In this document: one piece after another, positions 1 through 64,000 of the stretch
Layout: each line of letters opens with the position of its first letter
Numbering within the stretch: the first letter of the stretch is position 1
Assembly (NCBI GenBank): GCA_937892025.1
Contig: CALAVA010000042.1
Span: 739 to 64,738, forward strand
Direction of reading: 5' to 3'
Length of the DNA: 64,000 nt
From: an uncultured Bacteroidales bacterium
GTDB taxonomy: Bacteria > Bacteroidota > Bacteroidia > Bacteroidales > WCHB1-69
Notes under the pieces: generated by a model
Seen by the model: the letters and a program-made list of their open reading frames with translations, nothing else
Database searches by the model: none
Told to the model about the DNA's origin: nothing
Translations under genes and position numbers: made by a program

Positions 1-19
1 TAACTTACTTAAAACATTT

Positions 20-331
20 ATGATTAAGAAATTCACTTTGTACCTTGGTCTGAATGACAAGGACAGCAAGCAGCAGGAAGTGTGTACGATAGAGGCTTAC
101 AAAATCGTATCTAACCTCATTAGTGCAGACTTTGACGGCGGCACAATCTTTGAGGCGAAGGGCATCTATAAGCACGAGGATGGCACAATCGTGTCGGAGA
201 CCACTTTGCGTATCGAGTTGCTATTTGCAGAGCAGCAGCAAGTCCGTGCTTTGTGCAGCACTCTCAAGAAGATGTTCAATCAGGAGAGCATCGCAGTACA
301 GGAAGAAGTAATAAACAGTCAACTTTGGTAA
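20..331 (+). CDS. hypothetical protein (103 aa)
   Basis: ORF-track ORF, ATG start, first of a co-oriented tightly packed array; no motif recognised. Confidence 0.5.
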   Translation: MIKKFTLYLGLNDKDSKQQEVCTIEAYKIVSNLISADFDGGTIFEAKGIYKHEDGTIVSETTLRIELLFAEQQQVRALCSTLKKMFNQESIAVQEEVINSQLW

Positions 332-479
332 ACAGGGTGAAGTGTGTGCGTGTTGCATAAAGTTATTCAGATAGCCGCCTAAATCGTGGCGGAGGAAGGG
401 ATGTGCAGCACTGCAAACGTGTCGTGACGGCACACACTACAAAGATTTATTCACTAACTTAAAATAGGAGGAAATTCAA

Positions 480-653
480 ATGATTTATGTATTTAATCTG
501 GGCACGAATGTAGTGTGCCTGACGGTTGAGGGCAAGACTGTCCGCAACGTCGAAACTGGTGCCGTGGCTGAATTGCAGCACGGGGAGAGTATGGATTGGC
601 TGCTCGCTTCTTGGGGAGCAACCGAGGTAAATAAGTACGAATATAGCAAATAA
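480..653 (+). CDS. small hypothetical protein (57 aa)
   Basis: ATG at 480 preceded by AGGAGG at 467-472; reads through to TAA 651-653; below the ORF-track size cutoff. Confidence 0.4.
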   Translation: MIYVFNLGTNVVCLTVEGKTVRNVETGAVAELQHGESMDWLLASWGATEVNKYEYSK

Positions 654-667
654 TAGGAGGGCACGGC

Positions 668-868
668 ATGAAGAAATATGTGCTATGTGTCTGCGAGCAC
701 ATCAAGCAGTGGACACTTATGACGAGAGAGAATTATACTGCATACATCCGCAACGCACGGGAGATGTGGACTTTTGAGGGCTGCAACGGCTTCGAGAGCA
801 CGGATGACGTGCTTGCATACGTGGAGCAGTATTTTAAGGTAAGCAGGGGAAATATAGAAATCGTTTAA
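668..868 (+). CDS. hypothetical protein (66 aa)
   Basis: ORF-track ORF; AGGAGG at 655-660 just upstream of the ATG. Confidence 0.5.
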   Translation: MKKYVLCVCEHIKQWTLMTRENYTAYIRNAREMWTFEGCNGFESTDDVLAYVEQYFKVSRGNIEIV

Positions 869-888
869 TCAATAAAACTAACAAAACT

Positions 889-1065
889 ATGAAGTACAAA
901 GAACTGAAAGAGAAGGCTCGCCAACTCGCTATTGAGTGGCAGGAGTACGCAAGCGAGTACGATATGTCTTATGCCGAACTTGCATCATGGTGTGACTATT
1001 TCTATCGCCTTGGCAAGAAGTACGGATTATTGGGCGAGTTTAGGGAAAACGCTATCCCGTGTTGA
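889..1065 (+). CDS. small hypothetical protein (58 aa)
   Basis: ATG 889 to TGA 1063-1065 read by hand (MKYKELKEKARQLAIEW...); fills the gap between flanking genes. Confidence 0.4.
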   Translation: MKYKELKEKARQLAIEWQEYASEYDMSYAELASWCDYFYRLGKKYGLLGEFRENAIPC

Positions 1066-1108
1066 AAAAAACTATTCACTAACTTACTTAAACACTTAAA
1101 CAATTTTT

Positions 1109-2365
1109 ATGGCAATCAAGATTAAAAACGCCACAACTGGCGAAATTAGAGAGATTAAGAACACAGGTATGACAACAGAGGGCAACCTCTATGTTTTGGC
1201 ACAGTCACTCCCCGGGAATCGGTGGCGTGAGAACAATCACATGTGTGTCCTGACAGGCAAGGACTTCGGAGGCGGCTCGTACACGAAGTATGAGTTCACG
1301 CTGGTAGAGGGTTGGGAGACTACGACCACGGCACCCACACGGGCACGAAAGGTGCAGCCGAGGGTGGAGCAGCCTCAACCAAAACAGGAGGAGCCGCAGC
1401 CTCAACGAGTGCAGCCCGTGGATAACGTGGATGCCACGGCACTCATGATAGCACAAGCCCTGAAGGGTCTGAAGGTGCAGCAGGAATCCCCAATTAGCCG
1501 TGAAGAGTTGCAGAAACTCATTGCGGAGGAGGTAGAGCGTATTTCTTCCAAGATGAAGAAGATGGAGTTTGAGGTGAAGAGCGAGAAGGGCACGTTTAAG
1601 GTGGACGGTGTGCAGCATCATAAGTTCCAAGACGTGTGCACCCTCATTGCCAACGGCGTAGATGTATATCTTTATGGACCAGCAGGCACGGGAAAGAGTG
1701 ACCTCGCCGTGAACGTGGCAAAGGCACTCGGGCTGCAAGCCTACCAGATAGGAGCGGTGAAGGATGTGTACCAATTACGTGGCTACGGTGATGCGACTGG
1801 AAATTACGTTCCCTCTTCGTTCTACCACGCATTCACGGAGGGTGGGTTGCTCATCATTGACGAGGCGGATGCGATGGACAGCGAAGCCTCGTTGGAACTC
1901 AACGGTGCTATGGCACAACGTACCTACGACTTCCCAATCGTGGGCAACAAGCAGGCACACAAGGACTTCCACGTTATCATGACGGGCAACACATGTGGCA
2001 CGGGTGCAACTGAGGAGTACACGGGTAGGCAGATGCTGGATGCAGCCTTGTTGAATCGTGTGTTCCTCGTCGAGATTGACTACGACAGGAACATCGAGGA
2101 GGCTATCGCAGGCGAGGACATGAAGGACGTTGTGGACTTCGTACATGACCTCCGTGACGCTGCCAAGGCTGCCAACATCCTTATTGTGGTATCGTATCGT
2201 AATATCAAGCAGTTGCGGCAACTCTGTAACGTGGTGGGCATTGATACCCTCATACAGGGATGTATCACCTTTGGCATGGGCAAGGACGAAATCAACATCC
2301 TATACAACGGATTGAGTGACAAGTACAGCCGTTGGGCTAAGGCGTTGAAGAAAGCAGCAGCATAA
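1109..2365 (+). CDS. AAA+ ATPase (MoxR/CbbQ/AAA_5-like) with a Pro/Gln-rich N-terminal linker
   Basis: Walker A GPAGTGKS and Walker B LLIIDEAD in the C-terminal half; PQ-rich linker VQPRVEQPQPKQEEPQPQRVQP. Confidence 0.75.
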   Translation: MAIKIKNATTGEIREIKNTGMTTEGNLYVLAQSLPGNRWRENNHMCVLTGKDFGGGSYTKYEFTLVEGWETTTTAPTRARKVQPRVEQPQPKQEEPQPQRVQPVDNVDATALMIAQALKGLKVQQESPISREELQKLIAEEVERISSKMKKMEFEVKSEKGTFKVDGVQHHKFQDVCTLIANGVDVYLYGPAGTGKSDLAVNVAKALGLQAYQIGAVKDVYQLRGYGDATGNYVPSSFYHAFTEGGLLIIDEADAMDSEASLELNGAMAQRTYDFPIVGNKQAHKDFHVIMTGNTCGTGATEEYTGRQMLDAALLNRVFLVEIDYDRNIEEAIAGEDMKDVVDFVHDLRDAAKAANILIVVSYRNIKQLRQLCNVVGIDTLIQGCITFGMGKDEINILYNGLSDKYSRWAKALKKAAA

Positions 2366-2422
2366 CATAACAAACGAGGGTGGTGGGATATTCCCACTAC
2401 CCAACACAAAAAAAAAGAAAAG

Positions 2423-3292
2423 ATGGAAATGGAAACAGTTATCAAGAAATTCAATACCCTCCACGAGTACAACCAATATCTTGAACGTGGCGAGACTCTG
2501 GAGTGTTTCAAGTATTATGCGAGCAGCCAACGTGACCTGACCAGCGGCACTGACAGATACACAACGAAGCGTCGCAAGTGGGTGGGCACCAACACCTACG
2601 ATGAGGCAACAGACTTGATGTTACACGGTGACAGGAGTCTTGCAAAGAAGGTGGAGAACGCAGGTGTTGCAACGGCACGGGTGAAGGTGAACGCAGCACG
2701 ACCACGGGCAAAGGTGGTACGTTCTATGGGCGGATTCATGCCCAATATCCCCGCTTATCTTTCCAACAGCAAGAAACAGATGTGGCGGATGCAGAAGCAG
2801 GAGGTGAAGCAACGGGTGATGACAATCGTGTACAACGCCAGTGTATATGCAGGCACGGAAGCTGACGAGGTAATCGAAACGTCTTCCAAACTTGTGCAGA
2901 CGGTGATGAAGATAGAGGCGAGCGGCACCCGTGTAAATCTTTATTGTGCCAATCTGACTGCAACCAATATACCCCGGAACTGGAGGACAGATACTCCACG
3001 GAAAGTGGTGGGCACGTTGGTAAAAATCAAGGACAGCGGACAATATCTTGATGTGTTGAAGATGTGTTACCCCCTCATTCACCCTTCGATGCACCGCCGC
3101 CAGCACTTTAGGATGCTGGAACTTGACAGCGACAAAGACTTCACATACTGCTACGGCTACCCCGTGCAATATGGCAAGGCGGTTGACGAGGCGGTGCAAG
3201 AGTGCGGACTGAGAAACGCCACGGTCGTGTCTTTCTACGAGATAAACGGCAAGAGCCAAGACGAGATTATTAACCTTATAACAAAGAAATAA
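2423..3292 (+). CDS. hypothetical protein (289 aa), possible partner of the AAA+ ATPase
   Basis: Long ORF immediately downstream of the ATPase; no MIDAS or other motif recognised. Confidence 0.55.
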   Translation: MEMETVIKKFNTLHEYNQYLERGETLECFKYYASSQRDLTSGTDRYTTKRRKWVGTNTYDEATDLMLHGDRSLAKKVENAGVATARVKVNAARPRAKVVRSMGGFMPNIPAYLSNSKKQMWRMQKQEVKQRVMTIVYNASVYAGTEADEVIETSSKLVQTVMKIEASGTRVNLYCANLTATNIPRNWRTDTPRKVVGTLVKIKDSGQYLDVLKMCYPLIHPSMHRRQHFRMLELDSDKDFTYCYGYPVQYGKAVDEAVQECGLRNATVVSFYEINGKSQDEIINLITKK

Positions 3293-3293
3293 T

Positions 3294-3638
3294 ATGAATG
3301 ATTTGACAAAGTATGTGGGTGCACTTGTAAGTGTCTCCACAAAGTACGGCACGGAGTACGGGATGGTGGACGGTGTGTTCTGTGACCAGTTAGGCTTCGT
3401 GTCTGGAAGCGACACGGAGTGGGACACACGGCTCGTAAACGTGCAGGATGTGCAGGAATGCACGACGGATGATGAACGCACAAAAGCACGTCAATCTGCA
3501 ACGTGGTACTACACAAACGAGATTGACAGTTTGCAGCGACGAATCAAGATGCAATACAAGAATGATGACCCGAAGAAGTTGCAGGATATGCTGACCAACT
3601 GCCTAAAATGGTTCGGCGGTTTGCAGGGTGTTCACTAA
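3294..3638 (+). CDS. hypothetical protein (114 aa)
   Basis: ORF-track ORF starting 2 nt after the previous stop. Confidence 0.5.
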   Translation: MNDLTKYVGALVSVSTKYGTEYGMVDGVFCDQLGFVSGSDTEWDTRLVNVQDVQECTTDDERTKARQSATWYYTNEIDSLQRRIKMQYKNDDPKKLQDMLTNCLKWFGGLQGVH

Positions 3639-3766
3639 TCACACGGGCGGCGTTCACACACAACACCGGGTGCTGACTGACCTAATGAGCCAGACGGAGC
3701 GGAGTGAGACCGCTGCACCCACAAAGAGATATTATCACTTTTTATTCACAACTAAATTTACAGATT

Positions 3767-4243
3767 ATGAAAGCAAATGAATTTAGCAAAAAAGTTCTTG
3801 ATGGACTGACAGCCATCAAGGAGCGGATGCCAGAACTTGAAGCGATGGCAGAAACAAAGATGCAGTGCAAGAACGTATTTAACTACGCTGCATGGTGCGA
3901 GCACAATTTTGAGCGAAACCTTGCTGACAGGTACGAACGCAAGACCACGTTCACCAGCGACTTCTCAATAGCGGAATGGTGCGAAAGCGTGGAACAAGGT
4001 GCGGTGCTTGACACGTTCAAAAGAGCAGTCATAGAGTGGAAGGACAATATCACCTACTTTGCCGAGTTGGTGATTGTGCTGAACATGAAGTGCTGGGAGC
4101 ATCATGCACGGAATAATCACGGATGGGTGGAGTTGTACAGCGACTTGTACTACTTTGCAAAGGACTTGTATTTTGATTGGTTCGATGATGAGAACGAGAA
4201 GCACGACGAGGCGATTAACTACTATTACGACTATGTGGACTAA
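3767..4243 (+). CDS. hypothetical protein (about 158 aa)
   Basis: ORF-track ORF 3704..4243 begins at a GTG; the first ATG (MKANEFSKK) at 3767 follows the conserved intergenic element. Confidence 0.5.
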   Translation: MKANEFSKKVLDGLTAIKERMPELEAMAETKMQCKNVFNYAAWCEHNFERNLADRYERKTTFTSDFSIAEWCESVEQGAVLDTFKRAVIEWKDNITYFAELVIVLNMKCWEHHARNNHGWVELYSDLYYFAKDLYFDWFDDENEKHDEAINYYYDYVD

Positions 4244-4334
4244 CGTAATTATTACGATTGTACTGACCGCCCTTTGTGGGTGGTCGGTAGAAAAGAAAAG
4301 AATTAACAACAACTATAAATAGGAGGACAGAACT

Positions 4335-4562
4335 ATGACTACAAAGGAATTAAGACAGAAGGTAGACGTGCGTCACGCACATGGTTACGGTCAGTATCGT
4401 GTCACGATTAACTACCGTGGCAAGTATTATACTTGTTACAGCAACAACACGCTGGCATGGGACGACCTTGGTGCAGTCAATTTCCGTGCGTATTACACGA
4501 CGGACAAGCAGTGCCTGATGGCATTCTGGAACGAGTGTAAAAGAAAGAACGACTTAGACTAA
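4335..4562 (+). CDS. hypothetical protein (75 aa)
   Basis: ORF-track ORF; AGGAGG at 4321-4326. Confidence 0.5.
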   Translation: MTTKELRQKVDVRHAHGYGQYRVTINYRGKYYTCYSNNTLAWDDLGAVNFRAYYTTDKQCLMAFWNECKRKNDLD

Positions 4563-4568
4563 ATTGTT

Positions 4569-5384
4569 ATGAAGAATTATTGCACATACATACGTGTTTC
4601 GACCCAGAAACAAGGCAAATCTGGGTTGGGTCTGGATGCACAAAGAAAGATGTGTGCGGACTTCATTGCGGCAAATGGTGGTACACACGTTCACGAGTTC
4701 ATCGACGTTGAAAGTGGTACGCATCGTGGAAGGAAGGGCTTGCAGGATGCAATTACTTTCTGCAAGCAGCAGGGATGCCCGTTGGTCATTGCCAAACTCG
4801 ACCGTCTCGCCCGTGACGTGGAGTTCTGCTTCAAGGTCATCAATACTGGAATCGAGATTCACTTCGTGGACATGCCACAGATAAACACGCTGCTGCTTGG
4901 TGTGTTCGCATCGGTGGCACAATACGAGCGTGAACTTACAAGCGACCGCACGAAGAAAGCACTTGCCGTAAAGAAATCGCAAGGCTGCAAACTTGGGGCG
5001 GCGAACGAAAAGTACCGCCAGCATTACGATAGCCTGACGACTGAAGAGAGGATGTCGATTGGTAGCAAGAGGGGATGCACGAGAAACAAGCGACATCTTG
5101 AAAGCAGGGACATACAAGCCATGTTCCGTATATTGCGGAGGGTCTTCCCTGAACAGACCAAAAGCGACGAGCCGACGGATTGGGACTGGAAGAACATCAA
5201 CAGCAAGAACGGCGTGACTGAAACCATCTACAAACTGATGGAGGACTATCACGCTATGGACGAGACAGGGCAGACGTTCAGACGCTGGACGTTTGACCTG
5301 ACGGACAAGATTGAGATTCAGCAGAAAGTAGGGTCTTATCTTTTCAAGATAAAATATTCAATAAACAAATCTAAAAATTATTAA
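4569..5384 (+). CDS. small serine recombinase (resolvase/invertase-type N-terminal catalytic domain)
   Basis: N-terminus YIRVSTQKQ...GLGLDAQR and later DRLARD and QYERE motifs typical of the resolvase catalytic domain; the C-terminal about 120 aa are atypical. Confidence 0.8.
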   Translation: MKNYCTYIRVSTQKQGKSGLGLDAQRKMCADFIAANGGTHVHEFIDVESGTHRGRKGLQDAITFCKQQGCPLVIAKLDRLARDVEFCFKVINTGIEIHFVDMPQINTLLLGVFASVAQYERELTSDRTKKALAVKKSQGCKLGAANEKYRQHYDSLTTEERMSIGSKRGCTRNKRHLESRDIQAMFRILRRVFPEQTKSDEPTDWDWKNINSKNGVTETIYKLMEDYHAMDETGQTFRRWTFDLTDKIEIQQKVGSYLFKIKYSINKSKNY

Positions 5385-5530
5385 CGATATGGAAAAAATG
5401 AGAAACTTTGTAAACCGCTACATTGCGGAAGAGAACGAGAAATTCACGAAGGATGAATTCGGATTTGCAGTGGTGGTGACTTGCATACTGAGTGCGTTAC
5501 TTTTCGCCTGCTGCGTGTTCTAACTTCTAA

Positions 5531-5590
5531 AGAATATTCAAGAATATTCAAGAATATTCAAGAAAAATCAAGAAAAATAAAGAAAAATAA
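5531..5590. repeat. six tandem 10-bp units (agaatattca x3, agaaaaatca, agaaaaataa x2)
   Basis: Read directly; exact 10-bp register over 60 bp, A-tract rich. Confidence 0.9.
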
Positions 5591-5603
5591 AGGAGGATAA
5601 AAG

Positions 5604-5693
5604 ATGCTTACACTTATCATCATCATCGGCATGATTGGTTCTATCCTTGACGGTTCGCTCATCCGCATGGGTGGACGTGGATTCAGAAAGTAA
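5604..5693 (+). CDS. 29-aa hydrophobic micro-protein (MLTLIIIIGMIGSILDGSLIRMGGRGFRK)
   Basis: ATG 5604 preceded by AGGAGG 5591-5596; one predicted TM segment plus a basic tail. Confidence 0.35.
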   Translation: MLTLIIIIGMIGSILDGSLIRMGGRGFRK

Positions 5694-5782
5694 CCAACAC
5701 ACACAGGGTGTCGCCGTTTCAGACGTATGCCGCAAGTGCAGCGGCACCCACAAAGATTCATTAACTTAAATTTTTACATCTT

Positions 5783-6259
5783 ATGAACACTTACTTTGAC
5801 AACTATGTGAACGGCTTAACAAAGAAACAAGCATTGTTCGCAAAAGAAGCAGTAGAAGCCTACCTCGCAGGGCAGAAGGCTGAAGTGAAAAAAATTCAAT
5901 CGGCGACGGACGTATATCAACTGATGCGTGGGATGGCTGACTACACAGAGGAGGTCTTTGCTGTTGTGTATTCTAACAACGCTGGCAAGGTCATCCAGAC
6001 AAAGGAAATAGCCAAGGGCGGATTGACGAGCACGATAGTGGACGTTCGAGTGGTATATCGTGAAGCCCTTCTGTGTAATGCAACAAGAATTTTTGCCGTA
6101 CACAACCATCCCTCGGGAAGCCTGCGACCCAGTCTTTGTGATGATGAACTTACCAAGAATTTGGCACAGGCGGGGCAGGTGCTTAACATCCGTATGCTTG
6201 ACCATGTGATTATCTCCAATGAGGGGTATTATTCATATTCAGATGAAGGACGCATCTAA
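5783..6259 (+). CDS. radC: RadC-like JAB/MPN domain protein
   Basis: JAMM motif HNHPSGSLRPSLCDDELT near the C-terminus; RadC-like length. Confidence 0.8.
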   Translation: MNTYFDNYVNGLTKKQALFAKEAVEAYLAGQKAEVKKIQSATDVYQLMRGMADYTEEVFAVVYSNNAGKVIQTKEIAKGGLTSTIVDVRVVYREALLCNATRIFAVHNHPSGSLRPSLCDDELTKNLAQAGQVLNIRMLDHVIISNEGYYSYSDEGRI

Positions 6260-6351
6260 CACGCACACACGCATAAACTAATAATTAAATATATAAATAT
6301 AATAATATAATAACATTAAAACGTATAAACGAAATTAAGGAGGACTTAACT

Positions 6352-6714
6352 ATGAAAGAGTATCAAATCGCAGAAATCGTAACCCCTTACAGTTATGAGG
6401 AAGAAGAAAAGGAGTTGAAAAACACGCCACAACACGTGCAGTATTGGAAAGGCAAATATCCAGATGCCGTCATCTTGTTCCGTTGCGGTGACTTCTACGA
6501 GTCTTATTGTCAGGATGCACAGACCTTAAATAAGGTGGTAGGGGTGCCGGTGACACGGATGAAGGGCAAGAACGCCTATAACATTGCTAAATTCCCATAC
6601 TATGCACTTGACACGTATCTGCCGAAGTTGATTCGGGCAGGTAAGCGTGTGGCGATTTGCGACCAGATTGAAGAACCTAAAAAGAAAACAATTACAGAAA
6701 CTTTTACTAAATAA
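6352..6714 (+). CDS. standalone MutS domain I (mismatch-binding domain)-like protein, 120 aa
   Basis: TP..VQYWKGKYPDAVILFRCGDFYESY..DA...L...VTRM....IAKFPY.ALDTYLPKLIRAGKRVAICDQIEEP is collinear with the MutS N-terminus (TPMMQQY..FYRMGDFYELF..DA....MAGIPYHA...YL.KL...G..VAICEQ). Confidence 0.7.
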   Translation: MKEYQIAEIVTPYSYEEEEKELKNTPQHVQYWKGKYPDAVILFRCGDFYESYCQDAQTLNKVVGVPVTRMKGKNAYNIAKFPYYALDTYLPKLIRAGKRVAICDQIEEPKKKTITETFTK

Positions 6715-6724
6715 CAATTGAACT

Positions 6725-6907
6725 ATGATTACAAAAGAATTTACACAAGAGCAAATTAACTTGCTTGTTGTGTCCGTGCTGGCTAAATTGTCACAGAACA
6801 ACAAAGCACTTGACTTGCTTACCAACGGCGGTGCCCATGCGGCAATCGGCGAGGAACAGAGAGAATTAAAAGAGGTGTTGGGAATCTTAACAAGAAAGGA
6901 GAACTAA
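6725..6907 (+). CDS. hypothetical protein (60 aa)
   Basis: ORF-track ORF, tightly packed. Confidence 0.45.
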   Translation: MITKEFTQEQINLLVVSVLAKLSQNNKALDLLTNGGAHAAIGEEQRELKEVLGILTRKEN

Positions 6908-6909
6908 CT

Positions 6910-7056
6910 ATGACAGAACTTGAACTTGAATCCTTCTGCGATAAGCATCCTAACTGTGACTGCAACTGCATAAGGTGTGTGGGATTTGCAGCGTATCAGA
7001 GAGAAGAACTTGGGTTTAACGATAAAGACGAAGACGACGATGAAAGTGAAAGGTAA
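6910..7056 (+). CDS. small Cys-rich, acidic-tailed protein (48 aa)
   Basis: ATG 6910 to TAA 7054-7056 read by hand (..CDKHPNCDCNCIRC..DEDDDESER). Confidence 0.35.
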   Translation: MTELELESFCDKHPNCDCNCIRCVGFAAYQREELGFNDKDEDDDESER

Positions 7057-7306
7057 TTTTATCTGCTATGGCAATTACGTTGATGTACATGGCAACAAAA
7101 ATGTATATTTGGGAATTAACAAGAATAATTACTTCGTTGCCGATGAAGGCGATGGAATGTACAACGTGTTTGCTTATGCCGACTTTGACGAGGAAGGCTA
7201 TTATACAGACCACAACGGAGAAGATGGCTACCACATCAGCGACTTTGACATCGTGTTTGAATGCAGACACTTTGAAGATGCTTGCAGGTGGATAGACCAA
7301 CAATGA
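7040..7306 (+). CDS. hypothetical protein (88 aa)
   Basis: Internal ATG (MKVKGNFICYG) of ORF-track ORF 6977..7306; overlaps the previous small ORF. Confidence 0.45.
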   Translation: MKVKGNFICYGNYVDVHGNKNVYLGINKNNYFVADEGDGMYNVFAYADFDEEGYYTDHNGEDGYHISDFDIVFECRHFEDACRWIDQQ

Positions 7307-7330
7307 AGTTTAACTTAAAAAAGAAAAAAA

Positions 7331-7549
7331 ATGAAAGCAAAAGACTTATTGAAAGCCGCCTTTGTGATACGCAAGGGCAGAGTTTATCAAGATATTGTAT
7401 GGAACGTAGAGGAAGGTGAAATTAAACCTAATGCTTCATACATACAGACATTTGACAAGTACACAACATTTAGTGGAGGTAATGTTTTCCCCGACGTTAC
7501 TTTCAAGACAACGGCAGGGGCAACAAGTTATTTATATAAAGTCGATTAA
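7331..7549 (+). CDS. hypothetical protein (72 aa)
   Basis: ORF-track ORF. Confidence 0.5.
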   Translation: MKAKDLLKAAFVIRKGRVYQDIVWNVEEGEIKPNASYIQTFDKYTTFSGGNVFPDVTFKTTAGATSYLYKVD

Positions 7550-7561
7550 GGAGGATTTGGT

Positions 7562-7792
7562 ATGACAAACATTGAAAGGGATGTGGCACGTTCCACAATC
7601 AGAATGAACAAAGCAGTTGCGAGCCATCTTGAAGAAATAGACTGGGAGCAGCGGCGGTATGAGATAGCAAAGGAGGATACCAATGTGTCTGCAAAATGCA
7701 ACAATGGTTATATTGAATGGTGGCAAACTGCCCTATCCGTTTGGAAAGACGATAGCCAAGGACGCTATTGGCTTTGCGGACGCATTAATTAA
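7562..7792 (+). CDS. hypothetical protein (76 aa)
   Basis: ORF-track ORF; AGGAGG at 7550-7555. Confidence 0.5.
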   Translation: MTNIERDVARSTIRMNKAVASHLEEIDWEQRRYEIAKEDTNVSAKCNNGYIEWWQTALSVWKDDSQGRYWLCGRIN

Positions 7793-8154
7793 AGAACTGA
7801 AAGGAGAATGACGATGGAAGCAGGAACAAGAAAGTATTGCTGCATCTGCGGCACAAGGTTCTTCGGTGGGGGCACAACCCCTACCCGGTTCGGGATGCAG
7901 GATATTGCTGCGACACTTGCAACTATGAAAGAGTCTTGCCAGCGAGAATCAAAATGACAAATAAGAAATAGAGCCATGTTCACTAATCACAAAAACACGT
8001 TCACACCCAACAAATCGCCCACAAACGGCTTGCTACGGCAAGAAATGTGGTTGGGTGGTCAATTATACTGCCGAACAAGAAAAAGCGTCTGTGTGCCGTT
8101 TGGTGCATGGATGAAAAAGTATTAAGAAAGATTGTGTTATATCAAAAAAATTAG

Positions 8155-8162
8155 TAATTTTG
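8155..8162 (+). promoter_or_regulatory. Bacteroidetes-type -7 promoter motif TAATTTTG
   Basis: Matches TAnnTTTG; about 19 nt upstream of ATG 8181. Confidence 0.5.
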
Positions 8163-8180
8163 CAAATTAAAATAAAGTTT

Positions 8181-8921
8181 ATGGAAACAAAAGAAGAAAA
8201 AATTACAGCCTACAAAGGCTTCGACAAGAACCTCCAATGTAGAGGGTTTCAGTACGAGATTGGCAAAGAGTACGAACTGCCAGAAGGCGAGACACCAGAT
8301 GTTTGCAAGCGAGGCTTCCATGCTTGCGAAAATCCTTTAGAAGTGCTCAATTATTATTTTCTCAACGATGACGCGAACTTCGCACGTTTTTGCGAGGTTG
8401 AGCAATCGGGCTGTTTATCTAAAGAAGAAAACACAACCAAGGTTGCATCTTCAAAAATCAAAATTAAGGCAGAATTAAAGTTCGCCGAATGGGTTAAGTT
8501 GGGAGTAGAGTGGATTAAGGAAAAGACTTCGCCATACAAGGTTGATGTAAAGTCTGAAAACACCTTGAATGATAATGGCGGCGACTCTGCACAGATTGGC
8601 TCAAGCGGCGACTCTGCACAGATTGGCTCAAGCGGCAACTCTGCACGGATTGGCTCAAGTGGCGACTATGCACAGATTGGCTCAAGCGGCGACTATGCAC
8701 AGATTGATAGTACGGGTGAAGATAGTGTAATTATGTGTGCTGGTTATAATTCACGTGTGAAAGCAAAGGTCGGCTCTTGGATAACACTTGCCGAGTGGTA
8801 CAAAGATGAAGAGTCGGAAATATGGAAGCCCAAATGCGTAAAGACCGAGTATGTGGACGGAGGGAGAATCAAGGCAGATACTTGGTATATGCTTGTGGAT
8901 GGTGAGTTTAAGGAAGTGTAA
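8181..8921 (+). CDS. repeat-containing protein with a central array of 9-aa G-D-S-A-Q-I-G-S-S repeats
   Basis: First ATG (METKEEK) of ORF 8160..8921; about 5 copies of SAQIGSSGD encoded by 27-bp tandem DNA repeats; N-terminus YKGF..L.CRGFQYE.GKEYE...CKRGFHACENP. Confidence 0.6.
   Translation: METKEEKITAYKGFDKNLQCRGFQYEIGKEYELPEGETPDVCKRGFHACENPLEVLNYYFLNDDANFARFCEVEQSGCLSKEENTTKVASSKIKIKAELKFAEWVKLGVEWIKEKTSPYKVDVKSENTLNDNGGDSAQIGSSGDSAQIGSSGNSARIGSSGDYAQIGSSGDYAQIDSTGEDSVIMCAGYNSRVKAKVGSWITLAEWYKDEESEIWKPKCVKTEYVDGGRIKADTWYMLVDGEFKEV
8580..8710 (+). repeat. about 4.8 tandem copies of a 27-bp in-frame coding repeat (ggcgactctgcacagattggctcaagc)
   Basis: Units at 8580, 8607, 8634, 8661 and 8688 read directly; a few substitutions between copies. 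Confidence 0.9.
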
Positions 8922-8947
8922 TTATAAATTGTAAAACAATAAACAAC

Positions 8948-9397
8948 ATGAAAAAGTATCTTTTTATTATCATGTGCCTTTGTGTGGGCATCGTGTCTGC
9001 AAATGCACAGCAGAAGAAAGCGACGACGTATTACACGCAGAAAGACATCGACGGCATCTGGCTTACTACGGAAGTGTACAACGAGCACACACAGTCGTGG
9101 CAAGCGGTCGGCGGTGATGATGCATCGGCATGGGCATTCACGGACATCAAGTCAGACGGAAGACCCATTGCCATCCTCAACAACAGCGGCGGCGTATCGC
9201 AGTTTGTCTATACCTTTGCGGCGAACAGCATCAAGTTGTACAACATTGTTGACAGGGCATCTTTGCTTGTGACGATAAAGGTGTTAAGTGTCAGTCGTGG
9301 GCAAAGTTTTGTCGGCAGGATGTCAACGACGAGTAGCCCATATACGGCTAAATTCAAGTTTGTGAAGATTGACACGGAGGAAGAAAAAGAAGAATAA
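8948..9397 (+). CDS. secreted protein with N-terminal signal peptide (149 aa)
   Basis: MKKYLFIIMCLCVGIVSANAQ: basic N-region, hydrophobic core, ANA-Q cleavage-like site. Confidence 0.6.
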   Translation: MKKYLFIIMCLCVGIVSANAQQKKATTYYTQKDIDGIWLTTEVYNEHTQSWQAVGGDDASAWAFTDIKSDGRPIAILNNSGGVSQFVYTFAANSIKLYNIVDRASLLVTIKVLSVSRGQSFVGRMSTTSSPYTAKFKFVKIDTEEEKEE

Positions 9398-9408
9398 AAA
9401 ACACACAC

Positions 9409-9445
9409 CACTTTTGATGAAAGAAAAAAGTGTTTATAGTTTTAT
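9409..9445 (+). terminator. Rho-independent terminator candidate
   Basis: Stem cactttt (9409-9415) pairs with aaaagtg (9426-9432), followed by T-rich tttatagttttattt. Confidence 0.5.
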
Positions 9446-9481
9446 TTATTCTTTTATTTAATATATATATTTAATAACAAG

Positions 9482-9560
9482 TTAGCAAATAGGTCACATG
9501 GGATTAGCAAATAGGTCGCCTCCCGTTAGTAAATAGGTCGGGCGTGTTAGCAAATAGGTC
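9482..9560. repeat. four direct 14-bp iteron-like repeats TTAG(C/T)AAATAGGTC spaced 21-22 bp
   Basis: Copies at 9482, 9504, 9526 and 9547 read directly; preceded by an AT-rich tract at 9440-9480. Confidence 0.85.
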
Positions 9561-9565
9561 ACAAA

Positions 9566-9604
9566 TTTTGGCTTTGAGGTTATAGATTTGGACTTTGAGG
9601 TTAC
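9566..9604. repeat. two direct repeats ATTT(T)GG(C/A)CTTTGAGGTTA spaced 21 bp
   Basis: Read directly at 9566-9583 and 9587-9604. Confidence 0.8.
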
Positions 9605-9696
9605 AAATTTTGACAAAGAAATACTGAAATTTGAACTTTTTTGAAGATAAATTAAAAAAAAGTCGCAAAAAGTTTTGTGTATTGAAAATGTATGGC

Positions 9697-9704
9697 TACC
9701 TTTG
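9697..9704 (+). promoter_or_regulatory. Bacteroidetes-type -7 promoter motif TACCTTTG (with TTTG at 9674-9677 as a possible -33)
   Basis: Matches TAnnTTTG; lies upstream of the 9871 gene. Confidence 0.5.
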
Positions 9705-9870
9705 CAATACGTAATTGTGGCTGGCACCAGATTACAAGACATACACAGAATGTAAGCGAAAGCAAAACATTATATCCTACTTTGTTGGGAAGGAGAAGCC
9801 CTGTAACCCCGTGCCAGTTGTTCTTTTGAACAGGTTACGGGGTTTCAACTTTTTAATAAGTAGGAATTTT

Positions 9871-10626
9871 ATGGAACTGAAACGCACTATAATGACACAA
9901 TGCAAAGGCAAACCACAACTACAAAAGGCTGTGGCGGTTGCCCTTTGCATTAAACACAAACTTGGGCGTTCATCCATGATGCGTAACTATTCCATCAATA
10001 AATTACACACACTTACTAAGATTTCAGCACGAACACTAAACAAATACCTGCCTATCCTCATACAACATGGGTGGGCAATGCTTGAAGGGAAAAACAACCA
10101 ACATCTAATCATTTGCAGGATGGTTTCACACACGGCAAAAAGAAATATCTGTGTGGATAAGTTCTGCTTTGACTCATTCACGGAAATATACCGCTCACTA
10201 CGAACTTTCTTGGCACTTCTCATACAAGCCAACAAGGACTTTATCAAATGCACGATTCAGAGTGTTGCAGACCCGAAAGACGGAAAGTCATACGAGGCAG
10301 CAAAACGAAAAGTGAAACGTCTCATTCAAAAAGGCATCCTTAATGGCAGATATGAACAATACAAAGAATACGGATTGAGCCTGAAACGTATAGCACAAGA
10401 AACAGGTAACTGCATCCGTACCGCACAACGTATCATGCGGTATGCGATTTGCAAAAATTGGGCAAAAAAATTCCATCATTTTGAACAAGTTTTTGCAAAA
10501 GGGGTTAATTATAGAAATGTTTATGGTTATACGTTCTCTACAAAGAACAATCTTTACATCATTCATGCCAATACATACGAACTCAATGATGATGTAAGGA
10601 ACAACCTCCTCGTTGGTAATATTTAG
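9871..10626 (+). CDS. putative winged-helix DNA-binding protein; possible iteron-binding initiator or regulator
   Basis: First ATG (MELKRTIM) of ORF 9715..10626; segment YSINKLHTLTKISARTLNKYLPILIQHGW looks HTH-like; lies next to the iterons. Confidence 0.4.
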   Translation: MELKRTIMTQCKGKPQLQKAVAVALCIKHKLGRSSMMRNYSINKLHTLTKISARTLNKYLPILIQHGWAMLEGKNNQHLIICRMVSHTAKRNICVDKFCFDSFTEIYRSLRTFLALLIQANKDFIKCTIQSVADPKDGKSYEAAKRKVKRLIQKGILNGRYEQYKEYGLSLKRIAQETGNCIRTAQRIMRYAICKNWAKKFHHFEQVFAKGVNYRNVYGYTFSTKNNLYIIHANTYELNDDVRNNLLVGNI

Positions 10627-10700
10627 ATGGTAAAACGTAAAGGGTATAAATTTTTTCAAACTTTTAACCGAAATAATTTGGAATATTCAAAATATCTGCT

Positions 10701-10708
10701 TAACTTTG
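10701..10708 (+). promoter_or_regulatory. Bacteroidetes-type -7 promoter motif TAACTTTG
   Basis: Matches TAnnTTTG, about 93 nt upstream of tRNA-Ser. Confidence 0.5.
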
Positions 10709-10800
10709 CAACCGATAAATTTCTTGGGAATAAACCATAAAATGTAAATTTAAGTTAGTGAAAAGCCAATCCCTGTTTGTGAAAATGGGGATGGCTAAAG

Positions 10801-10885
10801 GGAGGATTGGCAGAGTGGTAATGCAGCACATTGCTAACGTGTAACACGGTGAAACGTGTCGGTGGTTCGAGTCCATCATCCTCCG
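10801..10885 (+). tRNA. tRNA-Ser (anticodon GCU), long variable arm
   Basis: Hand-folded. Acceptor GGAGGAT/ATCCTCC. D-arm GCA-GAGTGGTAA-TGC. Anticodon loop TTGCTAA. Long variable arm. T-arm GGTGG-TTCGAGT-CCATC. Discriminator G. Confidence 0.8.
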
Positions 10886-10956
10886 CAAACCGCTGTGAAG
10901 CGACAGAGACTTTCCAATGGGAAAGAAAGAAAAGGGAGTAAATATTCATTGTATTA

Positions 10957-10982
10957 GGGGTGAAGCGTCACCCCACCTTTTA
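10957..10982 (+). terminator. Rho-independent terminator
   Basis: ggggtga-agcg-tcacccc (7-bp stem, 4-nt loop) followed by accttttaa. Confidence 0.6.
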
Positions 10983-11009
10983 AGAACTTAACAACAAAAC
11001 AATATATAT

Positions 11010-11567
11010 ATGCAGATACAATACGAAAACGAGGTGATTGAATACCTCAACATACCAAGCATACCCAGGAAGACTTGGGACAAGGAACGGCGACCATCAT
11101 TCAAGGACGGTGTTGCCGTTGTAACCCTGCATGGCGACCGAAAAGCCTACGCTGTGGTGACTTTTGATGCCGAGAGGGATGACAGACCGCACATCAAAAA
11201 AGTGTTCGGCATTGAGCCTTTCTACGGCATTGAGGAAATATATGTTGTTCCATCCTACATGGACGAGGACGTGGAGCACATGGACTTGGATGAGCAGAGC
11301 AAGGTTGCCGCACAAAGGGTGCTGGAGGAGGCACATGAGTTGGAAATGGAGGGTGTTGAAGAGCCAAAGATTCAGTTGCCGAACAATGAATACTTCTTCG
11401 ACAACGTGCATTCGGACGAGGAGGCAATCGCCTTTATCAAGTCGTACAATCGTGCCAACAAAATAAAGGGACGTGTGCCGACCGACCACGAAACTATCGT
11501 GATGAAACTTTCAGTCATTTATTCAGATATGCAGAAAGGTAAAAATCGTAAAAACAAAAGAAGATAA
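11010..11567 (+). CDS. hypothetical acidic protein (185 aa)
   Basis: ORF-track ORF; no motif recognised. Confidence 0.55.
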   Translation: MQIQYENEVIEYLNIPSIPRKTWDKERRPSFKDGVAVVTLHGDRKAYAVVTFDAERDDRPHIKKVFGIEPFYGIEEIYVVPSYMDEDVEHMDLDEQSKVAAQRVLEEAHELEMEGVEEPKIQLPNNEYFFDNVHSDEEAIAFIKSYNRANKIKGRVPTDHETIVMKLSVIYSDMQKGKNRKNKRR

Positions 11568-11573
11568 ATTATC

Positions 11574-12230
11574 ATGAAGAAGAAGAAAGAAACAAGAGAC
11601 CAGTTAGAAAGACGCATCAACAATGCCATCGTGTTTGTGCCAAAGGACAAGGAGTCTAAGACCATTTATTTCAGCGAGCGAGGGCTTCGGCTGACCGTGA
11701 CATCCGAAGCTGCGGTCATCGAGACAGGCTTTCATCGTCACGTCTTTAGCAACGTCACCGCATCAGGCATAAGCAGACCGTTTCTCTACACCCGACGTCT
11801 TATTGAGATTGCAAACGAGAACGACTGCAAGACGGAGGACGGATATTCATTTGCCAAGTTGCTCGAAGTGCTTAAAGCAAAGGAAGACCAAGCGGAATAC
11901 AACCTTGCCGTGTACACGGAGTGGTGGATATTCAACTGCTTTCAGCCCCTCTTCTCAATAGGCGAGTCGGCAGCAGAATCATGGCTTGTCTATGAAGCCT
12001 ATCTGCACAATATCGCACGGAATGCGGTTATCTTGTCAGAAAAGACAGAGGACATGACCAACAAGCAGTTCTTGGATGCGGTTATCAAGAATATGCAGGA
12101 GTTCACGGCAGAAGTAGATGAACGTGTCATATTCCCAAAAAAGACCGATGAAGAGCGTATTAAGGAGGAAATTGCAGCGATTCAGGAAACAGAGAACGAA
12201 CAAGTATTGAACACACAGAAAGAAGGATGA
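11574..12230 (+). CDS. hypothetical protein (218 aa)
   Basis: ORF-track ORF. Confidence 0.55.
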   Translation: MKKKKETRDQLERRINNAIVFVPKDKESKTIYFSERGLRLTVTSEAAVIETGFHRHVFSNVTASGISRPFLYTRRLIEIANENDCKTEDGYSFAKLLEVLKAKEDQAEYNLAVYTEWWIFNCFQPLFSIGESAAESWLVYEAYLHNIARNAVILSEKTEDMTNKQFLDAVIKNMQEFTAEVDERVIFPKKTDEERIKEEIAAIQETENEQVLNTQKEG

Positions 12231-12231
12231 T

Positions 12232-12402
12232 ATGGAAGAAAAGGATTTTGAATGGATTTCAGCGAGCGAGTACGCCAAACGGGAAGGCGTGACGACCCAG
12301 ACCGTGTACAACTGGATTAAGGAACAGAAACTTGTGACGATGGAGTTCACAAGGGGAAAGATGAACGGAGTGCTTATCCAAGTACCTAAAAAACAAGAAT
12401 AA
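12232..12402 (+). CDS. small HTH DNA-binding protein (MerR/excisionase-like), 56 aa
   Basis: Hand-read ORF: ..WISASEYAKREGVTTQTVYNWIKEQKL.. is a typical HTH_17/Xis-like helix-turn-helix. Confidence 0.5.
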   Translation: MEEKDFEWISASEYAKREGVTTQTVYNWIKEQKLVTMEFTRGKMNGVLIQVPKKQE

Positions 12403-12403
12403 T

Positions 12404-12691
12404 ATGGCAAGCAGGACAGCGGAATATTATCGCACACACCCGAAAGCACGGAAGAAGCACGTTGAATACCAAAAAGAATACAACAAGAAAGAGGAGCAGG
12501 TAAAGAAACGTGTCGAATGTATTGAGCATAACCGTGAACATGACAAGAAATATGGCAAAGCATCACGCAAAGGCAAGGATGCAAGCCACACAAGTCACGG
12601 CATCGTTTACAAGTCCTCCTCCGCCAATCGTGGCAGCAAGTCAGATACCGCAGGTGACAGACGTGCGAGAGGTGGTAAAAAGAAAAAATAG
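12404..12691 (+). CDS. highly basic hypothetical protein (95 aa)
   Basis: ORF-track ORF; Lys/Arg-rich throughout. Confidence 0.45.
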   Translation: MASRTAEYYRTHPKARKKHVEYQKEYNKKEEQVKKRVECIEHNREHDKKYGKASRKGKDASHTSHGIVYKSSSANRGSKSDTAGDRRARGGKKKK

Positions 12692-12714
12692 TTATTAACT
12701 TTATAAAACAAAAA

Positions 12715-13335
12715 ATGAAGAAACTGATTCTTATGGGTCTTTTGCTGGCGGTAGTCGGCATTATGGCTACGGGCTGTTCGTCTTGCAAGTCCGAGAACAA
12801 AAAGCAGGACACCGAAAATGAAGCATACCACGACTACGATGGCGTGGTGCAGGACTTTACCGCTGGTACGGCAAAGATTCAGGCAATGCACCGTCAGACG
12901 ATGTTCTCCTTGGTTGGTGGCGACTACGAGTGGCGTAATTCACGCATAATCTTTAATGACACCGTGACCACAGATAACATTGACGACATCCACATCACGG
13001 ACATCAATGATGTATTCTGCTATTGGAACGACGGCATGTGGGTGCAGTACATTTGTTCTAATGTGAAGAACGGATTGCAAATTCCCTTTCCAATCAATGA
13101 CGTATGGATTGAGGATGATGACCTGAATGACCAACCGATGGAACTCTCTGCCGAGGATGCCTTGCAGAGATTAAAAGAGTGGAACGGCATATTGCCAAAA
13201 GCGAAGTTCATCACGTTGCGATTGCCAGTTGGTCCGAAGCCTTGCAATCCACAATGGGTGTTCGGCGATGTGTATGATGTGCTATTCATCGATGCTGTAA
13301 CAGGTGACATTACGGATTCAAATCCTGCTTTTTGA
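12715..13335 (+). CDS. putative lipoprotein (206 aa)
   Basis: MKKLILMGLLLAVVGIMATGCSSC: signal peptide with a lipobox-like ATGC. Confidence 0.6.
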   Translation: MKKLILMGLLLAVVGIMATGCSSCKSENKKQDTENEAYHDYDGVVQDFTAGTAKIQAMHRQTMFSLVGGDYEWRNSRIIFNDTVTTDNIDDIHITDINDVFCYWNDGMWVQYICSNVKNGLQIPFPINDVWIEDDDLNDQPMELSAEDALQRLKEWNGILPKAKFITLRLPVGPKPCNPQWVFGDVYDVLFIDAVTGDITDSNPAF

Positions 13336-13356
13336 AAAACTAAAATCATTACAATT

Positions 13357-13794
13357 ATGGATTCAGTAACATTATCATTGGCACAGTACAACACCCTGCG
13401 TGACGAAAACGCAGCACTTAAAACGCAGAACAGCGAACTTGAAGATGCACTTGAGGCATTGAAAGAGAACGACGGGCAAAAGGTCATCATCCGTGAATCC
13501 TGCACTTGTGAGGATGAGGAGGGCGAAGAAACCGTATGCGTTCACACATGGGTAAAGGGATTTGATGAGGTGAAAGCCGAGGTTGAAGAGTTCTACAAGA
13601 AGAAGATTGAGGACTTGGAAACAGAGATTGAGGCAAAGACCAAAGCGGCTGAAAAGGTGTCAGAGGAACTGCTTTCCAACGCCGAAAGCCAGAAGCAGAC
13701 CGCTGATGCCCTTGCGAAGAAAGCATTGGAGGCTGAAATGGAAGTGTCACGATTAAAGCACAGAAACCTATGGAAGAGAATTTTGAACAAATAG
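13357..13794 (+). CDS. coiled-coil protein (145 aa)
   Basis: ORF-track ORF; Glu/Lys/Ala-rich heptad-like sequence. Confidence 0.5.
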   Translation: MDSVTLSLAQYNTLRDENAALKTQNSELEDALEALKENDGQKVIIRESCTCEDEEGEETVCVHTWVKGFDEVKAEVEEFYKKKIEDLETEIEAKTKAAEKVSEELLSNAESQKQTADALAKKALEAEMEVSRLKHRNLWKRILNK

Positions 13795-14102
13795 AGTTTG
13801 AACAAATAAGGAGTGTTTACAAAGAAGTCCATTCCACCGGCATTATTAAAATCCTGATTAACACGGAAGTAAAATGGGTGGATTTCCTAATCGACAGAGT
13901 TCTTGAAAAGCATCAGATTGCTGTGTCTTTCTTTCTTGGAGACCCTGCTGAGAAAATAGAATACATTGACATGGGGAAAGACTATGACACATTTAAGTAT
14001 TTGATATTCACTCAGCAATACAAAGACCAAATCACCCTGTTGGTAGTTCCAAGAACTCTTCTGATGGATAAAAAAGAATGGAAAAAGTATGGAGAATCTT
14101 GA
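13770..14102 (+). CDS. hypothetical protein (110 aa)
   Basis: ORF-track ORF overlapping the previous gene end. Confidence 0.45.
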   Translation: MEENFEQIEFEQIRSVYKEVHSTGIIKILINTEVKWVDFLIDRVLEKHQIAVSFFLGDPAEKIEYIDMGKDYDTFKYLIFTQQYKDQITLLVVPRTLLMDKKEWKKYGES

Positions 14103-14472
14103 ACAAATGAGAAAGAACTTCGAGAAGGCGGTGGCAGATTATGTTGCCGTTTTCTTGAAGCAGTTTGAACTGGATGAAAGTGATTGCTGGTGGGTTGGTG
14201 ACAGAATCGGGGTGGATAACTTCTGCTTCGGTGACTTCTATGCTATCTCACTCAATGAAATGATTTACTGCATTGAGAACGGTGTTACTTATGACGAGTT
14301 TGTTGCTCACATGGACTATCTTCTCAAATGCGATGAATACAATTTCCCGTTGATGAACTTGAAAGCATGGCATACAGGAGCACCACGCATTCCGCAAGAA
14401 ACCTTTGACCGATTGGATGGTCTGAAACGTGATTTGGACGAAGCGATTAAGAACGAAAGAGAAAAGTTTTAG
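14089..14472 (+). CDS. hypothetical protein (127 aa)
   Basis: ORF-track ORF. Confidence 0.5.
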   Translation: MENLEQMRKNFEKAVADYVAVFLKQFELDESDCWWVGDRIGVDNFCFGDFYAISLNEMIYCIENGVTYDEFVAHMDYLLKCDEYNFPLMNLKAWHTGAPRIPQETFDRLDGLKRDLDEAIKNEREKF

Positions 14473-14788
14473 GTATGAAATTCAGACAAGCAAAAAAGAT
14501 GGTGAACGAATGGGGGTGCAGAAATGAACTTTTCACTGAGCCTCTTGACGTTTTCACGGAAAGGTTTAAGACAGCCATCCGTATATATAACCGTCATTAT
14601 TGTAGAAAACCATTTTAACGATTGACTATGGGCAAGCCGAAGAAACGCAAGGGAAAGATAAGGTTTAGGCAAAGAGCCTCATTAAAACCTACTACACGAA
14701 AGAATAACGTAGGCAATATCGGGCATCCAACTTTGCTTGCCAACACAGGTATTATCAAAGTTCGTCTTAAACAAAAAAGTTAATCAAT

Positions 14789-15214
14789 ATGATTACATTC
14801 TTTAGAAGATTGCTTGTCCGATTAGGTAAGACAATACCCTTTGTGTTGGCATTCATGCTACTTGTCGGATATATAGAAAGCATTTATGCAGTAATAAGCC
14901 AAAATCTGATAGTTGACGTTGAGAATGAAACTCTTTACGATTTGCCTATCACATTCTTTCTTTCGAGCATCGTTTACATTGATTGGTTTGACGTGCTGAT
15001 TGTTTGGATATTGTGCGTGGCTCTCGAACTTTGCAAGTATTCATTCCGTTGTGCAATCTATTTAACCCTGAATTTAGCCGTTAGATACGCATTAGAGACA
15101 CTTTCGCTTGACGGGTGGGTAATTATACCACTTTGTTCTTTCATGGCTTTATTCGGCTTATTTTGCGTGTATGGTGGATTCAAGATGATTAAGTATCAAA
15201 AAAGAAAATTCTGA
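14789..15214 (+). CDS. integral membrane protein (141 aa, about 4 TM segments)
   Basis: Several hydrophobic stretches (IPFVLAFMLLVGYI, ITFFLSSIVYIDWFDVLIVWILCVAL, VIIPLCSFMALFGLFCVYGGF). Confidence 0.55.
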   Translation: MITFFRRLLVRLGKTIPFVLAFMLLVGYIESIYAVISQNLIVDVENETLYDLPITFFLSSIVYIDWFDVLIVWILCVALELCKYSFRCAIYLTLNLAVRYALETLSLDGWVIIPLCSFMALFGLFCVYGGFKMIKYQKRKF

Positions 15215-16089
15215 TGAGTGCCTACGGAATACCTTACAAAGGTGGGAAAAGCAAAGTTGTAAAGTGGGTGATTGACAGTCTGCCTCCTAATGAGCATTTC
15301 TACGACCTGTTTTGCGGAGGCTGTGCGGTTACACACTATGGTATGGTTAGCCGTAGATGGGAGCAGTTTAACATCAACGACATAAACGGCATGATGCCAC
15401 AAATGTTTGTTGATGCAGCACACGGGAAATATGTTGGTGAGAACAGATGGATAAGTCGTGACGAGTTTTTCCGCACAAAGGATTTTGACGGATATTCAGC
15501 CGTATGCTTCTCCTTTGGCAACGACTTACGCTCCTATGCCTATTCAAAAGAATTAGAGCCTATAAAAATGGCTGCACACTATGCTATTATGTTTGGAGAA
15601 CATAAGTACCTAAAGGAGATTTGGAATGATGATTTTGCAGAGATTGAAAAGTCCGCAAAGGTCTATGAGCGGTATCTAACATACAAACGATTGGTTCTCC
15701 AAAAAGCGAAGCGTGGGGATTTATCCCATTTGGAGAACTTAAATCGGTTGTTAAGTTTAGAACGCTTGCAGTCCTTGCAGTCCTGCAAGACTGACTATCA
15801 GGACGTGAAGATATTGCCAAACAGCACGGTGTACTGCGACATCCCGTACAAGGGAACAAACAAATATCAAAAGGACGGATTTGATTACGAACGATTTTAT
15901 GAATGGGCAGATAGCAGGGATTTTCCCGTATTTGTCAGCGAGTATGAAATGCCTGAAGAGTTTGCACCGATAGCAGTACACGCAAGGAAAGACACCATGT
16001 GTGCATCCAACAACAATGTGTTGCGTGCCGAGAAAATCTTTGTTCAAAAGCGATACGCAGACAAGTACAAAAGAGATTTGTTTGTATAA
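15214..16089 (+). CDS. DNA N6-adenine methyltransferase (Dam-like, D12 class), orphan
   Basis: N-terminus YKGGKSK...FYDLFCGGCAV (AdoMet motif I) and catalytic CDIPYKG (DPPY-type motif IV); no adjacent restriction gene. Confidence 0.75.
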   Translation: MSAYGIPYKGGKSKVVKWVIDSLPPNEHFYDLFCGGCAVTHYGMVSRRWEQFNINDINGMMPQMFVDAAHGKYVGENRWISRDEFFRTKDFDGYSAVCFSFGNDLRSYAYSKELEPIKMAAHYAIMFGEHKYLKEIWNDDFAEIEKSAKVYERYLTYKRLVLQKAKRGDLSHLENLNRLLSLERLQSLQSCKTDYQDVKILPNSTVYCDIPYKGTNKYQKDGFDYERFYEWADSRDFPVFVSEYEMPEEFAPIAVHARKDTMCASNNNVLRAEKIFVQKRYADKYKRDLFV

Positions 16090-16132
16090 ATAAAACAATT
16101 ACAATTATTCTAACTTAAAAAACTTACCAATT

Positions 16133-16354
16133 ATGAAGAACTTTTTTACCAAACTCAAAGAAAAGAACGCACAGCGGAAAGAAAAAGAATTGATGGAACG
16201 GGCAAAAGACCTTTTCCAAATCTGCGAACATGACGGAGAAACGTGGATAACGTATGGCGGTCATCTGGTGCTACCTACGGAGTTTTTAAGAGAAGACCCG
16301 ATAACTACACTACAACAACTGCGAGAAGCGTATATAGAAAGGAATAAGGCATGA
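16133..16354 (+). CDS. hypothetical protein (73 aa)
   Basis: ORF-track ORF. Confidence 0.5.
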   Translation: MKNFFTKLKEKNAQRKEKELMERAKDLFQICEHDGETWITYGGHLVLPTEFLREDPITTLQQLREAYIERNKA

Positions 16355-16576
16355 AAAAGAGGTATCAAGACCTGTGGAACAAACGCAAAGAGTTTGTACG
16401 CATGACATGGGGCAGCCTTCTCCTTGGCAGCATCTTACTTTGGACTTGCATCATCATTGGAATCATCGGACTTTGCAGAATACTATGACAGAAGAACTGA
16501 TACAAAAGATTGTGGGCATGGCAATCACTTTGCTTTGCTGTGCCTACATCGCCAAACTCTTGAAAGACACGGAAAA

Positions 16577-17287
16577 ATGAGAAAGAAAATCATCTACTAC
16601 AACAAAGTGGAACTCGAAGCACTGCGATACTGTGCAAGGGTGATGGACTTTGGTGTGTCACTAACACTTACCGCCGCATTGAACGAAATGCTGAACGCTT
16701 ACCTGCTGCTGCGTGAGGATAAAAGGTTTAGGCACAAACTGAAACAATTAGCCAACGAAGCCGACAGAAAAGCAACCATGCAGAAAGCAACCATCATGTC
16801 CGTTATGCGTGACAGAAAGTTCTTTGACGATTATTCCGACAAGGTTATCGACTTGGCAGAAAAAGACATTACTGACTTTCGGATGGGCATAAAACAGATG
16901 CTTGACGAAAACGGCATCAAGGATAGCGAACTGATAGCACAATGCGAAACCGCATCCGTATTGCTGAAACTTTCCGTTGAACACTACCATGTGACCATTA
17001 GCAAGACAAAGGAAAAGTTCAAGTGCAGACTACCTGATTCATGCCCTGAATTTAACGCTGAAAACCTGACGAACACTTGGGATGCGGTATGCAAACTGCT
17101 TTATTCCAACAGGCAGGAGGATGTTGACCTGAATGCGGAACAAAACAAAATCTTGTTTGAAAGAATGGCAAAAGGATTCTGCGATGGACAATACACAAAA
17201 GAATGTCTGCAAGAGGCACAAAGGCTACACCCAGAATTTACAGAGAACGACATTAAAGTAACTGACGAAACAGAAGAACAGAAATGA
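16577..17287 (+). CDS. hypothetical protein (about 236 aa)
   Basis: Internal ATG (MRKKIIYYNK) of ORF 16424..17287; two small TM micro-ORFs appear to occupy 16351-16580. Confidence 0.5.
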   Translation: MRKKIIYYNKVELEALRYCARVMDFGVSLTLTAALNEMLNAYLLLREDKRFRHKLKQLANEADRKATMQKATIMSVMRDRKFFDDYSDKVIDLAEKDITDFRMGIKQMLDENGIKDSELIAQCETASVLLKLSVEHYHVTISKTKEKFKCRLPDSCPEFNAENLTNTWDAVCKLLYSNRQEDVDLNAEQNKILFERMAKGFCDGQYTKECLQEAQRLHPEFTENDIKVTDETEEQK

Positions 17288-17514
17288 GTACAACAACACA
17301 ATGGGTTGCCGAAGAGGAAAAACGGCAAAGAAGAGAAAAGGCCATTGTCACCAAAGCAAGAGAGGTTGAAAAGGAAAGAATGGATAGAGGATGGCAATAT
17401 GTTGAACTGACAAAGCAGATGAAGATTCTGGTTCCATGCGACATTTACGGCAATCCAACAAAGAAGGGACTTGAACGTATGGAGGAAAGAAGAAAATCTT
17501 TATGCGTTTTGTAA
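17284..17514 (+). CDS. hypothetical protein (76 aa)
   Basis: ORF-track ORF, ATGA start/stop overlap with the previous gene. Confidence 0.5.
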   Translation: MSTTTQWVAEEEKRQRREKAIVTKAREVEKERMDRGWQYVELTKQMKILVPCDIYGNPTKKGLERMEERRKSLCVL

Positions 17515-17554
17515 CTTTTAACACTTATTATTTGGTATATTCCAAACAAAGTTG

Positions 17555-17562
17555 TAACTTTG
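17555..17562 (+). promoter_or_regulatory. Bacteroidetes-type -7 promoter motif TAACTTTG
   Basis: Matches TAnnTTTG; the predicted start site falls at or near G17575. Confidence 0.5.
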
Positions 17563-17574
17563 CAACAATTTCAA

Positions 17575-17720
17575 GGGGATGCTCGGTGCTTGACCTCACT
17601 GAATCAAAAGAAGTATAACAGGGGAGTTGGTCGCAGCAGTCCTGCCTTTCTAAAAGTTCTTTTGAGCCGAAGGGACTGTGTAGGAGGTCTCATAAGGGAG
17701 TTCGATTCTCCCTATCCCTA
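17575..17720 (+). ncRNA. about 146-nt tRNA-like RNA of non-canonical length (tmRNA-TLD-like ends)
   Basis: 5' GGGGATG pairs with 3' TATCCCT (7 bp, two G-U). A perfect T-arm GGGAG-TTCGATT-CTCCC sits directly before the 3' strand. GACCTC (17592-97) pairs with GAGGTC (17684-89). No ORF; promoter directly upstream. Confidence 0.5.
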
Positions 17721-17748
17721 CTAACTTGAAAACGAAAACAAAAGATTT

Positions 17749-18090
17749 ATGAAGAAAGAACGCAACGAAACACTGCAAGCCTTGTGCCGTGACTATCTTT
17801 CAAGACTGAAACATCTTGCAAAGAAACATGGTCTCGATGCTTGGCTGGACAACTTGATTAAGGCTAACAGAAACAAAGATTGTACGGCAACGGAATATGA
17901 AGTGATGATGCTGTCAAGATGTGTTAATGACGAACGCATCAAACGTACCGATGTGCCAATCATCCTTGGTAAGCCGTACAATCAATGTTATAATGACAAT
18001 GACTTTGACCGCATTAAGAAACTTGCACCTGTTGGCATCTATTCAAAGGTTAGTACGCTGTTGTATGCGGATAAACTTAAAACTATATAA
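17749..18090 (+). CDS. hypothetical protein (113 aa)
   Basis: ORF-track ORF. Confidence 0.5.
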   Translation: MKKERNETLQALCRDYLSRLKHLAKKHGLDAWLDNLIKANRNKDCTATEYEVMMLSRCVNDERIKRTDVPIILGKPYNQCYNDNDFDRIKKLAPVGIYSKVSTLLYADKLKTI

Positions 18091-18092
18091 TT

Positions 18093-18251
18093 ATGGACTA
18101 CGAAAATATTAAAGTAAAACTTCTTGAAATACAAGAAATAATGTCAGAGATACCGCAAGATTGTAAAGGTAATTCTGAGGATGCTTGTAATAATAGAAGA
18201 AAATATATTAAAGTAAAAAGAGCAATTTCTGATTTAATAGAGATTCTATAA
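18093..18251 (+). CDS. small hypothetical protein (52 aa), MDYE-start paralog
   Basis: Hand-read ORF starting MDYENIKVKLLE; its N-terminus resembles the starts at 18649 and 18858. Confidence 0.4.
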   Translation: MDYENIKVKLLEIQEIMSEIPQDCKGNSEDACNNRRKYIKVKRAISDLIEIL

Positions 18252-18253
18252 CT

Positions 18254-18646
18254 ATGATAACAATTAAAAGTTACACAGACCTTTCTCAGTCAAAGAAGTT
18301 GGCAGAGATACTGCCGCTTGAAAGTGCGGATATGTCATATAGACCCTACCGAGAAGAGAGCGGAATACCAGACTATCAAGTTACTTTATGCCCACATATT
18401 TTTGCAAGTTGGATAGGTATTCCTTGCTGGTCTCTTGCAGCGTTGCTTGGTGCTATCGCAATGTATGGTATAATAGACCTTCGATTTCTGCAAAGCACGT
18501 ATGACAACAGGGGCAATCATCTGACAAATGTATGGTGCCTCACTTTTGAGGATTTATGTACTATTAGTCATGATATATATGCAGATAATCCCATTGATGC
18601 TTGCGACGAAATGATTATTAAATTACACGAACTTAAAATGTTGTGA
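18254..18646 (+). CDS. hypothetical protein (130 aa)
   Basis: ORF-track ORF. Confidence 0.5.
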   Translation: MITIKSYTDLSQSKKLAEILPLESADMSYRPYREESGIPDYQVTLCPHIFASWIGIPCWSLAALLGAIAMYGIIDLRFLQSTYDNRGNHLTNVWCLTFEDLCTISHDIYADNPIDACDEMIIKLHELKML

Positions 18647-18648
18647 TT

Positions 18649-18852
18649 ATGGACTATGAGAAGAAATATAAAGAGGCAATGTTGGTCGAACAAAATGCTA
18701 TACTAAAAGAGTTAAAAGCACTACATTTAAGGATGGAACACCAAACTGTTTGCAATGACGCTGGTGGTAATAAAATGTGGAATAAAGCGTGGAGATTGGT
18801 CAATGAGGCAATAAACGTGATAAAGGAAGATAAAGAAACATTTAAATGGTAA
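18649..18852 (+). CDS. hypothetical protein (67 aa), MDYE-start paralog
   Basis: ATG of MDYEKKYKEAM within ORF 18643..18852. Confidence 0.45.
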   Translation: MDYEKKYKEAMLVEQNAILKELKALHLRMEHQTVCNDAGGNKMWNKAWRLVNEAINVIKEDKETFKW

Positions 18853-21032
18853 AAATTATGGACTACGAACAAAAGTACAAAGAGGCTCTTGAGAGAGCGA
18901 AGAAGTGGTACTTTGCACCAAATTCAGAAACTATGCCCACTTATGCAAAGAGAATTATAAAAGAAATTTTCCCCGAATTCAAAGAGTCAGAGGATGAGAG
19001 GATAAGGAAAGAACTTATTGAGCATTGTGAGCAGCAAGCAGAGATATTCAATACTCTTTCAACAGCTAATGACTATGCTAAAGTACAGTCTTGGATTGCT
19101 TGGCTTGACCCAAAACACGACTATCGACATTGTGAGAATAACGTTGATGAAAATAATGCACCAAAAGAATATGGAAAATCTGAGGATGAGGAAACGCGAA
19201 AAGAAATTATCGAATTTATTAAGAGTTCTTTTCCCGTCGGAAAGAATAATCGTTGGATTACTTGGCTTGAAAAGCAAGGTGAACAAAAGCCTGTTGATAT
19301 GCTGAAAAACTATTTCAAAAATACATCAAAAGAGCAACTTGAAAAAGACTTTGAAGAATTAAAAGTCTACAATAATTTTGGTATCAGCATAACAAATGTT
19401 AAACCAAAGTTCAAGGTTGGCGATTGTGTTATTAAAAAGCACAATTCTAACATTAATGATTTTGGCTATTTTACTATTACTGATATTACTGGTGGAAAGT
19501 ATTGGTATAATGATAGAGTTATTTGTGATATATCCGAGCAGGACGAATGGGAACTTTATGAACCTACTCGGCAGAGACCTATTTCAGGTTCTAAGGACTT
19601 TGAAGAAACTCTCGTAGATATTATTGTTTCCTCACAGGGGCTTTATGATTATGACGCAATTAAAGATGTAGTAAAAAGAGAAACTCCTATACTTCTTGCT
19701 ACATTAAAGCAGAAGCCTGCTACTTTTGATTCTGATGAGAATGAGATGGTAAAAAAAGAACTTATAACATTTGTAAGAGGTCTGCTCGAATGCCACGATA
19801 AGCCTAATGCAGAACGTGATGAAAAATACGTATCATGGATTGCATGGCTTGAAAATCAAGGTGAGAAGAAGCCTGATGATAAGGCTGAATCGAAGTTTAA
19901 GGTTGGTGATTGGATTGTTGACAATGAAGATGATGAGTTTTTCAAAGTCACTAAAGTGCGTGAAAATACTTATTGCATCGCAAGTATTGATGGTGAAGAA
20001 TTTGATATACAAAAAGATATTGTAGAAGATGATTACCATATTCTTAGCATTGATGATACCAAGGATGGTGATGTGCTTGCCTGTGAAAGTGGTTGGACTT
20101 GTATTTTTAAGGCTTTGATTAATGACTATACATTTAGTTCTTACTGTTTTATGGATGCAGACAAATTGGTTTGTGAAACAGGAAGCGAATGTCATACTCT
20201 TGATAAAGCGTTTGTTGATGCTTATAATGGAGAGATTCATCCAGCCACCAAAGAACAGCGTGACAAATTAAAGAAGGCTATACTTAATGCTGGATACAAG
20301 TGGGATTCTGAGAAGAAAGAGTTGAAGAAAATTGAGCAGAAGCCTTATGGTCAAAGAGAAGAATGTGAAAAATGTCAGTTTAATTTTGCAGGTGAATGTA
20401 AAGGTTATTGTGAATTAAAAAGAAATGAACAGAAGTCTGTTGAGTGGAGTGAAGATGATGAAAGAATCAGAACTTGCCTAATCAAAGACCAAGAAAAAGC
20501 ATTGGAAGATGTAAAGAATGACAAGTATGGTCATGGCGAAATCATTTCTGACTTAAAGGAAATGTATCGCGAAAGAATTACTTGGCTTGAATCTCTCAGA
20601 CCTCAACCTAAGCAGGAGTGGAGTAATGAGCTGATGATGATACTTGATGAAGTGATAAGAAATCCGCACCTTTCTACTACTGAATATAATGGGCTTATAG
20701 ATTTGAAGGAAAAACTCACTTATGTTGAGCCGAAACCTACTGATTTCTCCAACATCAGGACATGGAAATACGTAGTTGATGCCGTTCTTGCAGAGGAACA
20801 CGGCATTGGCTACTATCTCGGTAGTCCTTGGATAACAGAAACAGCAGATAAGCTTATGAAAAGATTTGGTACTATTGAGCATAAGTCTGCTGAGTGGAGT
20901 GAAGAGGATGAAAAGGCTATTGGTATTATAAAATCGGCTTTGAAACATCCCTATGATATGGATGGAAAATGGGACAGACAATTTGCTTTAGATTGGCTTG
21001 AATCCCTCAAACCTAATAGAATAAAGTTATGA
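18846..21032 (+). CDS. large modular repeat protein (728 aa)
   Basis: At least five repeats of an SEDE..RKE(L/I)I..F module followed by W(I/L)xWLE(K/N/S)(Q/L)..(Q/K)P, plus two KFKVGD(W/C)(I/V) SH3-like modules. Confidence 0.7.
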   Translation: MVKIMDYEQKYKEALERAKKWYFAPNSETMPTYAKRIIKEIFPEFKESEDERIRKELIEHCEQQAEIFNTLSTANDYAKVQSWIAWLDPKHDYRHCENNVDENNAPKEYGKSEDEETRKEIIEFIKSSFPVGKNNRWITWLEKQGEQKPVDMLKNYFKNTSKEQLEKDFEELKVYNNFGISITNVKPKFKVGDCVIKKHNSNINDFGYFTITDITGGKYWYNDRVICDISEQDEWELYEPTRQRPISGSKDFEETLVDIIVSSQGLYDYDAIKDVVKRETPILLATLKQKPATFDSDENEMVKKELITFVRGLLECHDKPNAERDEKYVSWIAWLENQGEKKPDDKAESKFKVGDWIVDNEDDEFFKVTKVRENTYCIASIDGEEFDIQKDIVEDDYHILSIDDTKDGDVLACESGWTCIFKALINDYTFSSYCFMDADKLVCETGSECHTLDKAFVDAYNGEIHPATKEQRDKLKKAILNAGYKWDSEKKELKKIEQKPYGQREECEKCQFNFAGECKGYCELKRNEQKSVEWSEDDERIRTCLIKDQEKALEDVKNDKYGHGEIISDLKEMYRERITWLESLRPQPKQEWSNELMMILDEVIRNPHLSTTEYNGLIDLKEKLTYVEPKPTDFSNIRTWKYVVDAVLAEEHGIGYYLGSPWITETADKLMKRFGTIEHKSAEWSEEDEKAIGIIKSALKHPYDMDGKWDRQFALDWLESLKPNRIKL

Positions 21033-21289
21033 AGAACTTACCAAACAAGATTTACCTCAACTTTGGCGAAATAACCGATGAGGAATTTAAGGAAGCCGAC
21101 TTTGAAGAGTGTGCAGAAGTCACTTGGTGTAAAGACAAAGTGTTTGTCAACGATGTAGAGTACACCCGTACTGATGCCTTTATTGAAAAGGCTTGCGAAT
21201 GGCTTAATAATAGAATGTTACTCTCCAGTTCTGCTCACGTTGTGTTAATAGATATAGTTAAGGATTTCCGTAAAGCAATGGAGGAATAA
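21029..21289 (+). CDS. hypothetical protein (86 aa)
   Basis: ORF-track ORF, ATGA overlap with the previous gene. Confidence 0.5.
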   Translation: MKNLPNKIYLNFGEITDEEFKEADFEECAEVTWCKDKVFVNDVEYTRTDAFIEKACEWLNNRMLLSSSAHVVLIDIVKDFRKAMEE

Positions 21290-21292
21290 ATT

Positions 21293-21751
21293 ATGACACA
21301 AGAAGATAAAAAACTGTTACTGAAAGACCTTTATGCAAGTATTAATACAGAACGATGGATGTCCTTGGAAGATTATCCAAACGAAGAGTGGAGAGATATA
21401 GATGGTTTTGATAATAGATATATGGTAAGTAATATTGGAAGGGTGAAAACAAAAGAGTTTACCTATACTTTATATGGGAAAAATCAAGTTAAGCCAGAGC
21501 ATATTCTTAAAACCACCGTGAGAAAGGATGGTTATTGTAAAGTAAATCTTGGGGGTTATAGGAATCAAAAGACCTTGAATTTACATCGCCTTGTTGCTAT
21601 TGCTTTTATTCCAAATCCACAAAATCTACCTTGTATAAATCATAAGGATGAAAATCCTTCAAACAATACAGTTGAAAATTTAGAATGGTGTTCCTACAAA
21701 TACAATAACAATTACGGTACTTTCAAAGAAAAACATTCAATAGCATTTTAA
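21293..21751 (+). CDS. HNH homing endonuclease (NUMOD4 + HNH_3), N-terminal and catalytic part ending at an in-frame TAA
   Basis: WRDIDGFDNRYMVSNIGRVK (NUMOD4) and NLHRLVAIAFIPNP...INHKDENPSNNTVENLEW (HNH_3). Confidence 0.7.
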   Translation: MTQEDKKLLLKDLYASINTERWMSLEDYPNEEWRDIDGFDNRYMVSNIGRVKTKEFTYTLYGKNQVKPEHILKTTVRKDGYCKVNLGGYRNQKTLNLHRLVAIAFIPNPQNLPCINHKDENPSNNTVENLEWCSYKYNNNYGTFKEKHSIAF

Positions 21752-21946
21752 AACTACCCACAATTTTCTAAACCTATAGTGCAAATGACTATGGACGGGC
21801 AGGACATTCAAGAATTTCCTTCCATAGCAGAAGCAGCAAGGCAACTTAATGGTAATTATGTTAATATTGCAGAATATTTAAGAGAACCCAATAAAAGAAA
21901 TCATGCTTATGGATACAAATGGAGATACAAAAATGCTGCTGATTAA
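21752..21946 (+). pseudogene. in-frame continuation of the HNH endonuclease after TAA 21749-21751 (C-terminal DNA-binding-like module)
   Basis: 64 stop-free codons in the same frame: NYPQFSKPIVQMTMDGQDIQEFPSIAEAARQLNGNYVNIAEYL...YGYKWRYK, the usual C-terminal module of such endonucleases. Confidence 0.5.
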
Positions 21947-22379
21947 AGATTTGAGTAGTCGTTTGCCGTATGGTGTTAAAGTCATTAATACTGCTGATGG
22001 ACTAAATGAAATATGCGAATTAGATAGTATTATAACATCACGAAAGTACAAAGATAAAATTTTCGTTAGTCTTACGTTACCTGATGATTCAGTAATGACA
22101 GGTATTGAAAGTATTAAACCATATCTCCGTCCAATATCTTCAATGACAGAGGAAGAAATGGATGCACTATTTGACATTCTGTATATTGACAAGGAAGGGA
22201 AAGATGATGATTGGATAAAGATAAATGACGCTTGCGGAATCGCATTCTTTTTACCGACGGGCAGATACATAGAAGAAATAGATAAAGCATTAAATTATCT
22301 TAGGTCAATTCATATTGATATTGTGGATTTAATTAAGCGAGGACTGGCATTAGAAGCACCAGTAGATATGTATAATTAA
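21933..22379 (+). CDS. hypothetical protein (about 148 aa)
   Basis: Internal ATG (MLLIKDLSSRL) of ORF 21903..22379; start uncertain. Confidence 0.5.
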   Translation: MLLIKDLSSRLPYGVKVINTADGLNEICELDSIITSRKYKDKIFVSLTLPDDSVMTGIESIKPYLRPISSMTEEEMDALFDILYIDKEGKDDDWIKINDACGIAFFLPTGRYIEEIDKALNYLRSIHIDIVDLIKRGLALEAPVDMYN

Positions 22380-22394
22380 AAAGAAGCATAAACA

Positions 22395-22844
22395 ATGGAA
22401 CAAAAAGAACACATCTACAACCTGCAACTGACAGAAAAACAGGCAAAGATTCTATCATACGCTTGCGACAGGCTTACACGCATCATCTGCGGGCAGGACT
22501 GGACTTATCAGGAGTTCATGGAAGAAGCGTGGGAGAAACGCTGCAAGAAAGCCACAGGCAAGATGATGGACGATAAGTGGGATGGGGGCTGGCACAATAT
22601 GCGTCACGAAGCGGAAGAAATCTGCAAAAACATCAAGAAGAGGTTCTGGGGTTTGGAGCGTAACGCCATGTACGGCATCAACTATGACGATACGGCTGAC
22701 ATCCTCTTTGACTTACACCAATGTATCAGACATCAACTTTGGCTTGACAGACCAGAAAGCGAAAAATCGACTATCACGGTGGATGCTTCGGCAGCAATGC
22801 GTGTCGGTAGTGAGCCGTTGGCAATTATTTCTAAAATCAAATAG
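22395..22844 (+). CDS. hypothetical protein (149 aa)
   Basis: ORF-track ORF. Confidence 0.55.
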   Translation: MEQKEHIYNLQLTEKQAKILSYACDRLTRIICGQDWTYQEFMEEAWEKRCKKATGKMMDDKWDGGWHNMRHEAEEICKNIKKRFWGLERNAMYGINYDDTADILFDLHQCIRHQLWLDRPESEKSTITVDASAAMRVGSEPLAIISKIK

Positions 22845-22848
22845 CATT

Positions 22849-22989
22849 ATGGCAGCCAAAGCGTGTTTCTTGCATTGTAGTCATTGGCGTAATGACGGTG
22901 ATTATTGCGTGATTAGTTCGACTAAAACATCACCGACCTATGAACCAAGGACTTGTCCTTATTATTCAAACAAAAGAAATAAACCATGA
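22849..22989 (+). CDS. small Cys-containing protein (46 aa)
   Basis: ATG (MAAKACFLHCSHW) inside alternate-frame ORF 22582..22989; fills the gap. Confidence 0.35.
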   Translation: MAAKACFLHCSHWRNDGDYCVISSTKTSPTYEPRTCPYYSNKRNKP

Positions 22990-23216
22990 CCATCGAAGAA
23001 TTGAACAAGACTCCGTTCCGATTCCACAGCCACATGGTGATGGAGGACGAACACACCACCACCTACTTAAGCAGCGACGGAAGGATAGGTTTCTGCGACC
23101 ATGTGCCGTGCAAGGACGGAGAGCCGCACGGACGCTCCTACCGCCACTACATGATAGATGGCAAGGTGTATAAAAGTAAAAAGAATTTCATCGAAGCATT
23201 GAAAAGTACGCTGTAA
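22986..23216 (+). CDS. hypothetical protein (76 aa)
   Basis: ORF-track ORF, ATGA overlap. Confidence 0.5.
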   Translation: MTIEELNKTPFRFHSHMVMEDEHTTTYLSSDGRIGFCDHVPCKDGEPHGRSYRHYMIDGKVYKSKKNFIEALKSTL

Positions 23217-23220
23217 AAGT

Positions 23221-23421
23221 ATGATGACCAACCTTTATTATGTCACCCCAAAAGGCTACAGTATGGGGTACTACGTGGTAGCAGACACCATTCAGGAGGC
23301 TGTCGAAAGAGTATTTGACTCCTTGGGGCAAGAAGAGCCAAATCCAAACATGAGCAATGTCAAATACATAGAACAGATACTCTTGCCCGATAGAGCAAAG
23401 ATTATCTCAAATAATGCCTAA
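23221..23421 (+). CDS. hypothetical protein (66 aa)
   Basis: ORF-track ORF. Confidence 0.5.
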   Translation: MMTNLYYVTPKGYSMGYYVVADTIQEAVERVFDSLGQEEPNPNMSNVKYIEQILLPDRAKIISNNA

Positions 23422-23449
23422 ATAATTTGGTCAGTTCAAATAAAAGCGT

Positions 23450-23457
23450 TACCTTTG
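23450..23457 (+). promoter_or_regulatory. Bacteroidetes-type -7 promoter motif TACCTTTG
   Basis: Matches TAnnTTTG; about 140 nt upstream of ATG 23598, implying a long leader. Confidence 0.5.
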
Positions 23458-23597
23458 CAAAAGAAATAAGTTCTGAAAGCGTTGACTTCCACTTTGGACG
23501 CTAAAGAATAATAAGGAATAGCGATTAAGCAGTCTGTTGAAATGGGAGTGGAAGCCCAAAGTAAACAGGCTGCTATCGTTTTAGAAAGGATTGCGAT

Positions 23598-24419
23598 ATG
23601 AACAAGATAATACGGAAGAAGAACGAGAACTACACAATTATTAGCAACGTGTGTGTTCGTGACAACAGGTTATCACTTAAAGCAAAGGGCTTGATGTCAC
23701 TTATTATGTCTCTTCCTGACGATTGGGATTTTTCGATACAAGGGTTAGCCTCTATTGTCAAAGAGGGTAAATCTGCTATATATGCTGCAATAACCGAATT
23801 AAAAGATTTTGGCTACTGCGAAGTCGTTTCTAATCGTGACGATAAAGGAAAGATTATAGGTAACGATTACACATTCTTTGAAGAACCTAATTCCGAAAAG
23901 CCATATACCGAAAAACGGGATATGGATTATCAAGATATGGATTATCAAGATTTAGAAAATCAGCCACAAATAAATAAAGATATAAAAGAAATAAAGACAG
24001 AAACAATAAAAGAAAAAGAAGATAAATCTTCTTCAAAGAAAAAACAAGATTTGGACTTGTCTATCGTTGATTCTTCATTTCTTTCGGTTGTTGAAATGTG
24101 GATTGCATACAAGAAAGAAAAGAGCCAATCATATAAACCGACAGGATTTAAGACATTCTACAAAAAACTTGTTGAGTTAAGTGGTAATAATCCTCAAATA
24201 GCCATGTTGATAATTGAGCAGTCAATGCAAAACAATTATGCTGGCATATTTCCACTAAAAGAATGGGAAAAAGAAAAGGTGAAACAACAAGAGAAATTCA
24301 GTGTCACCAATGAAGAAGTAATTTATAACACTTGGACTGATACATATACACCACGTGAAGGGCAGAAAAACCAAAAAGGGGAAGTGTGGAGTAGTCAATT
24401 AAACATTTGGTTGAAATGA
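23598..24419 (+). CDS. putative replication initiator / replisome organizer with N-terminal winged-helix domain
   Basis: N-terminus NYTIISNVCVRDNRLSLKAKGLMSLIMSLPDDWDFSIQGLASI..GKSAIYAAITELKDFGY is typical of phage Rep/DnaD-like wHTH; directly precedes the primase-helicase. Confidence 0.5.
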   Translation: MNKIIRKKNENYTIISNVCVRDNRLSLKAKGLMSLIMSLPDDWDFSIQGLASIVKEGKSAIYAAITELKDFGYCEVVSNRDDKGKIIGNDYTFFEEPNSEKPYTEKRDMDYQDMDYQDLENQPQINKDIKEIKTETIKEKEDKSSSKKKQDLDLSIVDSSFLSVVEMWIAYKKEKSQSYKPTGFKTFYKKLVELSGNNPQIAMLIIEQSMQNNYAGIFPLKEWEKEKVKQQEKFSVTNEEVIYNTWTDTYTPREGQKNQKGEVWSSQLNIWLK

Positions 24420-26533
24420 TACAGATGGATAAACAACAGGTGTACAAAACCTTTGAGGTGTTTTATCCGCAAGATGAAAAACGTCTCATTGAGGTGCGTA
24501 TGATAAACCCAAATAGTAAGACTGATATATGGTCTGGCTATTTCTATGACTACGAAAAAGCGTGGGAGGAAATCATACGTTACGATAATGGAACATATAA
24601 CTTCTACTTTCCGATAAACACCATTGATGAAAGATGTTATTCCATGTCACAGCGTGACAGATTGGTGCGTGGTGCTGAAACGACAAAAGACAAAGATATA
24701 ACAACACGCGACTGGGTTCTGATAGATATTGATACGGAGAAAGGTCACTTGAAGATAAGTAGCACAGAAAAAGAATGGCAGGATGCAAGAATGAAAACCC
24801 ATCAAGTAAGGAACTACTTGAAGAGTATGGGTTTTTCAGACCCCGTGGTATGCTCAAGCGGTAATGGACTACATCTTCTCTATAAGGTTGATAGATGGGC
24901 GAACACGGACACAAATACAAGGTTGGTCGAAAGATTCCTACTATCTTTGTCAGCATTGTTTTCAGATGATAAAGCAGAAATTGACAAAAAAGTATTCAAT
25001 GCAGGCCGAATAACAAAATTTTACGGGACGGTTGCACACAAGGGTGTGGATTGTACCGAACGACCTCACAGATTAAGCCGTTTCTTGCTTATTCCCGAAG
25101 AGATAAAGACAACGGATAAAAGTTATTTTGAAAAAATTGCTAATATACTACCTGATGAAAAGGAAAGTAGGACAACACAAAACTTTGTCCGCAATTATGA
25201 AAACTTTGACATAGATGAGTTTATTCGTAAGCACAACATACAGGTTGCAAAAGACACGATGGACGGTGACACAAGAAAAATTGTGTTAAAAGAATGTCCT
25301 TTTGGTGGTGATGCTCATTCTGCCCCCGATTCTGCAATTTTTGTGATGAAGAATGGAGCGATAGGATTTTCTTGTTTCCATTCATCTTGTGCGGGGTACA
25401 CATGGAAAGATGTACGGCTGAAATACGAACCAGACGCATACGACAAAAAAGAATACAACAACTTTCAGTACAGACAGAGGTACAACACCCCACAAAGAAT
25501 AGAGCCTATAAAGCCATTGGAGGAAACGGCAGAAAAAGGCAAGGTGTGGCTAAAGATGTCAGATATTAGAAAGCCATCTTTCTCTTTTGCCGATTTTATC
25601 CCCTCTGGAATAACGGAACTTGACCGTAGAGGCGTTGGATTTAAGCGTGGTATGGTCTCTGTGTGGACTGGCAAACGTGGGTGTGGTAAATCCTCCTTGC
25701 TGAATATGCTTATCCTTAATGCTGCACAGAAGGGGTATAAGTCAGCATTGTGGACGGGTGAATTAACTTGTGACACGGCGAAGACTTGGCTGTATCTTCA
25801 AGCGGCAGGTAAGCAGTACAATGAAAGGCAATATGGTACGGACTATTACTCAACACCAGACCATATATCAGCAAAGATTGACACTTGGATTGACAAATAC
25901 TTTTGGTTGTTCAACAACAAGTATGGTGAGAATTTTAGCCAAATTGAAGACCAAATTCGTAAACTAAAGGAAAGCGAAAACATAGATGTAGTGTTGCTTG
26001 ACAATCTGATGGTTCTCGATTTACGTTCATTGGATGAAAACAAATATGACAGACAATCTATTTTGCTGCAAAAATTGACTGACCTTGCAAAAGAGTTGAA
26101 CATACATATACACCTTGTAGCACATCCGCACAAAAGTCTTGCATACATCCAAGTGGATAACATTAGCGGAAGTGGAGATATAAGCAATAAGGCTGACAAC
26201 GTGTTTGTATTAAGTCGTATTGATACAGGATTCCGTTCTGTTGCAGAGGAATACCTTGGCAAAATGGTTTATCAAGATGTGTTGGATTCCGCTTGCTCAA
26301 ACATCATTGAGGTTGGCAAGTTTCGTTCAAGAGGGACGCTGATGGGAATGGTCATAAAGTTGTGGTTTGAAGAAGAAAGCAATAGGCTGAAAAGCGATAA
26401 GGCTGAAAATGTCATATATGGATGGGTTTCGGAACCAAAGCAAAGTTCAATGAATTTTCAATCTGAAAGCAGTCACGATTTCCCCAATATGCCATTTGAT
26501 GCCCCATTGGAAGAAGAACAAGTACCTTTTTAA
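24407..26533 (+). CDS. primase-helicase fusion (AEP primase-polymerase domain + Cys/His cluster + DnaB/RepA-like P-loop helicase)
   Basis: AEP motifs LIDIDTEK and SSGNGLHLLYKV; CPFGG..HS....CFHSSC; Walker A TGKRGCGKSS; Walker B VVLLDNLM. Confidence 0.75.
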   Translation: MVEMIQMDKQQVYKTFEVFYPQDEKRLIEVRMINPNSKTDIWSGYFYDYEKAWEEIIRYDNGTYNFYFPINTIDERCYSMSQRDRLVRGAETTKDKDITTRDWVLIDIDTEKGHLKISSTEKEWQDARMKTHQVRNYLKSMGFSDPVVCSSGNGLHLLYKVDRWANTDTNTRLVERFLLSLSALFSDDKAEIDKKVFNAGRITKFYGTVAHKGVDCTERPHRLSRFLLIPEEIKTTDKSYFEKIANILPDEKESRTTQNFVRNYENFDIDEFIRKHNIQVAKDTMDGDTRKIVLKECPFGGDAHSAPDSAIFVMKNGAIGFSCFHSSCAGYTWKDVRLKYEPDAYDKKEYNNFQYRQRYNTPQRIEPIKPLEETAEKGKVWLKMSDIRKPSFSFADFIPSGITELDRRGVGFKRGMVSVWTGKRGCGKSSLLNMLILNAAQKGYKSALWTGELTCDTAKTWLYLQAAGKQYNERQYGTDYYSTPDHISAKIDTWIDKYFWLFNNKYGENFSQIEDQIRKLKESENIDVVLLDNLMVLDLRSLDENKYDRQSILLQKLTDLAKELNIHIHLVAHPHKSLAYIQVDNISGSGDISNKADNVFVLSRIDTGFRSVAEEYLGKMVYQDVLDSACSNIIEVGKFRSRGTLMGMVIKLWFEEESNRLKSDKAENVIYGWVSEPKQSSMNFQSESSHDFPNMPFDAPLEEEQVPF

Positions 26534-26559
26534 TAACAATATAAAAAAACAAAATTATT

Positions 26560-26868
26560 ATGGAAGATTTGAGAATACAACAAGGAACACTCCAACAGGG
26601 AGACATTGTGTTTTGCAAAACATTCGGTGGATGTGCATTGATTTCTGAATATGTGCATAGTTATGACGTTTCTTTTCGATGCGACTACATTTGGTACCCA
26701 AAAGAACACAGATTTTGGATTGACGAGAGCGTGTCGTTAGATGATATTCGCAAGCCAACGTGGGAAGAAGTTTGTGAATTTACGCGTCAATATTTATCAT
26801 TATCCTATGATTGGTGTATTGAATACGAAGAATTAAAACAAAAGATTGGAGAACTAATAAACAAATAA
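26560..26868 (+). CDS. hypothetical protein (102 aa)
   Basis: ORF-track ORF. Confidence 0.5.
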   Translation: MEDLRIQQGTLQQGDIVFCKTFGGCALISEYVHSYDVSFRCDYIWYPKEHRFWIDESVSLDDIRKPTWEEVCEFTRQYLSLSYDWCIEYEELKQKIGELINK

Positions 26869-26870
26869 TT

Positions 26871-27287
26871 ATGTACGAAATTTACATCAAAGGCAAGGCA
26901 GATGGCTTAAAAGCATCATGCGGACTTGTTGTCCTGAAAGAAGGAGAACAGGTAATGAGCAACGGTAAGTTCTTTGAAGAATACATTTTCACAAAGAGCG
27001 AGAAAGTTCCGTTAATTGAGTACAAAGCACAATTCCAGATGGAGTTATACGCCCTTGCATGGGGCTTGACTTATTGTGTAGATGGTGCAGAAATTGAAGT
27101 CTATTCCAACAACCTTGCCATTGTAGGGTGGATAAACAAATGGGAAGTGAGTGAAGAATATGAGCCAGTCTTTGACTATTGCAAGCATTGGGCAGAAAGA
27201 AAAACAATCCATGCAAGCCACATTAAGAAAGGCACAAATGAATACATTGACCAAGCAGACACGGAAGCAACCTTTTTCACATCATAA
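26871..27287 (+). CDS. RNase H-like fold protein (catalytic residues appear diverged)
   Basis: Collinear with RNase HI (..ELYALAWGL.., ..VYSNNLAIVGWINKW..), but the first Asp (IKGKA) and the DS motif (SNN) are replaced. Confidence 0.3.
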   Translation: MYEIYIKGKADGLKASCGLVVLKEGEQVMSNGKFFEEYIFTKSEKVPLIEYKAQFQMELYALAWGLTYCVDGAEIEVYSNNLAIVGWINKWEVSEEYEPVFDYCKHWAERKTIHASHIKKGTNEYIDQADTEATFFTS

Positions 27288-27291
27288 GATT

Positions 27292-27453
27292 ATGGAAGCA
27301 TTACGACACCAAATGACAAGGCGTGAACTTGATTCACTTTACTGCAAGTTGTGCGATTTTCTTGCTGACTGCACAAAAGAGGAGGTTGAAGAATATCGTG
27401 ACAGCATAGTTAAAATAAAGACGTTAATTCATTACAGGATGCAGGTAGTATGA
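27292..27453 (+). CDS. small hypothetical protein (53 aa)
   Basis: ATG (MEALRHQMTRREL) within ORF 27151..27453. Confidence 0.4.
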   Translation: MEALRHQMTRRELDSLYCKLCDFLADCTKEEVEEYRDSIVKIKTLIHYRMQVV

Positions 27454-27704
27454 CTAAAGAACAAAAGGAAATTCTCACCAAAGAACTCAAAAGGTTCTAT
27501 GAAAGGCTGTTCACAGCACAAGAAGAAGAATTAAAGCAAAGAGGTTTTACTTGTAACGATAACGGCACGAGAAGTCTTATTATAGACCTTTCGGACGTTG
27601 GTGATAAAGTAAAAGGTAATGTAGAAGTTATAAAGTTTACAAACAAACATGAGCAAGGAACAAGAGGAGGAAATAATTATGGCAAAGAAAAGCAAAAGAA
27701 TTGA
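27450..27704 (+). CDS. hypothetical protein (84 aa)
   Basis: ORF-track ORF, ATGA overlap. Confidence 0.5.
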   Translation: MTKEQKEILTKELKRFYERLFTAQEEELKQRGFTCNDNGTRSLIIDLSDVGDKVKGNVEVIKFTNKHEQGTRGGNNYGKEKQKN

Positions 27705-28143
27705 AATTGATGATTTCATCAACGCACTTTCAAAATTCAAAGGGAAGTACGACATTGATATACAAGGTGTGCAATTTGTACACCCTTATTGTTCCACGAT
27801 TGGGGATTTTACGTTTGACCAATTGTTTGACCAATTTGATGTTATAGGAATGCCCGACGAAATGACCTTTCATAGAGTTATCCTCATAAAGAAAGAAGAC
27901 AATGCCAAAATAGAAGAAGAATCCCTGAAAGAATACAAGGATGCTTTGTTGGTTGCATTGCAGAAAAGAAAGCAATACATATACCAAAAATTCAAGTCAT
28001 TGTCAAGGGATAAACCCAATATAACAGACGAACTATTGAATAATATAGCCGAAACATGCAATGAGTCTTTCTTCAATAGATTGCAAGAAGGAGAAAAAGA
28101 GTTTGAAGAAGAAATAAACTATAAAGATTTTATGGGATTATGA
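27679..28143 (+). CDS. hypothetical protein (154 aa)
   Basis: ATG (MAKKSKRIEIDD) preceded by GAGGAGG; lies within ORF 27649..28143. Confidence 0.5.
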   Translation: MAKKSKRIEIDDFINALSKFKGKYDIDIQGVQFVHPYCSTIGDFTFDQLFDQFDVIGMPDEMTFHRVILIKKEDNAKIEEESLKEYKDALLVALQKRKQYIYQKFKSLSRDKPNITDELLNNIAETCNESFFNRLQEGEKEFEEEINYKDFMGL

Positions 28144-28511
28144 CAAAGGCACAAGAAGATAAAATCATCCGCCAAGCACAAGACATCTTGGAACGGAGAC
28201 TGGGTGTAAGGGAGGACATCAAGGTAAACTTGCGAAACGTCATGTACTATTCCGCATACTACCTTGGTGCAATAACCGCCGTACAAAAAGTTGTAGATGA
28301 ACTTATGAATGGTGATAAGCCTAAAGGCGATGATTGGATATACTACAAAGCCGAGTGGGACTGCATCACAAAGGATAAGCGTTCAATGCAACTATATCTT
28401 GACGGAACAGAATCGAGATACAGAAACCACAAGAAGAACAAGAAAGGCAAACTTGAAAGTTGCGAGTGTTATTTTGTAGAACATAGAAACGTATTAACAG
28501 AATTAAAATAA
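28140..28511 (+). CDS. hypothetical protein (123 aa)
   Basis: ORF-track ORF. Confidence 0.5.
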   Translation: MTKAQEDKIIRQAQDILERRLGVREDIKVNLRNVMYYSAYYLGAITAVQKVVDELMNGDKPKGDDWIYYKAEWDCITKDKRSMQLYLDGTESRYRNHKKNKKGKLESCECYFVEHRNVLTELK

Positions 28512-28514
28512 ACT

Positions 28515-28820
28515 ATGAACAAGAAAGAATTAAAAGATGTAAAAACATTCTTTGAGAAATTACAAGAAAGCAAACTAATAGATGAACTAAACAATAATCA
28601 ATTATTGAGAATCGGAGAAAAATTTATTTATGGTGCAATAAAATCTATGCTTTTACAAAAAGAAATAAATCGTGCTAATGCATTGATGACTCTTCAAGAC
28701 ACAGCAGAGATATTAAGAGCCGAATTGGAACTTGGTGATAAGTGGCTTGGTGACATTCCTGGCCGCGCACCACTCTTAAATCGTGCAGTTGAAGGTTTAT
28801 TAAATGACCTTGATGAATAA
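28515..28820 (+). CDS. hypothetical protein (101 aa)
   Basis: ORF-track ORF. Confidence 0.5.
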   Translation: MNKKELKDVKTFFEKLQESKLIDELNNNQLLRIGEKFIYGAIKSMLLQKEINRANALMTLQDTAEILRAELELGDKWLGDIPGRAPLLNRAVEGLLNDLDE

Positions 28821-29063
28821 TGGAAGGCTTACTTTGTAGAACGTAAAACATTATTAACTGAACTGACATGAGCAAACAGAATACAGCGGAAACACAGGCA
28901 TCACATCAATTCGCCGTGTAGCGATAAAAAATGTTCTATGGTAAAGTGACCACACAAGACAAGAAAATCCGTTAGAACGCAAATTTGACCCCAAATTAAA
29001 GGTCGTAGTGAATAATTCAGATAACAATAGTAATAAACCTATACAATTAAGTTTGTTTTGACT

Positions 29064-29477
29064 ATGGAACAAGAAAGCAAATACCGTCAGCCACACAACG
29101 AAGTGCCAGACAAAACAATTCTTCGATACGTTCTCCGTGAAAACGGTGCGTTGAAAGCCGAGAACGAGGAACTGCAAGAAAAGATAAAGTTATTGGAAAG
29201 ACAACTCGCCAACAAAGCAAAAGCCATTTCAGCGTTCAAAGAATGGCAAAGCAAGGTAGCCGAGTACAATGTGGAGTATTGGCTTAACCAAGGCATCGAA
29301 CTATTGAAAGAGCCACCAAAGAAAGAACTCATCAAAGCACTACGCCAATATGTCTGCACCTACCATACCTACAAAGACAAGGTAAATACGCTTATCAGCC
29401 TAATACAGAAACTTGAAGCAAAAAGGGAAGTTTTCGAGAAAGTAATTAAACAGGAAATTGAAGATGGAACAGTTTAG
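29064..29477 (+). CDS. coiled-coil protein (about 137 aa)
   Basis: First ATG of ORF 29058..29477. Confidence 0.5.
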   Translation: MEQESKYRQPHNEVPDKTILRYVLRENGALKAENEELQEKIKLLERQLANKAKAISAFKEWQSKVAEYNVEYWLNQGIELLKEPPKKELIKALRQYVCTYHTYKDKVNTLISLIQKLEAKREVFEKVIKQEIEDGTV

Positions 29478-29799
29478 ACAAGACTTATACAATGCTTGCT
29501 TGCTTGCGGATTTGCCGATTATCAGCCGTGACACAGCGGCAAAGATATTGGCGATAGTTGGACTGCAAGGCGGTGATGAAAGAATAGTTCTTTCGCCCAA
29601 ATGCCAATGCGACCTAAAGTATATTCAAGAACGATTCCATATACAAGGTGGTGAAACGCCCGATATAGTTGTGGCAAGACTTATGAAAAGGTACACAAAG
29701 GAACTGAAAGAATATACAGACGCACATAATGGAGAGTGGACGGATTGGGCGTATAAACTCTTTCACGAACGCTACGGATTCAGACTATACAATTTATAA
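29464..29799 (+). CDS. hypothetical protein (about 111 aa)
   Basis: First ATG of ORF 29458..29799. Confidence 0.5.
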   Translation: MEQFRQDLYNACLLADLPIISRDTAAKILAIVGLQGGDERIVLSPKCQCDLKYIQERFHIQGGETPDIVVARLMKRYTKELKEYTDAHNGEWTDWAYKLFHERYGFRLYNL

Positions 29800-29820
29800 A
29801 CCACTAAACGAAAACAAAAG

Positions 29821-30327
29821 ATGAACGACATTATCATTAACAACAGCAACGTCGCCATAAACGATAATATATGGCATTACAAAAGAAAGACGGTGAAAGA
29901 GCGACTGAAACGGCAAGAATCAATACGCTCCCAAAAGCGATTCTATCACTTGTTCAAGTTTAAGAAACTACGCATATATGTTACTTATAACATCCGCCTG
30001 AAAGGACGCAACAAACGTGACAGCGAAAACAATATCTTTGACACAAGGACGTTTAAGAAAAAGGTTTACCAGAGAGCAGAAGGCAAGTGTGAATTATGCG
30101 GCAAACAAATAACTTGGCAAGAATATCAGATGCACCATATCCTGCCTATCGGACGTTTCCCAGAGTATGCGATGGACGAAAGAAACCTGCTGTGCCTTTG
30201 TCACGAATGCCACAAGAATATACATAATAACCCATATACGGAAGTTGAACAAATGGAGAAATTGGGGGGGGTATTAAATATTGATGTTAAACAGAAATAC
30301 ATGGATTATGAACACAAAGCACAATAA
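29821..30327 (+). CDS. HNH endonuclease
   Basis: CELCGK...YQMHHILP.......NLLCLCHECHKNIH: classic HNH Cys/His motif. Confidence 0.75.
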   Translation: MNDIIINNSNVAINDNIWHYKRKTVKERLKRQESIRSQKRFYHLFKFKKLRIYVTYNIRLKGRNKRDSENNIFDTRTFKKKVYQRAEGKCELCGKQITWQEYQMHHILPIGRFPEYAMDERNLLCLCHECHKNIHNNPYTEVEQMEKLGGVLNIDVKQKYMDYEHKAQ

Positions 30328-30478
30328 GAAAGACTGGTATCTGAAAATAGAAATGGAAACGAGGGATGAAGTTTTGGAGTTTTACAATATGGTTAGGTCT
30401 TGGAATCATAGCCATAGCAACACTTTCATTGGATTGGAGAACTTCATTAAAGAAAATTACAATGTGGTGAATGGTTAA
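30308..30478 (+). CDS. small hypothetical protein (56 aa)
   Basis: Internal ATG of ORF 30281..30478, which overlaps the HNH gene end. Confidence 0.3.
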   Translation: MNTKHNKKDWYLKIEMETRDEVLEFYNMVRSWNHSHSNTFIGLENFIKENYNVVNG

Positions 30479-30537
30479 AATATCTAAACAACACGCAAAA
30501 AGTTTTCAAGCCGTTTGGTAAATTAAAAACAAAAACG

Positions 30538-30545
30538 TAACTTTG
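30538..30545 (+). promoter_or_regulatory. Bacteroidetes-type -7 promoter motif TAACTTTG
   Basis: Matches TAnnTTTG at the head of a 450-bp ORF-free interval. Confidence 0.5.
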
Positions 30546-30552
30546 CAACATC

Positions 30553-30822
30553 TTACGGCGGTAAGGTTCTCACTTTATCAATTAGAAGAAGGATTTTTCG
30601 GAAATTCGTATCAAAAATTTTACTTTTTTTTGAAACATCAAGGAATGGTCTGTGAAGATAGTTCCTTTCTTATGAAACACTCCGACCAAAGATAGCCTTT
30701 CAGCGATGAAAGGTGGGAGCAGCGGACGTAACTCTTTGCAAGCGTCAGGAAACAAATCGCAAAGACTCTGCCATAGAAAGATAGGTTAGTAAAAGATAGA
30801 GGTTCGAGTCCTCCGCTGCTTA
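30553..30822 (+). ncRNA. about 270-nt non-coding RNA candidate ending in a tRNA-like module
   Basis: No ORF of 60 aa or more. At the 3' end, T-arm GAGG-TTCGAGT-CCTC is followed by CGCTGCT, which pairs perfectly with AGCAGCG at 30718-30724. Hairpin cctttc-agcgat-gaaagg lies at 30696-30713. Confidence 0.45.
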
Positions 30823-30932
30823 CAAATAAATAGTTCTACCCCGAAGTTGAGAAGAATGATGCTGTAAAACAAGAAACGTACAGAAATCGCCAAGCAGCAT
30901 CATTCTCTCTTCCTTTCACGAAAACAACAGAA

Positions 30933-31325
30933 ATGAAATCTTACGAAATCGAAGAAAAGTCTTACACGCTACATCTTCCAGACCCCCCTACAAACGGAAA
31001 CAAAGGTCGTTTTGTCAAAGGGATGAAAACATGGAACAAAGGAATGACGTGGGAAGAAATGGGAATAAGCAAGGATGCACAAGAAAAGATACGCTCCATT
31101 CTTGCGGAAGGCAGAAAAAAGTGCGACCATCACAAGTGCGGAGGATGGAACGCTAAACCAATCATCCAAATGGATGAAGATGGCAATAGAATAGGATGGT
31201 TCTACTCCAGCCACCATGCCGCCAAACGGTTAGGGCTGATAGGAAGGAACATCCGCCTTGTATGCGAGGGAAAAAGACCTCGATGTGGTGGCTTTAGGTT
31301 TAAGTTTGACCCAATTTTTTTATAG
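30933..31325 (+). CDS. NUMOD-type DNA-binding protein (homing-endonuclease-associated modules, no nuclease domain seen)
   Basis: GRFVKGMKTWNKGM (NUMOD3-like) and IIQMDEDGNRIGWFYSSHHAAKRLGLIGRNIRLVCEGKR.RCGGFRFKF (IENR/NUMOD1-like). Confidence 0.5.
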   Translation: MKSYEIEEKSYTLHLPDPPTNGNKGRFVKGMKTWNKGMTWEEMGISKDAQEKIRSILAEGRKKCDHHKCGGWNAKPIIQMDEDGNRIGWFYSSHHAAKRLGLIGRNIRLVCEGKRPRCGGFRFKFDPIFL

Positions 31326-31329
31326 CAAT

Positions 31330-31527
31330 ATGACACAGGTAAAAATGTTCAATTCCGATGGAACGGCAAAGACTTGTCCGTATGGTGGCTTCATTAACTA
31401 CCCAGTCGGCACTATCAAGAAAATCAAAGTATGTGATTCTAACTGCACGTTATGCCCATGTTATATGAGTGCAGAATACAATGCAGGAAACCCGGCATCA
31501 AGTTACATTAAATGCGATTACAGATGA
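31330..31527 (+). CDS. small Cys-rich protein (65 aa)
   Basis: ATG 31330 (MTQVKMFNSDG..CPYGG..CDSNCTLCPC). Confidence 0.45.
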   Translation: MTQVKMFNSDGTAKTCPYGGFINYPVGTIKKIKVCDSNCTLCPCYMSAEYNAGNPASSYIKCDYR

Positions 31528-31769
31528 AAGAAGCATTGAAGAAAGACGTGTACAACGCATCAAAAGGAGTGCTTGGCAAAGAAAGTGCAAGGCAATACGC
31601 AAATGGTTATGCTGACGGTTGTGTAGAGGGGATTTGCGTGACAGCAGAGGAACTGATAAACGCTTTCCAAGAATTTAGCGTAATCCCTGCAAGCGTTGTT
31701 GTTGAGAATCTGGAGAATATGTTAAAGAAGTACGAACAGCATAGAATTAAATGGGAGGTAAAGAAATGA
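31524..31769 (+). CDS. hypothetical protein (81 aa)
   Basis: ATGA start/stop overlap with the previous ORF. Confidence 0.5.
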   Translation: MKEALKKDVYNASKGVLGKESARQYANGYADGCVEGICVTAEELINAFQEFSVIPASVVVENLENMLKKYEQHRIKWEVKK

Positions 31770-31990
31770 GCATTAAAAAACAAGCAGATAACTATGTGGG
31801 ACACAAGTTTGAGATAGAGGAAGACTTGTCTGCAACCATGTGTCGTGATTCATACATTGCAGGTGCAAACTTTGTCGTCAACGAAATACAATCCATACTT
31901 AACGAATTGCACATACAAGGGACATCGCTCTTTGCATGGGGGTATATTCAGGACAAACTAAACGAATTAAAGAAAGATGGAAAAGATTAA
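31766..31990 (+). CDS. hypothetical protein (74 aa)
   Basis: ATGA start/stop overlap with the previous ORF. Confidence 0.5.
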   Translation: MSIKKQADNYVGHKFEIEEDLSATMCRDSYIAGANFVVNEIQSILNELHIQGTSLFAWGYIQDKLNELKKDGKD

Positions 31991-32180
31991 AGGCTACCAG
32001 ACCACATATATTGACATAATGGTAGATGGTAGGTTCTATAAACAGATACCCTACCACTTCAATCCATTATGGGAGATTGACTTGAAAGACGTGCAAAAGG
32101 AAGTCCTTAACGCATATCCGCATCTGGCAAACAAGCATTTTACAATGGGATTCAGCAACCAAAGAATAGCAAGGAGATAA
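31977..32180 (+). CDS. hypothetical protein (67 aa)
   Basis: ORF-track ORF. Confidence 0.5.
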   Translation: MEKIKGYQTTYIDIMVDGRFYKQIPYHFNPLWEIDLKDVQKEVLNAYPHLANKHFTMGFSNQRIARR

Positions 32181-32184
32181 AACT

Positions 32185-32403
32185 ATGGAAAAAGAATTAT
32201 TCCCGAAAAAACAATTACGTGACCATAAAGGACGTTACTGCACCAAGCAGCAAAAGAAAAACGATATGCTGGCGGAGGAAAACAAGAAACTGCGTTGGGA
32301 ACGTGATAAATATTACCGTGCTTTCATGGTATTGGCACAACGTAATTCATCATTGGAACGTGAACTGATAACATTAAAGGCTAAACTAAAGGAACTGGTA
32401 TGA
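32185..32403 (+). CDS. hypothetical coiled-coil protein (72 aa)
   Basis: ORF-track ORF. Confidence 0.5.
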   Translation: MEKELFPKKQLRDHKGRYCTKQQKKNDMLAEENKKLRWERDKYYRAFMVLAQRNSSLERELITLKAKLKELV

Positions 32404-32741
32404 ATGATTGTCATTTTTCGGGGAGAGTGGGAAGAGTCAATTTCAGCCAAGCACAGAACGGAAATCCCTATGTCGGCTTTTGCGTCGAGGAAAAGAAAGT
32501 TGAGGATGAAACTGGGCGAAAGAACCTTTTGTGGGTGAATTGCTTTCAGCATAATGTTATCAAGTACCTCAAAGCACTAAACTTCAAAATAGGGGATTAT
32601 GTTGCGGTTGAGGCATCGGCGGAATCCTTCACCGAAGAAATTAAGGGAACGACTTACAGCAGACAAGGGTTTAACGCAAAAAAAGTTTGGATAGTTAAGA
32701 CAATGAAAGATGCAGAACAGCAAAACAATAAACAACAATAA
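32400..32741 (+). CDS. possible single-stranded DNA-binding (OB-fold) protein
   Basis: SSB-like start (NDCHFSGRVGRVNFSQAQNGNPYVGFCV) and size; lies upstream of the Exo/RecT pair; weak call. Confidence 0.35.
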   Translation: MNDCHFSGRVGRVNFSQAQNGNPYVGFCVEEKKVEDETGRKNLLWVNCFQHNVIKYLKALNFKIGDYVAVEASAESFTEEIKGTTYSRQGFNAKKVWIVKTMKDAEQQNNKQQ

Positions 32742-32742
32742 T

Positions 32743-33159
32743 ATGGAAACAAAAGGAATTATAATCAGTAAAAAAGACTACGAACGACTAACCGACATCG
32801 AAAAGAACTTTGACGAAAAGGTTAAAGAAAATAAGGAATTATTCAGGAAAGGATTAGAAGATGCCATTAAGGGTAATCTTGTAAAAATTCTTTGGATAGG
32901 CGACAAGTATTATGCAAAATTGAAAGGCTGTGACTTGTCCGATGAGGGTATTGATAGTTTTATAAGCCGTGAGGATGCGGATTTTGTAGATAAGATGTCT
33001 TCACGTGAATCTTACGATAGAGAGAAAATTATTACAACTTACGGACTTTATCAAGAAATCATTGACAAACTAAAAAAGACAATCCGTAACCTTTGGTGGG
33101 CTTTCGGAATGATGTTTGTGGCGTGGATTATTACATATATAGCATGGTGTCTTAAATAA
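32743..33159 (+). CDS. hypothetical protein with C-terminal TM segment (138 aa)
   Basis: ATG (METKGIIISKKD) within ORF 32710..33159; C-terminus LWWAFGMMFVAWIITYIAWCL. Confidence 0.5.
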   Translation: METKGIIISKKDYERLTDIEKNFDEKVKENKELFRKGLEDAIKGNLVKILWIGDKYYAKLKGCDLSDEGIDSFISREDADFVDKMSSRESYDREKIITTYGLYQEIIDKLKKTIRNLWWAFGMMFVAWIITYIAWCLK

Positions 33160-33167
33160 GGAGGGAA

Positions 33168-34163
33168 ATGGAAGAATACGCACACAAATCAGAAATCATC
33201 CAAACAAGAGCAGGAGGATTGGGCGGTTCAGATGCACCGCTATTGGCAAAAATAGCAAGTTTAGGTTATGTACCTAAAACCGCATACAAACGCATGGCTG
33301 TATGCAAGGGACTTATCCCAAGCGAAGACCACGGGACAAATGCGGCAATGCGTTACGGCGACTACATCGAGAATCAAATCTTTCAGCACCTGACACAAGG
33401 GGATAGCAGTTACCAAAGTAACCCTATGCTGGTCAGCGAAAAGTATAGTACACCTAACTGCCTATTGTTTGCCCATCCCGATTATCTGAAAGTGGATGAG
33501 GGGAAGCAGACCCTCTACGTCTATGAATGCAAGGCTACACGCTACAATGTCCAAGAAACGAAAATCAATTACCGAACGCAACTTTATGTCGAATGGCTGC
33601 TTGCAAAGGAAGTGGCGGCTAAAAAAGGCGTGAAATGGAAAGTAAAGTTGTTCTTGGTACATTATTCCACCGATGGTGTAAACGTGGAAGAATGCCCCGA
33701 ATTTGACCCAAATAGACTATCTGTGCATGAAGTCCGCTTTATCTCACAAGTGTTTGATGTGGCAAAGGGCATGAAAATCGTCAATGACTTCTTGGAAACT
33801 TTCGAGTTTTATACAGAAGAGGAGGAGATAAATTCTGCATACCTACCCGAAAAGGTACAAAGCCAGTTCAACCAGATAGCCACATTCCTGCACGAAATAA
33901 AAGAACGTGAAGCAAAGGTTGAGGAATTTAAGGCACGGCTTTATGACTTCATGCAGGACAAGGGCATCAAGCGTATAGCGTGTGATGACTTCTCTTTTAC
34001 GCTTGTAGCACCATCCGAATCATCATCGGTTGACTACAAGAAAATCTTTGAGAAAGAATTTGAAAGCAGGCATCCACGAAAAGCAAACAAACTTAAAGAC
34101 CAGAACAAAAAGGTGGTCAAGAAAAAAGGATATGTGTTAATCAAAACAAGTAATAACAATTAA
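33168..34163 (+). CDS. YqaJ/lambda-Exo-like recombination exonuclease (PD-(D/E)XK)
   Basis: N-terminus RAGGLGGSDAPLL, then HPDYL....YVYECKAT, typical of YqaJ viral recombinase exonucleases; adjacent to RecT. Confidence 0.7.
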   Translation: MEEYAHKSEIIQTRAGGLGGSDAPLLAKIASLGYVPKTAYKRMAVCKGLIPSEDHGTNAAMRYGDYIENQIFQHLTQGDSSYQSNPMLVSEKYSTPNCLLFAHPDYLKVDEGKQTLYVYECKATRYNVQETKINYRTQLYVEWLLAKEVAAKKGVKWKVKLFLVHYSTDGVNVEECPEFDPNRLSVHEVRFISQVFDVAKGMKIVNDFLETFEFYTEEEEINSAYLPEKVQSQFNQIATFLHEIKEREAKVEEFKARLYDFMQDKGIKRIACDDFSFTLVAPSESSSVDYKKIFEKEFESRHPRKANKLKDQNKKVVKKKGYVLIKTSNNN

Positions 34164-34174
34164 AACAAAAAACT

Positions 34175-34966
34175 ATGGCAAATTCAAACATCGTCGCCCT
34201 TAAAGGGTATTTCAACAATGAGGCTTGCATGAAGAATCTGCAAGCGATGTTAGGACAAAAGGCACAAGGTTTTGCAACAAGTGTCCTGTCGGTAGTGAAT
34301 AACAATCGGCTTTTGCAAAATGCTGACCCTGCATCAATCTATTCAAGTGCGATGGTCGCTGCTTCCCTCGACCTGCCCATCAACCCAAACCTTGGTTTTG
34401 CGGCAATCGTTCCTTATGGCAAGCAGGCACAGTTTCAAATAATGACAAGAGGACTAATACAGTTAGCCATAAGAAGCGGCCAGTACGAACGCATCACAAA
34501 TGCCGTTGTGCATAAAGGCGAACTTGTCAAGTATGACCCATTCAAAGACGAATACGAATTTGATGCGTCAAAGAAAGAAAGCGATGAGATTATCGGTTTC
34601 ATGGCATACTTCCGTACCATCGGTGGATTTGAAAAGTATTTCTACATGACGAAAGAAGAGGCGATGGCACATGGAAAGAAATACAGCAAATCATTTTCAT
34701 CTGGAGTATGGAATACCGACCCCACCGCTATGTGCCTAAAAACGGTCACGAAGTTGCTGCTTTCCAAGTTTGGCATCTTGTCTATTGAAATGCAGAGAGC
34801 AATTAAATTTGACCAAGGTGTAGCAAAAGGCGACTTCACACAGATTGACAACATTGAGGATATTGATGCAGCAGATGTGGAATACGTTGACAATCCACAA
34901 GAACAAGTCGATGAACAGAAACAAAAAGAGGTCGCCGACAAATTTAAGGACTTTGATGCAAAATAA
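34175..34966 (+). CDS. recT: RecT-family single-strand annealing protein
   Basis: LDLPINPNLGFAAIVPYGKQAQFQIMTRGLIQLAIRSGQY....AYFRT.GGF is collinear with RecT; paired with the exonuclease. Confidence 0.7.
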   Translation: MANSNIVALKGYFNNEACMKNLQAMLGQKAQGFATSVLSVVNNNRLLQNADPASIYSSAMVAASLDLPINPNLGFAAIVPYGKQAQFQIMTRGLIQLAIRSGQYERITNAVVHKGELVKYDPFKDEYEFDASKKESDEIIGFMAYFRTIGGFEKYFYMTKEEAMAHGKKYSKSFSSGVWNTDPTAMCLKTVTKLLLSKFGILSIEMQRAIKFDQGVAKGDFTQIDNIEDIDAADVEYVDNPQEQVDEQKQKEVADKFKDFDAK

Positions 34967-34990
34967 TTTTGTATATTCAAACAAAATCAT

Positions 34991-34998
34991 TACCTTTG
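34991..34998 (+). promoter_or_regulatory. Bacteroidetes-type -7 promoter motif TACCTTTG
   Basis: Matches TAnnTTTG, about 31 nt upstream of the dnaN-like ATG. Confidence 0.5.
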
Positions 34999-35028
34999 CA
35001 ACAGATTCACGAAAACAAATAAAGACTT

Positions 35029-36165
35029 ATGAAAAAGATTACATTTAACGTAGATTCTGTGTTGCCACAACTTGCACAAGTTGCAAGCGTGGTGAACAGC
35101 AAGAATACCATACAGATATTGGATTCTGTAATGGTAGAAACATTTAGTGATGGGAGTACCGCTATCTTTACTACATCCGATGGGGAAGTCACCTTGCAGA
35201 TGAAAGCAGCAGTTGAAAGCGAAGAGCCAACGAAGTTCTGTGTGGAAGCCAAGACGTTCTTGCAGACGTTGAGAGGATTGAACGGAAGAGTTGTTACCCT
35301 TACGCTTACAGATGAAAGTCCTACGATTGAGGGCAAATACGACAACGGAAACTTTAAGTTGCCTTATCAGGACGCATCCATGTTCCCAACGCCAAATAAG
35401 TTTGACGGGGAGCAGGAAGAACGGATTTTGGATGCACAATGTTTCCTCCGTGCGGTGGATATGGTAAAGTTCTCCGTAGCAAGTGATGAACTCCGACCAC
35501 AAATGAATGGCGTTCACGTTGATTTCTTTGCAGACTCGATGGTGGCGGTTGCAAGTGACGGGCATAAACTTGCCAAGTTTTCTGACCTTTCCATTACAAG
35601 AACGGATGATAAGGTCAGCGAGTTCATCTTGCCGACCAAGCCGTCAAACCTCCTAACCAGCATTATGCAGAAAGCGGTGGGTGATGTAAAGATTACATTT
35701 GACGCACGGATGCTGTCTGTAAGCAATTCTGACTGGAAACTGACCACACGGCTTATTGAAGGGCGTTTCCCAAATTACAACTCTGTCATCCCCAAAGACC
35801 TGTCTATTGAAGCCGTCGTGAACAAAGAGAACATTCTGGGAGCACTGAAAAGAGTCTTACCACTTGGCAGTTCATCCTCCGAAATGGTTGTATTGAACTT
35901 TAGAAACAACGCCGTGATTGTTTCAGCAGAGGACATTGACTTTTCAACATCGGCAAGCGAGATGATTCCCTGCGAGTATAGCGGTGAGAGTTTACGTATT
36001 GCATTCAAAGGCTCGTTCCTCGCAATGTCCGTCCAGAACATAGACGACGAACTCATTGTTTTTTCGATGTCCGACCCATCCCGTGCTTGCGTCCTGCGTC
36101 CTTTTGAGCAAGCAGGACAGACAGAGTTTCTTTCGTTGCTTATGCCAATGATGTTGAACGATTAA
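35029..36165 (+). CDS. dnaN: DNA polymerase III beta subunit (sliding clamp)
   Basis: 378 aa; ..LPQLAQVASVVNSKNTIQILDSVMVE.., ..DELRPQMNGVHVDF.., ..TRLIEGRFPNYNSVIP.. match DnaN hallmarks. Confidence 0.8.
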   Translation: MKKITFNVDSVLPQLAQVASVVNSKNTIQILDSVMVETFSDGSTAIFTTSDGEVTLQMKAAVESEEPTKFCVEAKTFLQTLRGLNGRVVTLTLTDESPTIEGKYDNGNFKLPYQDASMFPTPNKFDGEQEERILDAQCFLRAVDMVKFSVASDELRPQMNGVHVDFFADSMVAVASDGHKLAKFSDLSITRTDDKVSEFILPTKPSNLLTSIMQKAVGDVKITFDARMLSVSNSDWKLTTRLIEGRFPNYNSVIPKDLSIEAVVNKENILGALKRVLPLGSSSSEMVVLNFRNNAVIVSAEDIDFSTSASEMIPCEYSGESLRIAFKGSFLAMSVQNIDDELIVFSMSDPSRACVLRPFEQAGQTEFLSLLMPMMLND

Positions 36166-36176
36166 ACGTTTCTGCT

Positions 36177-36554
36177 ATGAGAGAAAGCGGATATTACCCC
36201 ATGGGAGCGGAGCACGACTTGTCCGCTCCCTACAACCAAAAAGAGCCTCCACCTATCACACAAGAATGCTCCGTCCGACAGACAATGTACAAGACCGTTG
36301 AACTTGAAACCACAAACTACAATGTGGTAAAAGGAGAAGATGGATGTGCGGAATACGAACTTGGCGAAATTGATTGGGTGGACGAGTTTGTGAAACAACA
36401 CATGACCATTCAAAACCTGCTAATCGAATTGAAGAAATACGTTGAGCACGACCTTTCCATGTCTCAAACAGGTCGGCAAAGGTATCGCTTGAAATGGATT
36501 CTGCAAGAAATCGCTGAATGGAACTTTGAGAACATCGAAGTGGAAGAAGAATGA
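36177..36554 (+). CDS. hypothetical protein (125 aa)
   Basis: ORF-track ORF. Confidence 0.5.
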   Translation: MRESGYYPMGAEHDLSAPYNQKEPPPITQECSVRQTMYKTVELETTNYNVVKGEDGCAEYELGEIDWVDEFVKQHMTIQNLLIELKKYVEHDLSMSQTGRQRYRLKWILQEIAEWNFENIEVEEE

Positions 36555-36979
36555 CGTATGACAATGGCTACATAAACGGCTACATTGAACGTAAGCCTGA
36601 CAAAAGTTTTTCTGGTACGCTTTCCGTTGATGGCGTGAAATTGGACGGGATAGTGGGCGAATATTTCAAGGAAGATGGCGTAACGCATCTTTGGTTGAAA
36701 CGTAAGCCCTTGCTTGAATATGATGCCGTGACACAAACCTATGTGCAACGTCCAAGAGAGCCACGATGGGAAGCCTACCTGCAAAAACAGCAGCATGACA
36801 CCATCGCTTATAAAGGCACGTTCAAGTTCCTGCATTTCTGTTACTCCATTGTCGGCATCTGGGATAAGGTTCTTGGCATGGAAAAGCAACGGATGAACTT
36901 CTACATAGAACGGCTACCTATGAATGAACAGACCATCATAAACTCTATAAACGAAAGAAAAAAGAACTTGCATGAATAA
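36551..36979 (+). CDS. hypothetical protein (142 aa)
   Basis: ORF-track ORF. Confidence 0.5.
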   Translation: MTYDNGYINGYIERKPDKSFSGTLSVDGVKLDGIVGEYFKEDGVTHLWLKRKPLLEYDAVTQTYVQRPREPRWEAYLQKQQHDTIAYKGTFKFLHFCYSIVGIWDKVLGMEKQRMNFYIERLPMNEQTIINSINERKKNLHE

Positions 36980-37382
36980 CTACGAAGAACAACCATTGGC
37001 TATCCTAAAGAATGCCGTTGCAGAAGTGTGTGACGTGGAGATAGACTTGATGCTTGACAAGAGCGGAAAGAAATATCATTACAATCACGCACGTTGGCTT
37101 TTGTGGCTTGCGATAAAAACCCTTACACACTATTCCAACAACGTAATTGCACGAATGACAAAGGACAAAGACGGTAATTGCTTTACCGTTGATAGCGTGG
37201 GGAAAGGTATTGCCAAGATGTCTCAAATGACAAGTAACGACTATGTGTGGCAAAAGAAATGGAAAGCCATTAAAGAAGTCATTGCTGAACTGAAAAAGGA
37301 TTCAGAAACAAGAGAGGAAACAAAACAGAAAATAACAATCATCGTTCCATTCGGTATCGAGGTGGAAGTAAAAAATCAATAA
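36972..37382 (+). CDS. hypothetical protein (136 aa)
   Basis: ORF-track ORF. Confidence 0.5.
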   Translation: MNNYEEQPLAILKNAVAEVCDVEIDLMLDKSGKKYHYNHARWLLWLAIKTLTHYSNNVIARMTKDKDGNCFTVDSVGKGIAKMSQMTSNDYVWQKKWKAIKEVIAELKKDSETREETKQKITIIVPFGIEVEVKNQ

Positions 37383-37385
37383 AAA

Positions 37386-37796
37386 ATGATATACGAAGCA
37401 ACTATCCAGTTTATTGCCATTGACAATAACGGCAATGACAAAAGCACCAAGCAGTCTTACATCATTGAGAATGCAGAACTTTTTGCACAAGTTGAAAACA
37501 GGCTTTACGAAGAGTTTGAGGGGTACACCGATTTGGACGTGGTGGCGATTAAGAGAAGCAAGATTAAGGAGATTGCCAATGGGAGAACGTCTGACGATGA
37601 AAAGATTTTCCTTGCCACATTGGTCGATGTATTCTTGAATGATGACGGAAGCGAGAAAGAAATAAAATATACAATTGCTTTCTTCAGCAAGGATATGAAC
37701 ACGGCACACGCATACATTCGTGAATATGTTTCGCAGGGATATAACATGGGTGTTAAGCAGATTAAGGAATCTAAACTGATAGACGTTTTGAAATGA
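37386..37796 (+). CDS. hypothetical protein (136 aa)
   Basis: ORF-track ORF. Confidence 0.5.
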   Translation: MIYEATIQFIAIDNNGNDKSTKQSYIIENAELFAQVENRLYEEFEGYTDLDVVAIKRSKIKEIANGRTSDDEKIFLATLVDVFLNDDGSEKEIKYTIAFFSKDMNTAHAYIREYVSQGYNMGVKQIKESKLIDVLK

Positions 37797-38203
37797 AATA
37801 CTTTTCCAAGAAAGTCACCTATCAAGGAATTACCTTTGATTCTGCAAAAGAGCGAGACCGCTACATCATGCTGAAAGACATGGAACGCAAAGGAGCGATA
37901 AAAGGTCTTGAACTTCAAAAGCATTTTGAACTCCTGCCTAAACAGGTCAAGTATGTAACCATACAACTGAAAACAAAGACAAAGGTGGTTGAAAGAGTTG
38001 ACGAAAAAGCGGTTGGGTATCATTGTGACTTCTTTTATTTCAACTGTAAGACTGGGCAATATGTTATTGAGGAAATAAAGTCAAAGGCAACGATGCTTAT
38101 CCGCGACTATTCTTTGAGACGCAAACTTGTTAAGTTGATAATAAAAAGGATGAATGAACAAGCAGGGGCAGAGTTGTATGTATTTAACGAAATTGTAAAA
38201 TAA
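37793..38203 (+). CDS. DUF1064-like putative Holliday-junction resolvase / PD-(D/E)XK nuclease
   Basis: GITFDSAKERDRYIMLK..E..GAIKGLELQKHFEL....Y.CDFFYF.....YVIEEIKS matches the DUF1064 pattern (FDSk.E..ry..L....G.I..Le.Q..f.L....Y.aDF.y.......vvEd.Kg). Confidence 0.55.
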   Translation: MKYFSKKVTYQGITFDSAKERDRYIMLKDMERKGAIKGLELQKHFELLPKQVKYVTIQLKTKTKVVERVDEKAVGYHCDFFYFNCKTGQYVIEEIKSKATMLIRDYSLRRKLVKLIIKRMNEQAGAELYVFNEIVK

Positions 38204-38204
38204 T

Positions 38205-38825
38205 ATGCTTTCATATCTTGACACACAAAATACCCTCCACACAAGAATGGTGGACTTTACTTTGCAGGAATACCTCTTTGTCACTCAAGTGGTTTTAGGT
38301 GAGGATATTCGGGTAGCCTATGCAAACATCTACGATGAAGCGGAATTTAAGCGGAACATACCGAGCGAGGATGAAGAAGAATACCTCGCAAAGTTCAAAC
38401 GTGATGCGGAGATACTTTTGGAGCAGCAAAGTTGTAGGCAATTAAGAGAATATCTTGAACAGGAATACAGAAGCGACATACAAGACAAGGCAAGTACGCT
38501 TGAAGATTATCGCTTTACGGGTGCCGAGGTTCAGAGGCTTTTGAACAACCTTTTGCATGAAAGGTCGCAGGAGTTATCCGAAGCGTCTGTGCGTGATATT
38601 CTCGCACTCATCAAGAGTATGTATGATTCTGGTGCTCTTGATTCGGGAGATTCATTCCAGTCGCACTTCATAACGATACCAAAGAAGTATGATATTTTGT
38701 GTCCACAATGCTCACGCGAGGGGTATGCGGTTGAGGGTCTTGATTTTCGCTGTCAACACTGTGGTTGTGTTGCAAAATGGAGCGAGTCAGAACGAAGATA
38801 CTTTCCAAACTTAAATCACCTCTAA
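38205..38825 (+). CDS. hypothetical protein with C-terminal zinc-ribbon (206 aa)
   Basis: CPQCSREG....RCQHCGC near the C-terminus. Confidence 0.5.
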   Translation: MLSYLDTQNTLHTRMVDFTLQEYLFVTQVVLGEDIRVAYANIYDEAEFKRNIPSEDEEEYLAKFKRDAEILLEQQSCRQLREYLEQEYRSDIQDKASTLEDYRFTGAEVQRLLNNLLHERSQELSEASVRDILALIKSMYDSGALDSGDSFQSHFITIPKKYDILCPQCSREGYAVEGLDFRCQHCGCVAKWSESERRYFPNLNHL

Positions 38826-38837
38826 ACTTAAACGCTT

Positions 38838-39182
38838 ATGGAAGAATCAAGAATTGTTTATCATGTTCAACTTATTAGGCTTGTCGGTTTCAAAAAAGAC
38901 GGCACACCAAACTTTATAGATAATGCACCTATAGACGAAGAAATATTTAGCAGTTATGAACTTGCAAAGGAATATGCAGAGAAGAATAAGTTGAGTATTA
39001 AGTGTCTTCGTGATTATTATGGTGATGGCAAGGATTATAGGGCATTGTATGTTGGTGCAAAGATTTGGTCTGAAACGATAAAAACGGAGGAACTTAATAG
39101 TTATATATGTGATGATGACTACATCGAGAGACTACGGAAGATGGATGCTGTACACAAACTTTACGAACTTGAATACCTATGA
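38838..39182 (+). CDS. hypothetical protein (114 aa)
   Basis: ORF-track ORF. Confidence 0.5.
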   Translation: MEESRIVYHVQLIRLVGFKKDGTPNFIDNAPIDEEIFSSYELAKEYAEKNKLSIKCLRDYYGDGKDYRALYVGAKIWSETIKTEELNSYICDDDYIERLRKMDAVHKLYELEYL

Positions 39183-39418
39183 TAGATATAATAACAGATA
39201 TTAACCCTATTGAGAGGGAGTACCCGACTGGTTTTCAAACAGAGAAATGGGTTGGTGGTATCGTTATAAAAGGCGGTGTCGATGGAAGCATCCTACAATG
39301 GCATCTTGAAGACGAATCACCAAAACGCATAGTAGAATCACAAATATGTGCACTTGAAAGTATGAAGGATGCAATCAAGAAACGTATAAAACTTTTAGAA
39401 AGTAGTTTAAGGGATTAA
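39179..39418 (+). CDS. hypothetical protein (79 aa)
   Basis: ORF-track ORF. Confidence 0.5.
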   Translation: MIDIITDINPIEREYPTGFQTEKWVGGIVIKGGVDGSILQWHLEDESPKRIVESQICALESMKDAIKKRIKLLESSLRD

Positions 39419-39423
39419 AAACA

Positions 39424-39630
39424 ATGATTATGGAACAGATAACAAGAAAAGATTTTCACACGTTTTGCGTAAACTTTGCGTATGAATTTATTTCATCGGA
39501 ATGTATGATGAAAGAGTTTAAGAAACTAACTTGCGGCGATGCACAAGAAGTGAAAGAACATTTGGAAAATAATTTGTTGCTTGATTTGCGAGAATGGTTG
39601 AAAGAAAAAGGAGTTGAAGTAGAAGATTGA
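39424..39630 (+). CDS. hypothetical protein (68 aa)
   Basis: ORF-track ORF. Confidence 0.5.
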   Translation: MIMEQITRKDFHTFCVNFAYEFISSECMMKEFKKLTCGDAQEVKEHLENNLLLDLREWLKEKGVEVED

Positions 39631-39635
39631 CGCTT

Positions 39636-39935
39636 ATGGAGACAAAAGACAAATGCTTTATCCTCAAAGAAAATTCTGAGGAAATTCGGCAGAAGATTAG
39701 GAGTGCAGGAATTAGTGTTTGCATTTGTGCAGAGTTTGTTGATGCGTGTTGGCTTGACTATTCCACAAGGGTTAAAAATGGCGTTCATGGTGTAGGCTAT
39801 TGGAGCGAATATGTGGGCGTTAAATCACAGAAAGCAGCATTAGACTTATTCTTGTGCGAACTAAAGAACCCCGTTTGGTGTAGTAGCGTCGATGAGTTTA
39901 TAGATGAAATCCTAAAGTGGGAACACAACAAATAA
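39636..39935 (+). CDS. hypothetical protein (99 aa)
   Basis: First ATG of ORF 39627..39935. Confidence 0.5.
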   Translation: METKDKCFILKENSEEIRQKIRSAGISVCICAEFVDACWLDYSTRVKNGVHGVGYWSEYVGVKSQKAALDLFLCELKNPVWCSSVDEFIDEILKWEHNK

Positions 39936-40000
39936 CAACACGCAAAATATAAATAGCAGGTGTCAGTCCTGCACATTGTTCAATTAAAAATCAAATTATT

Positions 40001-40834
40001 ATGGCTACAAGCATTGTAGAAACCATTACTCCGCAAAAGGCACAGGAGTATTTGGCAAAAAGCGGTGGAAATCGCAACATCAGCAAGGGGGTTGTCAATA
40101 GTTATGCGACAACCATGAGAGAGGGTAAATGGTTGCTAAATGGCGAACCCATCGTGTTTGACCTAAATGATGTATTGCTGAATGGGCATCACCGATTGTA
40201 TGCAGTCATTCAGTCGAACACACCCATCCAGACATTTGTTACAAGAGGAGTGGAGCACGAAGCATTTACTACGTTTGATTGTGGAAGAAGCCGCACATTG
40301 GGACAACTTATTGGGATGCAAGGGATAAAACATTACACATCGGTTGCATCGGTGGTCAATGTTGCATTCCGTCTTGTGAACAATCTCGCAATTTCAAACA
40401 CAGGACTTGGAGCAGATGCGAAACGCACAAATTCACAGATGATAGACTTCTTCAATCGGGACAGAGAACTTTTTATAGAAGCAGGTGAGTTTGGCACAAG
40501 CATGAGGAACAAAGCCCCATTTGTAGATACATCAACAATCGGCGGTGCGTACTATTTTCTTATAAGATATGGGGCATACAAAAGGGATTTTGTAAAAGAT
40601 TTTTTTGAAGACCTTTGCCGAATGGGAACGAGCAAACATAAGGTTGTGGATATTTTAAGAGAAAAATTACAGCGAAACAAAATGTGCTCCACCAAGGTGA
40701 CGCTAAAAAGTGTAAATGCGGCACTTATTATTAAGGCGTGGAATTTTTATGTTAAGGGTGTTGTTCCTAAAGTTCTTCTATTTAATCCAAAGAAAGAGGA
40801 TTATCCCCATTTCATAAAGCACAACGAACTATAA
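40001..40834 (+). CDS. ParB/Srx-like N-terminal nuclease-domain protein
   Basis: ..GEPIVFDLNDVLLNGHHRLYAVIQSNTPI.. resembles the ParBc core (lidGhHRl.A). Confidence 0.5.
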   Translation: MATSIVETITPQKAQEYLAKSGGNRNISKGVVNSYATTMREGKWLLNGEPIVFDLNDVLLNGHHRLYAVIQSNTPIQTFVTRGVEHEAFTTFDCGRSRTLGQLIGMQGIKHYTSVASVVNVAFRLVNNLAISNTGLGADAKRTNSQMIDFFNRDRELFIEAGEFGTSMRNKAPFVDTSTIGGAYYFLIRYGAYKRDFVKDFFEDLCRMGTSKHKVVDILREKLQRNKMCSTKVTLKSVNAALIIKAWNFYVKGVVPKVLLFNPKKEDYPHFIKHNEL

Positions 40835-40845
40835 TATAACAACAA

Positions 40846-40890
40846 ATAGCCGTATTTCGCCCAAATCAAGCGTTCTACGGCTATTTTATT
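40846..40890. terminator. bidirectional terminator candidate between convergent gene arrays
   Basis: 9-bp stem atagccgta (40846-54) pairs with tacggctat (40876-84), followed by tttattgctttt. Confidence 0.5.
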
Positions 40891-40930
40891 GCTTTTAGGT
40901 ACAAACTACCACCTATAAGAAAAACGTGGC

Positions 40931-41266
40931 TTATTCGGCTTTATTTGCGTTTTCTACGTTTTCAAAGTCCTTTTCTTCCAACTTTGGCATCGGTGGCATA
41001 GAACCAAATCCACCTCCATTGAACATTGAGCCAAGAATACTTAACGCAAACATATCAGCAAGACCTCCGTTAAGTTGAATCTTTGCACCCCAAAGGATAT
41101 TGCACAGCGTACTTAGATGACCCTCTGTAGCCATCTTGTCCTTCTGATACTTCTGTTTTTCAAACTCGTCAAGTTTGTAGAACTCTTCCGAATAACAGAA
41201 TTTTGTTTTCTCTACAAGGCTTTCGAGTGTTACCTTGTGCTCCTGTAAAAGTTTTTCTCTTTCCAT
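40931..41266 (-). CDS. hypothetical protein with C-terminal glycine-zipper-like hydrophobic segment (111 aa)
   Basis: GGLADMFALSILGSMFNGGGFG resembles NGIADLFGLAIIASMFGWNGGNGFG in the 43384..44319 protein. Confidence 0.55.
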   Translation of the reverse strand: MEREKLLQEHKVTLESLVEKTKFCYSEEFYKLDEFEKQKYQKDKMATEGHLSTLCNILWGAKIQLNGGLADMFALSILGSMFNGGGFGSMPPMPKLEEKDFENVENANKAE

Positions 41267-41271
41267 AAAGT

Positions 41272-41664
41272 TTAATGCCTTAATATATCGTTTTTAATCT
41301 CATGTGCGATACGCCTAATGATATACCCTTGAGTCCAAGCGGCATCCTCGCTGCCATAAGGAACATTGTAGTAATCACAAATGGCGGTTTGAACATGGTC
41401 GCATTCATGGGCGACAGTATCGGCGAACTGCTCCATAGACGAAGCGGCACCAACAAATATGACACTCATCCGCAAATCCTCGCGAGAAATGGTCATACCC
41501 GTGTTGACCCCTAAAAGGATTTTAATGGCTTCGTTTATCTTATGTTCAGGCAACCCGAACGACTCCATTATTCCACCCATTTCATCTGCATCCATGATGT
41601 CAAAATCATAGATGAAAAGAATGCCCCACTTGTCATCGGGTATATCAATGTACCTTGTTTTCAT
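41272..41664 (-). CDS. putative small zinc metallopeptidase (HExxH)
   Basis: HECDH motif in ..FADTVAHECDHVQTAI..; 130 aa. Confidence 0.45.
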   Translation of the reverse strand: MKTRYIDIPDDKWGILFIYDFDIMDADEMGGIMESFGLPEHKINEAIKILLGVNTGMTISREDLRMSVIFVGAASSMEQFADTVAHECDHVQTAICDYYNVPYGSEDAAWTQGYIIRRIAHEIKNDILRH

Positions 41665-42077
41665 ATAAGCATATCCCAGAAAATAACCCCACCCTTTGCA
41701 CTACAATCAGCAAGGAATCGTGAAAACACAATCCCCTCATATCCGTCAGGGTCGTTAATTACGTCTTCAATGTACTTTGCCATGTGTGCCTCGTCCTCGA
41801 TTGAACTGCCCCAATAATCCGCTTTGACCATATTCGCCAAATACAAGGCATCATACCAGTCATTGCTCTCGACCTCGACTTTGTTCTTTTCAAGAATTGG
41901 CTTCAACTCCTCCAAAGTCATAGGTGTAATTTTTTTCATTGCACCAGTAGCCTTGTCCTCTTTCTCCATCTTGCTTACAGCAAAGTCACAGAGTTTCTTG
42001 TTGAAGTGCATTCCGTAGAATGACAGGTATTGTTCCATGTCAGACGGAATCAAATAGTTCATCAATGTATTTGCCAT
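41661..42077 (-). CDS. hypothetical protein (138 aa)
   Basis: ORF-track ORF, 4-nt overlap with the downstream HExxH gene. Confidence 0.55.
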   Translation of the reverse strand: MANTLMNYLIPSDMEQYLSFYGMHFNKKLCDFAVSKMEKEDKATGAMKKITPMTLEELKPILEKNKVEVESNDWYDALYLANMVKADYWGSSIEDEAHMAKYIEDVINDPDGYEGIVFSRFLADCSAKGGVIFWDMLI

Positions 42078-42175
42078 GTTAAATTTTTCCTTTTTTTTTA
42101 ACTTGTCTGTTTTTATAAGTTAAGGAATCGGGGAAAACTTAACGTAATCCCCAATTCCATGTTCACATTTTTTTT

Positions 42176-42436
42176 CTAAATGTATCTACCCCTTGCATCT
42201 CTTGCACGGCGGTAGTATTCATCCTCGCACCAGTCGTCATCCATGTCCTCTACGGCGTGCTTGTAACCCATACGATAATAGTGCTCTTTAGTGCTACCAT
42301 CGTGACGCATCATTGGCATCGTACCATCGTGGCGATACATACGCCTCATGTTATGACGAAGATTCTTCATCTCATCGTCACGGTCTGTATTCAGAATCAA
42401 ATATCCCATAATTTTGTTCCTTTCTTTTTTTGACAA
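42176..42436 (-). CDS. small His/Arg/Met/Asp-rich protein (86 aa or less)
   Basis: ORF-track ORF; start ambiguous (MSKK.. or MGYLIL..). Confidence 0.45.
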   Translation of the reverse strand: MSKKERNKIMGYLILNTDRDDEMKNLRHNMRRMYRHDGTMPMMRHDGSTKEHYYRMGYKHAVEDMDDDWCEDEYYRRARDARGRYI

Positions 42437-42445
42437 GACAACGGA

Positions 42446-42991
42446 TTAAACAGAACTTGGTGATGGAGACCCATTCAATGAACGAAGGATAGAAAGCATT
42501 TCAGCGTTTTGCTGTTCAAGCGTCGCCAATTTCTGGTCTGTAGCCCTCTGCTTTTCCTCTAAAGATTGAATCGTCCGTGCTTGACGTTTGTTGTCAGCAT
42601 ACTGAGGATTCAAGACCTCCAGCATCTTTTCACTTTCGGCAATGACACTCTTATGATAAGGTATCTGGTCGATTGCTTTCTTTGATGTCTGCAACATGGC
42701 ATCTACGGCTTGAAGCATTGCCTCTCGACTGCCGCTAAAGGTGTCATTACCTCTTGCGGCAATTTCCACGTTTACGGGAATGTCAGGGAACGTCTCATCC
42801 TTTCCGTTGATGGTTGCCGTTACATCAATCACCTGCTGTATTTGAACACCTTGCATGATGTTCGGGGTCTGCGTTGGGAATTTGGCTCTTGGCTGTGTTT
42901 TGCTCTTTACCACACCCACTTCCAAAACTGGCTTCTCTCCTTTGCGGAGCACGTAAAACGGATTACCGTTACCAAGTGAATTAAAATCCAT
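42446..42991 (-). CDS. hypothetical protein with C-terminal coiled coil (181 aa)
   Basis: ORF-track ORF. Confidence 0.55.
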   Translation of the reverse strand: MDFNSLGNGNPFYVLRKGEKPVLEVGVVKSKTQPRAKFPTQTPNIMQGVQIQQVIDVTATINGKDETFPDIPVNVEIAARGNDTFSGSREAMLQAVDAMLQTSKKAIDQIPYHKSVIAESEKMLEVLNPQYADNKRQARTIQSLEEKQRATDQKLATLEQQNAEMLSILRSLNGSPSPSSV

Positions 42992-43022
42992 CGTCTTGCT
43001 TTTTTAATTGTTATTACTTCGT

Positions 43023-43358
43023 TTACGCAATAGTACGTGACATCAGCATCAAAGCACTGTTGAAACGGTCGTTGTAGACCAATATGACACTTGTGTTAAT
43101 CAATGCCGCTGCGGTCAGCGGTGTGCCGTTTGGCAGCGTCAAAGCCCGTGTAGTTCCGTTCAGCGTCAATGTGATAGGCAAGGTGGCAGTTGTGCCTGTT
43201 GGTATTACATCCGAGATTCGGACAGTAAAGTAACCCAACGGCTGAATTCTGCGAAAACCTAACGAGATGTCGATGGTGTCAGTACCAATGGTGGTTGTCG
43301 TAGATGTAAGTAACGGAATACCCCCTGCATTCGTTGTTACGTTATTGAAACAAGTCAT
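43023..43358 (-). CDS. Thr-rich beta-type hypothetical protein (111 aa)
   Basis: ORF-track ORF. Confidence 0.55.
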   Translation of the reverse strand: MTCFNNVTTNAGGIPLLTSTTTTIGTDTIDISLGFRRIQPLGYFTVRISDVIPTGTTATLPITLTLNGTTRALTLPNGTPLTAAALINTSVILVYNDRFNSALMLMSRTIA

Positions 43359-43383
43359 ACTTTTTACCTCCTATTTCCGTTAA

Positions 43384-50991: not shown

Positions 50992-52224
50992 TTATACTCG
51001 CTGATAAACTAACGCACCGCTTGACGTAACTGGATTTCCACTTCTGTCATAAACCACTTCGTATGCCCCACGTAGATAGACCTCTGCTCCCACTATGGTT
51101 GAAGGCATCTGTCCGTTGGTCTTGACATTGATAAGGTCTGACGATTCCAAAAACATCTCTGTCCCCCATCCTATGACATCTGCCTGCGGAGAATTGTTGC
51201 TAAGAATGGATGTTCTGTATTTAGTCCACTTGAACAGAAGATTACTGCCTACAATGCTATCGTTAAGCGTTTTTCCATCCGCATTAACAATCTGGCGGAA
51301 TCTTTTGCCATTGCTTGCAAGGTTTACCGCCGAACCATCATTAGTGTATGTGATGGAATCAAGCGATGGCACATCCCAAGACATTGTGAGGTAACGCTTT
51401 GACGGATAAAGAGGAGTGGATGCACTGCTGCTTGCCTTGCACCTGCAAATGATGTTTATTTTCTCTGTGTACAGAGCATCCACCACAAGCGTGCTCGTGC
51501 CCTGTCCGCTCACATAACAAGGAAACACAGGAACAGATACACCGCTAATTGTCGTTGTCTCATCTATCAGCGTTTCTGTCGTATGAGTGTCATCCGTTGC
51601 ATACCAAAGGAAATATACGTCATTGGTCTTATCTGCATTTTCCACCATCGCCTTTGCAACAAACGTCTTTTGCGAAGAGGCTGTACCCAATGGATTATAA
51701 GGTGTGTTTTTTTCAGCCAATACCGTTATAAAGGGCATATTGACTGTTGCATCTTGATTTGTTGTCAACTTCACGGATGCCGTCAACCTTATGGTGTCAT
51801 TGGTGCTACGTGGGTCAACATAATCAACCACACATCGAATCTCAACACCTGTATTGGTCGCCACGTTCTTTCTAACCACAAGTGTAGTTCCTGATTTGTA
51901 GTAATCATCCGTGTTGGTTGTGGATGTAATTTCCGTCTCGGCATACACGCCCGTAGATTCATTCAACACATAAGTGTACCAATGTATTGTTGTGTATGAC
52001 GTGATGGTGTACTTCCTTCCGCTGTCGGGGTCGTAAGCCTGAACAATAGGGGTAAGCACAAGTGGTGTGCTTTGACGGTTAGGGCTGAACTGTGAACCAG
52101 CAGCCGCACTCACATCATACCATTGTTCCAAGGTGTCTGATGCTACAAGGTCAAAAAAGTCCGTTAGTGGTGTAAGTGTGGTGTCCACCACCATCGGCTG
52201 AGATATGTTTAGTCTTGTTCCCAT
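50992..52224 (-). CDS. tail fibre / baseplate-associated protein (410 aa)
   Basis: Thr/Ser-rich ORF in the tail array; positional. Confidence 0.45.
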   Translation of the reverse strand: MGTRLNISQPMVVDTTLTPLTDFFDLVASDTLEQWYDVSAAAGSQFSPNRQSTPLVLTPIVQAYDPDSGRKYTITSYTTIHWYTYVLNESTGVYAETEITSTTNTDDYYKSGTTLVVRKNVATNTGVEIRCVVDYVDPRSTNDTIRLTASVKLTTNQDATVNMPFITVLAEKNTPYNPLGTASSQKTFVAKAMVENADKTNDVYFLWYATDDTHTTETLIDETTTISGVSVPVFPCYVSGQGTSTLVVDALYTEKINIICRCKASSSASTPLYPSKRYLTMSWDVPSLDSITYTNDGSAVNLASNGKRFRQIVNADGKTLNDSIVGSNLLFKWTKYRTSILSNNSPQADVIGWGTEMFLESSDLINVKTNGQMPSTIVGAEVYLRGAYEVVYDRSGNPVTSSGALVYQRV

Positions 52225-52226
52225 AT

Positions 52227-55200
52227 TTATACAATTACTTGGTTATCAACTATTCTTGTTGTTCTTCCGTCATTCACCACAACTGTACAGGTAAACACAG
52301 TTTTCCATCCTCGCGTCCACCCTACTGGCATATCATCATTGGTAAGTGAAAGCACCCTTGTGGTTGTATGGTTTGAGTCCCATACAGCATCGGCTGCTGT
52401 TGCCGCTTGCCCATTTTGCGAGATTCTTGTCCAAGACCAATAGGAATCAGAAATGTCGCTTGTTATATCCACATTCCCGATGTATAGGTGAGGTGTAACC
52501 GTGGTCTGTACATCGCCCACACGAAACTTGTCGCCATTGCTTGATACAAACTCAATCGTGTAGTTCTCGTTCCCATCCACCAAACGCCAATACAGAGAGT
52601 TCCATGCAGGTTCGTGATAGGTGCTCACTCCACCCACGACAACAGGTTGGCTAATCAGACATACCCATGTGCCAGATTTGTGACGGACGGTGTGCGTTTC
52701 AAACTGCTGTGATTTTACATTCCAAGACGTGTTGTAATATATACCGTGCTTGGGTGCAGGCAGGTTTACCGTATCGCCATATTCATCAGTCCATGTTCCG
52801 CTTGCAGTATTGCCATCCACCCAATCACCGCAATGCACAGTAACAGGAACGGGAGCACCCTTTATATCCACCTTAATCAAGTCTGAATAAATCAGACCTT
52901 GTGCATAGAGATAATCCCTGTCCGCCAAATGAGGATGCTCTCTCAGCAATCTTTCCCAACTGCCCCATTGACGGATAAAGTCGGGGATATTGCCAAGAAC
53001 CGTGCCAAAGTTCCCTTCTTCAAGAATCGGAGATGAAACGGAATTGAGTTTCATCAGACGACCTTCAGAGGTGGAGATGTAGAAGAAAGACTGGCGTTGC
53101 TTGATGGATGCAAGTTCAGATGCATTTTCAGTTTCATAGTTCAGACATCCCCAACGCCCCACCACCATGTCAATGCAGGGTGCAAAGTTCTTGTCTTGTG
53201 CTATTTCATTGTCTGGGAACAAAGCCACACGTACCTGATTCAGTCCAAGGGTGTTGTCGGTGTTTCTGTCAGCAACAACATACATCCACGATGTGAAATA
53301 CTTGTTGTTGCCAGCGTCATACTGCTGCTCCTCCCACTCCGCTGATTCTGGGTCAACCACGGGCAAACGACCTTCCCTTTCGGCAACGTAATTAGCAGCA
53401 AGGGTGTTGATGATTCCCTTTAAGATGTTTCCGTAACGCTGTGCTGTAAAGTACCCCTCCCATTTTTCCTTGAATGTAAGGATGTAAGTGGAATCATCTC
53501 CTTCCGTAATGTCTTCAATTTGGTCGTTGTCGGTGAATATGGTATCACCCTCTTGTGCTTGCAGTCGATTGATGCGTAGTTCATCAACCTCCAAGTAATC
53601 ACGAACTTTAAGCGATGCCACCTCCAAATTGCCATATTCGTCAATATTCCACCCTGCAAATCCTGCATTGTACAGCGTTGACCTCAAAACTTGGTTGTGC
53701 TCAACTCCGTCACCCGTAGGCTTTCCGAAGAACACATCTCCCTGTAAACGGGATGTCCCACTTACGGTTTGGTTTCCTCCTACACTTTCATTCCCATTTA
53801 CGGAAGAATTGCCATGTATGGTAGCATTTCTATCAACTTCAAGTTCCCCTACACCTATCTTGTAAGGCGTACTGTCATTCTTTACCTTTGAAAGTTTTTT
53901 CTCCAGTTCAGACCAAATGTTTCTGTTGTAAGTCTGACGAAGAACGGCAACCAAAGAACCTAACTTTTCAACACTATCAGCAACCTGTCCTAACTGGTTA
54001 AGTACAATTTCAATGTTATCAGTAAGCGTAATGTCATATTGCGGCAAAACACCTTCACCATACTTGATAGTAAGTTGCTTGACAAACAACGACAAAGGCT
54101 CAGCATTGCCACCAAAACCAAATCGTATAACCGTATTGGGGCGTATCTGTTCAAGAATATCCGTGTGGTTGTAAAGGAATGCCTCATCAAACTTCAATGG
54201 ATAGTCGTAATAGTACACGTTGTTCTCCAGCATGTACGACTTCATTTCATCGTCCAGCCTTTGTTCCGCATTGGTGATATACTCTTGTGGAAGAGATATG
54301 CCCAATACAACAAACTCATTACCGTTGCTGGGGTATTGATACCTGTTAGGCATCAACGTGCCGAAAGTGTTAGTGTCTTTCTGTACGACAATATTGATGC
54401 TTCCCAAGTTTGACTTTGGGTATTTTGTCAAATCACGCTGTTCACCATTAGGCAAGAAATTTCCATCAGAATCATAGAAATTACTTTTGTAGTCCTCCCA
54501 ATCTACATATACCGTAAACGTGCATCCAAGACAAGCACCACTACGCATGTTCACCTGCATTTCCTCTGTAATTGCCGCACAAGCGTACAAGTCAAAAGAA
54601 AGTGTTGGCAATGTTAATTGGAAATAGGATTGAACATAATTGCCATCATCATCTATGCTGTCATCCCATCCACTTGCAGGAGTAAGGTCGTCATTTAGCG
54701 GTGTTGCACCTAAAATCGTCACATTGCTTTGCCCATCATCCATCTCTGGCTTGATGTCAAATTCGTGGCTTTCGTATGATGGTGCAAGCAGGTTTATTTC
54801 ATTTACGTACTGCCAATCCTGTGTAGAAACTGCATCGTAGTAGTCAACAAGTTCAATGTCGGGGTTATAGTTCGGATTTGTACTCCCATCTGAAAGATAA
54901 GGGCTAACCTTGTTGAACACGCTTTCGCTATAAACGGATGGCATCAAGTGTGTTCTTGTGAACGGGTGCTTGATAAGTTTTACGACTGCGCCGCCTACAA
55001 TCCCATCATAAATGGGATAAGAATTAGGGTCGGCAGAATTGCTATTTATTGTGTATTTCCAATTAGGATTGCCGTACCACCTTATTTGCGGATAGCCATA
55101 CGGGATGTTGTTCTCGCTTCCATATCCTGCAATTCGGGTGATTATCTTGTTGTTTCGTGGTGTTCGGGAATTGTTCTTCAAGCCTACATCTTTACCAAAC

Positions 55201-55892
55201 TGAAAGACAAAGTTTTCGTTGTTTACAACAATCTCGTTGGATGGTAAACCAAATTCAACCTTGAATCGTTTGCCATTGGAATAATATTGCTCTCCGCTCT
55301 TTATCTGCGAAACAACGTATGGCAAACCCCACGTTTCATATCCCGTCTTTAAGGAATCAGCAATGGTGTTATTGTCAAAGGAAAGAACTTCGCTTAACTC
55401 ATCATCTTTCTCCTCTGGGAAAGAGCCAGACTTTACAACAATCCATTCCGTTCCCTCCAAGTTCTTGTTAATCTTGTCAATGTAGTCTTGTGGCTTACCA
55501 ATCCAGTTGAATGTCTTGTTTTCAGACAGATACCGTTTTTCATCATCACTTACGGCTACATCGCTAAATGGCAGGTTGGCAAGAATGTACATGGGATGGT
55601 AGAACTCAAAAGAGTATTTTGTCATACCTTTTAAGTCCGAATTGTCGCTTACCAATCCCTCACGCACAATGGTAGGTGGATTTACAAGGGTGTACTTGAC
55701 ATCGTTGTATTCCACATATTCCTGCATCGTGCATTCCAGATGGTTGTTCTTGTAGTACGCATCACCCGTAATCTTGTCGCCAAGTGACATGACCACACTA
55801 TCCACGGTTGCCTTGCGTAGCACAAGCCCGTGGAAAGAAGAATCATCTGCATTCTTAATCGGGAATGATATGTTTCTGCCTAATGTCGCCAT
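52227..55892 (-). CDS. large tail / baseplate (host-specificity) protein, 1221 aa
   Basis: Largest ORF in the window; central ..VDRNATIHGNSSVNGNESVGGNQTVSGTSRLQGDVFFG.. fibre-like repeat; positional. Confidence 0.55.
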   Translation of the reverse strand: MATLGRNISFPIKNADDSSFHGLVLRKATVDSVVMSLGDKITGDAYYKNNHLECTMQEYVEYNDVKYTLVNPPTIVREGLVSDNSDLKGMTKYSFEFYHPMYILANLPFSDVAVSDDEKRYLSENKTFNWIGKPQDYIDKINKNLEGTEWIVVKSGSFPEEKDDELSEVLSFDNNTIADSLKTGYETWGLPYVVSQIKSGEQYYSNGKRFKVEFGLPSNEIVVNNENFVFQFGKDVGLKNNSRTPRNNKIITRIAGYGSENNIPYGYPQIRWYGNPNWKYTINSNSADPNSYPIYDGIVGGAVVKLIKHPFTRTHLMPSVYSESVFNKVSPYLSDGSTNPNYNPDIELVDYYDAVSTQDWQYVNEINLLAPSYESHEFDIKPEMDDGQSNVTILGATPLNDDLTPASGWDDSIDDDGNYVQSYFQLTLPTLSFDLYACAAITEEMQVNMRSGACLGCTFTVYVDWEDYKSNFYDSDGNFLPNGEQRDLTKYPKSNLGSINIVVQKDTNTFGTLMPNRYQYPSNGNEFVVLGISLPQEYITNAEQRLDDEMKSYMLENNVYYYDYPLKFDEAFLYNHTDILEQIRPNTVIRFGFGGNAEPLSLFVKQLTIKYGEGVLPQYDITLTDNIEIVLNQLGQVADSVEKLGSLVAVLRQTYNRNIWSELEKKLSKVKNDSTPYKIGVGELEVDRNATIHGNSSVNGNESVGGNQTVSGTSRLQGDVFFGKPTGDGVEHNQVLRSTLYNAGFAGWNIDEYGNLEVASLKVRDYLEVDELRINRLQAQEGDTIFTDNDQIEDITEGDDSTYILTFKEKWEGYFTAQRYGNILKGIINTLAANYVAEREGRLPVVDPESAEWEEQQYDAGNNKYFTSWMYVVADRNTDNTLGLNQVRVALFPDNEIAQDKNFAPCIDMVVGRWGCLNYETENASELASIKQRQSFFYISTSEGRLMKLNSVSSPILEEGNFGTVLGNIPDFIRQWGSWERLLREHPHLADRDYLYAQGLIYSDLIKVDIKGAPVPVTVHCGDWVDGNTASGTWTDEYGDTVNLPAPKHGIYYNTSWNVKSQQFETHTVRHKSGTWVCLISQPVVVGGVSTYHEPAWNSLYWRLVDGNENYTIEFVSSNGDKFRVGDVQTTVTPHLYIGNVDITSDISDSYWSWTRISQNGQAATAADAVWDSNHTTTRVLSLTNDDMPVGWTRGWKTVFTCTVVVNDGRTTRIVDNQVIV

Positions 55893-56266
55893 CTATATAG
55901 TTTTACAAATGCAAAGATAATAATAATAATCCAACTAACCAAAGAATAATAACACCAATTTGGAATTACTTTCTTTTCTTGTGTCACTTTCTCCTTTAAG
56001 ATATGTACAGAATCTCTATAACAAGTGTCAATTCGTTCTACAACCCTGTCCTTATATTGTATTTTCTGCACATACTTTGTGTTATATACGGTGTCACCAA
56101 TTTGGTAGATGGTATGAAACACGCTGTCATGTACGTTGTTGATTAACGTGTCATGCTGTATCTTTGTCTCATACTTGATTACCTCCCTATCCACATATTC
56201 AACTTTTGTCTTGGTGGCACAAGAAAGCAATGTTAAAACTAATATGAGCGGCAACATTTTCTTCAT
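55880..56266 (-). CDS. unimolecular-spanin-like protein (N-terminal lipoprotein signal + C-terminal TM)
   Basis: MKKMLPLILVLTLLSCATK lipobox and C-terminal WCYYSLVSWIIIIIFAFVKLY; adjacent to the endolysin and holin. Confidence 0.45.
   Translation of the reverse strand: MKKMLPLILVLTLLSCATKTKVEYVDREVIKYETKIQHDTLINNVHDSVFHTIYQIGDTVYNTKYVQKIQYKDRVVERIDTCYRDSVHILKEKVTQEKKVIPNWCYYSLVSWIIIIIFAFVKLYRWRH
55912..55919 (-). promoter_or_regulatory. Bacteroidetes-type -7 promoter motif TATCTTTG (minus strand), inside the upstream gene
   Basis: Reverse complement of caaagata, about 20 nt upstream of ATG 55892. Confidence 0.35.
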
Positions 56267-56481
56267 AGCACCAACCTTAACAAAATAACATTTACAATGT
56301 AGCCGACTGCACCAATTAGGGAATATCTGTAAATATCATCCTTTTCAACATCAAATTTGTAGTTGTCAGATTGATACACCTCCCTTATCATCCAGAATGC
56401 GATAGCAATGCCACCGAACAATGCGGATGATATGAAACAAAGTATGCTTCCAATAATATTCCTCTTGTCTTTTGTTTCCAT
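56263..56481 (-). CDS. holin-like small membrane protein (72 aa, 2 TM)
   Basis: IIGSILCFISSALFGGIAIAFWMI and SLIGAVGYIVNVILLRLVL; next to the endolysin. Confidence 0.5.
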   Translation of the reverse strand: METKDKRNIIGSILCFISSALFGGIAIAFWMIREVYQSDNYKFDVEKDDIYRYSLIGAVGYIVNVILLRLVL

Positions 56482-56482
56482 A

Positions 56483-56929
56483 TTACTTCACTATTGTGTA
56501 TATTGTTTTCCCATTTTTCTTTGTGGCTGCCAACACCTGCTTTCTTTTCTTGTATCTGCTGAAAGACACATGCACCCAGTCATAATTATACTCATTGATT
56601 AGTTGGTCATAGGGGAGATTCATTTGCCTTATGAGGTCAAAAATAACCTTGTTCTCTTTCGGGTCATCGCTCACGCTTCTTATGTCTGCCGCCTCGCCTT
56701 TTGTGTGTTGCGAGTTGGCTGCACCCCCTACCGCCTTGTTTAACTTTACAGAACGATAACCGGATGTGACGATAATCGGTTTTCCGTATGCTTCACGAAG
56801 TGGGTCAAGTACATTCTCAACCAAAGCCACAAGTGCATTTGTAATGTCTTGTGTCGGCTTATTGTCTATGCCTTTTCGTTTTGCTGTCGCCGATGCCGTA
56901 AGTTCCTTAATTGTAAAGTATTTCATCAT
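56483..56929 (-). CDS. endolysin, peptidase M15 (VanY / L-Ala-D-Glu peptidase-like)
   Basis: SGYRSVKLNKAVGGAANSQHTKGEAADI is the Peptidase_M15 zinc-binding signature. Confidence 0.75.
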   Translation of the reverse strand: MMKYFTIKELTASATAKRKGIDNKPTQDITNALVALVENVLDPLREAYGKPIIVTSGYRSVKLNKAVGGAANSQHTKGEAADIRSVSDDPKENKVIFDLIRQMNLPYDQLINEYNYDWVHVSFSRYKKRKQVLAATKKNGKTIYTIVK

Positions 56930-57300
56930 TCTTTCTTCCCTCTCTTTTCGCTTAAAGATTCTATCTGTCGCCCTTGCCTTGCAATATCCCGTCTAAGGTC
57001 GGTTATCTGCTTTTCAAGTTCAATGATTTTATCTCGAAGCATATTGTTTTCTTCTCGCAATTTTTCGTTTTCTTTTCTAAGCAAATCCCTGTCATTGCGG
57101 ATGTATTCACAACTTTCTTTCAAGTCTGAAATCGTCTGCTGGTACACATCCTGCATGGCTTTCCACCCCTCGGCTTCCTTTTGCGTGGCTTCTCCATTTG
57201 CCCCACGTTTGTATGCCTTGTAAGTCACAAACCAACCACCACCTGCAACAAGTGTTATGATGGGTAAGACTATCTCCAATATGATTTCTGTTACTGTCAT
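56926..57300 (-). CDS. membrane-anchored coiled-coil protein (lysis-associated?)
   Basis: N-terminal TM segment ILEIVLPIITLVAGGGWFVTY followed by a Glu/Arg/Lys coiled coil. Confidence 0.45.
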   Translation of the reverse strand: MTVTEIILEIVLPIITLVAGGGWFVTYKAYKRGANGEATQKEAEGWKAMQDVYQQTISDLKESCEYIRNDRDLLRKENEKLREENNMLRDKIIELEKQITDLRRDIARQGRQIESLSEKRGKKE

Positions 57301-57304
57301 TGTC

Positions 57305-58831
57305 TTATGAATTTACTTGTGCTGGTTCAACTTCTATTTTATCTTCGTTGTCACGGATGATGTCATTACGATTAGTGGCGATGCTATTAGCCTTGTCCGC
57401 ATTGTCATCAATCGTTTTGTCGTTTCTGCTGATAAGGCTTCCACGCTCCTTAATAATGCGGTCAATTTCATCTGGTGCCGCATCAGGGCATCTTTCAACA
57501 ATGGTCTGCGTGGAAAGATAAGGTGCCTCCATCCCAAGGTTAATCAACTTTGTATTGTTTGTTTCCAATGACCAAGGAATAATCTTTGCTCCAATCTTGA
57601 CTTTTGAGTATTTGTCAGTTACACCATTTTCAAGGTCAAGCCCCTGCTGATGCAGGTACACCATATCATTGACAAAACGATTCCAATCCATTGCAGACTG
57701 GGTTGCCAAAGAATAGTCATTTGACATGGCAAGGGCAATACCGTTACCACCACTATTTGAGGTTGTAATGTCTTTAGGTGTAATGAACGATGTAGAACTA
57801 AAGAGTGAAATCTTTTCCTCCAACGTCTTTAGGTACTTATCCATCGTCTGAGGCTCGGGGAACTCCAACACCTTTGCATCCTGCTTTCCGTTGGTTGTGT
57901 CGCTTGAAAGATTGATGATAAGTGTGCTTGAATCACGCTTGAATGATTCCGTGTCCATATCACCCGTGAACACCAACGCAAACGTGCCAAATCGTTTCAA
58001 TGCGATTGCCTGTATGTTTGCCATCAGTTCCCACATCTCTATGCTGCTTTCCGCATATTCCCAAGCAACCTTACCACGCTTATGCAACAACGGACAACAA
58101 CGAAAACCATGTATTTCTGTCTTTATCTCCCAGCCTTCTTCACCCATTGAGCAATGATAGTGTTTCTGTGCATCATAGGTGTCAATGATGGTCTTGTTTT
58201 CTATCTGATACACCAAAGACCTTGCAATTTCATTTCCGTACTCATCATAGTTAGGCACAATCTGATACCCGTCCTCATACGAATAATTGGTTACGGTATA
58301 TTTGCCAAGTTCCTTGTCATAAGCGAAAAGCACACCGCAATTACCTAATTGCTTGCAGGTGTTGATGGCTTGATACTTGTTCCATTCAAGTCCTCGCCAC
58401 ATCCATTCCTGCTTTATCTCGCTGAACGTCTTTTGCTCTTCTTCTGTTGGCTCGTCATTGCAGATGCTGAACTCAATCGGATTGGCTGTCAAGTTCCTGA
58501 CGTGTGCAGAATGAATCAATTTCTGGAATGATGCCGTTTGGGTTATTTCCGTAAACGGGAGTGGTACACCGTCAATCGTGACCTTAATCTTTGGAATAGA
58601 CTGATTAAGAATGATATGGTGCAGGTCAGGGCGATACTCTGTAATATAAGTGTCTTGCGAAATGGGGTGCAAGGTGAGATTCGCAAACCCTGTTTCCAAT
58701 GTCTGGTTGTTAAGCAAGTCCTCACCCTCATACCCGTGTCCCCCCATCTTTCCTCCACGGGTAAACGGCTTCATCTTGATTAGCCTTGTCGGTTCTTCAA
58801 GAAACCAATTTATGTCATGCTCTCGAATCAT
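57305..58831 (-). CDS. portal protein (508 aa)
   Basis: Size and position immediately downstream of TerL with a 4-nt overlap; no motif confirmed. Confidence 0.5.
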   Translation of the reverse strand: MIREHDINWFLEEPTRLIKMKPFTRGGKMGGHGYEGEDLLNNQTLETGFANLTLHPISQDTYITEYRPDLHHIILNQSIPKIKVTIDGVPLPFTEITQTASFQKLIHSAHVRNLTANPIEFSICNDEPTEEEQKTFSEIKQEWMWRGLEWNKYQAINTCKQLGNCGVLFAYDKELGKYTVTNYSYEDGYQIVPNYDEYGNEIARSLVYQIENKTIIDTYDAQKHYHCSMGEEGWEIKTEIHGFRCCPLLHKRGKVAWEYAESSIEMWELMANIQAIALKRFGTFALVFTGDMDTESFKRDSSTLIINLSSDTTNGKQDAKVLEFPEPQTMDKYLKTLEEKISLFSSTSFITPKDITTSNSGGNGIALAMSNDYSLATQSAMDWNRFVNDMVYLHQQGLDLENGVTDKYSKVKIGAKIIPWSLETNNTKLINLGMEAPYLSTQTIVERCPDAAPDEIDRIIKERGSLISRNDKTIDDNADKANSIATNRNDIIRDNEDKIEVEPAQVNS

Positions 58832-60606
58832 ATAGTGCTTAATATATTAAGTATTCTTGATGAATGGTGTATCTTTCGTCTTGTTATTCTTGTGTCTATC
58901 TCTTGCTCTCCGTTGTTTGTCACGTTCAACATAGCGAACATATCACTCGCTTGCAGTTGCTTTTTCATGTACCCTGCATCCGTTGACAGCAGCCTGTAAC
59001 AATCATAGTATGTACCACCGCAAAGTATATTCACATTGTCAAACAAGTCTGGCGACATTCCTTTTAGCAATGGTTTCTGCTTCTCCTTATCCAGCATTGC
59101 TATACGTCCGTTTGGTGTCTTGTTGAACTGGAATATCACACTTTCAAACTTCATGTGCCTTAATATTGTTGTTGCACCGCTACGTTTCATGTTTTGGTGC
59201 ATATACGGCATATCCGCCAACCGTGGGTCATAGTGTATCAATCCGCTCTGTATCATTTCCATTGCCAAGTGTGCCGATTCGTCTTTCAATGTCTTGTACT
59301 GTGCCTTGCTACGCTTGCTGGGCTGTGATGCACCGGAAAACAATATGGCACGGGGGAAACAATCACGCAAGAAACCAAATCCCTGCACATCAAGTATCAT
59401 GTTCCTTTCGTCCAAGTCGTGCTTGTCCCGAAAAGATGTCATCATCATCACGGCTTCACGGTTGGTGTTCTTCATCGAAAACTTGATGTCCTTGCAGATA
59501 AATCCGTAATGCGAATAAAGTTCCCAATACTTCATTACAAGATTATCAAATCCCGTGGTCGCCATGTCAACGGTCATAAAGCGTTTTACAAGTTCACTGT
59601 TTCGTGGCAGTTCCATAGGGCGGAACATCCTTTCCACATCCGTTGTATGCAACTGCACGTTTGCAAGTTCCTCCGCATTGTCCTCTTCATCCGTAATTGA
59701 ATAGTTCCAATTTGCGTTGTAGGACGAAAGTGCGGTCGAAGAGTTTGCAGCCAGACCACGATAAGACTTATTCTTTGACAGCATTTTTTTGTTGTCACGC
59801 ACGTCAAACGTGTAGAACACCATCGAAAGAATAAAGTCCTCGTATGTCATGTCTGGGTCAACTGCAATCAAAGCATCAATATGTTCCTTGCACTTCTCAT
59901 ACACCTCACGCTTTGTCCTTCCAAAATAGGTCTTATTCAAGTCACCCTCCTGCATATTGAAGTACATCACCACGCCATCCATTGACTTATCGACAGACCC
60001 ATCATCGTTTATCCAACCACCACCATGTTCACCCTTGCCACACAACTGACGTAAAAAGCATTCCCTTTCGGGGTTCTGTGCAAGGAAAATCTGTGCCTTG
60101 CCACTTGAATCAGAACGCAGACGTGGCATGAATGCAGTAATGGTTCTCCAGTCAAACTTGTTGCACTCGTCAAAGATAAGTTTCTTTGCTTGCAGACCTT
60201 TAGCAATCTTATCAATCACAATCGGGCTTTCATTATCCAACTGCTGAAACTTAATCTCGCTGCCGTTGTAAAGTTTCATGCCCATGTCCGTTTGGTTGCG
60301 GATAATTTCACCAATCGGGTCATGTGGCTGCTTCTTTACGGAACGGTCAATAAGTGGGTACATCTTCTTTAACGTGTCATTTACCTTGCCAGCACCCCAG
60401 AAGTCGGACACGTTACGCATAAAGCAGACAATCTTTGCATTGTCATTCATGGCAAGGTATTCAATGGGTGCATAATAAAGGGCATACGATTTACCTCCCC
60501 CCGTGTTGCCCGTAAAGCACACAATATCAGCATTGGAACGAATGGCATACTTTTGGTTGCCATCCTCCAAAGGTGCTAATACTATGTCGTTACGTTTACG
60601 AGCCAT
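58828..60606 (-). CDS. terL: terminase large subunit
   Basis: Walker A FTGNTGGGKSYA, Walker B KLIFDECN, 592 aa, followed by the portal. Confidence 0.75.
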   Translation of the reverse strand: MARKRNDIVLAPLEDGNQKYAIRSNADIVCFTGNTGGGKSYALYYAPIEYLAMNDNAKIVCFMRNVSDFWGAGKVNDTLKKMYPLIDRSVKKQPHDPIGEIIRNQTDMGMKLYNGSEIKFQQLDNESPIVIDKIAKGLQAKKLIFDECNKFDWRTITAFMPRLRSDSSGKAQIFLAQNPERECFLRQLCGKGEHGGGWINDDGSVDKSMDGVVMYFNMQEGDLNKTYFGRTKREVYEKCKEHIDALIAVDPDMTYEDFILSMVFYTFDVRDNKKMLSKNKSYRGLAANSSTALSSYNANWNYSITDEEDNAEELANVQLHTTDVERMFRPMELPRNSELVKRFMTVDMATTGFDNLVMKYWELYSHYGFICKDIKFSMKNTNREAVMMMTSFRDKHDLDERNMILDVQGFGFLRDCFPRAILFSGASQPSKRSKAQYKTLKDESAHLAMEMIQSGLIHYDPRLADMPYMHQNMKRSGATTILRHMKFESVIFQFNKTPNGRIAMLDKEKQKPLLKGMSPDLFDNVNILCGGTYYDCYRLLSTDAGYMKKQLQASDMFAMLNVTNNGEQEIDTRITRRKIHHSSRILNILSTI

Positions 60607-60644
60607 TCTTGCAAAAATGTATGGTGTTTAGAAATTTCTTGCCA

Positions 60645-60652
60645 CAAAGTTA
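60645..60652 (-). promoter_or_regulatory. Bacteroidetes-type -7 promoter motif TAACTTTG (minus strand) for the TerL operon
   Basis: Reverse complement of caaagtta, about 39 nt upstream of ATG 60606. Confidence 0.5.
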
Positions 60653-60750
60653 CGCCTTAAAAATGCGTGTACATATTACATATATTATTTTTCTTTTATG
60701 ATAATAAAACTTTCGGAAAACTTACCATATCAAATTAACTTTTAACACCT

Positions 60751-60758
60751 TACCTTTG
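60751..60758 (+). promoter_or_regulatory. Bacteroidetes-type -7 promoter motif TACCTTTG for the capsid operon
   Basis: Matches TAnnTTTG, about 44 nt upstream of ATG 60802. Confidence 0.5.
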
Positions 60759-60801
60759 TGGCAAGCAAAATTTTATGCACCTAACGTAATAGTAGAAAAC
60801 T

Positions 60802-64000: not shown

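Follow-up and report, generated by a model that had tools for sequence, protein, structure and literature searches.

A promoter-to-RNA cassette with a putative 146-nt non-decoding, tRNA-shaped RNA inserted in a Bacteroidales phage contig

The stretch of DNA analysed here (the window, 64,000 nt) represents nearly the entire 64.8-kb contig C42, which was binned into an incomplete (71%) Bacteroidales metagenome-assembled genome. Its genes are phage-like and include a DnaB-type helicase/primase, a beta clamp, HNH endonucleases, a methyltransferase and numerous small ORFs. Among cultured phages, Bacteroides phage C3_41T2LP is the closest; its homologue of a gene neighbouring the element described below is 43% identical at the protein level, and it has no equivalent RNA at the corresponding position. 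A single RNA gene was recognised in the window using ARAGORN and Rfam, a tRNA-Ser(GCU) at 10801; a second odd tRNA-like unit was observed at 30718. The locus itself comprises the following features (window coordinates):

17284..17514, + strand: upstream 76-aa gene, which in relatives adjoins the 113-aa gene directly
17511..17737, + strand: inserted cassette consisting of promoter, RNA and ~20-nt trailer, missing in the closest relative (L014)
17531..17534, + strand: TTTG, the -33 element of a promoter of Bacteroidota type; a 20-nt spacer separates it from the -7 box
17555..17566, + strand: -7 box TAACTTTG (17555-17562), extended as the 12-mer TAACTTTGCAAC
17575..17720, + strand: predicted 146-nt tRNA-shaped RNA, from acceptor-stem G1 to the discriminator A; CCA not encoded
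17575..17581, + strand: acceptor-stem 5' strand GGGGAUG, pairing without mismatch with 17713-17719
17582..17594, + strand: D-loop-like segment CUCGGUGCUUGAC with tmRNA-type GG..UUGAC, by comparison with 8 Bacteroidales tmRNAs
17583..17602, + strand: competing D-arm-like hairpin (RNA positions 9-14/23-28; 6-bp stem, 8-nt loop), probability 0.71-0.79, part of the minimum-free-energy fold
17592..17597, + strand: 5' strand GACCUC of a P2-like helix, pairing with 17684-17689 at a probability of 0.165
17619..17687, + strand: two internal hairpins (17619-17644 and 17646-17687), z = -2.14; 5/200 shuffles fold equally well
17684..17689, + strand: 3' strand GAGGUC of the P2-like helix, partner of 17592-17597
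17696..17712, + strand: T arm GGGAG-UUCGAUU-CUCCC with canonical 7-nt T loop and 5-bp stem, pair probability 0.97
17713..17720, + strand: acceptor-stem 3' strand UAUCCCU and discriminator A; position 70 is C
17749..18090, + strand: downstream 113-aa gene, with 581 homologues in metagenomes

No terminator-like sites were found on the + strand between 17720 and 17749, and the 113-aa gene and the 146-nt RNA are therefore probably co-transcribed.

An earlier note on this DNA had described a consensus promoter followed by a tRNA-like RNA with tmRNA-like ends. Every sequence quoted there was present where the note placed it, and the promoter proved to be a full Bacteroidota -33/-7 promoter (TTTG, 20-nt spacer, TAACTTTG), with its -33 element lying within a 45-60-nt promoter consensus common to other promoters of the window. 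Bipartite -33/-7 sites numbered 8 in the window, compared with 2.7 +/- 1.6 in shuffles, and seven of the eight were intergenic and oriented toward the next gene. The 12-mer TAACTTTGCAAC occurred exactly three times in the window (10701, 17555 and 30538), in each case preceding an RNA-like unit, namely tRNA-Ser(GCU) at 10801, the 146-nt element and the tRNA-like unit at 30718. A variant, TACCTTTGCAA, was present at three protein-gene promoters (9697, 23450 and 34991). The promoter is a strong one, of the type that the phage uses for its RNA units.

The two ends of the element were found to close on each other as had been claimed, GGGGAUG pairing with UAUCCCU in a 7-bp acceptor stem with 0 mismatches and two G.U pairs (1:72 and 7:66). 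Acceptor pairs 1-6 were predicted to form with probabilities of 0.87-0.99 and the T arm, a perfect canonical one, with 0.97. The 23-mer formed by T arm and acceptor strand is identical to that of a real phage tRNA-Gly(TCC) (L003) and of tRNA-Pro(TGG) (L004). The 3:70 pair is G-C, and the alanine identity pair G3:U70 is missing. A generic search for a T arm followed by a 3' strand with a 7-nt partner no more than 320 nt away recovered only the tRNA-Ser and the 146-nt element in the window; the same module also fired in 12% of shuffled windows, and closure by itself is therefore weak evidence.

ARAGORN at default settings detected no tRNA, tmRNA or intron-containing form in the element, and Rfam returned no match at the gathering threshold and no RF00005 tRNA at E <= 10, a 14.9-bit tRNA-Sec match resting on the T arm being the sole result of a permissive local Rfam scan. 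Neither program, both proposed as checks in the earlier note, assigns the element to tRNA or tmRNA, which agrees with its statement that no standard class fits. Of the parts of an RF00005 tRNA, the acceptor stem and T arm are present and the D arm and anticodon stem-loop are missing; no 5-bp stem with a 7-nt anticodon loop was found at the canonical distance. The proposal of a decoy against anticodon nucleases was not supported, as the element has no anticodon stem-loop to cut.

It had also been suggested that the element is an interrupted or intron-containing tRNA, for instance a CUA suppressor, which would become a normal tRNA once the insert was removed. In line with this, ARAGORN at a 70% threshold with introns allowed drew a 'tRNA-Pyl(CUA)' spanning 17620-17721, the heptamer UUCUAAA would give it a legal anticodon loop, and the acceptor stem and T arm of this 3' portion are similar to those of a host-family tRNA-Trp. 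However, the 'tRNA-Pyl' model requires three stem mismatches (acceptor, D and anticodon), a 10-nt intron and a 26-nt variable arm, and appears neither at default ARAGORN thresholds nor in the Rfam tRNA search at E <= 10. Runs of ARAGORN with introns, lowered thresholds and mitochondrial mode produced junk only, with nothing past the T arm, and neither splicing machinery nor a group I intron was detected. Finally, when ~6,000 single-deletion variants (20-110 nt removed) were submitted to ARAGORN, none gave a cloverleaf built on the element's well-paired acceptor stem, the 5 calls obtained being junk with mismatched acceptor stems throughout. An interrupted tRNA is thus not supported, and we consider it very improbable.

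Folding of the whole RNA gave a z-score of -1.18 and folding of its interior -0.64, no better than shuffled sequence, compared with -2.91 for the tRNA-Ser of the window and -4.57 for T4 rnaC. Excess structure in the interior was modest and confined to the two internal hairpins at 17619-17687. Three incompatible interior folds were predicted within 3.3 kcal/mol: the minimum-free-energy fold (-48.8 kcal/mol), with the D-arm-like hairpin 9-14/23-28 and the two internal hairpins; a cloverleaf-like fold (-46.3 kcal/mol), with a perfect 9-bp helix between 17604-17612 and 17657-17665; and a TLD-like fold (that is, resembling the tRNA-like domain of tmRNA) with the P2 helix (-45.5 kcal/mol), 3.3 kcal/mol above the minimum. 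The P2-like helix reported earlier for GACCTC and GAGGTC was predicted no better than chance, its probability of 0.165 being outcompeted by hairpin 9-14/23-28 (0.79). The suboptimal cloverleaf-like fold, with its D-like arm, long central arm, variable-type arm and T arm, recalls class II or long-armed tRNAs (Leu, Ser, Tyr; allo-tRNAs), but unlike these the element has no anticodon stem-loop at the expected place, its D-like loop has no GG, and tRNA models fail on it. No significant internal tandem duplication was seen in the element. A 54-codon TTG frame spanning it is without an ATG start, and relatives have nothing comparable; the short frame GCA GCA GUC CUG CCU UUC UAA pointed out earlier is present, with nothing found in its support. 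All of these structural statements refer to one sequence, the known copies being identical.

The 5' end of the element was compared with those of 8 Bacteroidales tmRNAs, the consensus of which is GGGGYUG-NYYGGWUUUGAC. The sequence GGGGAUGCUCGGUGCUUGAC (GGGGAUG-CUCGGUGCUUGAC) shares 17 of the 19 consensus positions, one extra base being inserted, and the likeness to the tmRNA TLD reported in the earlier note is thereby upheld. The GG..UUGAC motif was found in all 8 Bacteroidales tmRNAs and in the TLD-only RNA L175 (see below), and in 0 of 137 tRNAs; T[TC]GAC at positions 8-24 was present in 0/42 tRNAs of the genome and 0/95 tRNAs of the fetched loci. The comparison places a tmRNA-type D-loop analogue directly after the acceptor 5' strand, where its GG may be sequestered by the competing hairpin. 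The tmRNA-like 5' end is real yet undiagnostic; the likeness does not extend past the 5' 20 nt and the topology (acceptor, loop, long helix, T arm). In other respects the element differs from bacterial tmRNA (RF00023): it is 146 nt long as opposed to ~370 nt, has no pseudoknots or canonical tag, carries G3-C70 where 8/8 host-order tmRNAs and L175 have G3:U70, and has a 6-nt UCAUAA in place of the conserved GGAC before the T stem. The Rfam tmRNA families gave no match to the element at E <= 10, and a scan of its own genome with RF00023 listed ordinary tRNAs and not the element.

Two covariance models of the TLD were employed, one derived from tmRNA ends and not spanning long inserts (R1), the other with an insert-tolerant P2 loop (R2). 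R2 aligned the element end to end at exactly 17575-17720 and chose GACCUC/GAGGUC as its P2a, despite the low pair probability and the UCAUAA linker. The score was 19.1 bits, compared with 25.4 for tRNA-Gly, 23.8 for tRNA-Gln, 21.0 for tRNA-Pro, 19.0 for tRNA-Leu and 61.7 for L175, the last of which reached 45.3 bits on R1. Because of this score and the replacement of GGAC by UCAUAA, membership of the TLD family is not established. L175 itself (12540-12600), identified in a pattern scan of IMG/VR, is a textbook TLD-only RNA of 61 nt, made up of a GGGGAUG start, GGAUUGAC, a 4-bp P2a, GGAC, a T arm and CAUCUCC with G3:U70. In common with TLD-only RNAs of this sort (DS6A type, L175), the element is phage-borne and has the GGGGAUG acceptor 5' strand, the GG..UUGAC D-loop, a candidate helix beginning at GAC, a T arm and no plausible tag function. 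It differs from L175 (G3:U70, GGAC, 4-bp P2a hairpin, 61 nt, 45-62 bits) in its G3-C70 pair, its UCAUAA, its 86-nt insert and its score of 19 bits.

These comparisons bear on two earlier or alternative proposals. A working mini-tmRNA with the tag (A)AAVLPF would be consistent with the short GCA-to-UAA frame inside the insert and with the TLD-like ends, but the element is without the alanine identity pair, the 3' GGAC and pseudoknots, the end of the tag is non-canonical, and ARAGORN and the tmRNA covariance models are silent. In addition, host genomes of the same genus carry a normal 370-nt tmRNA with the tag GENNNFALAA, although the assembly of the window's own genome, which is incomplete, lacks one. 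Together with the R2 score, these observations leave the mini-tmRNA claim unsupported and make it scarcely credible.

The second proposal is that an uncharged TLD mimic binds host SmpB, or enters stalled ribosomes unproductively, and so would dampen host trans-translation during infection. The RNA of mycobacteriophage DS6A is little more than a TLD, a 'CDS-less' tmRNA (PMC4131195; PMC11915505), and a TLD-only molecule is reported in both papers, which cite Mao 2009, to inhibit tmRNA whether or not it is alanine-chargeable, perhaps through titration of SmpB. This precedent (PMC4131195) is joined by the 17/19 agreement of the 5' 20 nt with the Bacteroidales tmRNA consensus, by an acceptor 5' strand equal to that of L175, and by the end-to-end R2 alignment with GACCUC/GAGGUC as P2a. 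However, the absence of G3:U70, the UCAUAA beside the T stem, an R2 score below those of tRNA-Gly, tRNA-Gln and tRNA-Pro and far below either score of L175, the silence of the Rfam tmRNA models and ARAGORN, and the P2 probability of 0.165 all speak against it, and SmpB titration by a TLD mimic seems unlikely. Antisense pairing of the element to host tmRNA was no better than that of shuffles. At similar, slightly longer odds, the element could be a non-chargeable chimera in which a 5' D-loop module of tmRNA type is combined with a T arm and acceptor stem of tRNA type and with the 86-nt insert; this chimera would be made at the head of the early operon and sequester SmpB or another elbow-reading factor, shutting off host ribosome rescue. 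Such a chimera, if true, would constitute a new alanine-independent branch of phage TLD-only RNAs.

A YrlA-type mimic was not supported. YrlA and other bacterial Y RNAs are likewise non-coding RNAs with a T-arm-like module, but they use their ends for the Ro-binding stem and have the tRNA-like part inside, whereas the ends of the element form the acceptor stem itself; Rfam gave no match, and this claim of the earlier note was not borne out. Taken as a whole, the observations of that note were partly confirmed and its interpretation partly supported.

The closest relative (L014, an ENA assembly) shows 91% identity to the window as far as 17510 and 71.5% from 17738 onward, and holds 6 nt where the window has 227 nt, corresponding to an insertion of 215-227 bp. 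As delimited by eye, the insert extends from the -33 region to ~20 nt beyond the acceptor strand, which amounts to one promoter-to-RNA unit. In other relatives the neighbouring genes adjoin directly, with no cassette. The cassette was 100% identical in three bioreactor-metagenome haplotypes (that of the window, L089-L091 and L092/L093), the flanks of which differ from the window by 1-2.7%, and the identical block measured 567 nt (17331-17897). Judged from these alignments, such a block would fit either selection or a recent recombinational sweep.

Searches for further copies were conducted in several collections. Alignment of the cassette to 50,697 phage records using blastn returned tRNA T arms only, with no sequence similarity to T4 rnaC or rnaD, and the element was not found in INPHARED phages, nor with exact and gapped patterns in IMG/VR and JGI metagenomes. 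Among GTDB species representatives there were 48 pattern matches, none with a pairing acceptor, and 152 host-family genomes contained no copy. The neighbourhoods of 113-aa-gene homologues (ENA, Logan and JGI) yielded no element beyond the three haplotypes, and no copy was present in 80 related rumen-metagenome JGI loci (369 kb). The rest of the host metagenome-assembled genome, including CRISPR repeats and a possible donor locus, gave chance 12-16-mers only. With the element absent from all other collections searched and its known copies identical, no covariation was obtainable. The RNA genes in the 369 kb of related loci were all tRNA-Gln(UUG), each with its own promoter, and RNA cassettes thus come and go in this phage group. 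Collectively, the comparisons suggest that the element was recently inserted and is lineage-specific.

The T arm and 3' acceptor strand could in principle be an attP-type fragment, a phage copy of a host tRNA 3' end serving integration, in which case GGGGATG would be coincidental. The T-arm/acceptor region does match host-family tRNA-Leu and tRNA-Trp (86-95% over 22-30 nt). However, an identical host tRNA was not found in the incomplete (71%) metagenome-assembled genome, a Pfam scan of the 10 large ORFs revealed a single recombinase, a resolvase-type protein of 271 aa encoded 12 kb away, and the unit is an insertion within an early operon that brings its own promoter. The attP explanation is accordingly a remote one, ranking just behind the interrupted tRNA. 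These two, a true mini-tmRNA and explanations not considered here share the probability left over by the readings discussed above and below.

We favour, with a probability of about 0.4, the view that the element is a real non-decoding, tRNA- or TLD-shaped small RNA, of the same kind as T4 species 1 RNA and the phage TLD-only RNAs; a minor share of this probability goes to a decoy for SmpB in particular. The cassette would then be a self-contained RNA gene, consisting of an 'RNA-gene' promoter and the 146-nt RNA, that was inserted between two adjacent early genes. The RNA would keep those parts of a tRNA that are gripped by cellular enzymes, a 7-bp acceptor stem stacked on a canonical T arm, while the D and anticodon arms would have been replaced by ~114 nt of unrelated, weakly structured sequence, the first 13 nt of which resemble the D-loop of the tmRNA TLD.

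Bacterial RNase P cuts RNAs that present an acceptor stem stacked on a T stem. At their 3' ends, tRNAs are freed by endonucleases and then completed by the CCA-adding enzyme. From this it follows that the operon transcript should split into a ~146-nt tRNA-shaped RNA and the downstream mRNA. Transcription would start ~6-8 nt upstream of G17575, and RNase P would probably trim the short leader at G1, maturing the RNA from the 5' end of the operon transcript. An endonucleolytic cut after A17720 would free it from the downstream mRNA, the CCA-adding enzyme may append CCA, and this processing would punctuate the operon transcript as a side effect. With no anticodon arm the product would be unable to decode, and with no G3:U70 it would not be charged by AlaRS; any activity would therefore be that of a look-alike binding a factor that recognises tRNAs or TLDs. 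Most likely, the product would act by occupying such a tRNA-binding factor.

Several observations favour a non-decoding small RNA: the boundaries of the cassette relative to L014 coincide with the promoter-to-RNA unit; the promoter is of the TAACTTTGCAAC type, the stems are paired, the 5' end is TLD-like and the layout is that of T4 rnaC; and nothing within the cassette distinguishes the three haplotypes, against differences of 1-2.7% in their flanks. Others count against it, namely that no homologue was found beyond the three near-identical haplotypes, that the folding z-scores (-1.18; interior -0.64) are not significant when set against the -4.57 of T4 rnaC, that the three interior folds within 3.3 kcal/mol are mutually exclusive, and that the identical 567-nt block could reflect recent recombination and not selection.

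Almost as likely as a non-decoding RNA is a neutral relic. Here the promoter would be the functional part, boosting the downstream operon, and the tRNA-like part a decaying or chimeric tRNA or TLD fragment, now at most a 5' untranslated leader. Long leaders of 100-250 nt are common behind such promoters in relatives of this phage group, and with no terminator following the element, the RNA could be a mere leader. The youth and lineage specificity of the element, which neither L014 (91% identical upstream) nor the 369 kb of related phage sequence contains, the lack of excess structure in its interior, and the chance occurrence of T-arm-plus-closure modules in 12% of shuffled windows are also in keeping with a relic. 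Less easily reconciled with it are the position of the acceptor 5' strand right at the predicted transcription start, the mismatch-free acceptor stem, the tmRNA-type D-loop motif that follows the 5' strand and occurs in 0/137 tRNAs, the gene-unit-like end of the cassette ~20 nt past the acceptor strand, and the 0 substitutions across three haplotypes.

The closest parallel in layout is T4 species 1 RNA (rnaC), which together with species 2 (rnaD) forms the stable small RNAs of the T4 tRNA cluster. It is 139 nt long, has a canonical T arm adjoining a closing stem made by the two ends of the RNA, carries extra hairpins in place of the decoding arms, and has no known function. The two differ in setting and in structure: T4 rnaC is embedded in an array of tRNA genes and folds strongly (z = -4.57), whereas the element is solitary, heads a protein operon and gives z = -1.18.

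To our knowledge, few non-decoding tRNA-shaped phage RNAs have been described (T4 species 1 and 2, and the DS6A TLD-only RNA), and their roles are largely unknown. If the element proves to be only a relic, it would show how promoter-plus-RNA cassettes are shuffled among these phages, and that tRNA-like ends, taken by themselves, say little about function. As a genuine small RNA, it would be a further member of this small group, from a Bacteroidales phage and combining the D-loop features of a tmRNA with a tRNA-like acceptor stem and T arm. Caught, as it appears, soon after insertion and with a close relative that does not carry the cassette, it would offer a clean natural comparison for what the phage gains from it.

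The promoter sequence TAACTTTGCAAC occurs at window positions 10701, 17555 and 30538, upstream of the three RNA units only (tRNA-Ser, the 146-nt tRNA-shaped element and a tRNA-like unit respectively), whereas TACCTTTGCAA is found at three protein-gene promoters of the window (9697, 23450 and 34991). These two promoter flavours may represent classes of different strength or timing.

The last of the three units, the second non-canonical tRNA-like unit of the window (30538-30905, forward strand), shares its promoter sequence with the element and is flanked on both sides by homing-endonuclease-type genes. Its RNA of 106 nt (30718-30823) starts ~170 nt past the promoter, is closed by a stem of 8-9 bp, AGCAGCGG(A)/(U)CCGCUGCU, adjoined by a 4-bp T stem (GAGG/CCUC), and is followed on the 3' side by a long terminator-like hairpin. 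This geometry resembles the 8/4 arrangement of tRNA-Sec and allo-tRNAs. The RNA received no call by ARAGORN and had no match in Rfam, and its folding gave z = -0.79.

Other compact or oversized tRNA-like RNAs were located on other phage and viral contigs, and are listed below together with notable regions of related phages.

Features on other phage and viral contigs
L175 12540-12600: canonical mini-tmRNA of 61 nt, consisting of the tRNA-like domain (TLD) only, on viral contig IMGVR_UViG_3300033148_007493
L002 419-465 (-): minihelix of acceptor plus T arm, 47 nt, on IMGVR_UViG_3300035502_000322
L024 4101-4221 (-) and L025 6979-7099 (+): oversized tRNA-like gene, 121 nt, close to phage-contig tRNA genes
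L024 5454-5535, L024 11332-11440 and L025 5910-6010: further modules of 82-109 nt without an ARAGORN call
L031 6158-7324, L030 11749-13912 and L034 7761-8960: notable regions of related phages

The mini-tmRNA comprises G3:U70, GGAUUGAC, a 4-bp P2a, GGAC and a T arm, and scored 45.3 bits against a TLD covariance model of tmRNA ends, its locus not being among the sequences used to build that model. The minihelix (GGGGAUG-UCUGUUGACGGCAAA-T arm-UAUCCCC-A) has a T arm identical to that of the element and a nearly identical acceptor; it carries a UUGAC motif, lacks both G3:U70 and P2, and lies directly 3' of a gene's stop codon, upstream of a terminator. The 121-nt gene was not called by ARAGORN; its acceptor stem is a perfect 7 bp, its D arm reads GUUUC-AAUGGAC-GAAAC, and it contains an internal hairpin of 8 bp.

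Related phages also carried an RtcB RNA ligase gene ~1 kb upstream of their tRNA-Gln, and a cluster of 7-deazaguanine genes (QueC/QueD/QueE/FolE). An IS605-type TnpB insertion, likewise found in these phages, is absent from the sister contig L033. In Bacteroides phage C3_41T2LP, an unannotated, G+C-rich gap of 207 nt with visible inverted repeats (L005 2791-2998; record 64495-64702) directly precedes the gene homologous to the 113-aa gene found downstream of the element. The gap, unrelated in sequence to the element, may represent a distinct leader or a small RNA of another kind.

Within the window's own metagenome-assembled genome, contig C259 contains 19 tRNA genes within ~8 kb (about 15.3-22.9 kb), which probably represents either another phage, one rich in tRNA genes, or an element binned in error.

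A block of 567 nt (window 17331-17897), with the cassette of promoter, element and short trailer at its centre, was identical in three haplotypes, while neighbouring sequence differed by 1-2.7%. This identity suggests that the cassette has recently spread by recombination, or is under selection.

What the first reader, a model, noticed from the sequence alone, without database searches (positions are those of the whole stretch)
30538..30905. About 270-nt ORF-free transcription unit ending in a tRNA-like module, flanked by homing-endonuclease genes
The 450-bp gap between an HNH endonuclease (29821..30327) and a NUMOD-type protein (30933..31325) opens with a TAACTTTG promoter. It has no ORF of 60 aa or more. 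It ends with GAGG-TTCGAGT-CCTC followed by CGCTGCT, which is perfectly complementary to AGCAGCG at 30718-30724, giving an acceptor/T-arm mimic. The roughly 100-nt module between these does not fold into a canonical D or anticodon arm by eye; it has a 7-bp stem TCTTTGC/GCAAAGA with a 19-nt loop. A 165-nt structured leader precedes it. A 12-bp inverted repeat (30853-64 / 30894-905) follows it. The endonuclease flanks suggest a mobile or intron-like RNA context.
Basis: partly seen in the sequence, partly recalled or inferred. Interest (0 to 1): 0.6.

Follow-up and report, generated by a model that had tools for sequence, protein, structure and literature searches.

The report
Anticodon-less tRNA-like gene in phage
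A phage gene slot that holds an ordinary glutamine tRNA in related phages here holds an RNA with only the tRNA's promoter, end-pairing stem, T arm and tail, so it cannot decode and is most likely a remodelled or decaying tRNA gene, not an intron or mobile RNA.

Summary
The sequence features are real. A bipartite Bacteroidota promoter (TTTG-N20-TAACTTTGCAAC, 30514-30549) precedes a 171-nt leader and a 105-nt module (30717-30821). The module has an 8-bp acceptor-type helix, a 4-bp T stem with a canonical UUCGAGU loop, A73 and a CAA(A) tail.

The same promoter drives the window's only called tRNA (Ser-GCU, 10801) and a second uncalled tRNA-like gene (17575-17719).

The 74-nt body has no D arm or anticodon arm. 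ARAGORN, Rfam and all single-deletion variants fail to give a tRNA, intron, tmRNA or Y RNA.

No homologue was found in about 100 related phage loci, 400 genomes of the host order, or IMG/VR, metagenome and GTDB pattern scans. The only other copy is a 98.9%-identical strain, which is uninformative.

Two more distant relatives carry the same promoter type, a canonical tRNA-Gln(UUG) and the same trailer. In each it lies beside a homologue of one of the two flanking endonuclease-like genes.

I read the module as a tRNA-type gene unit in the tRNA-Gln slot that has lost its decoding body. I could not decide whether it is an inert relic or a working tRNA mimic. The intron-like or mobile RNA reading is not supported. 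Interest is modest.

The parts
30514..30549 (+). Bipartite Bacteroidota-type promoter: -33 TTTG (30514-17), a 20-nt spacer, then -7 TAACTTTG (30538-45) extended to TAACTTTGCAAC.
   Evidence: The same 12-mer and the same spacing occur at 10677-10712 (before tRNA-Ser) and at 17531-17566 (before the second tRNA-like gene). Alignment A4 shows the same promoter type before tRNA-Gln in L237 and L235.
30546..30716 (+). Leader of about 171 nt. It has small hairpins at 30552-30565 and 30640-30667, an A/T-rich T8 tract at 30623-30630, and a 7-bp GNRA hairpin CCTTTCA-GCGA-TGAAAGG (30696-30713) three nt before the module.
   Evidence: tRNA and tRNA-like genes in this window and in relatives also have a hairpin just upstream. 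The only differences from strain L232 in the unit's transcribed part (leader and module) lie at 30631-30637.
30717..30724 (+). Acceptor-type helix, 5' strand GAGCAGCG.
   Evidence: It pairs with 30814-30821 (G.U plus 7 Watson-Crick pairs). Perfect complementarity runs on to 30726/30812 (I4).
30725..30798 (+). Non-tRNA body of 74 nt. It contains hairpin GACGU-12 nt-GCGUC (30725-30746). An alternative 7-bp stem is 30733-39 / 30759-65; with a 4-bp version of the hairpin (GACG/CGUC) the two could form an H-type pseudoknot. The remaining 33 nt (30766-30798) are A-rich and unpaired.
   Evidence: There is no D arm and no 5-bp/7-nt anticodon arm. ARAGORN calls no tRNA in any single-deletion variant. 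The 5' part is no more similar to 75 tRNAs than shuffled versions are.
30799..30813 (+). T arm: GAGG-UUCGAGU-CCUC (4 bp, canonical 7-nt T loop).
   Evidence: It has the same T loop as the window's tRNA-Ser.
30814..30825 (+). Acceptor 3' strand CGCTGCTT (30814-21), discriminator A (30822) and trailer CAA (30823-25, followed by A).
   Evidence: The N73-CAA(A) trailer is shared with tRNA-Ser of the window, with tRNA-Gln of L237 and L235, and with about half of 30 tRNA genes of related phages.
30853..30906 (+). Perfect 12-bp inverted repeat AGAATGATGCTG / CAGCATCATTCT with a 30-nt loop, 27 nt before the next start codon. No U-run follows.
   Evidence: I2. It is not scored as a terminator. The role is inferred: a transcript end or a barrier before the NUMOD-like gene.
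29821..30327 (+). HNH endonuclease gene (168 aa).
   Evidence: Pfam PF01844, E = 9.8e-6, above the cut-off. A homologue (37% identity) lies 0.8 kb downstream of tRNA-Gln in L235.
30933..31325 (+). 130-aa protein with a C-terminal I-HmuI NUMOD-like DNA-binding domain. No nuclease domain was detected.
   Evidence: Pfam PF22083, 25.7 bits, against a cut-off of 27. A homologue (48% identity) lies directly upstream of the promoter and tRNA-Gln unit in L237.
10677..10886 (+). Sister unit 1: same promoter, about 95-nt leader with a hairpin, and canonical tRNA-Ser(GCU) at 10801-10886.
17531..17722 (+). Sister unit 2: same promoter, then at once a 145-nt uncalled tRNA-like gene (GGGGAUG ... GGGAG-UUCGAUU-CUCCC-UAUCCCU-A).
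   Evidence: Conserved homologues exist in IMG/VR contigs.

Best explanation
The unit is a tRNA-type gene in the slot where related phages carry tRNA-Gln(UUG). It keeps every signal that makes and trims a tRNA: the early promoter, a leader hairpin, a 12-bp acceptor/T coaxial helix (8 + 4 bp), a canonical T loop, A73 and the clade's CAA(A) trailer. The D arm, anticodon arm and variable loop are replaced by an unrelated, A-rich 74-nt body.

Inferred mechanism: host RNA polymerase starts a few bases downstream of the -7 box (about 30550). RNase P cuts at the 5' end of the helix, at or near 30717. 3' trimming and CCA repair act on the A-CAA tail. The result is a roughly 105-nt RNA that cannot read a codon.

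I think it is most likely a remodelled or degenerating tRNA gene. It may have been scrambled in the endonuclease-rich neighbourhood, with the promoter kept because it also feeds the downstream genes.

Shown: the sequence anatomy, the shared promoter and trailer, the lack of a cloverleaf, and the positional equivalence. Inferred: transcription, processing, and the relic status.
For: - The promoter is identical in core and spacing to those of tRNA-Ser and of the second tRNA-like gene.
- In the four-unit alignment A4, only the promoter, the T loop and the N73-CAAA trailer are conserved.
- Closure by 9 perfect pairs next to a T hairpin is expected 0.057 times per random window.
- ARAGORN and Rfam give no call, even at E <= 10.
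- None of the single-deletion variants is called a tRNA.
- L237 has the order: ORF-29458 homologue, NUMOD homologue, same promoter, tRNA-Gln(UUG), A-CAA.
- L235 has the same promoter type and tRNA-Gln 0.8 kb upstream of an HNH homologue.
- The window has no tRNA-Gln of its own.
- No homologue of the module was found in about 100 related loci, 400 genomes or three collection scans.
- The body is not more stable than shuffles, z = -0.5.
Against: - The acceptor and T helices are flawless (12 of 12 paired) while the body is unrecognisable. Uniform decay would not give that. It suggests either a recent rearrangement or selection on the minihelix.
- Related phages hold conserved, covarying families built the same way, with an intact minihelix and a non-tRNA body. 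The design can therefore be functional.
- There is no sequence similarity between the module and the relatives' tRNA-Gln beyond the T loop. Descent from tRNA-Gln is positional inference only.
- A T8 tract in the leader (30623-30630) could stop some transcripts before the module.
Confidence: 0.5

Rival explanations
1. It is a working, non-decoding tRNA mimic. The minihelix gives RNase P/CCA processing and stability. The body, possibly a pseudoknot formed by GACG/CGUC and UCUUUGC/GCAAAGA, is the active part. It could act as a decoy for a tRNA-directed host nuclease or enzyme. It could also titrate a tRNA- or tmRNA-binding factor such as SmpB, as proposed for the TLD-only tmRNA of mycobacteriophage DS6A.
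For: - The minihelix, A73 and trailer are perfectly kept while the rest differs.
- The sister gene at 17575-17719 is conserved in other phages, with compensatory changes in its acceptor and T stems.
- A further family of anticodon-less tRNA-like genes covaries in relatives.
- Relatives even encode full tmRNAs.
- Published precedent: PMC4131195.
Against: - No homologue was found anywhere, so there is no covariation for the body.
- The body is A/U-rich and no more stable than shuffles.
- There is no G3.U70, and no tmRNA or Y RNA match in Rfam at E <= 10.
- No partner protein gene was found among the 30 window ORFs scanned with Pfam.
Confidence: 0.3
2. It is a miniature or TLD-only tmRNA. The layout would be: acceptor, pseudoknot, resume codon GCC at 30770, ORF AIER, stop UAG, T arm.
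For: The layout loosely recalls tmRNA. Phage tmRNAs exist in this clade, in L018 and L020.
Against: - G3-C70 stands in place of the universal G3.U70.
- ARAGORN makes no tmRNA call, even at relaxed thresholds.
- There is no Rfam tmRNA match.
- A four-codon tag would be shorter than any tmRNA tag I know of (about 8 residues or more, from my own knowledge).
Confidence: 0.05
3. It is an intron-like or mobile RNA element associated with the flanking endonuclease genes.
For: HNH and NUMOD-like genes flank it.
Against: - No intron family matches.
- The body is only 74 nt.
- No hidden split tRNA was found.
- It is a single copy in the genome.
- In relatives the same endonuclease-like genes flank an uninterrupted tRNA-Gln.
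Confidence: 0.03
4. It is a phage attachment-site remnant: a copied 3' half of a host tRNA gene, with the 5' complement arising by chance.
For: Temperate relatives carry tRNA 3' fragments beside their integrases, at L006 around 986 and L010 around 1598.
Against: - There is no tyrosine integrase on this contig. The only recombinase is a small resolvase 26 kb away.
- The 20-mer GGTTCGAGTCCTCCGCTGCT occurs in no tRNA of 185,579 species genomes; the single hit is not a tRNA.
- The putative host bin holds no such tRNA either.
- The unit has its own promoter and a 9-nt perfect 5' complement.
Confidence: 0.02
5. It is a chance resemblance in the 5' untranslated region of the downstream operon.
For: A loose scan finds about one T-arm-plus-closure per random window. 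The MFE fold does not form the T hairpin.
Against: - The strict closure is expected 0.057 times per random window.
- It lies within 300 nt downstream of one of three identical promoters, each of which precedes such a module.
- The A73-CAAA trailer is shared with the clade's tRNAs.
Confidence: 0.05

Closest known systems
Canonical phage tRNA genes of this clade, in particular the promoter plus tRNA-Gln(UUG) units of relatives L237 (9033-9104) and L235 (3968-4040)
   Same: Same promoter type, a hairpin in the leader, acceptor helix, T arm, A73 and CAA(A) trailer. Same neighbourhood: the ORF-29458 homologue and the NUMOD/HNH homologues.
   Different: No D arm, no anticodon arm and a 74-nt unrelated body. 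Not called by ARAGORN or the Rfam tRNA model. Acceptor sequence unrelated.
TLD-only tmRNA of mycobacteriophage DS6A (Hudson, Lau & Williams 2014, PMC4131195)
   Same: A phage-encoded RNA that keeps the acceptor and T arm of a tRNA and lacks an anticodon arm. It is proposed to act by titrating a tRNA-domain binding factor.
   Different: No G3.U70 alanine identity pair. No recognisable tmRNA D-loop analogue. No match to the Rfam tmRNA model or to ARAGORN's tmRNA search.
YrlA-type bacterial and phage Y RNAs with a tRNA-like domain (Chen et al. 2014, PMC4201824)
   Same: A non-coding RNA with a T arm and an acceptor-like stem. M. smegmatis YrlA is cut by RNase P and receives CCA.
   Different: YrlA is permuted (T, then acceptor-like hairpin, then D), with the RNA ends forming a Ro-binding stem, and lies within 4 kb of a Ro60 gene. 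Here the order is tRNA-like, there is no D arm, no TROVE gene was detected in the genome and there is no Rfam Y RNA match.
Free-standing homing endonuclease genes beside phage tRNA genes (T4 segB in the tRNA cluster; from my own knowledge, not checked in a paper here)
   Same: Endonuclease-type genes directly flank a tRNA-type gene. Relatives show the same pairing with an intact tRNA.
   Different: No cleavage site or homing was shown here. The NUMOD-like protein has no detectable nuclease domain.

Membership tests
tRNA (Rfam RF00005 / ARAGORN) | 7-bp acceptor stem closing the molecule, with a discriminator base | tested here: met
   GAGCAGC(G)/(C)GCUGCUU plus A73.
tRNA (Rfam RF00005 / ARAGORN) | T arm with a 7-nt UUCRANY loop | tested here: met
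   GAGG-UUCGAGU-CCUC at 30799-30813. The stem is 4 bp, or 5 with an A.C pair.
tRNA (Rfam RF00005 / ARAGORN) | D arm and 5-bp/7-nt anticodon arm (cloverleaf) | tested here: not met
   Neither arm can be drawn. No ARAGORN call at default settings, with or without the intron option. None of the single-deletion variants is called.
tRNA (Rfam RF00005 / ARAGORN) | Covariance-model score at or above the gathering threshold (29 bits) | tested here: not met
   No tRNA hit even at E <= 10 in a 701-nt search.
tmRNA / TLD-only tmRNA | G3.U70 pair (alanine identity) | tested here: not met
   The third pair is G30719-C30819.
tmRNA / TLD-only tmRNA | Match to tmRNA models (Rfam RF00023 clan, ARAGORN -m) | tested here: not met
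   True tmRNAs in relatives L018 and L020 are called by the same tool.
tmRNA / TLD-only tmRNA | Binding to SmpB and charging | not testable with these tools
   Needs biochemistry.
YrlA / Y RNA | Permuted T, acceptor-like hairpin, D order, with a terminal Ro-binding stem | tested here: not met
   The order here is 5' acceptor strand, body, T arm, 3' acceptor strand. Family definition taken from PMC4201824.
YrlA / Y RNA | Ro60 (TROVE) gene nearby | tested here: not met
   No PF05731 match in the whole assembly, which is 71% complete.
Group I / II intron or other self-splicing element | Match to intron covariance models; catalytic core of about 200 nt or more (size figure from my own knowledge) | tested here: not met
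   No Rfam match at E <= 10. The insert is only 74 nt.
allo-tRNA (8/4 acceptor/T geometry) | 8-bp acceptor plus 4-bp T stem | tested here: met
   8 + 4 is the best register.
allo-tRNA (8/4 acceptor/T geometry) | Anticodon arm and long variable arm | tested here: not met
   No anticodon-type hairpin. The family features are recalled from memory (Mukai et al. 2017) and were not re-read.
   The model scores its six training members (the only sequences it can score this high by construction) at 88-94 bits and gives the window module no hit at E <= 10.

The most novel reading that the evidence does not exclude
This phage clade has turned the tRNA gene format (promoter, acceptor/T minihelix, CAA tail) into a general chassis for small non-decoding RNAs, and the 30717-30821 module is one orphan example. 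Other examples would be the conserved 145-nt gene at 17575-17719 and the 'F' family in relatives. The minihelix would recruit RNase P and CCA-adding enzyme for maturation and stability. The variable body would carry the activity, for example as a decoy against tRNA-directed host defences or as an interferer with ribosome rescue.
Probability: 0.25. Interest if true: 0.65.

Novelty: new member of a known kind. Interest (0 to 1): 0.3.

Why it matters
Taken alone, the locus is a small annotation point: a tRNA-type gene that standard tools miss and that probably no longer decodes.

It matters more as part of a pattern. Among about 100 related phage loci, ARAGORN called only 29 RNA genes (27 tRNAs, 2 tmRNAs). 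My scan found 26 uncalled T-arm-plus-closure candidates there (several of them chance matches). By eye, about 16 of these have a strong tRNA-type acceptor/T minihelix joined to a non-tRNA or insert-bearing body. Two of these families show compensatory changes.

If some of these RNAs are functional mimics, this clade would be a good place to study what phages do with tRNA-shaped RNAs beyond decoding. The case also gives a concrete example of endonuclease-type genes travelling with a tRNA gene slot.

Tried and rejected
- Hidden intron-containing tRNA: every single deletion leaving 68-95 nt was run through ARAGORN and none was called. The same test recovers a tRNA from the insert-bearing gene of L006.
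- Relaxed ARAGORN thresholds: these gave 120-190 calls on the contig, which is pure noise.
- Homologue searches, all negative or chance-level:
  - phage GenBank records by blastn;
  - IMG/VR exact 22-mer;
  - nhmmer against 95-100 related loci. The weak hits in L055 and L057 lie inside coding sequence;
  - 400 genomes of the order, where only A/T-rich leader matches came back;
  - the metagenome pattern scan, with five chance hits and no T arm;
  - two GTDB pattern scans, with one non-tRNA hit.
- Membership of the 'F' tRNA-like family: rejected by covariance model R1.
- Ancestry from a specific tRNA: the best local alignment of the 5' 82 nt to 75 tRNAs scores below the mean of shuffled controls.
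- A similarity I noticed by eye between the first hairpin and the anticodon arms of tRNA-Met, tRNA-Ser or tRNA-Gln (including UUUG in the loop) is therefore not evidence.
- Threading the module onto 'pseudoknotted D-arm' or 'two-anticodon-arm' layouts, as noted in earlier findings of this scan: no fit.
- Microdiversity: the strain contig L232 has no difference in 30638-30983. Other equally long invariant stretches occur, so this says nothing.
- Antisense targets: only 13-20-nt matches at chance level.
- Exact-protein look-up of the NUMOD-like gene found nothing on record.

Full report
**What is there**

The window is nearly all of a 64.8-kb phage contig binned in a 2.3-Mb, 71%-complete assembly.

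Region 30479-30932 has no ORF of 60 aa or more.
- AGCAGCG at 30718-24;
- GAGG-TTCGAGT-CCTC at 30799-813;
- CGCTGCT at 30814-20;
- the 7-bp stem 30733-39 / 30759-65;
- a perfect 12-bp inverted repeat at 30853-64 / 30895-906, one base off the stated coordinates.

The closing helix is better than reported. AGCAGCGGA/TCCGCTGCT is a perfect 9-mer, and G30717.U30821 adds a pair. The best register is an 8-bp acceptor-type helix stacked on a 4-bp T stem. This is followed by A30822 and CAA.

**Is it more than chance?**

- A loose scan (T hairpin plus 7 pairs, G-U allowed, within 260 nt) gives about one hit per random 64-kb window.
- A strict scan (9 perfect pairs) gives 0.057 per window and finds only this site in the real window.
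- The stronger argument is context. TAACTTTG is the -7 box of a full Bacteroidota promoter, TTTG-N20-TAnnTTTG. That pattern occurs 8 times in the window against 1.75 expected.
- The extended form TAACTTTGCAAC occurs three times on the + strand.
- Each of the three is followed by a T-arm-plus-acceptor module: tRNA-Ser(GCU) at 10801-10886, a 145-nt uncalled module at 17575-17719, and the module under study.
- The module also carries the N73-CAA(A) trailer. About half of 30 tRNA genes in related phages show the same trailer in place of CCA.

I conclude that this is a tRNA-type gene unit and not a coincidence.

**What it is not**

- ARAGORN and Rfam call only tRNA-Ser in the window.
- A permissive Rfam search of 30300-31000 (E <= 10) returns no tRNA, tmRNA, Y RNA, intron or ribozyme family.
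- The 74 nt between the acceptor strand and the T arm contain no D arm and no 5-bp/7-nt anticodon hairpin.
- Deleting every possible internal segment never yields an ARAGORN tRNA. The same procedure does recover a tRNA from an insert-bearing gene of a relative.
- The module folds no better than shuffles, z = -0.5.
- There is no tyrosine integrase on the contig.
- The T-arm/acceptor 20-mer matches no tRNA in 185,579 species genomes. An attachment-site remnant is therefore unlikely.
- There is no TROVE/Ro60 gene detectable, and the strand order is not that of YrlA.
- The third acceptor pair is G-C, not G.U, so it fails the tmRNA identity rule.

**Relatives**

The primase-helicase (24407-26533) has more than 2,000 homologues, but the nearest is only 64% identical. 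I fetched about 100 loci of this phage group.

None holds a homologue of the module by nhmmer or by a covariance model of a tRNA-like family found there. Broader scans were also empty.

The only other copy is a 98.9%-identical strain contig (L232). There the module is unchanged, but other equally long stretches are invariant too, so this is uninformative.

**The informative comparison**

It came from the upstream ORF 29458-29799.
- In L237 (53% identity) the order is: ORF homologue, a 58-aa gene, a homologue of the NUMOD-like protein (48% identity), a promoter TTTGG-N20-TAACTTTGCAA, a leader with a hairpin, a canonical tRNA-Gln(UUG), then A-CAA.
- In L235 (61%) the same promoter type drives tRNA-Gln(UUG) 0.8 kb upstream of a homologue of the HNH gene.
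- The window has no tRNA-Gln.
- An alignment of the four units shows conservation of only the promoter, the T loop and the trailer.

The unit therefore occupies the tRNA-Gln slot, beside the same endonuclease-like genes. This explains the flanks without invoking an intron or a mobile RNA. Endonuclease-type genes are scattered through this phage (a third lies at 21293-21751) and through its relatives. Their pairing with a tRNA gene recalls T4 segB (from my own knowledge).

**Interpretation**

The signals for making and trimming a tRNA are intact, and the decoding body is gone. Two readings remain that I cannot separate.
- A relic or remodelled tRNA gene (my preference, 0.5). It has no homologues, an A-rich unstructured body, and a canonical tRNA in the same slot elsewhere.
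- A working tRNA mimic (0.3). The minihelix is flawless while the body differs. The clade also holds conserved, covarying RNAs of the same design, and even full tmRNAs. The published TLD-only tmRNA of phage DS6A is a precedent for an anticodon-less phage tRNA mimic.

**Novelty and score**

This is a new member of a known kind: a tRNA-derived, non-decoding tRNA-like gene. Interest is 0.3. The wider pattern listed under 'noticed in passing' deserves its own follow-up.

Noticed in passing
window 17531-17722: A 145-nt uncalled tRNA-like gene lies directly behind the same promoter. It is conserved in IMG/VR phage contigs (L025/L097, L100, L198, L099/L098) and shows compensatory changes in its acceptor and T stems. 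It has invariant single-stranded motifs CUGAAUCAA(A/C)AGAAGUAUAA and CUUUCUAAAAGUUCU. An in-frame mini-ORF, GCA-N4 codons-UUC-UAA, gives AAVLPF, AVILPF or AEALSF. The 5' end resembles the tmRNA D-loop region, but G3.U70 is absent and no tmRNA tool calls it. It could be a miniature tmRNA-like RNA.
   Followed up: partly
L004:6891-6963 and 7118-7194; L010:4570-4664; L014:4055-4144; L015:8689-8767; L016:7420-7504: This is a family of 73-95-nt tRNA-like genes with no Rfam match. ARAGORN does not call them. The layout is a GCC-acceptor, AGA, hairpin GCCGC-ACGAYGGNGCAAG-GCGGC, a 13-38-nt variable region, UGAGC, a T arm, then R-CAA. The acceptor and T stems covary. There is no anticodon arm in the short members.
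   Followed up: partly
L006:3544-3643, L013:2569-2668, L070:7916-8043, L031:4405-4551, L237:2005-2140: tRNA genes of related phages carry 30-70-nt insertions in the anticodon region. These are far too short for group I introns. The L006 gene scores 47.7 bits with the Rfam tRNA model, with 38 nt in place of the anticodon loop. Two of the inserts end in the same ACCCAAACC(C)GAC. How such RNAs would be matured, if they are, is unexplained.
   Followed up: no
L235:8510-9000: The same promoter type is followed by a roughly 450-nt ORF-free, G+C-richer stretch with a deep predicted fold (-142 kcal/mol). It has no Rfam match. It is a candidate large phage non-coding RNA.
   Followed up: no
L018:2670-2972 and L020:1570-1872: These are phage-encoded full-length tmRNAs (303 nt, tag AKVVNMTPCASLRAAA, G3.U70 present) in relatives of this phage.
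   Followed up: no
tRNA genes across the related loci and window 10885-10889, 30822-30826: The genes encode N73-C-N-A, most often CAA followed by A, in place of CCA. C74 and A76 are kept while position 75 is A, G or T. This suggests a clade-specific 3' maturation route that needs CCA repair.
   Followed up: no
L235:3769-3815: A 45-nt minihelix, GCGGAG-12 nt-GGGGG-AAUCGAAGU-CCCCC-UCCGC-A-CAA, sits just upstream of the tRNA-Gln promoter. It is an acceptor/T-like hairpin with no body at all.
   Followed up: no
window 9674, 10677, 17531, 19350, 23426, 30514, 34968 (+) and 55943 (-): There are eight bipartite TTTG-N19-21-TAnnTTTG promoters. Five of them share TTTGG(T/A)nnnTT upstream elements. They mark the early and replication operons.
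   Followed up: no
L004:6980-7900, L006:3690-3860, L237:1900-2000: Terminator-like hairpins with conserved loops (CCGTGAGG or CTTGTGAAAG) are repeated between and just upstream of tRNA and tRNA-like genes.
   Followed up: no
window 30815-30821 vs 30892-30898: The 3' acceptor strand GCTGCTT can also pair with AAGCAGC. That segment overlaps the 3' arm of the 12-bp inverted repeat, so two mutually exclusive folds are possible (I7). This may be chance.
   Followed up: no
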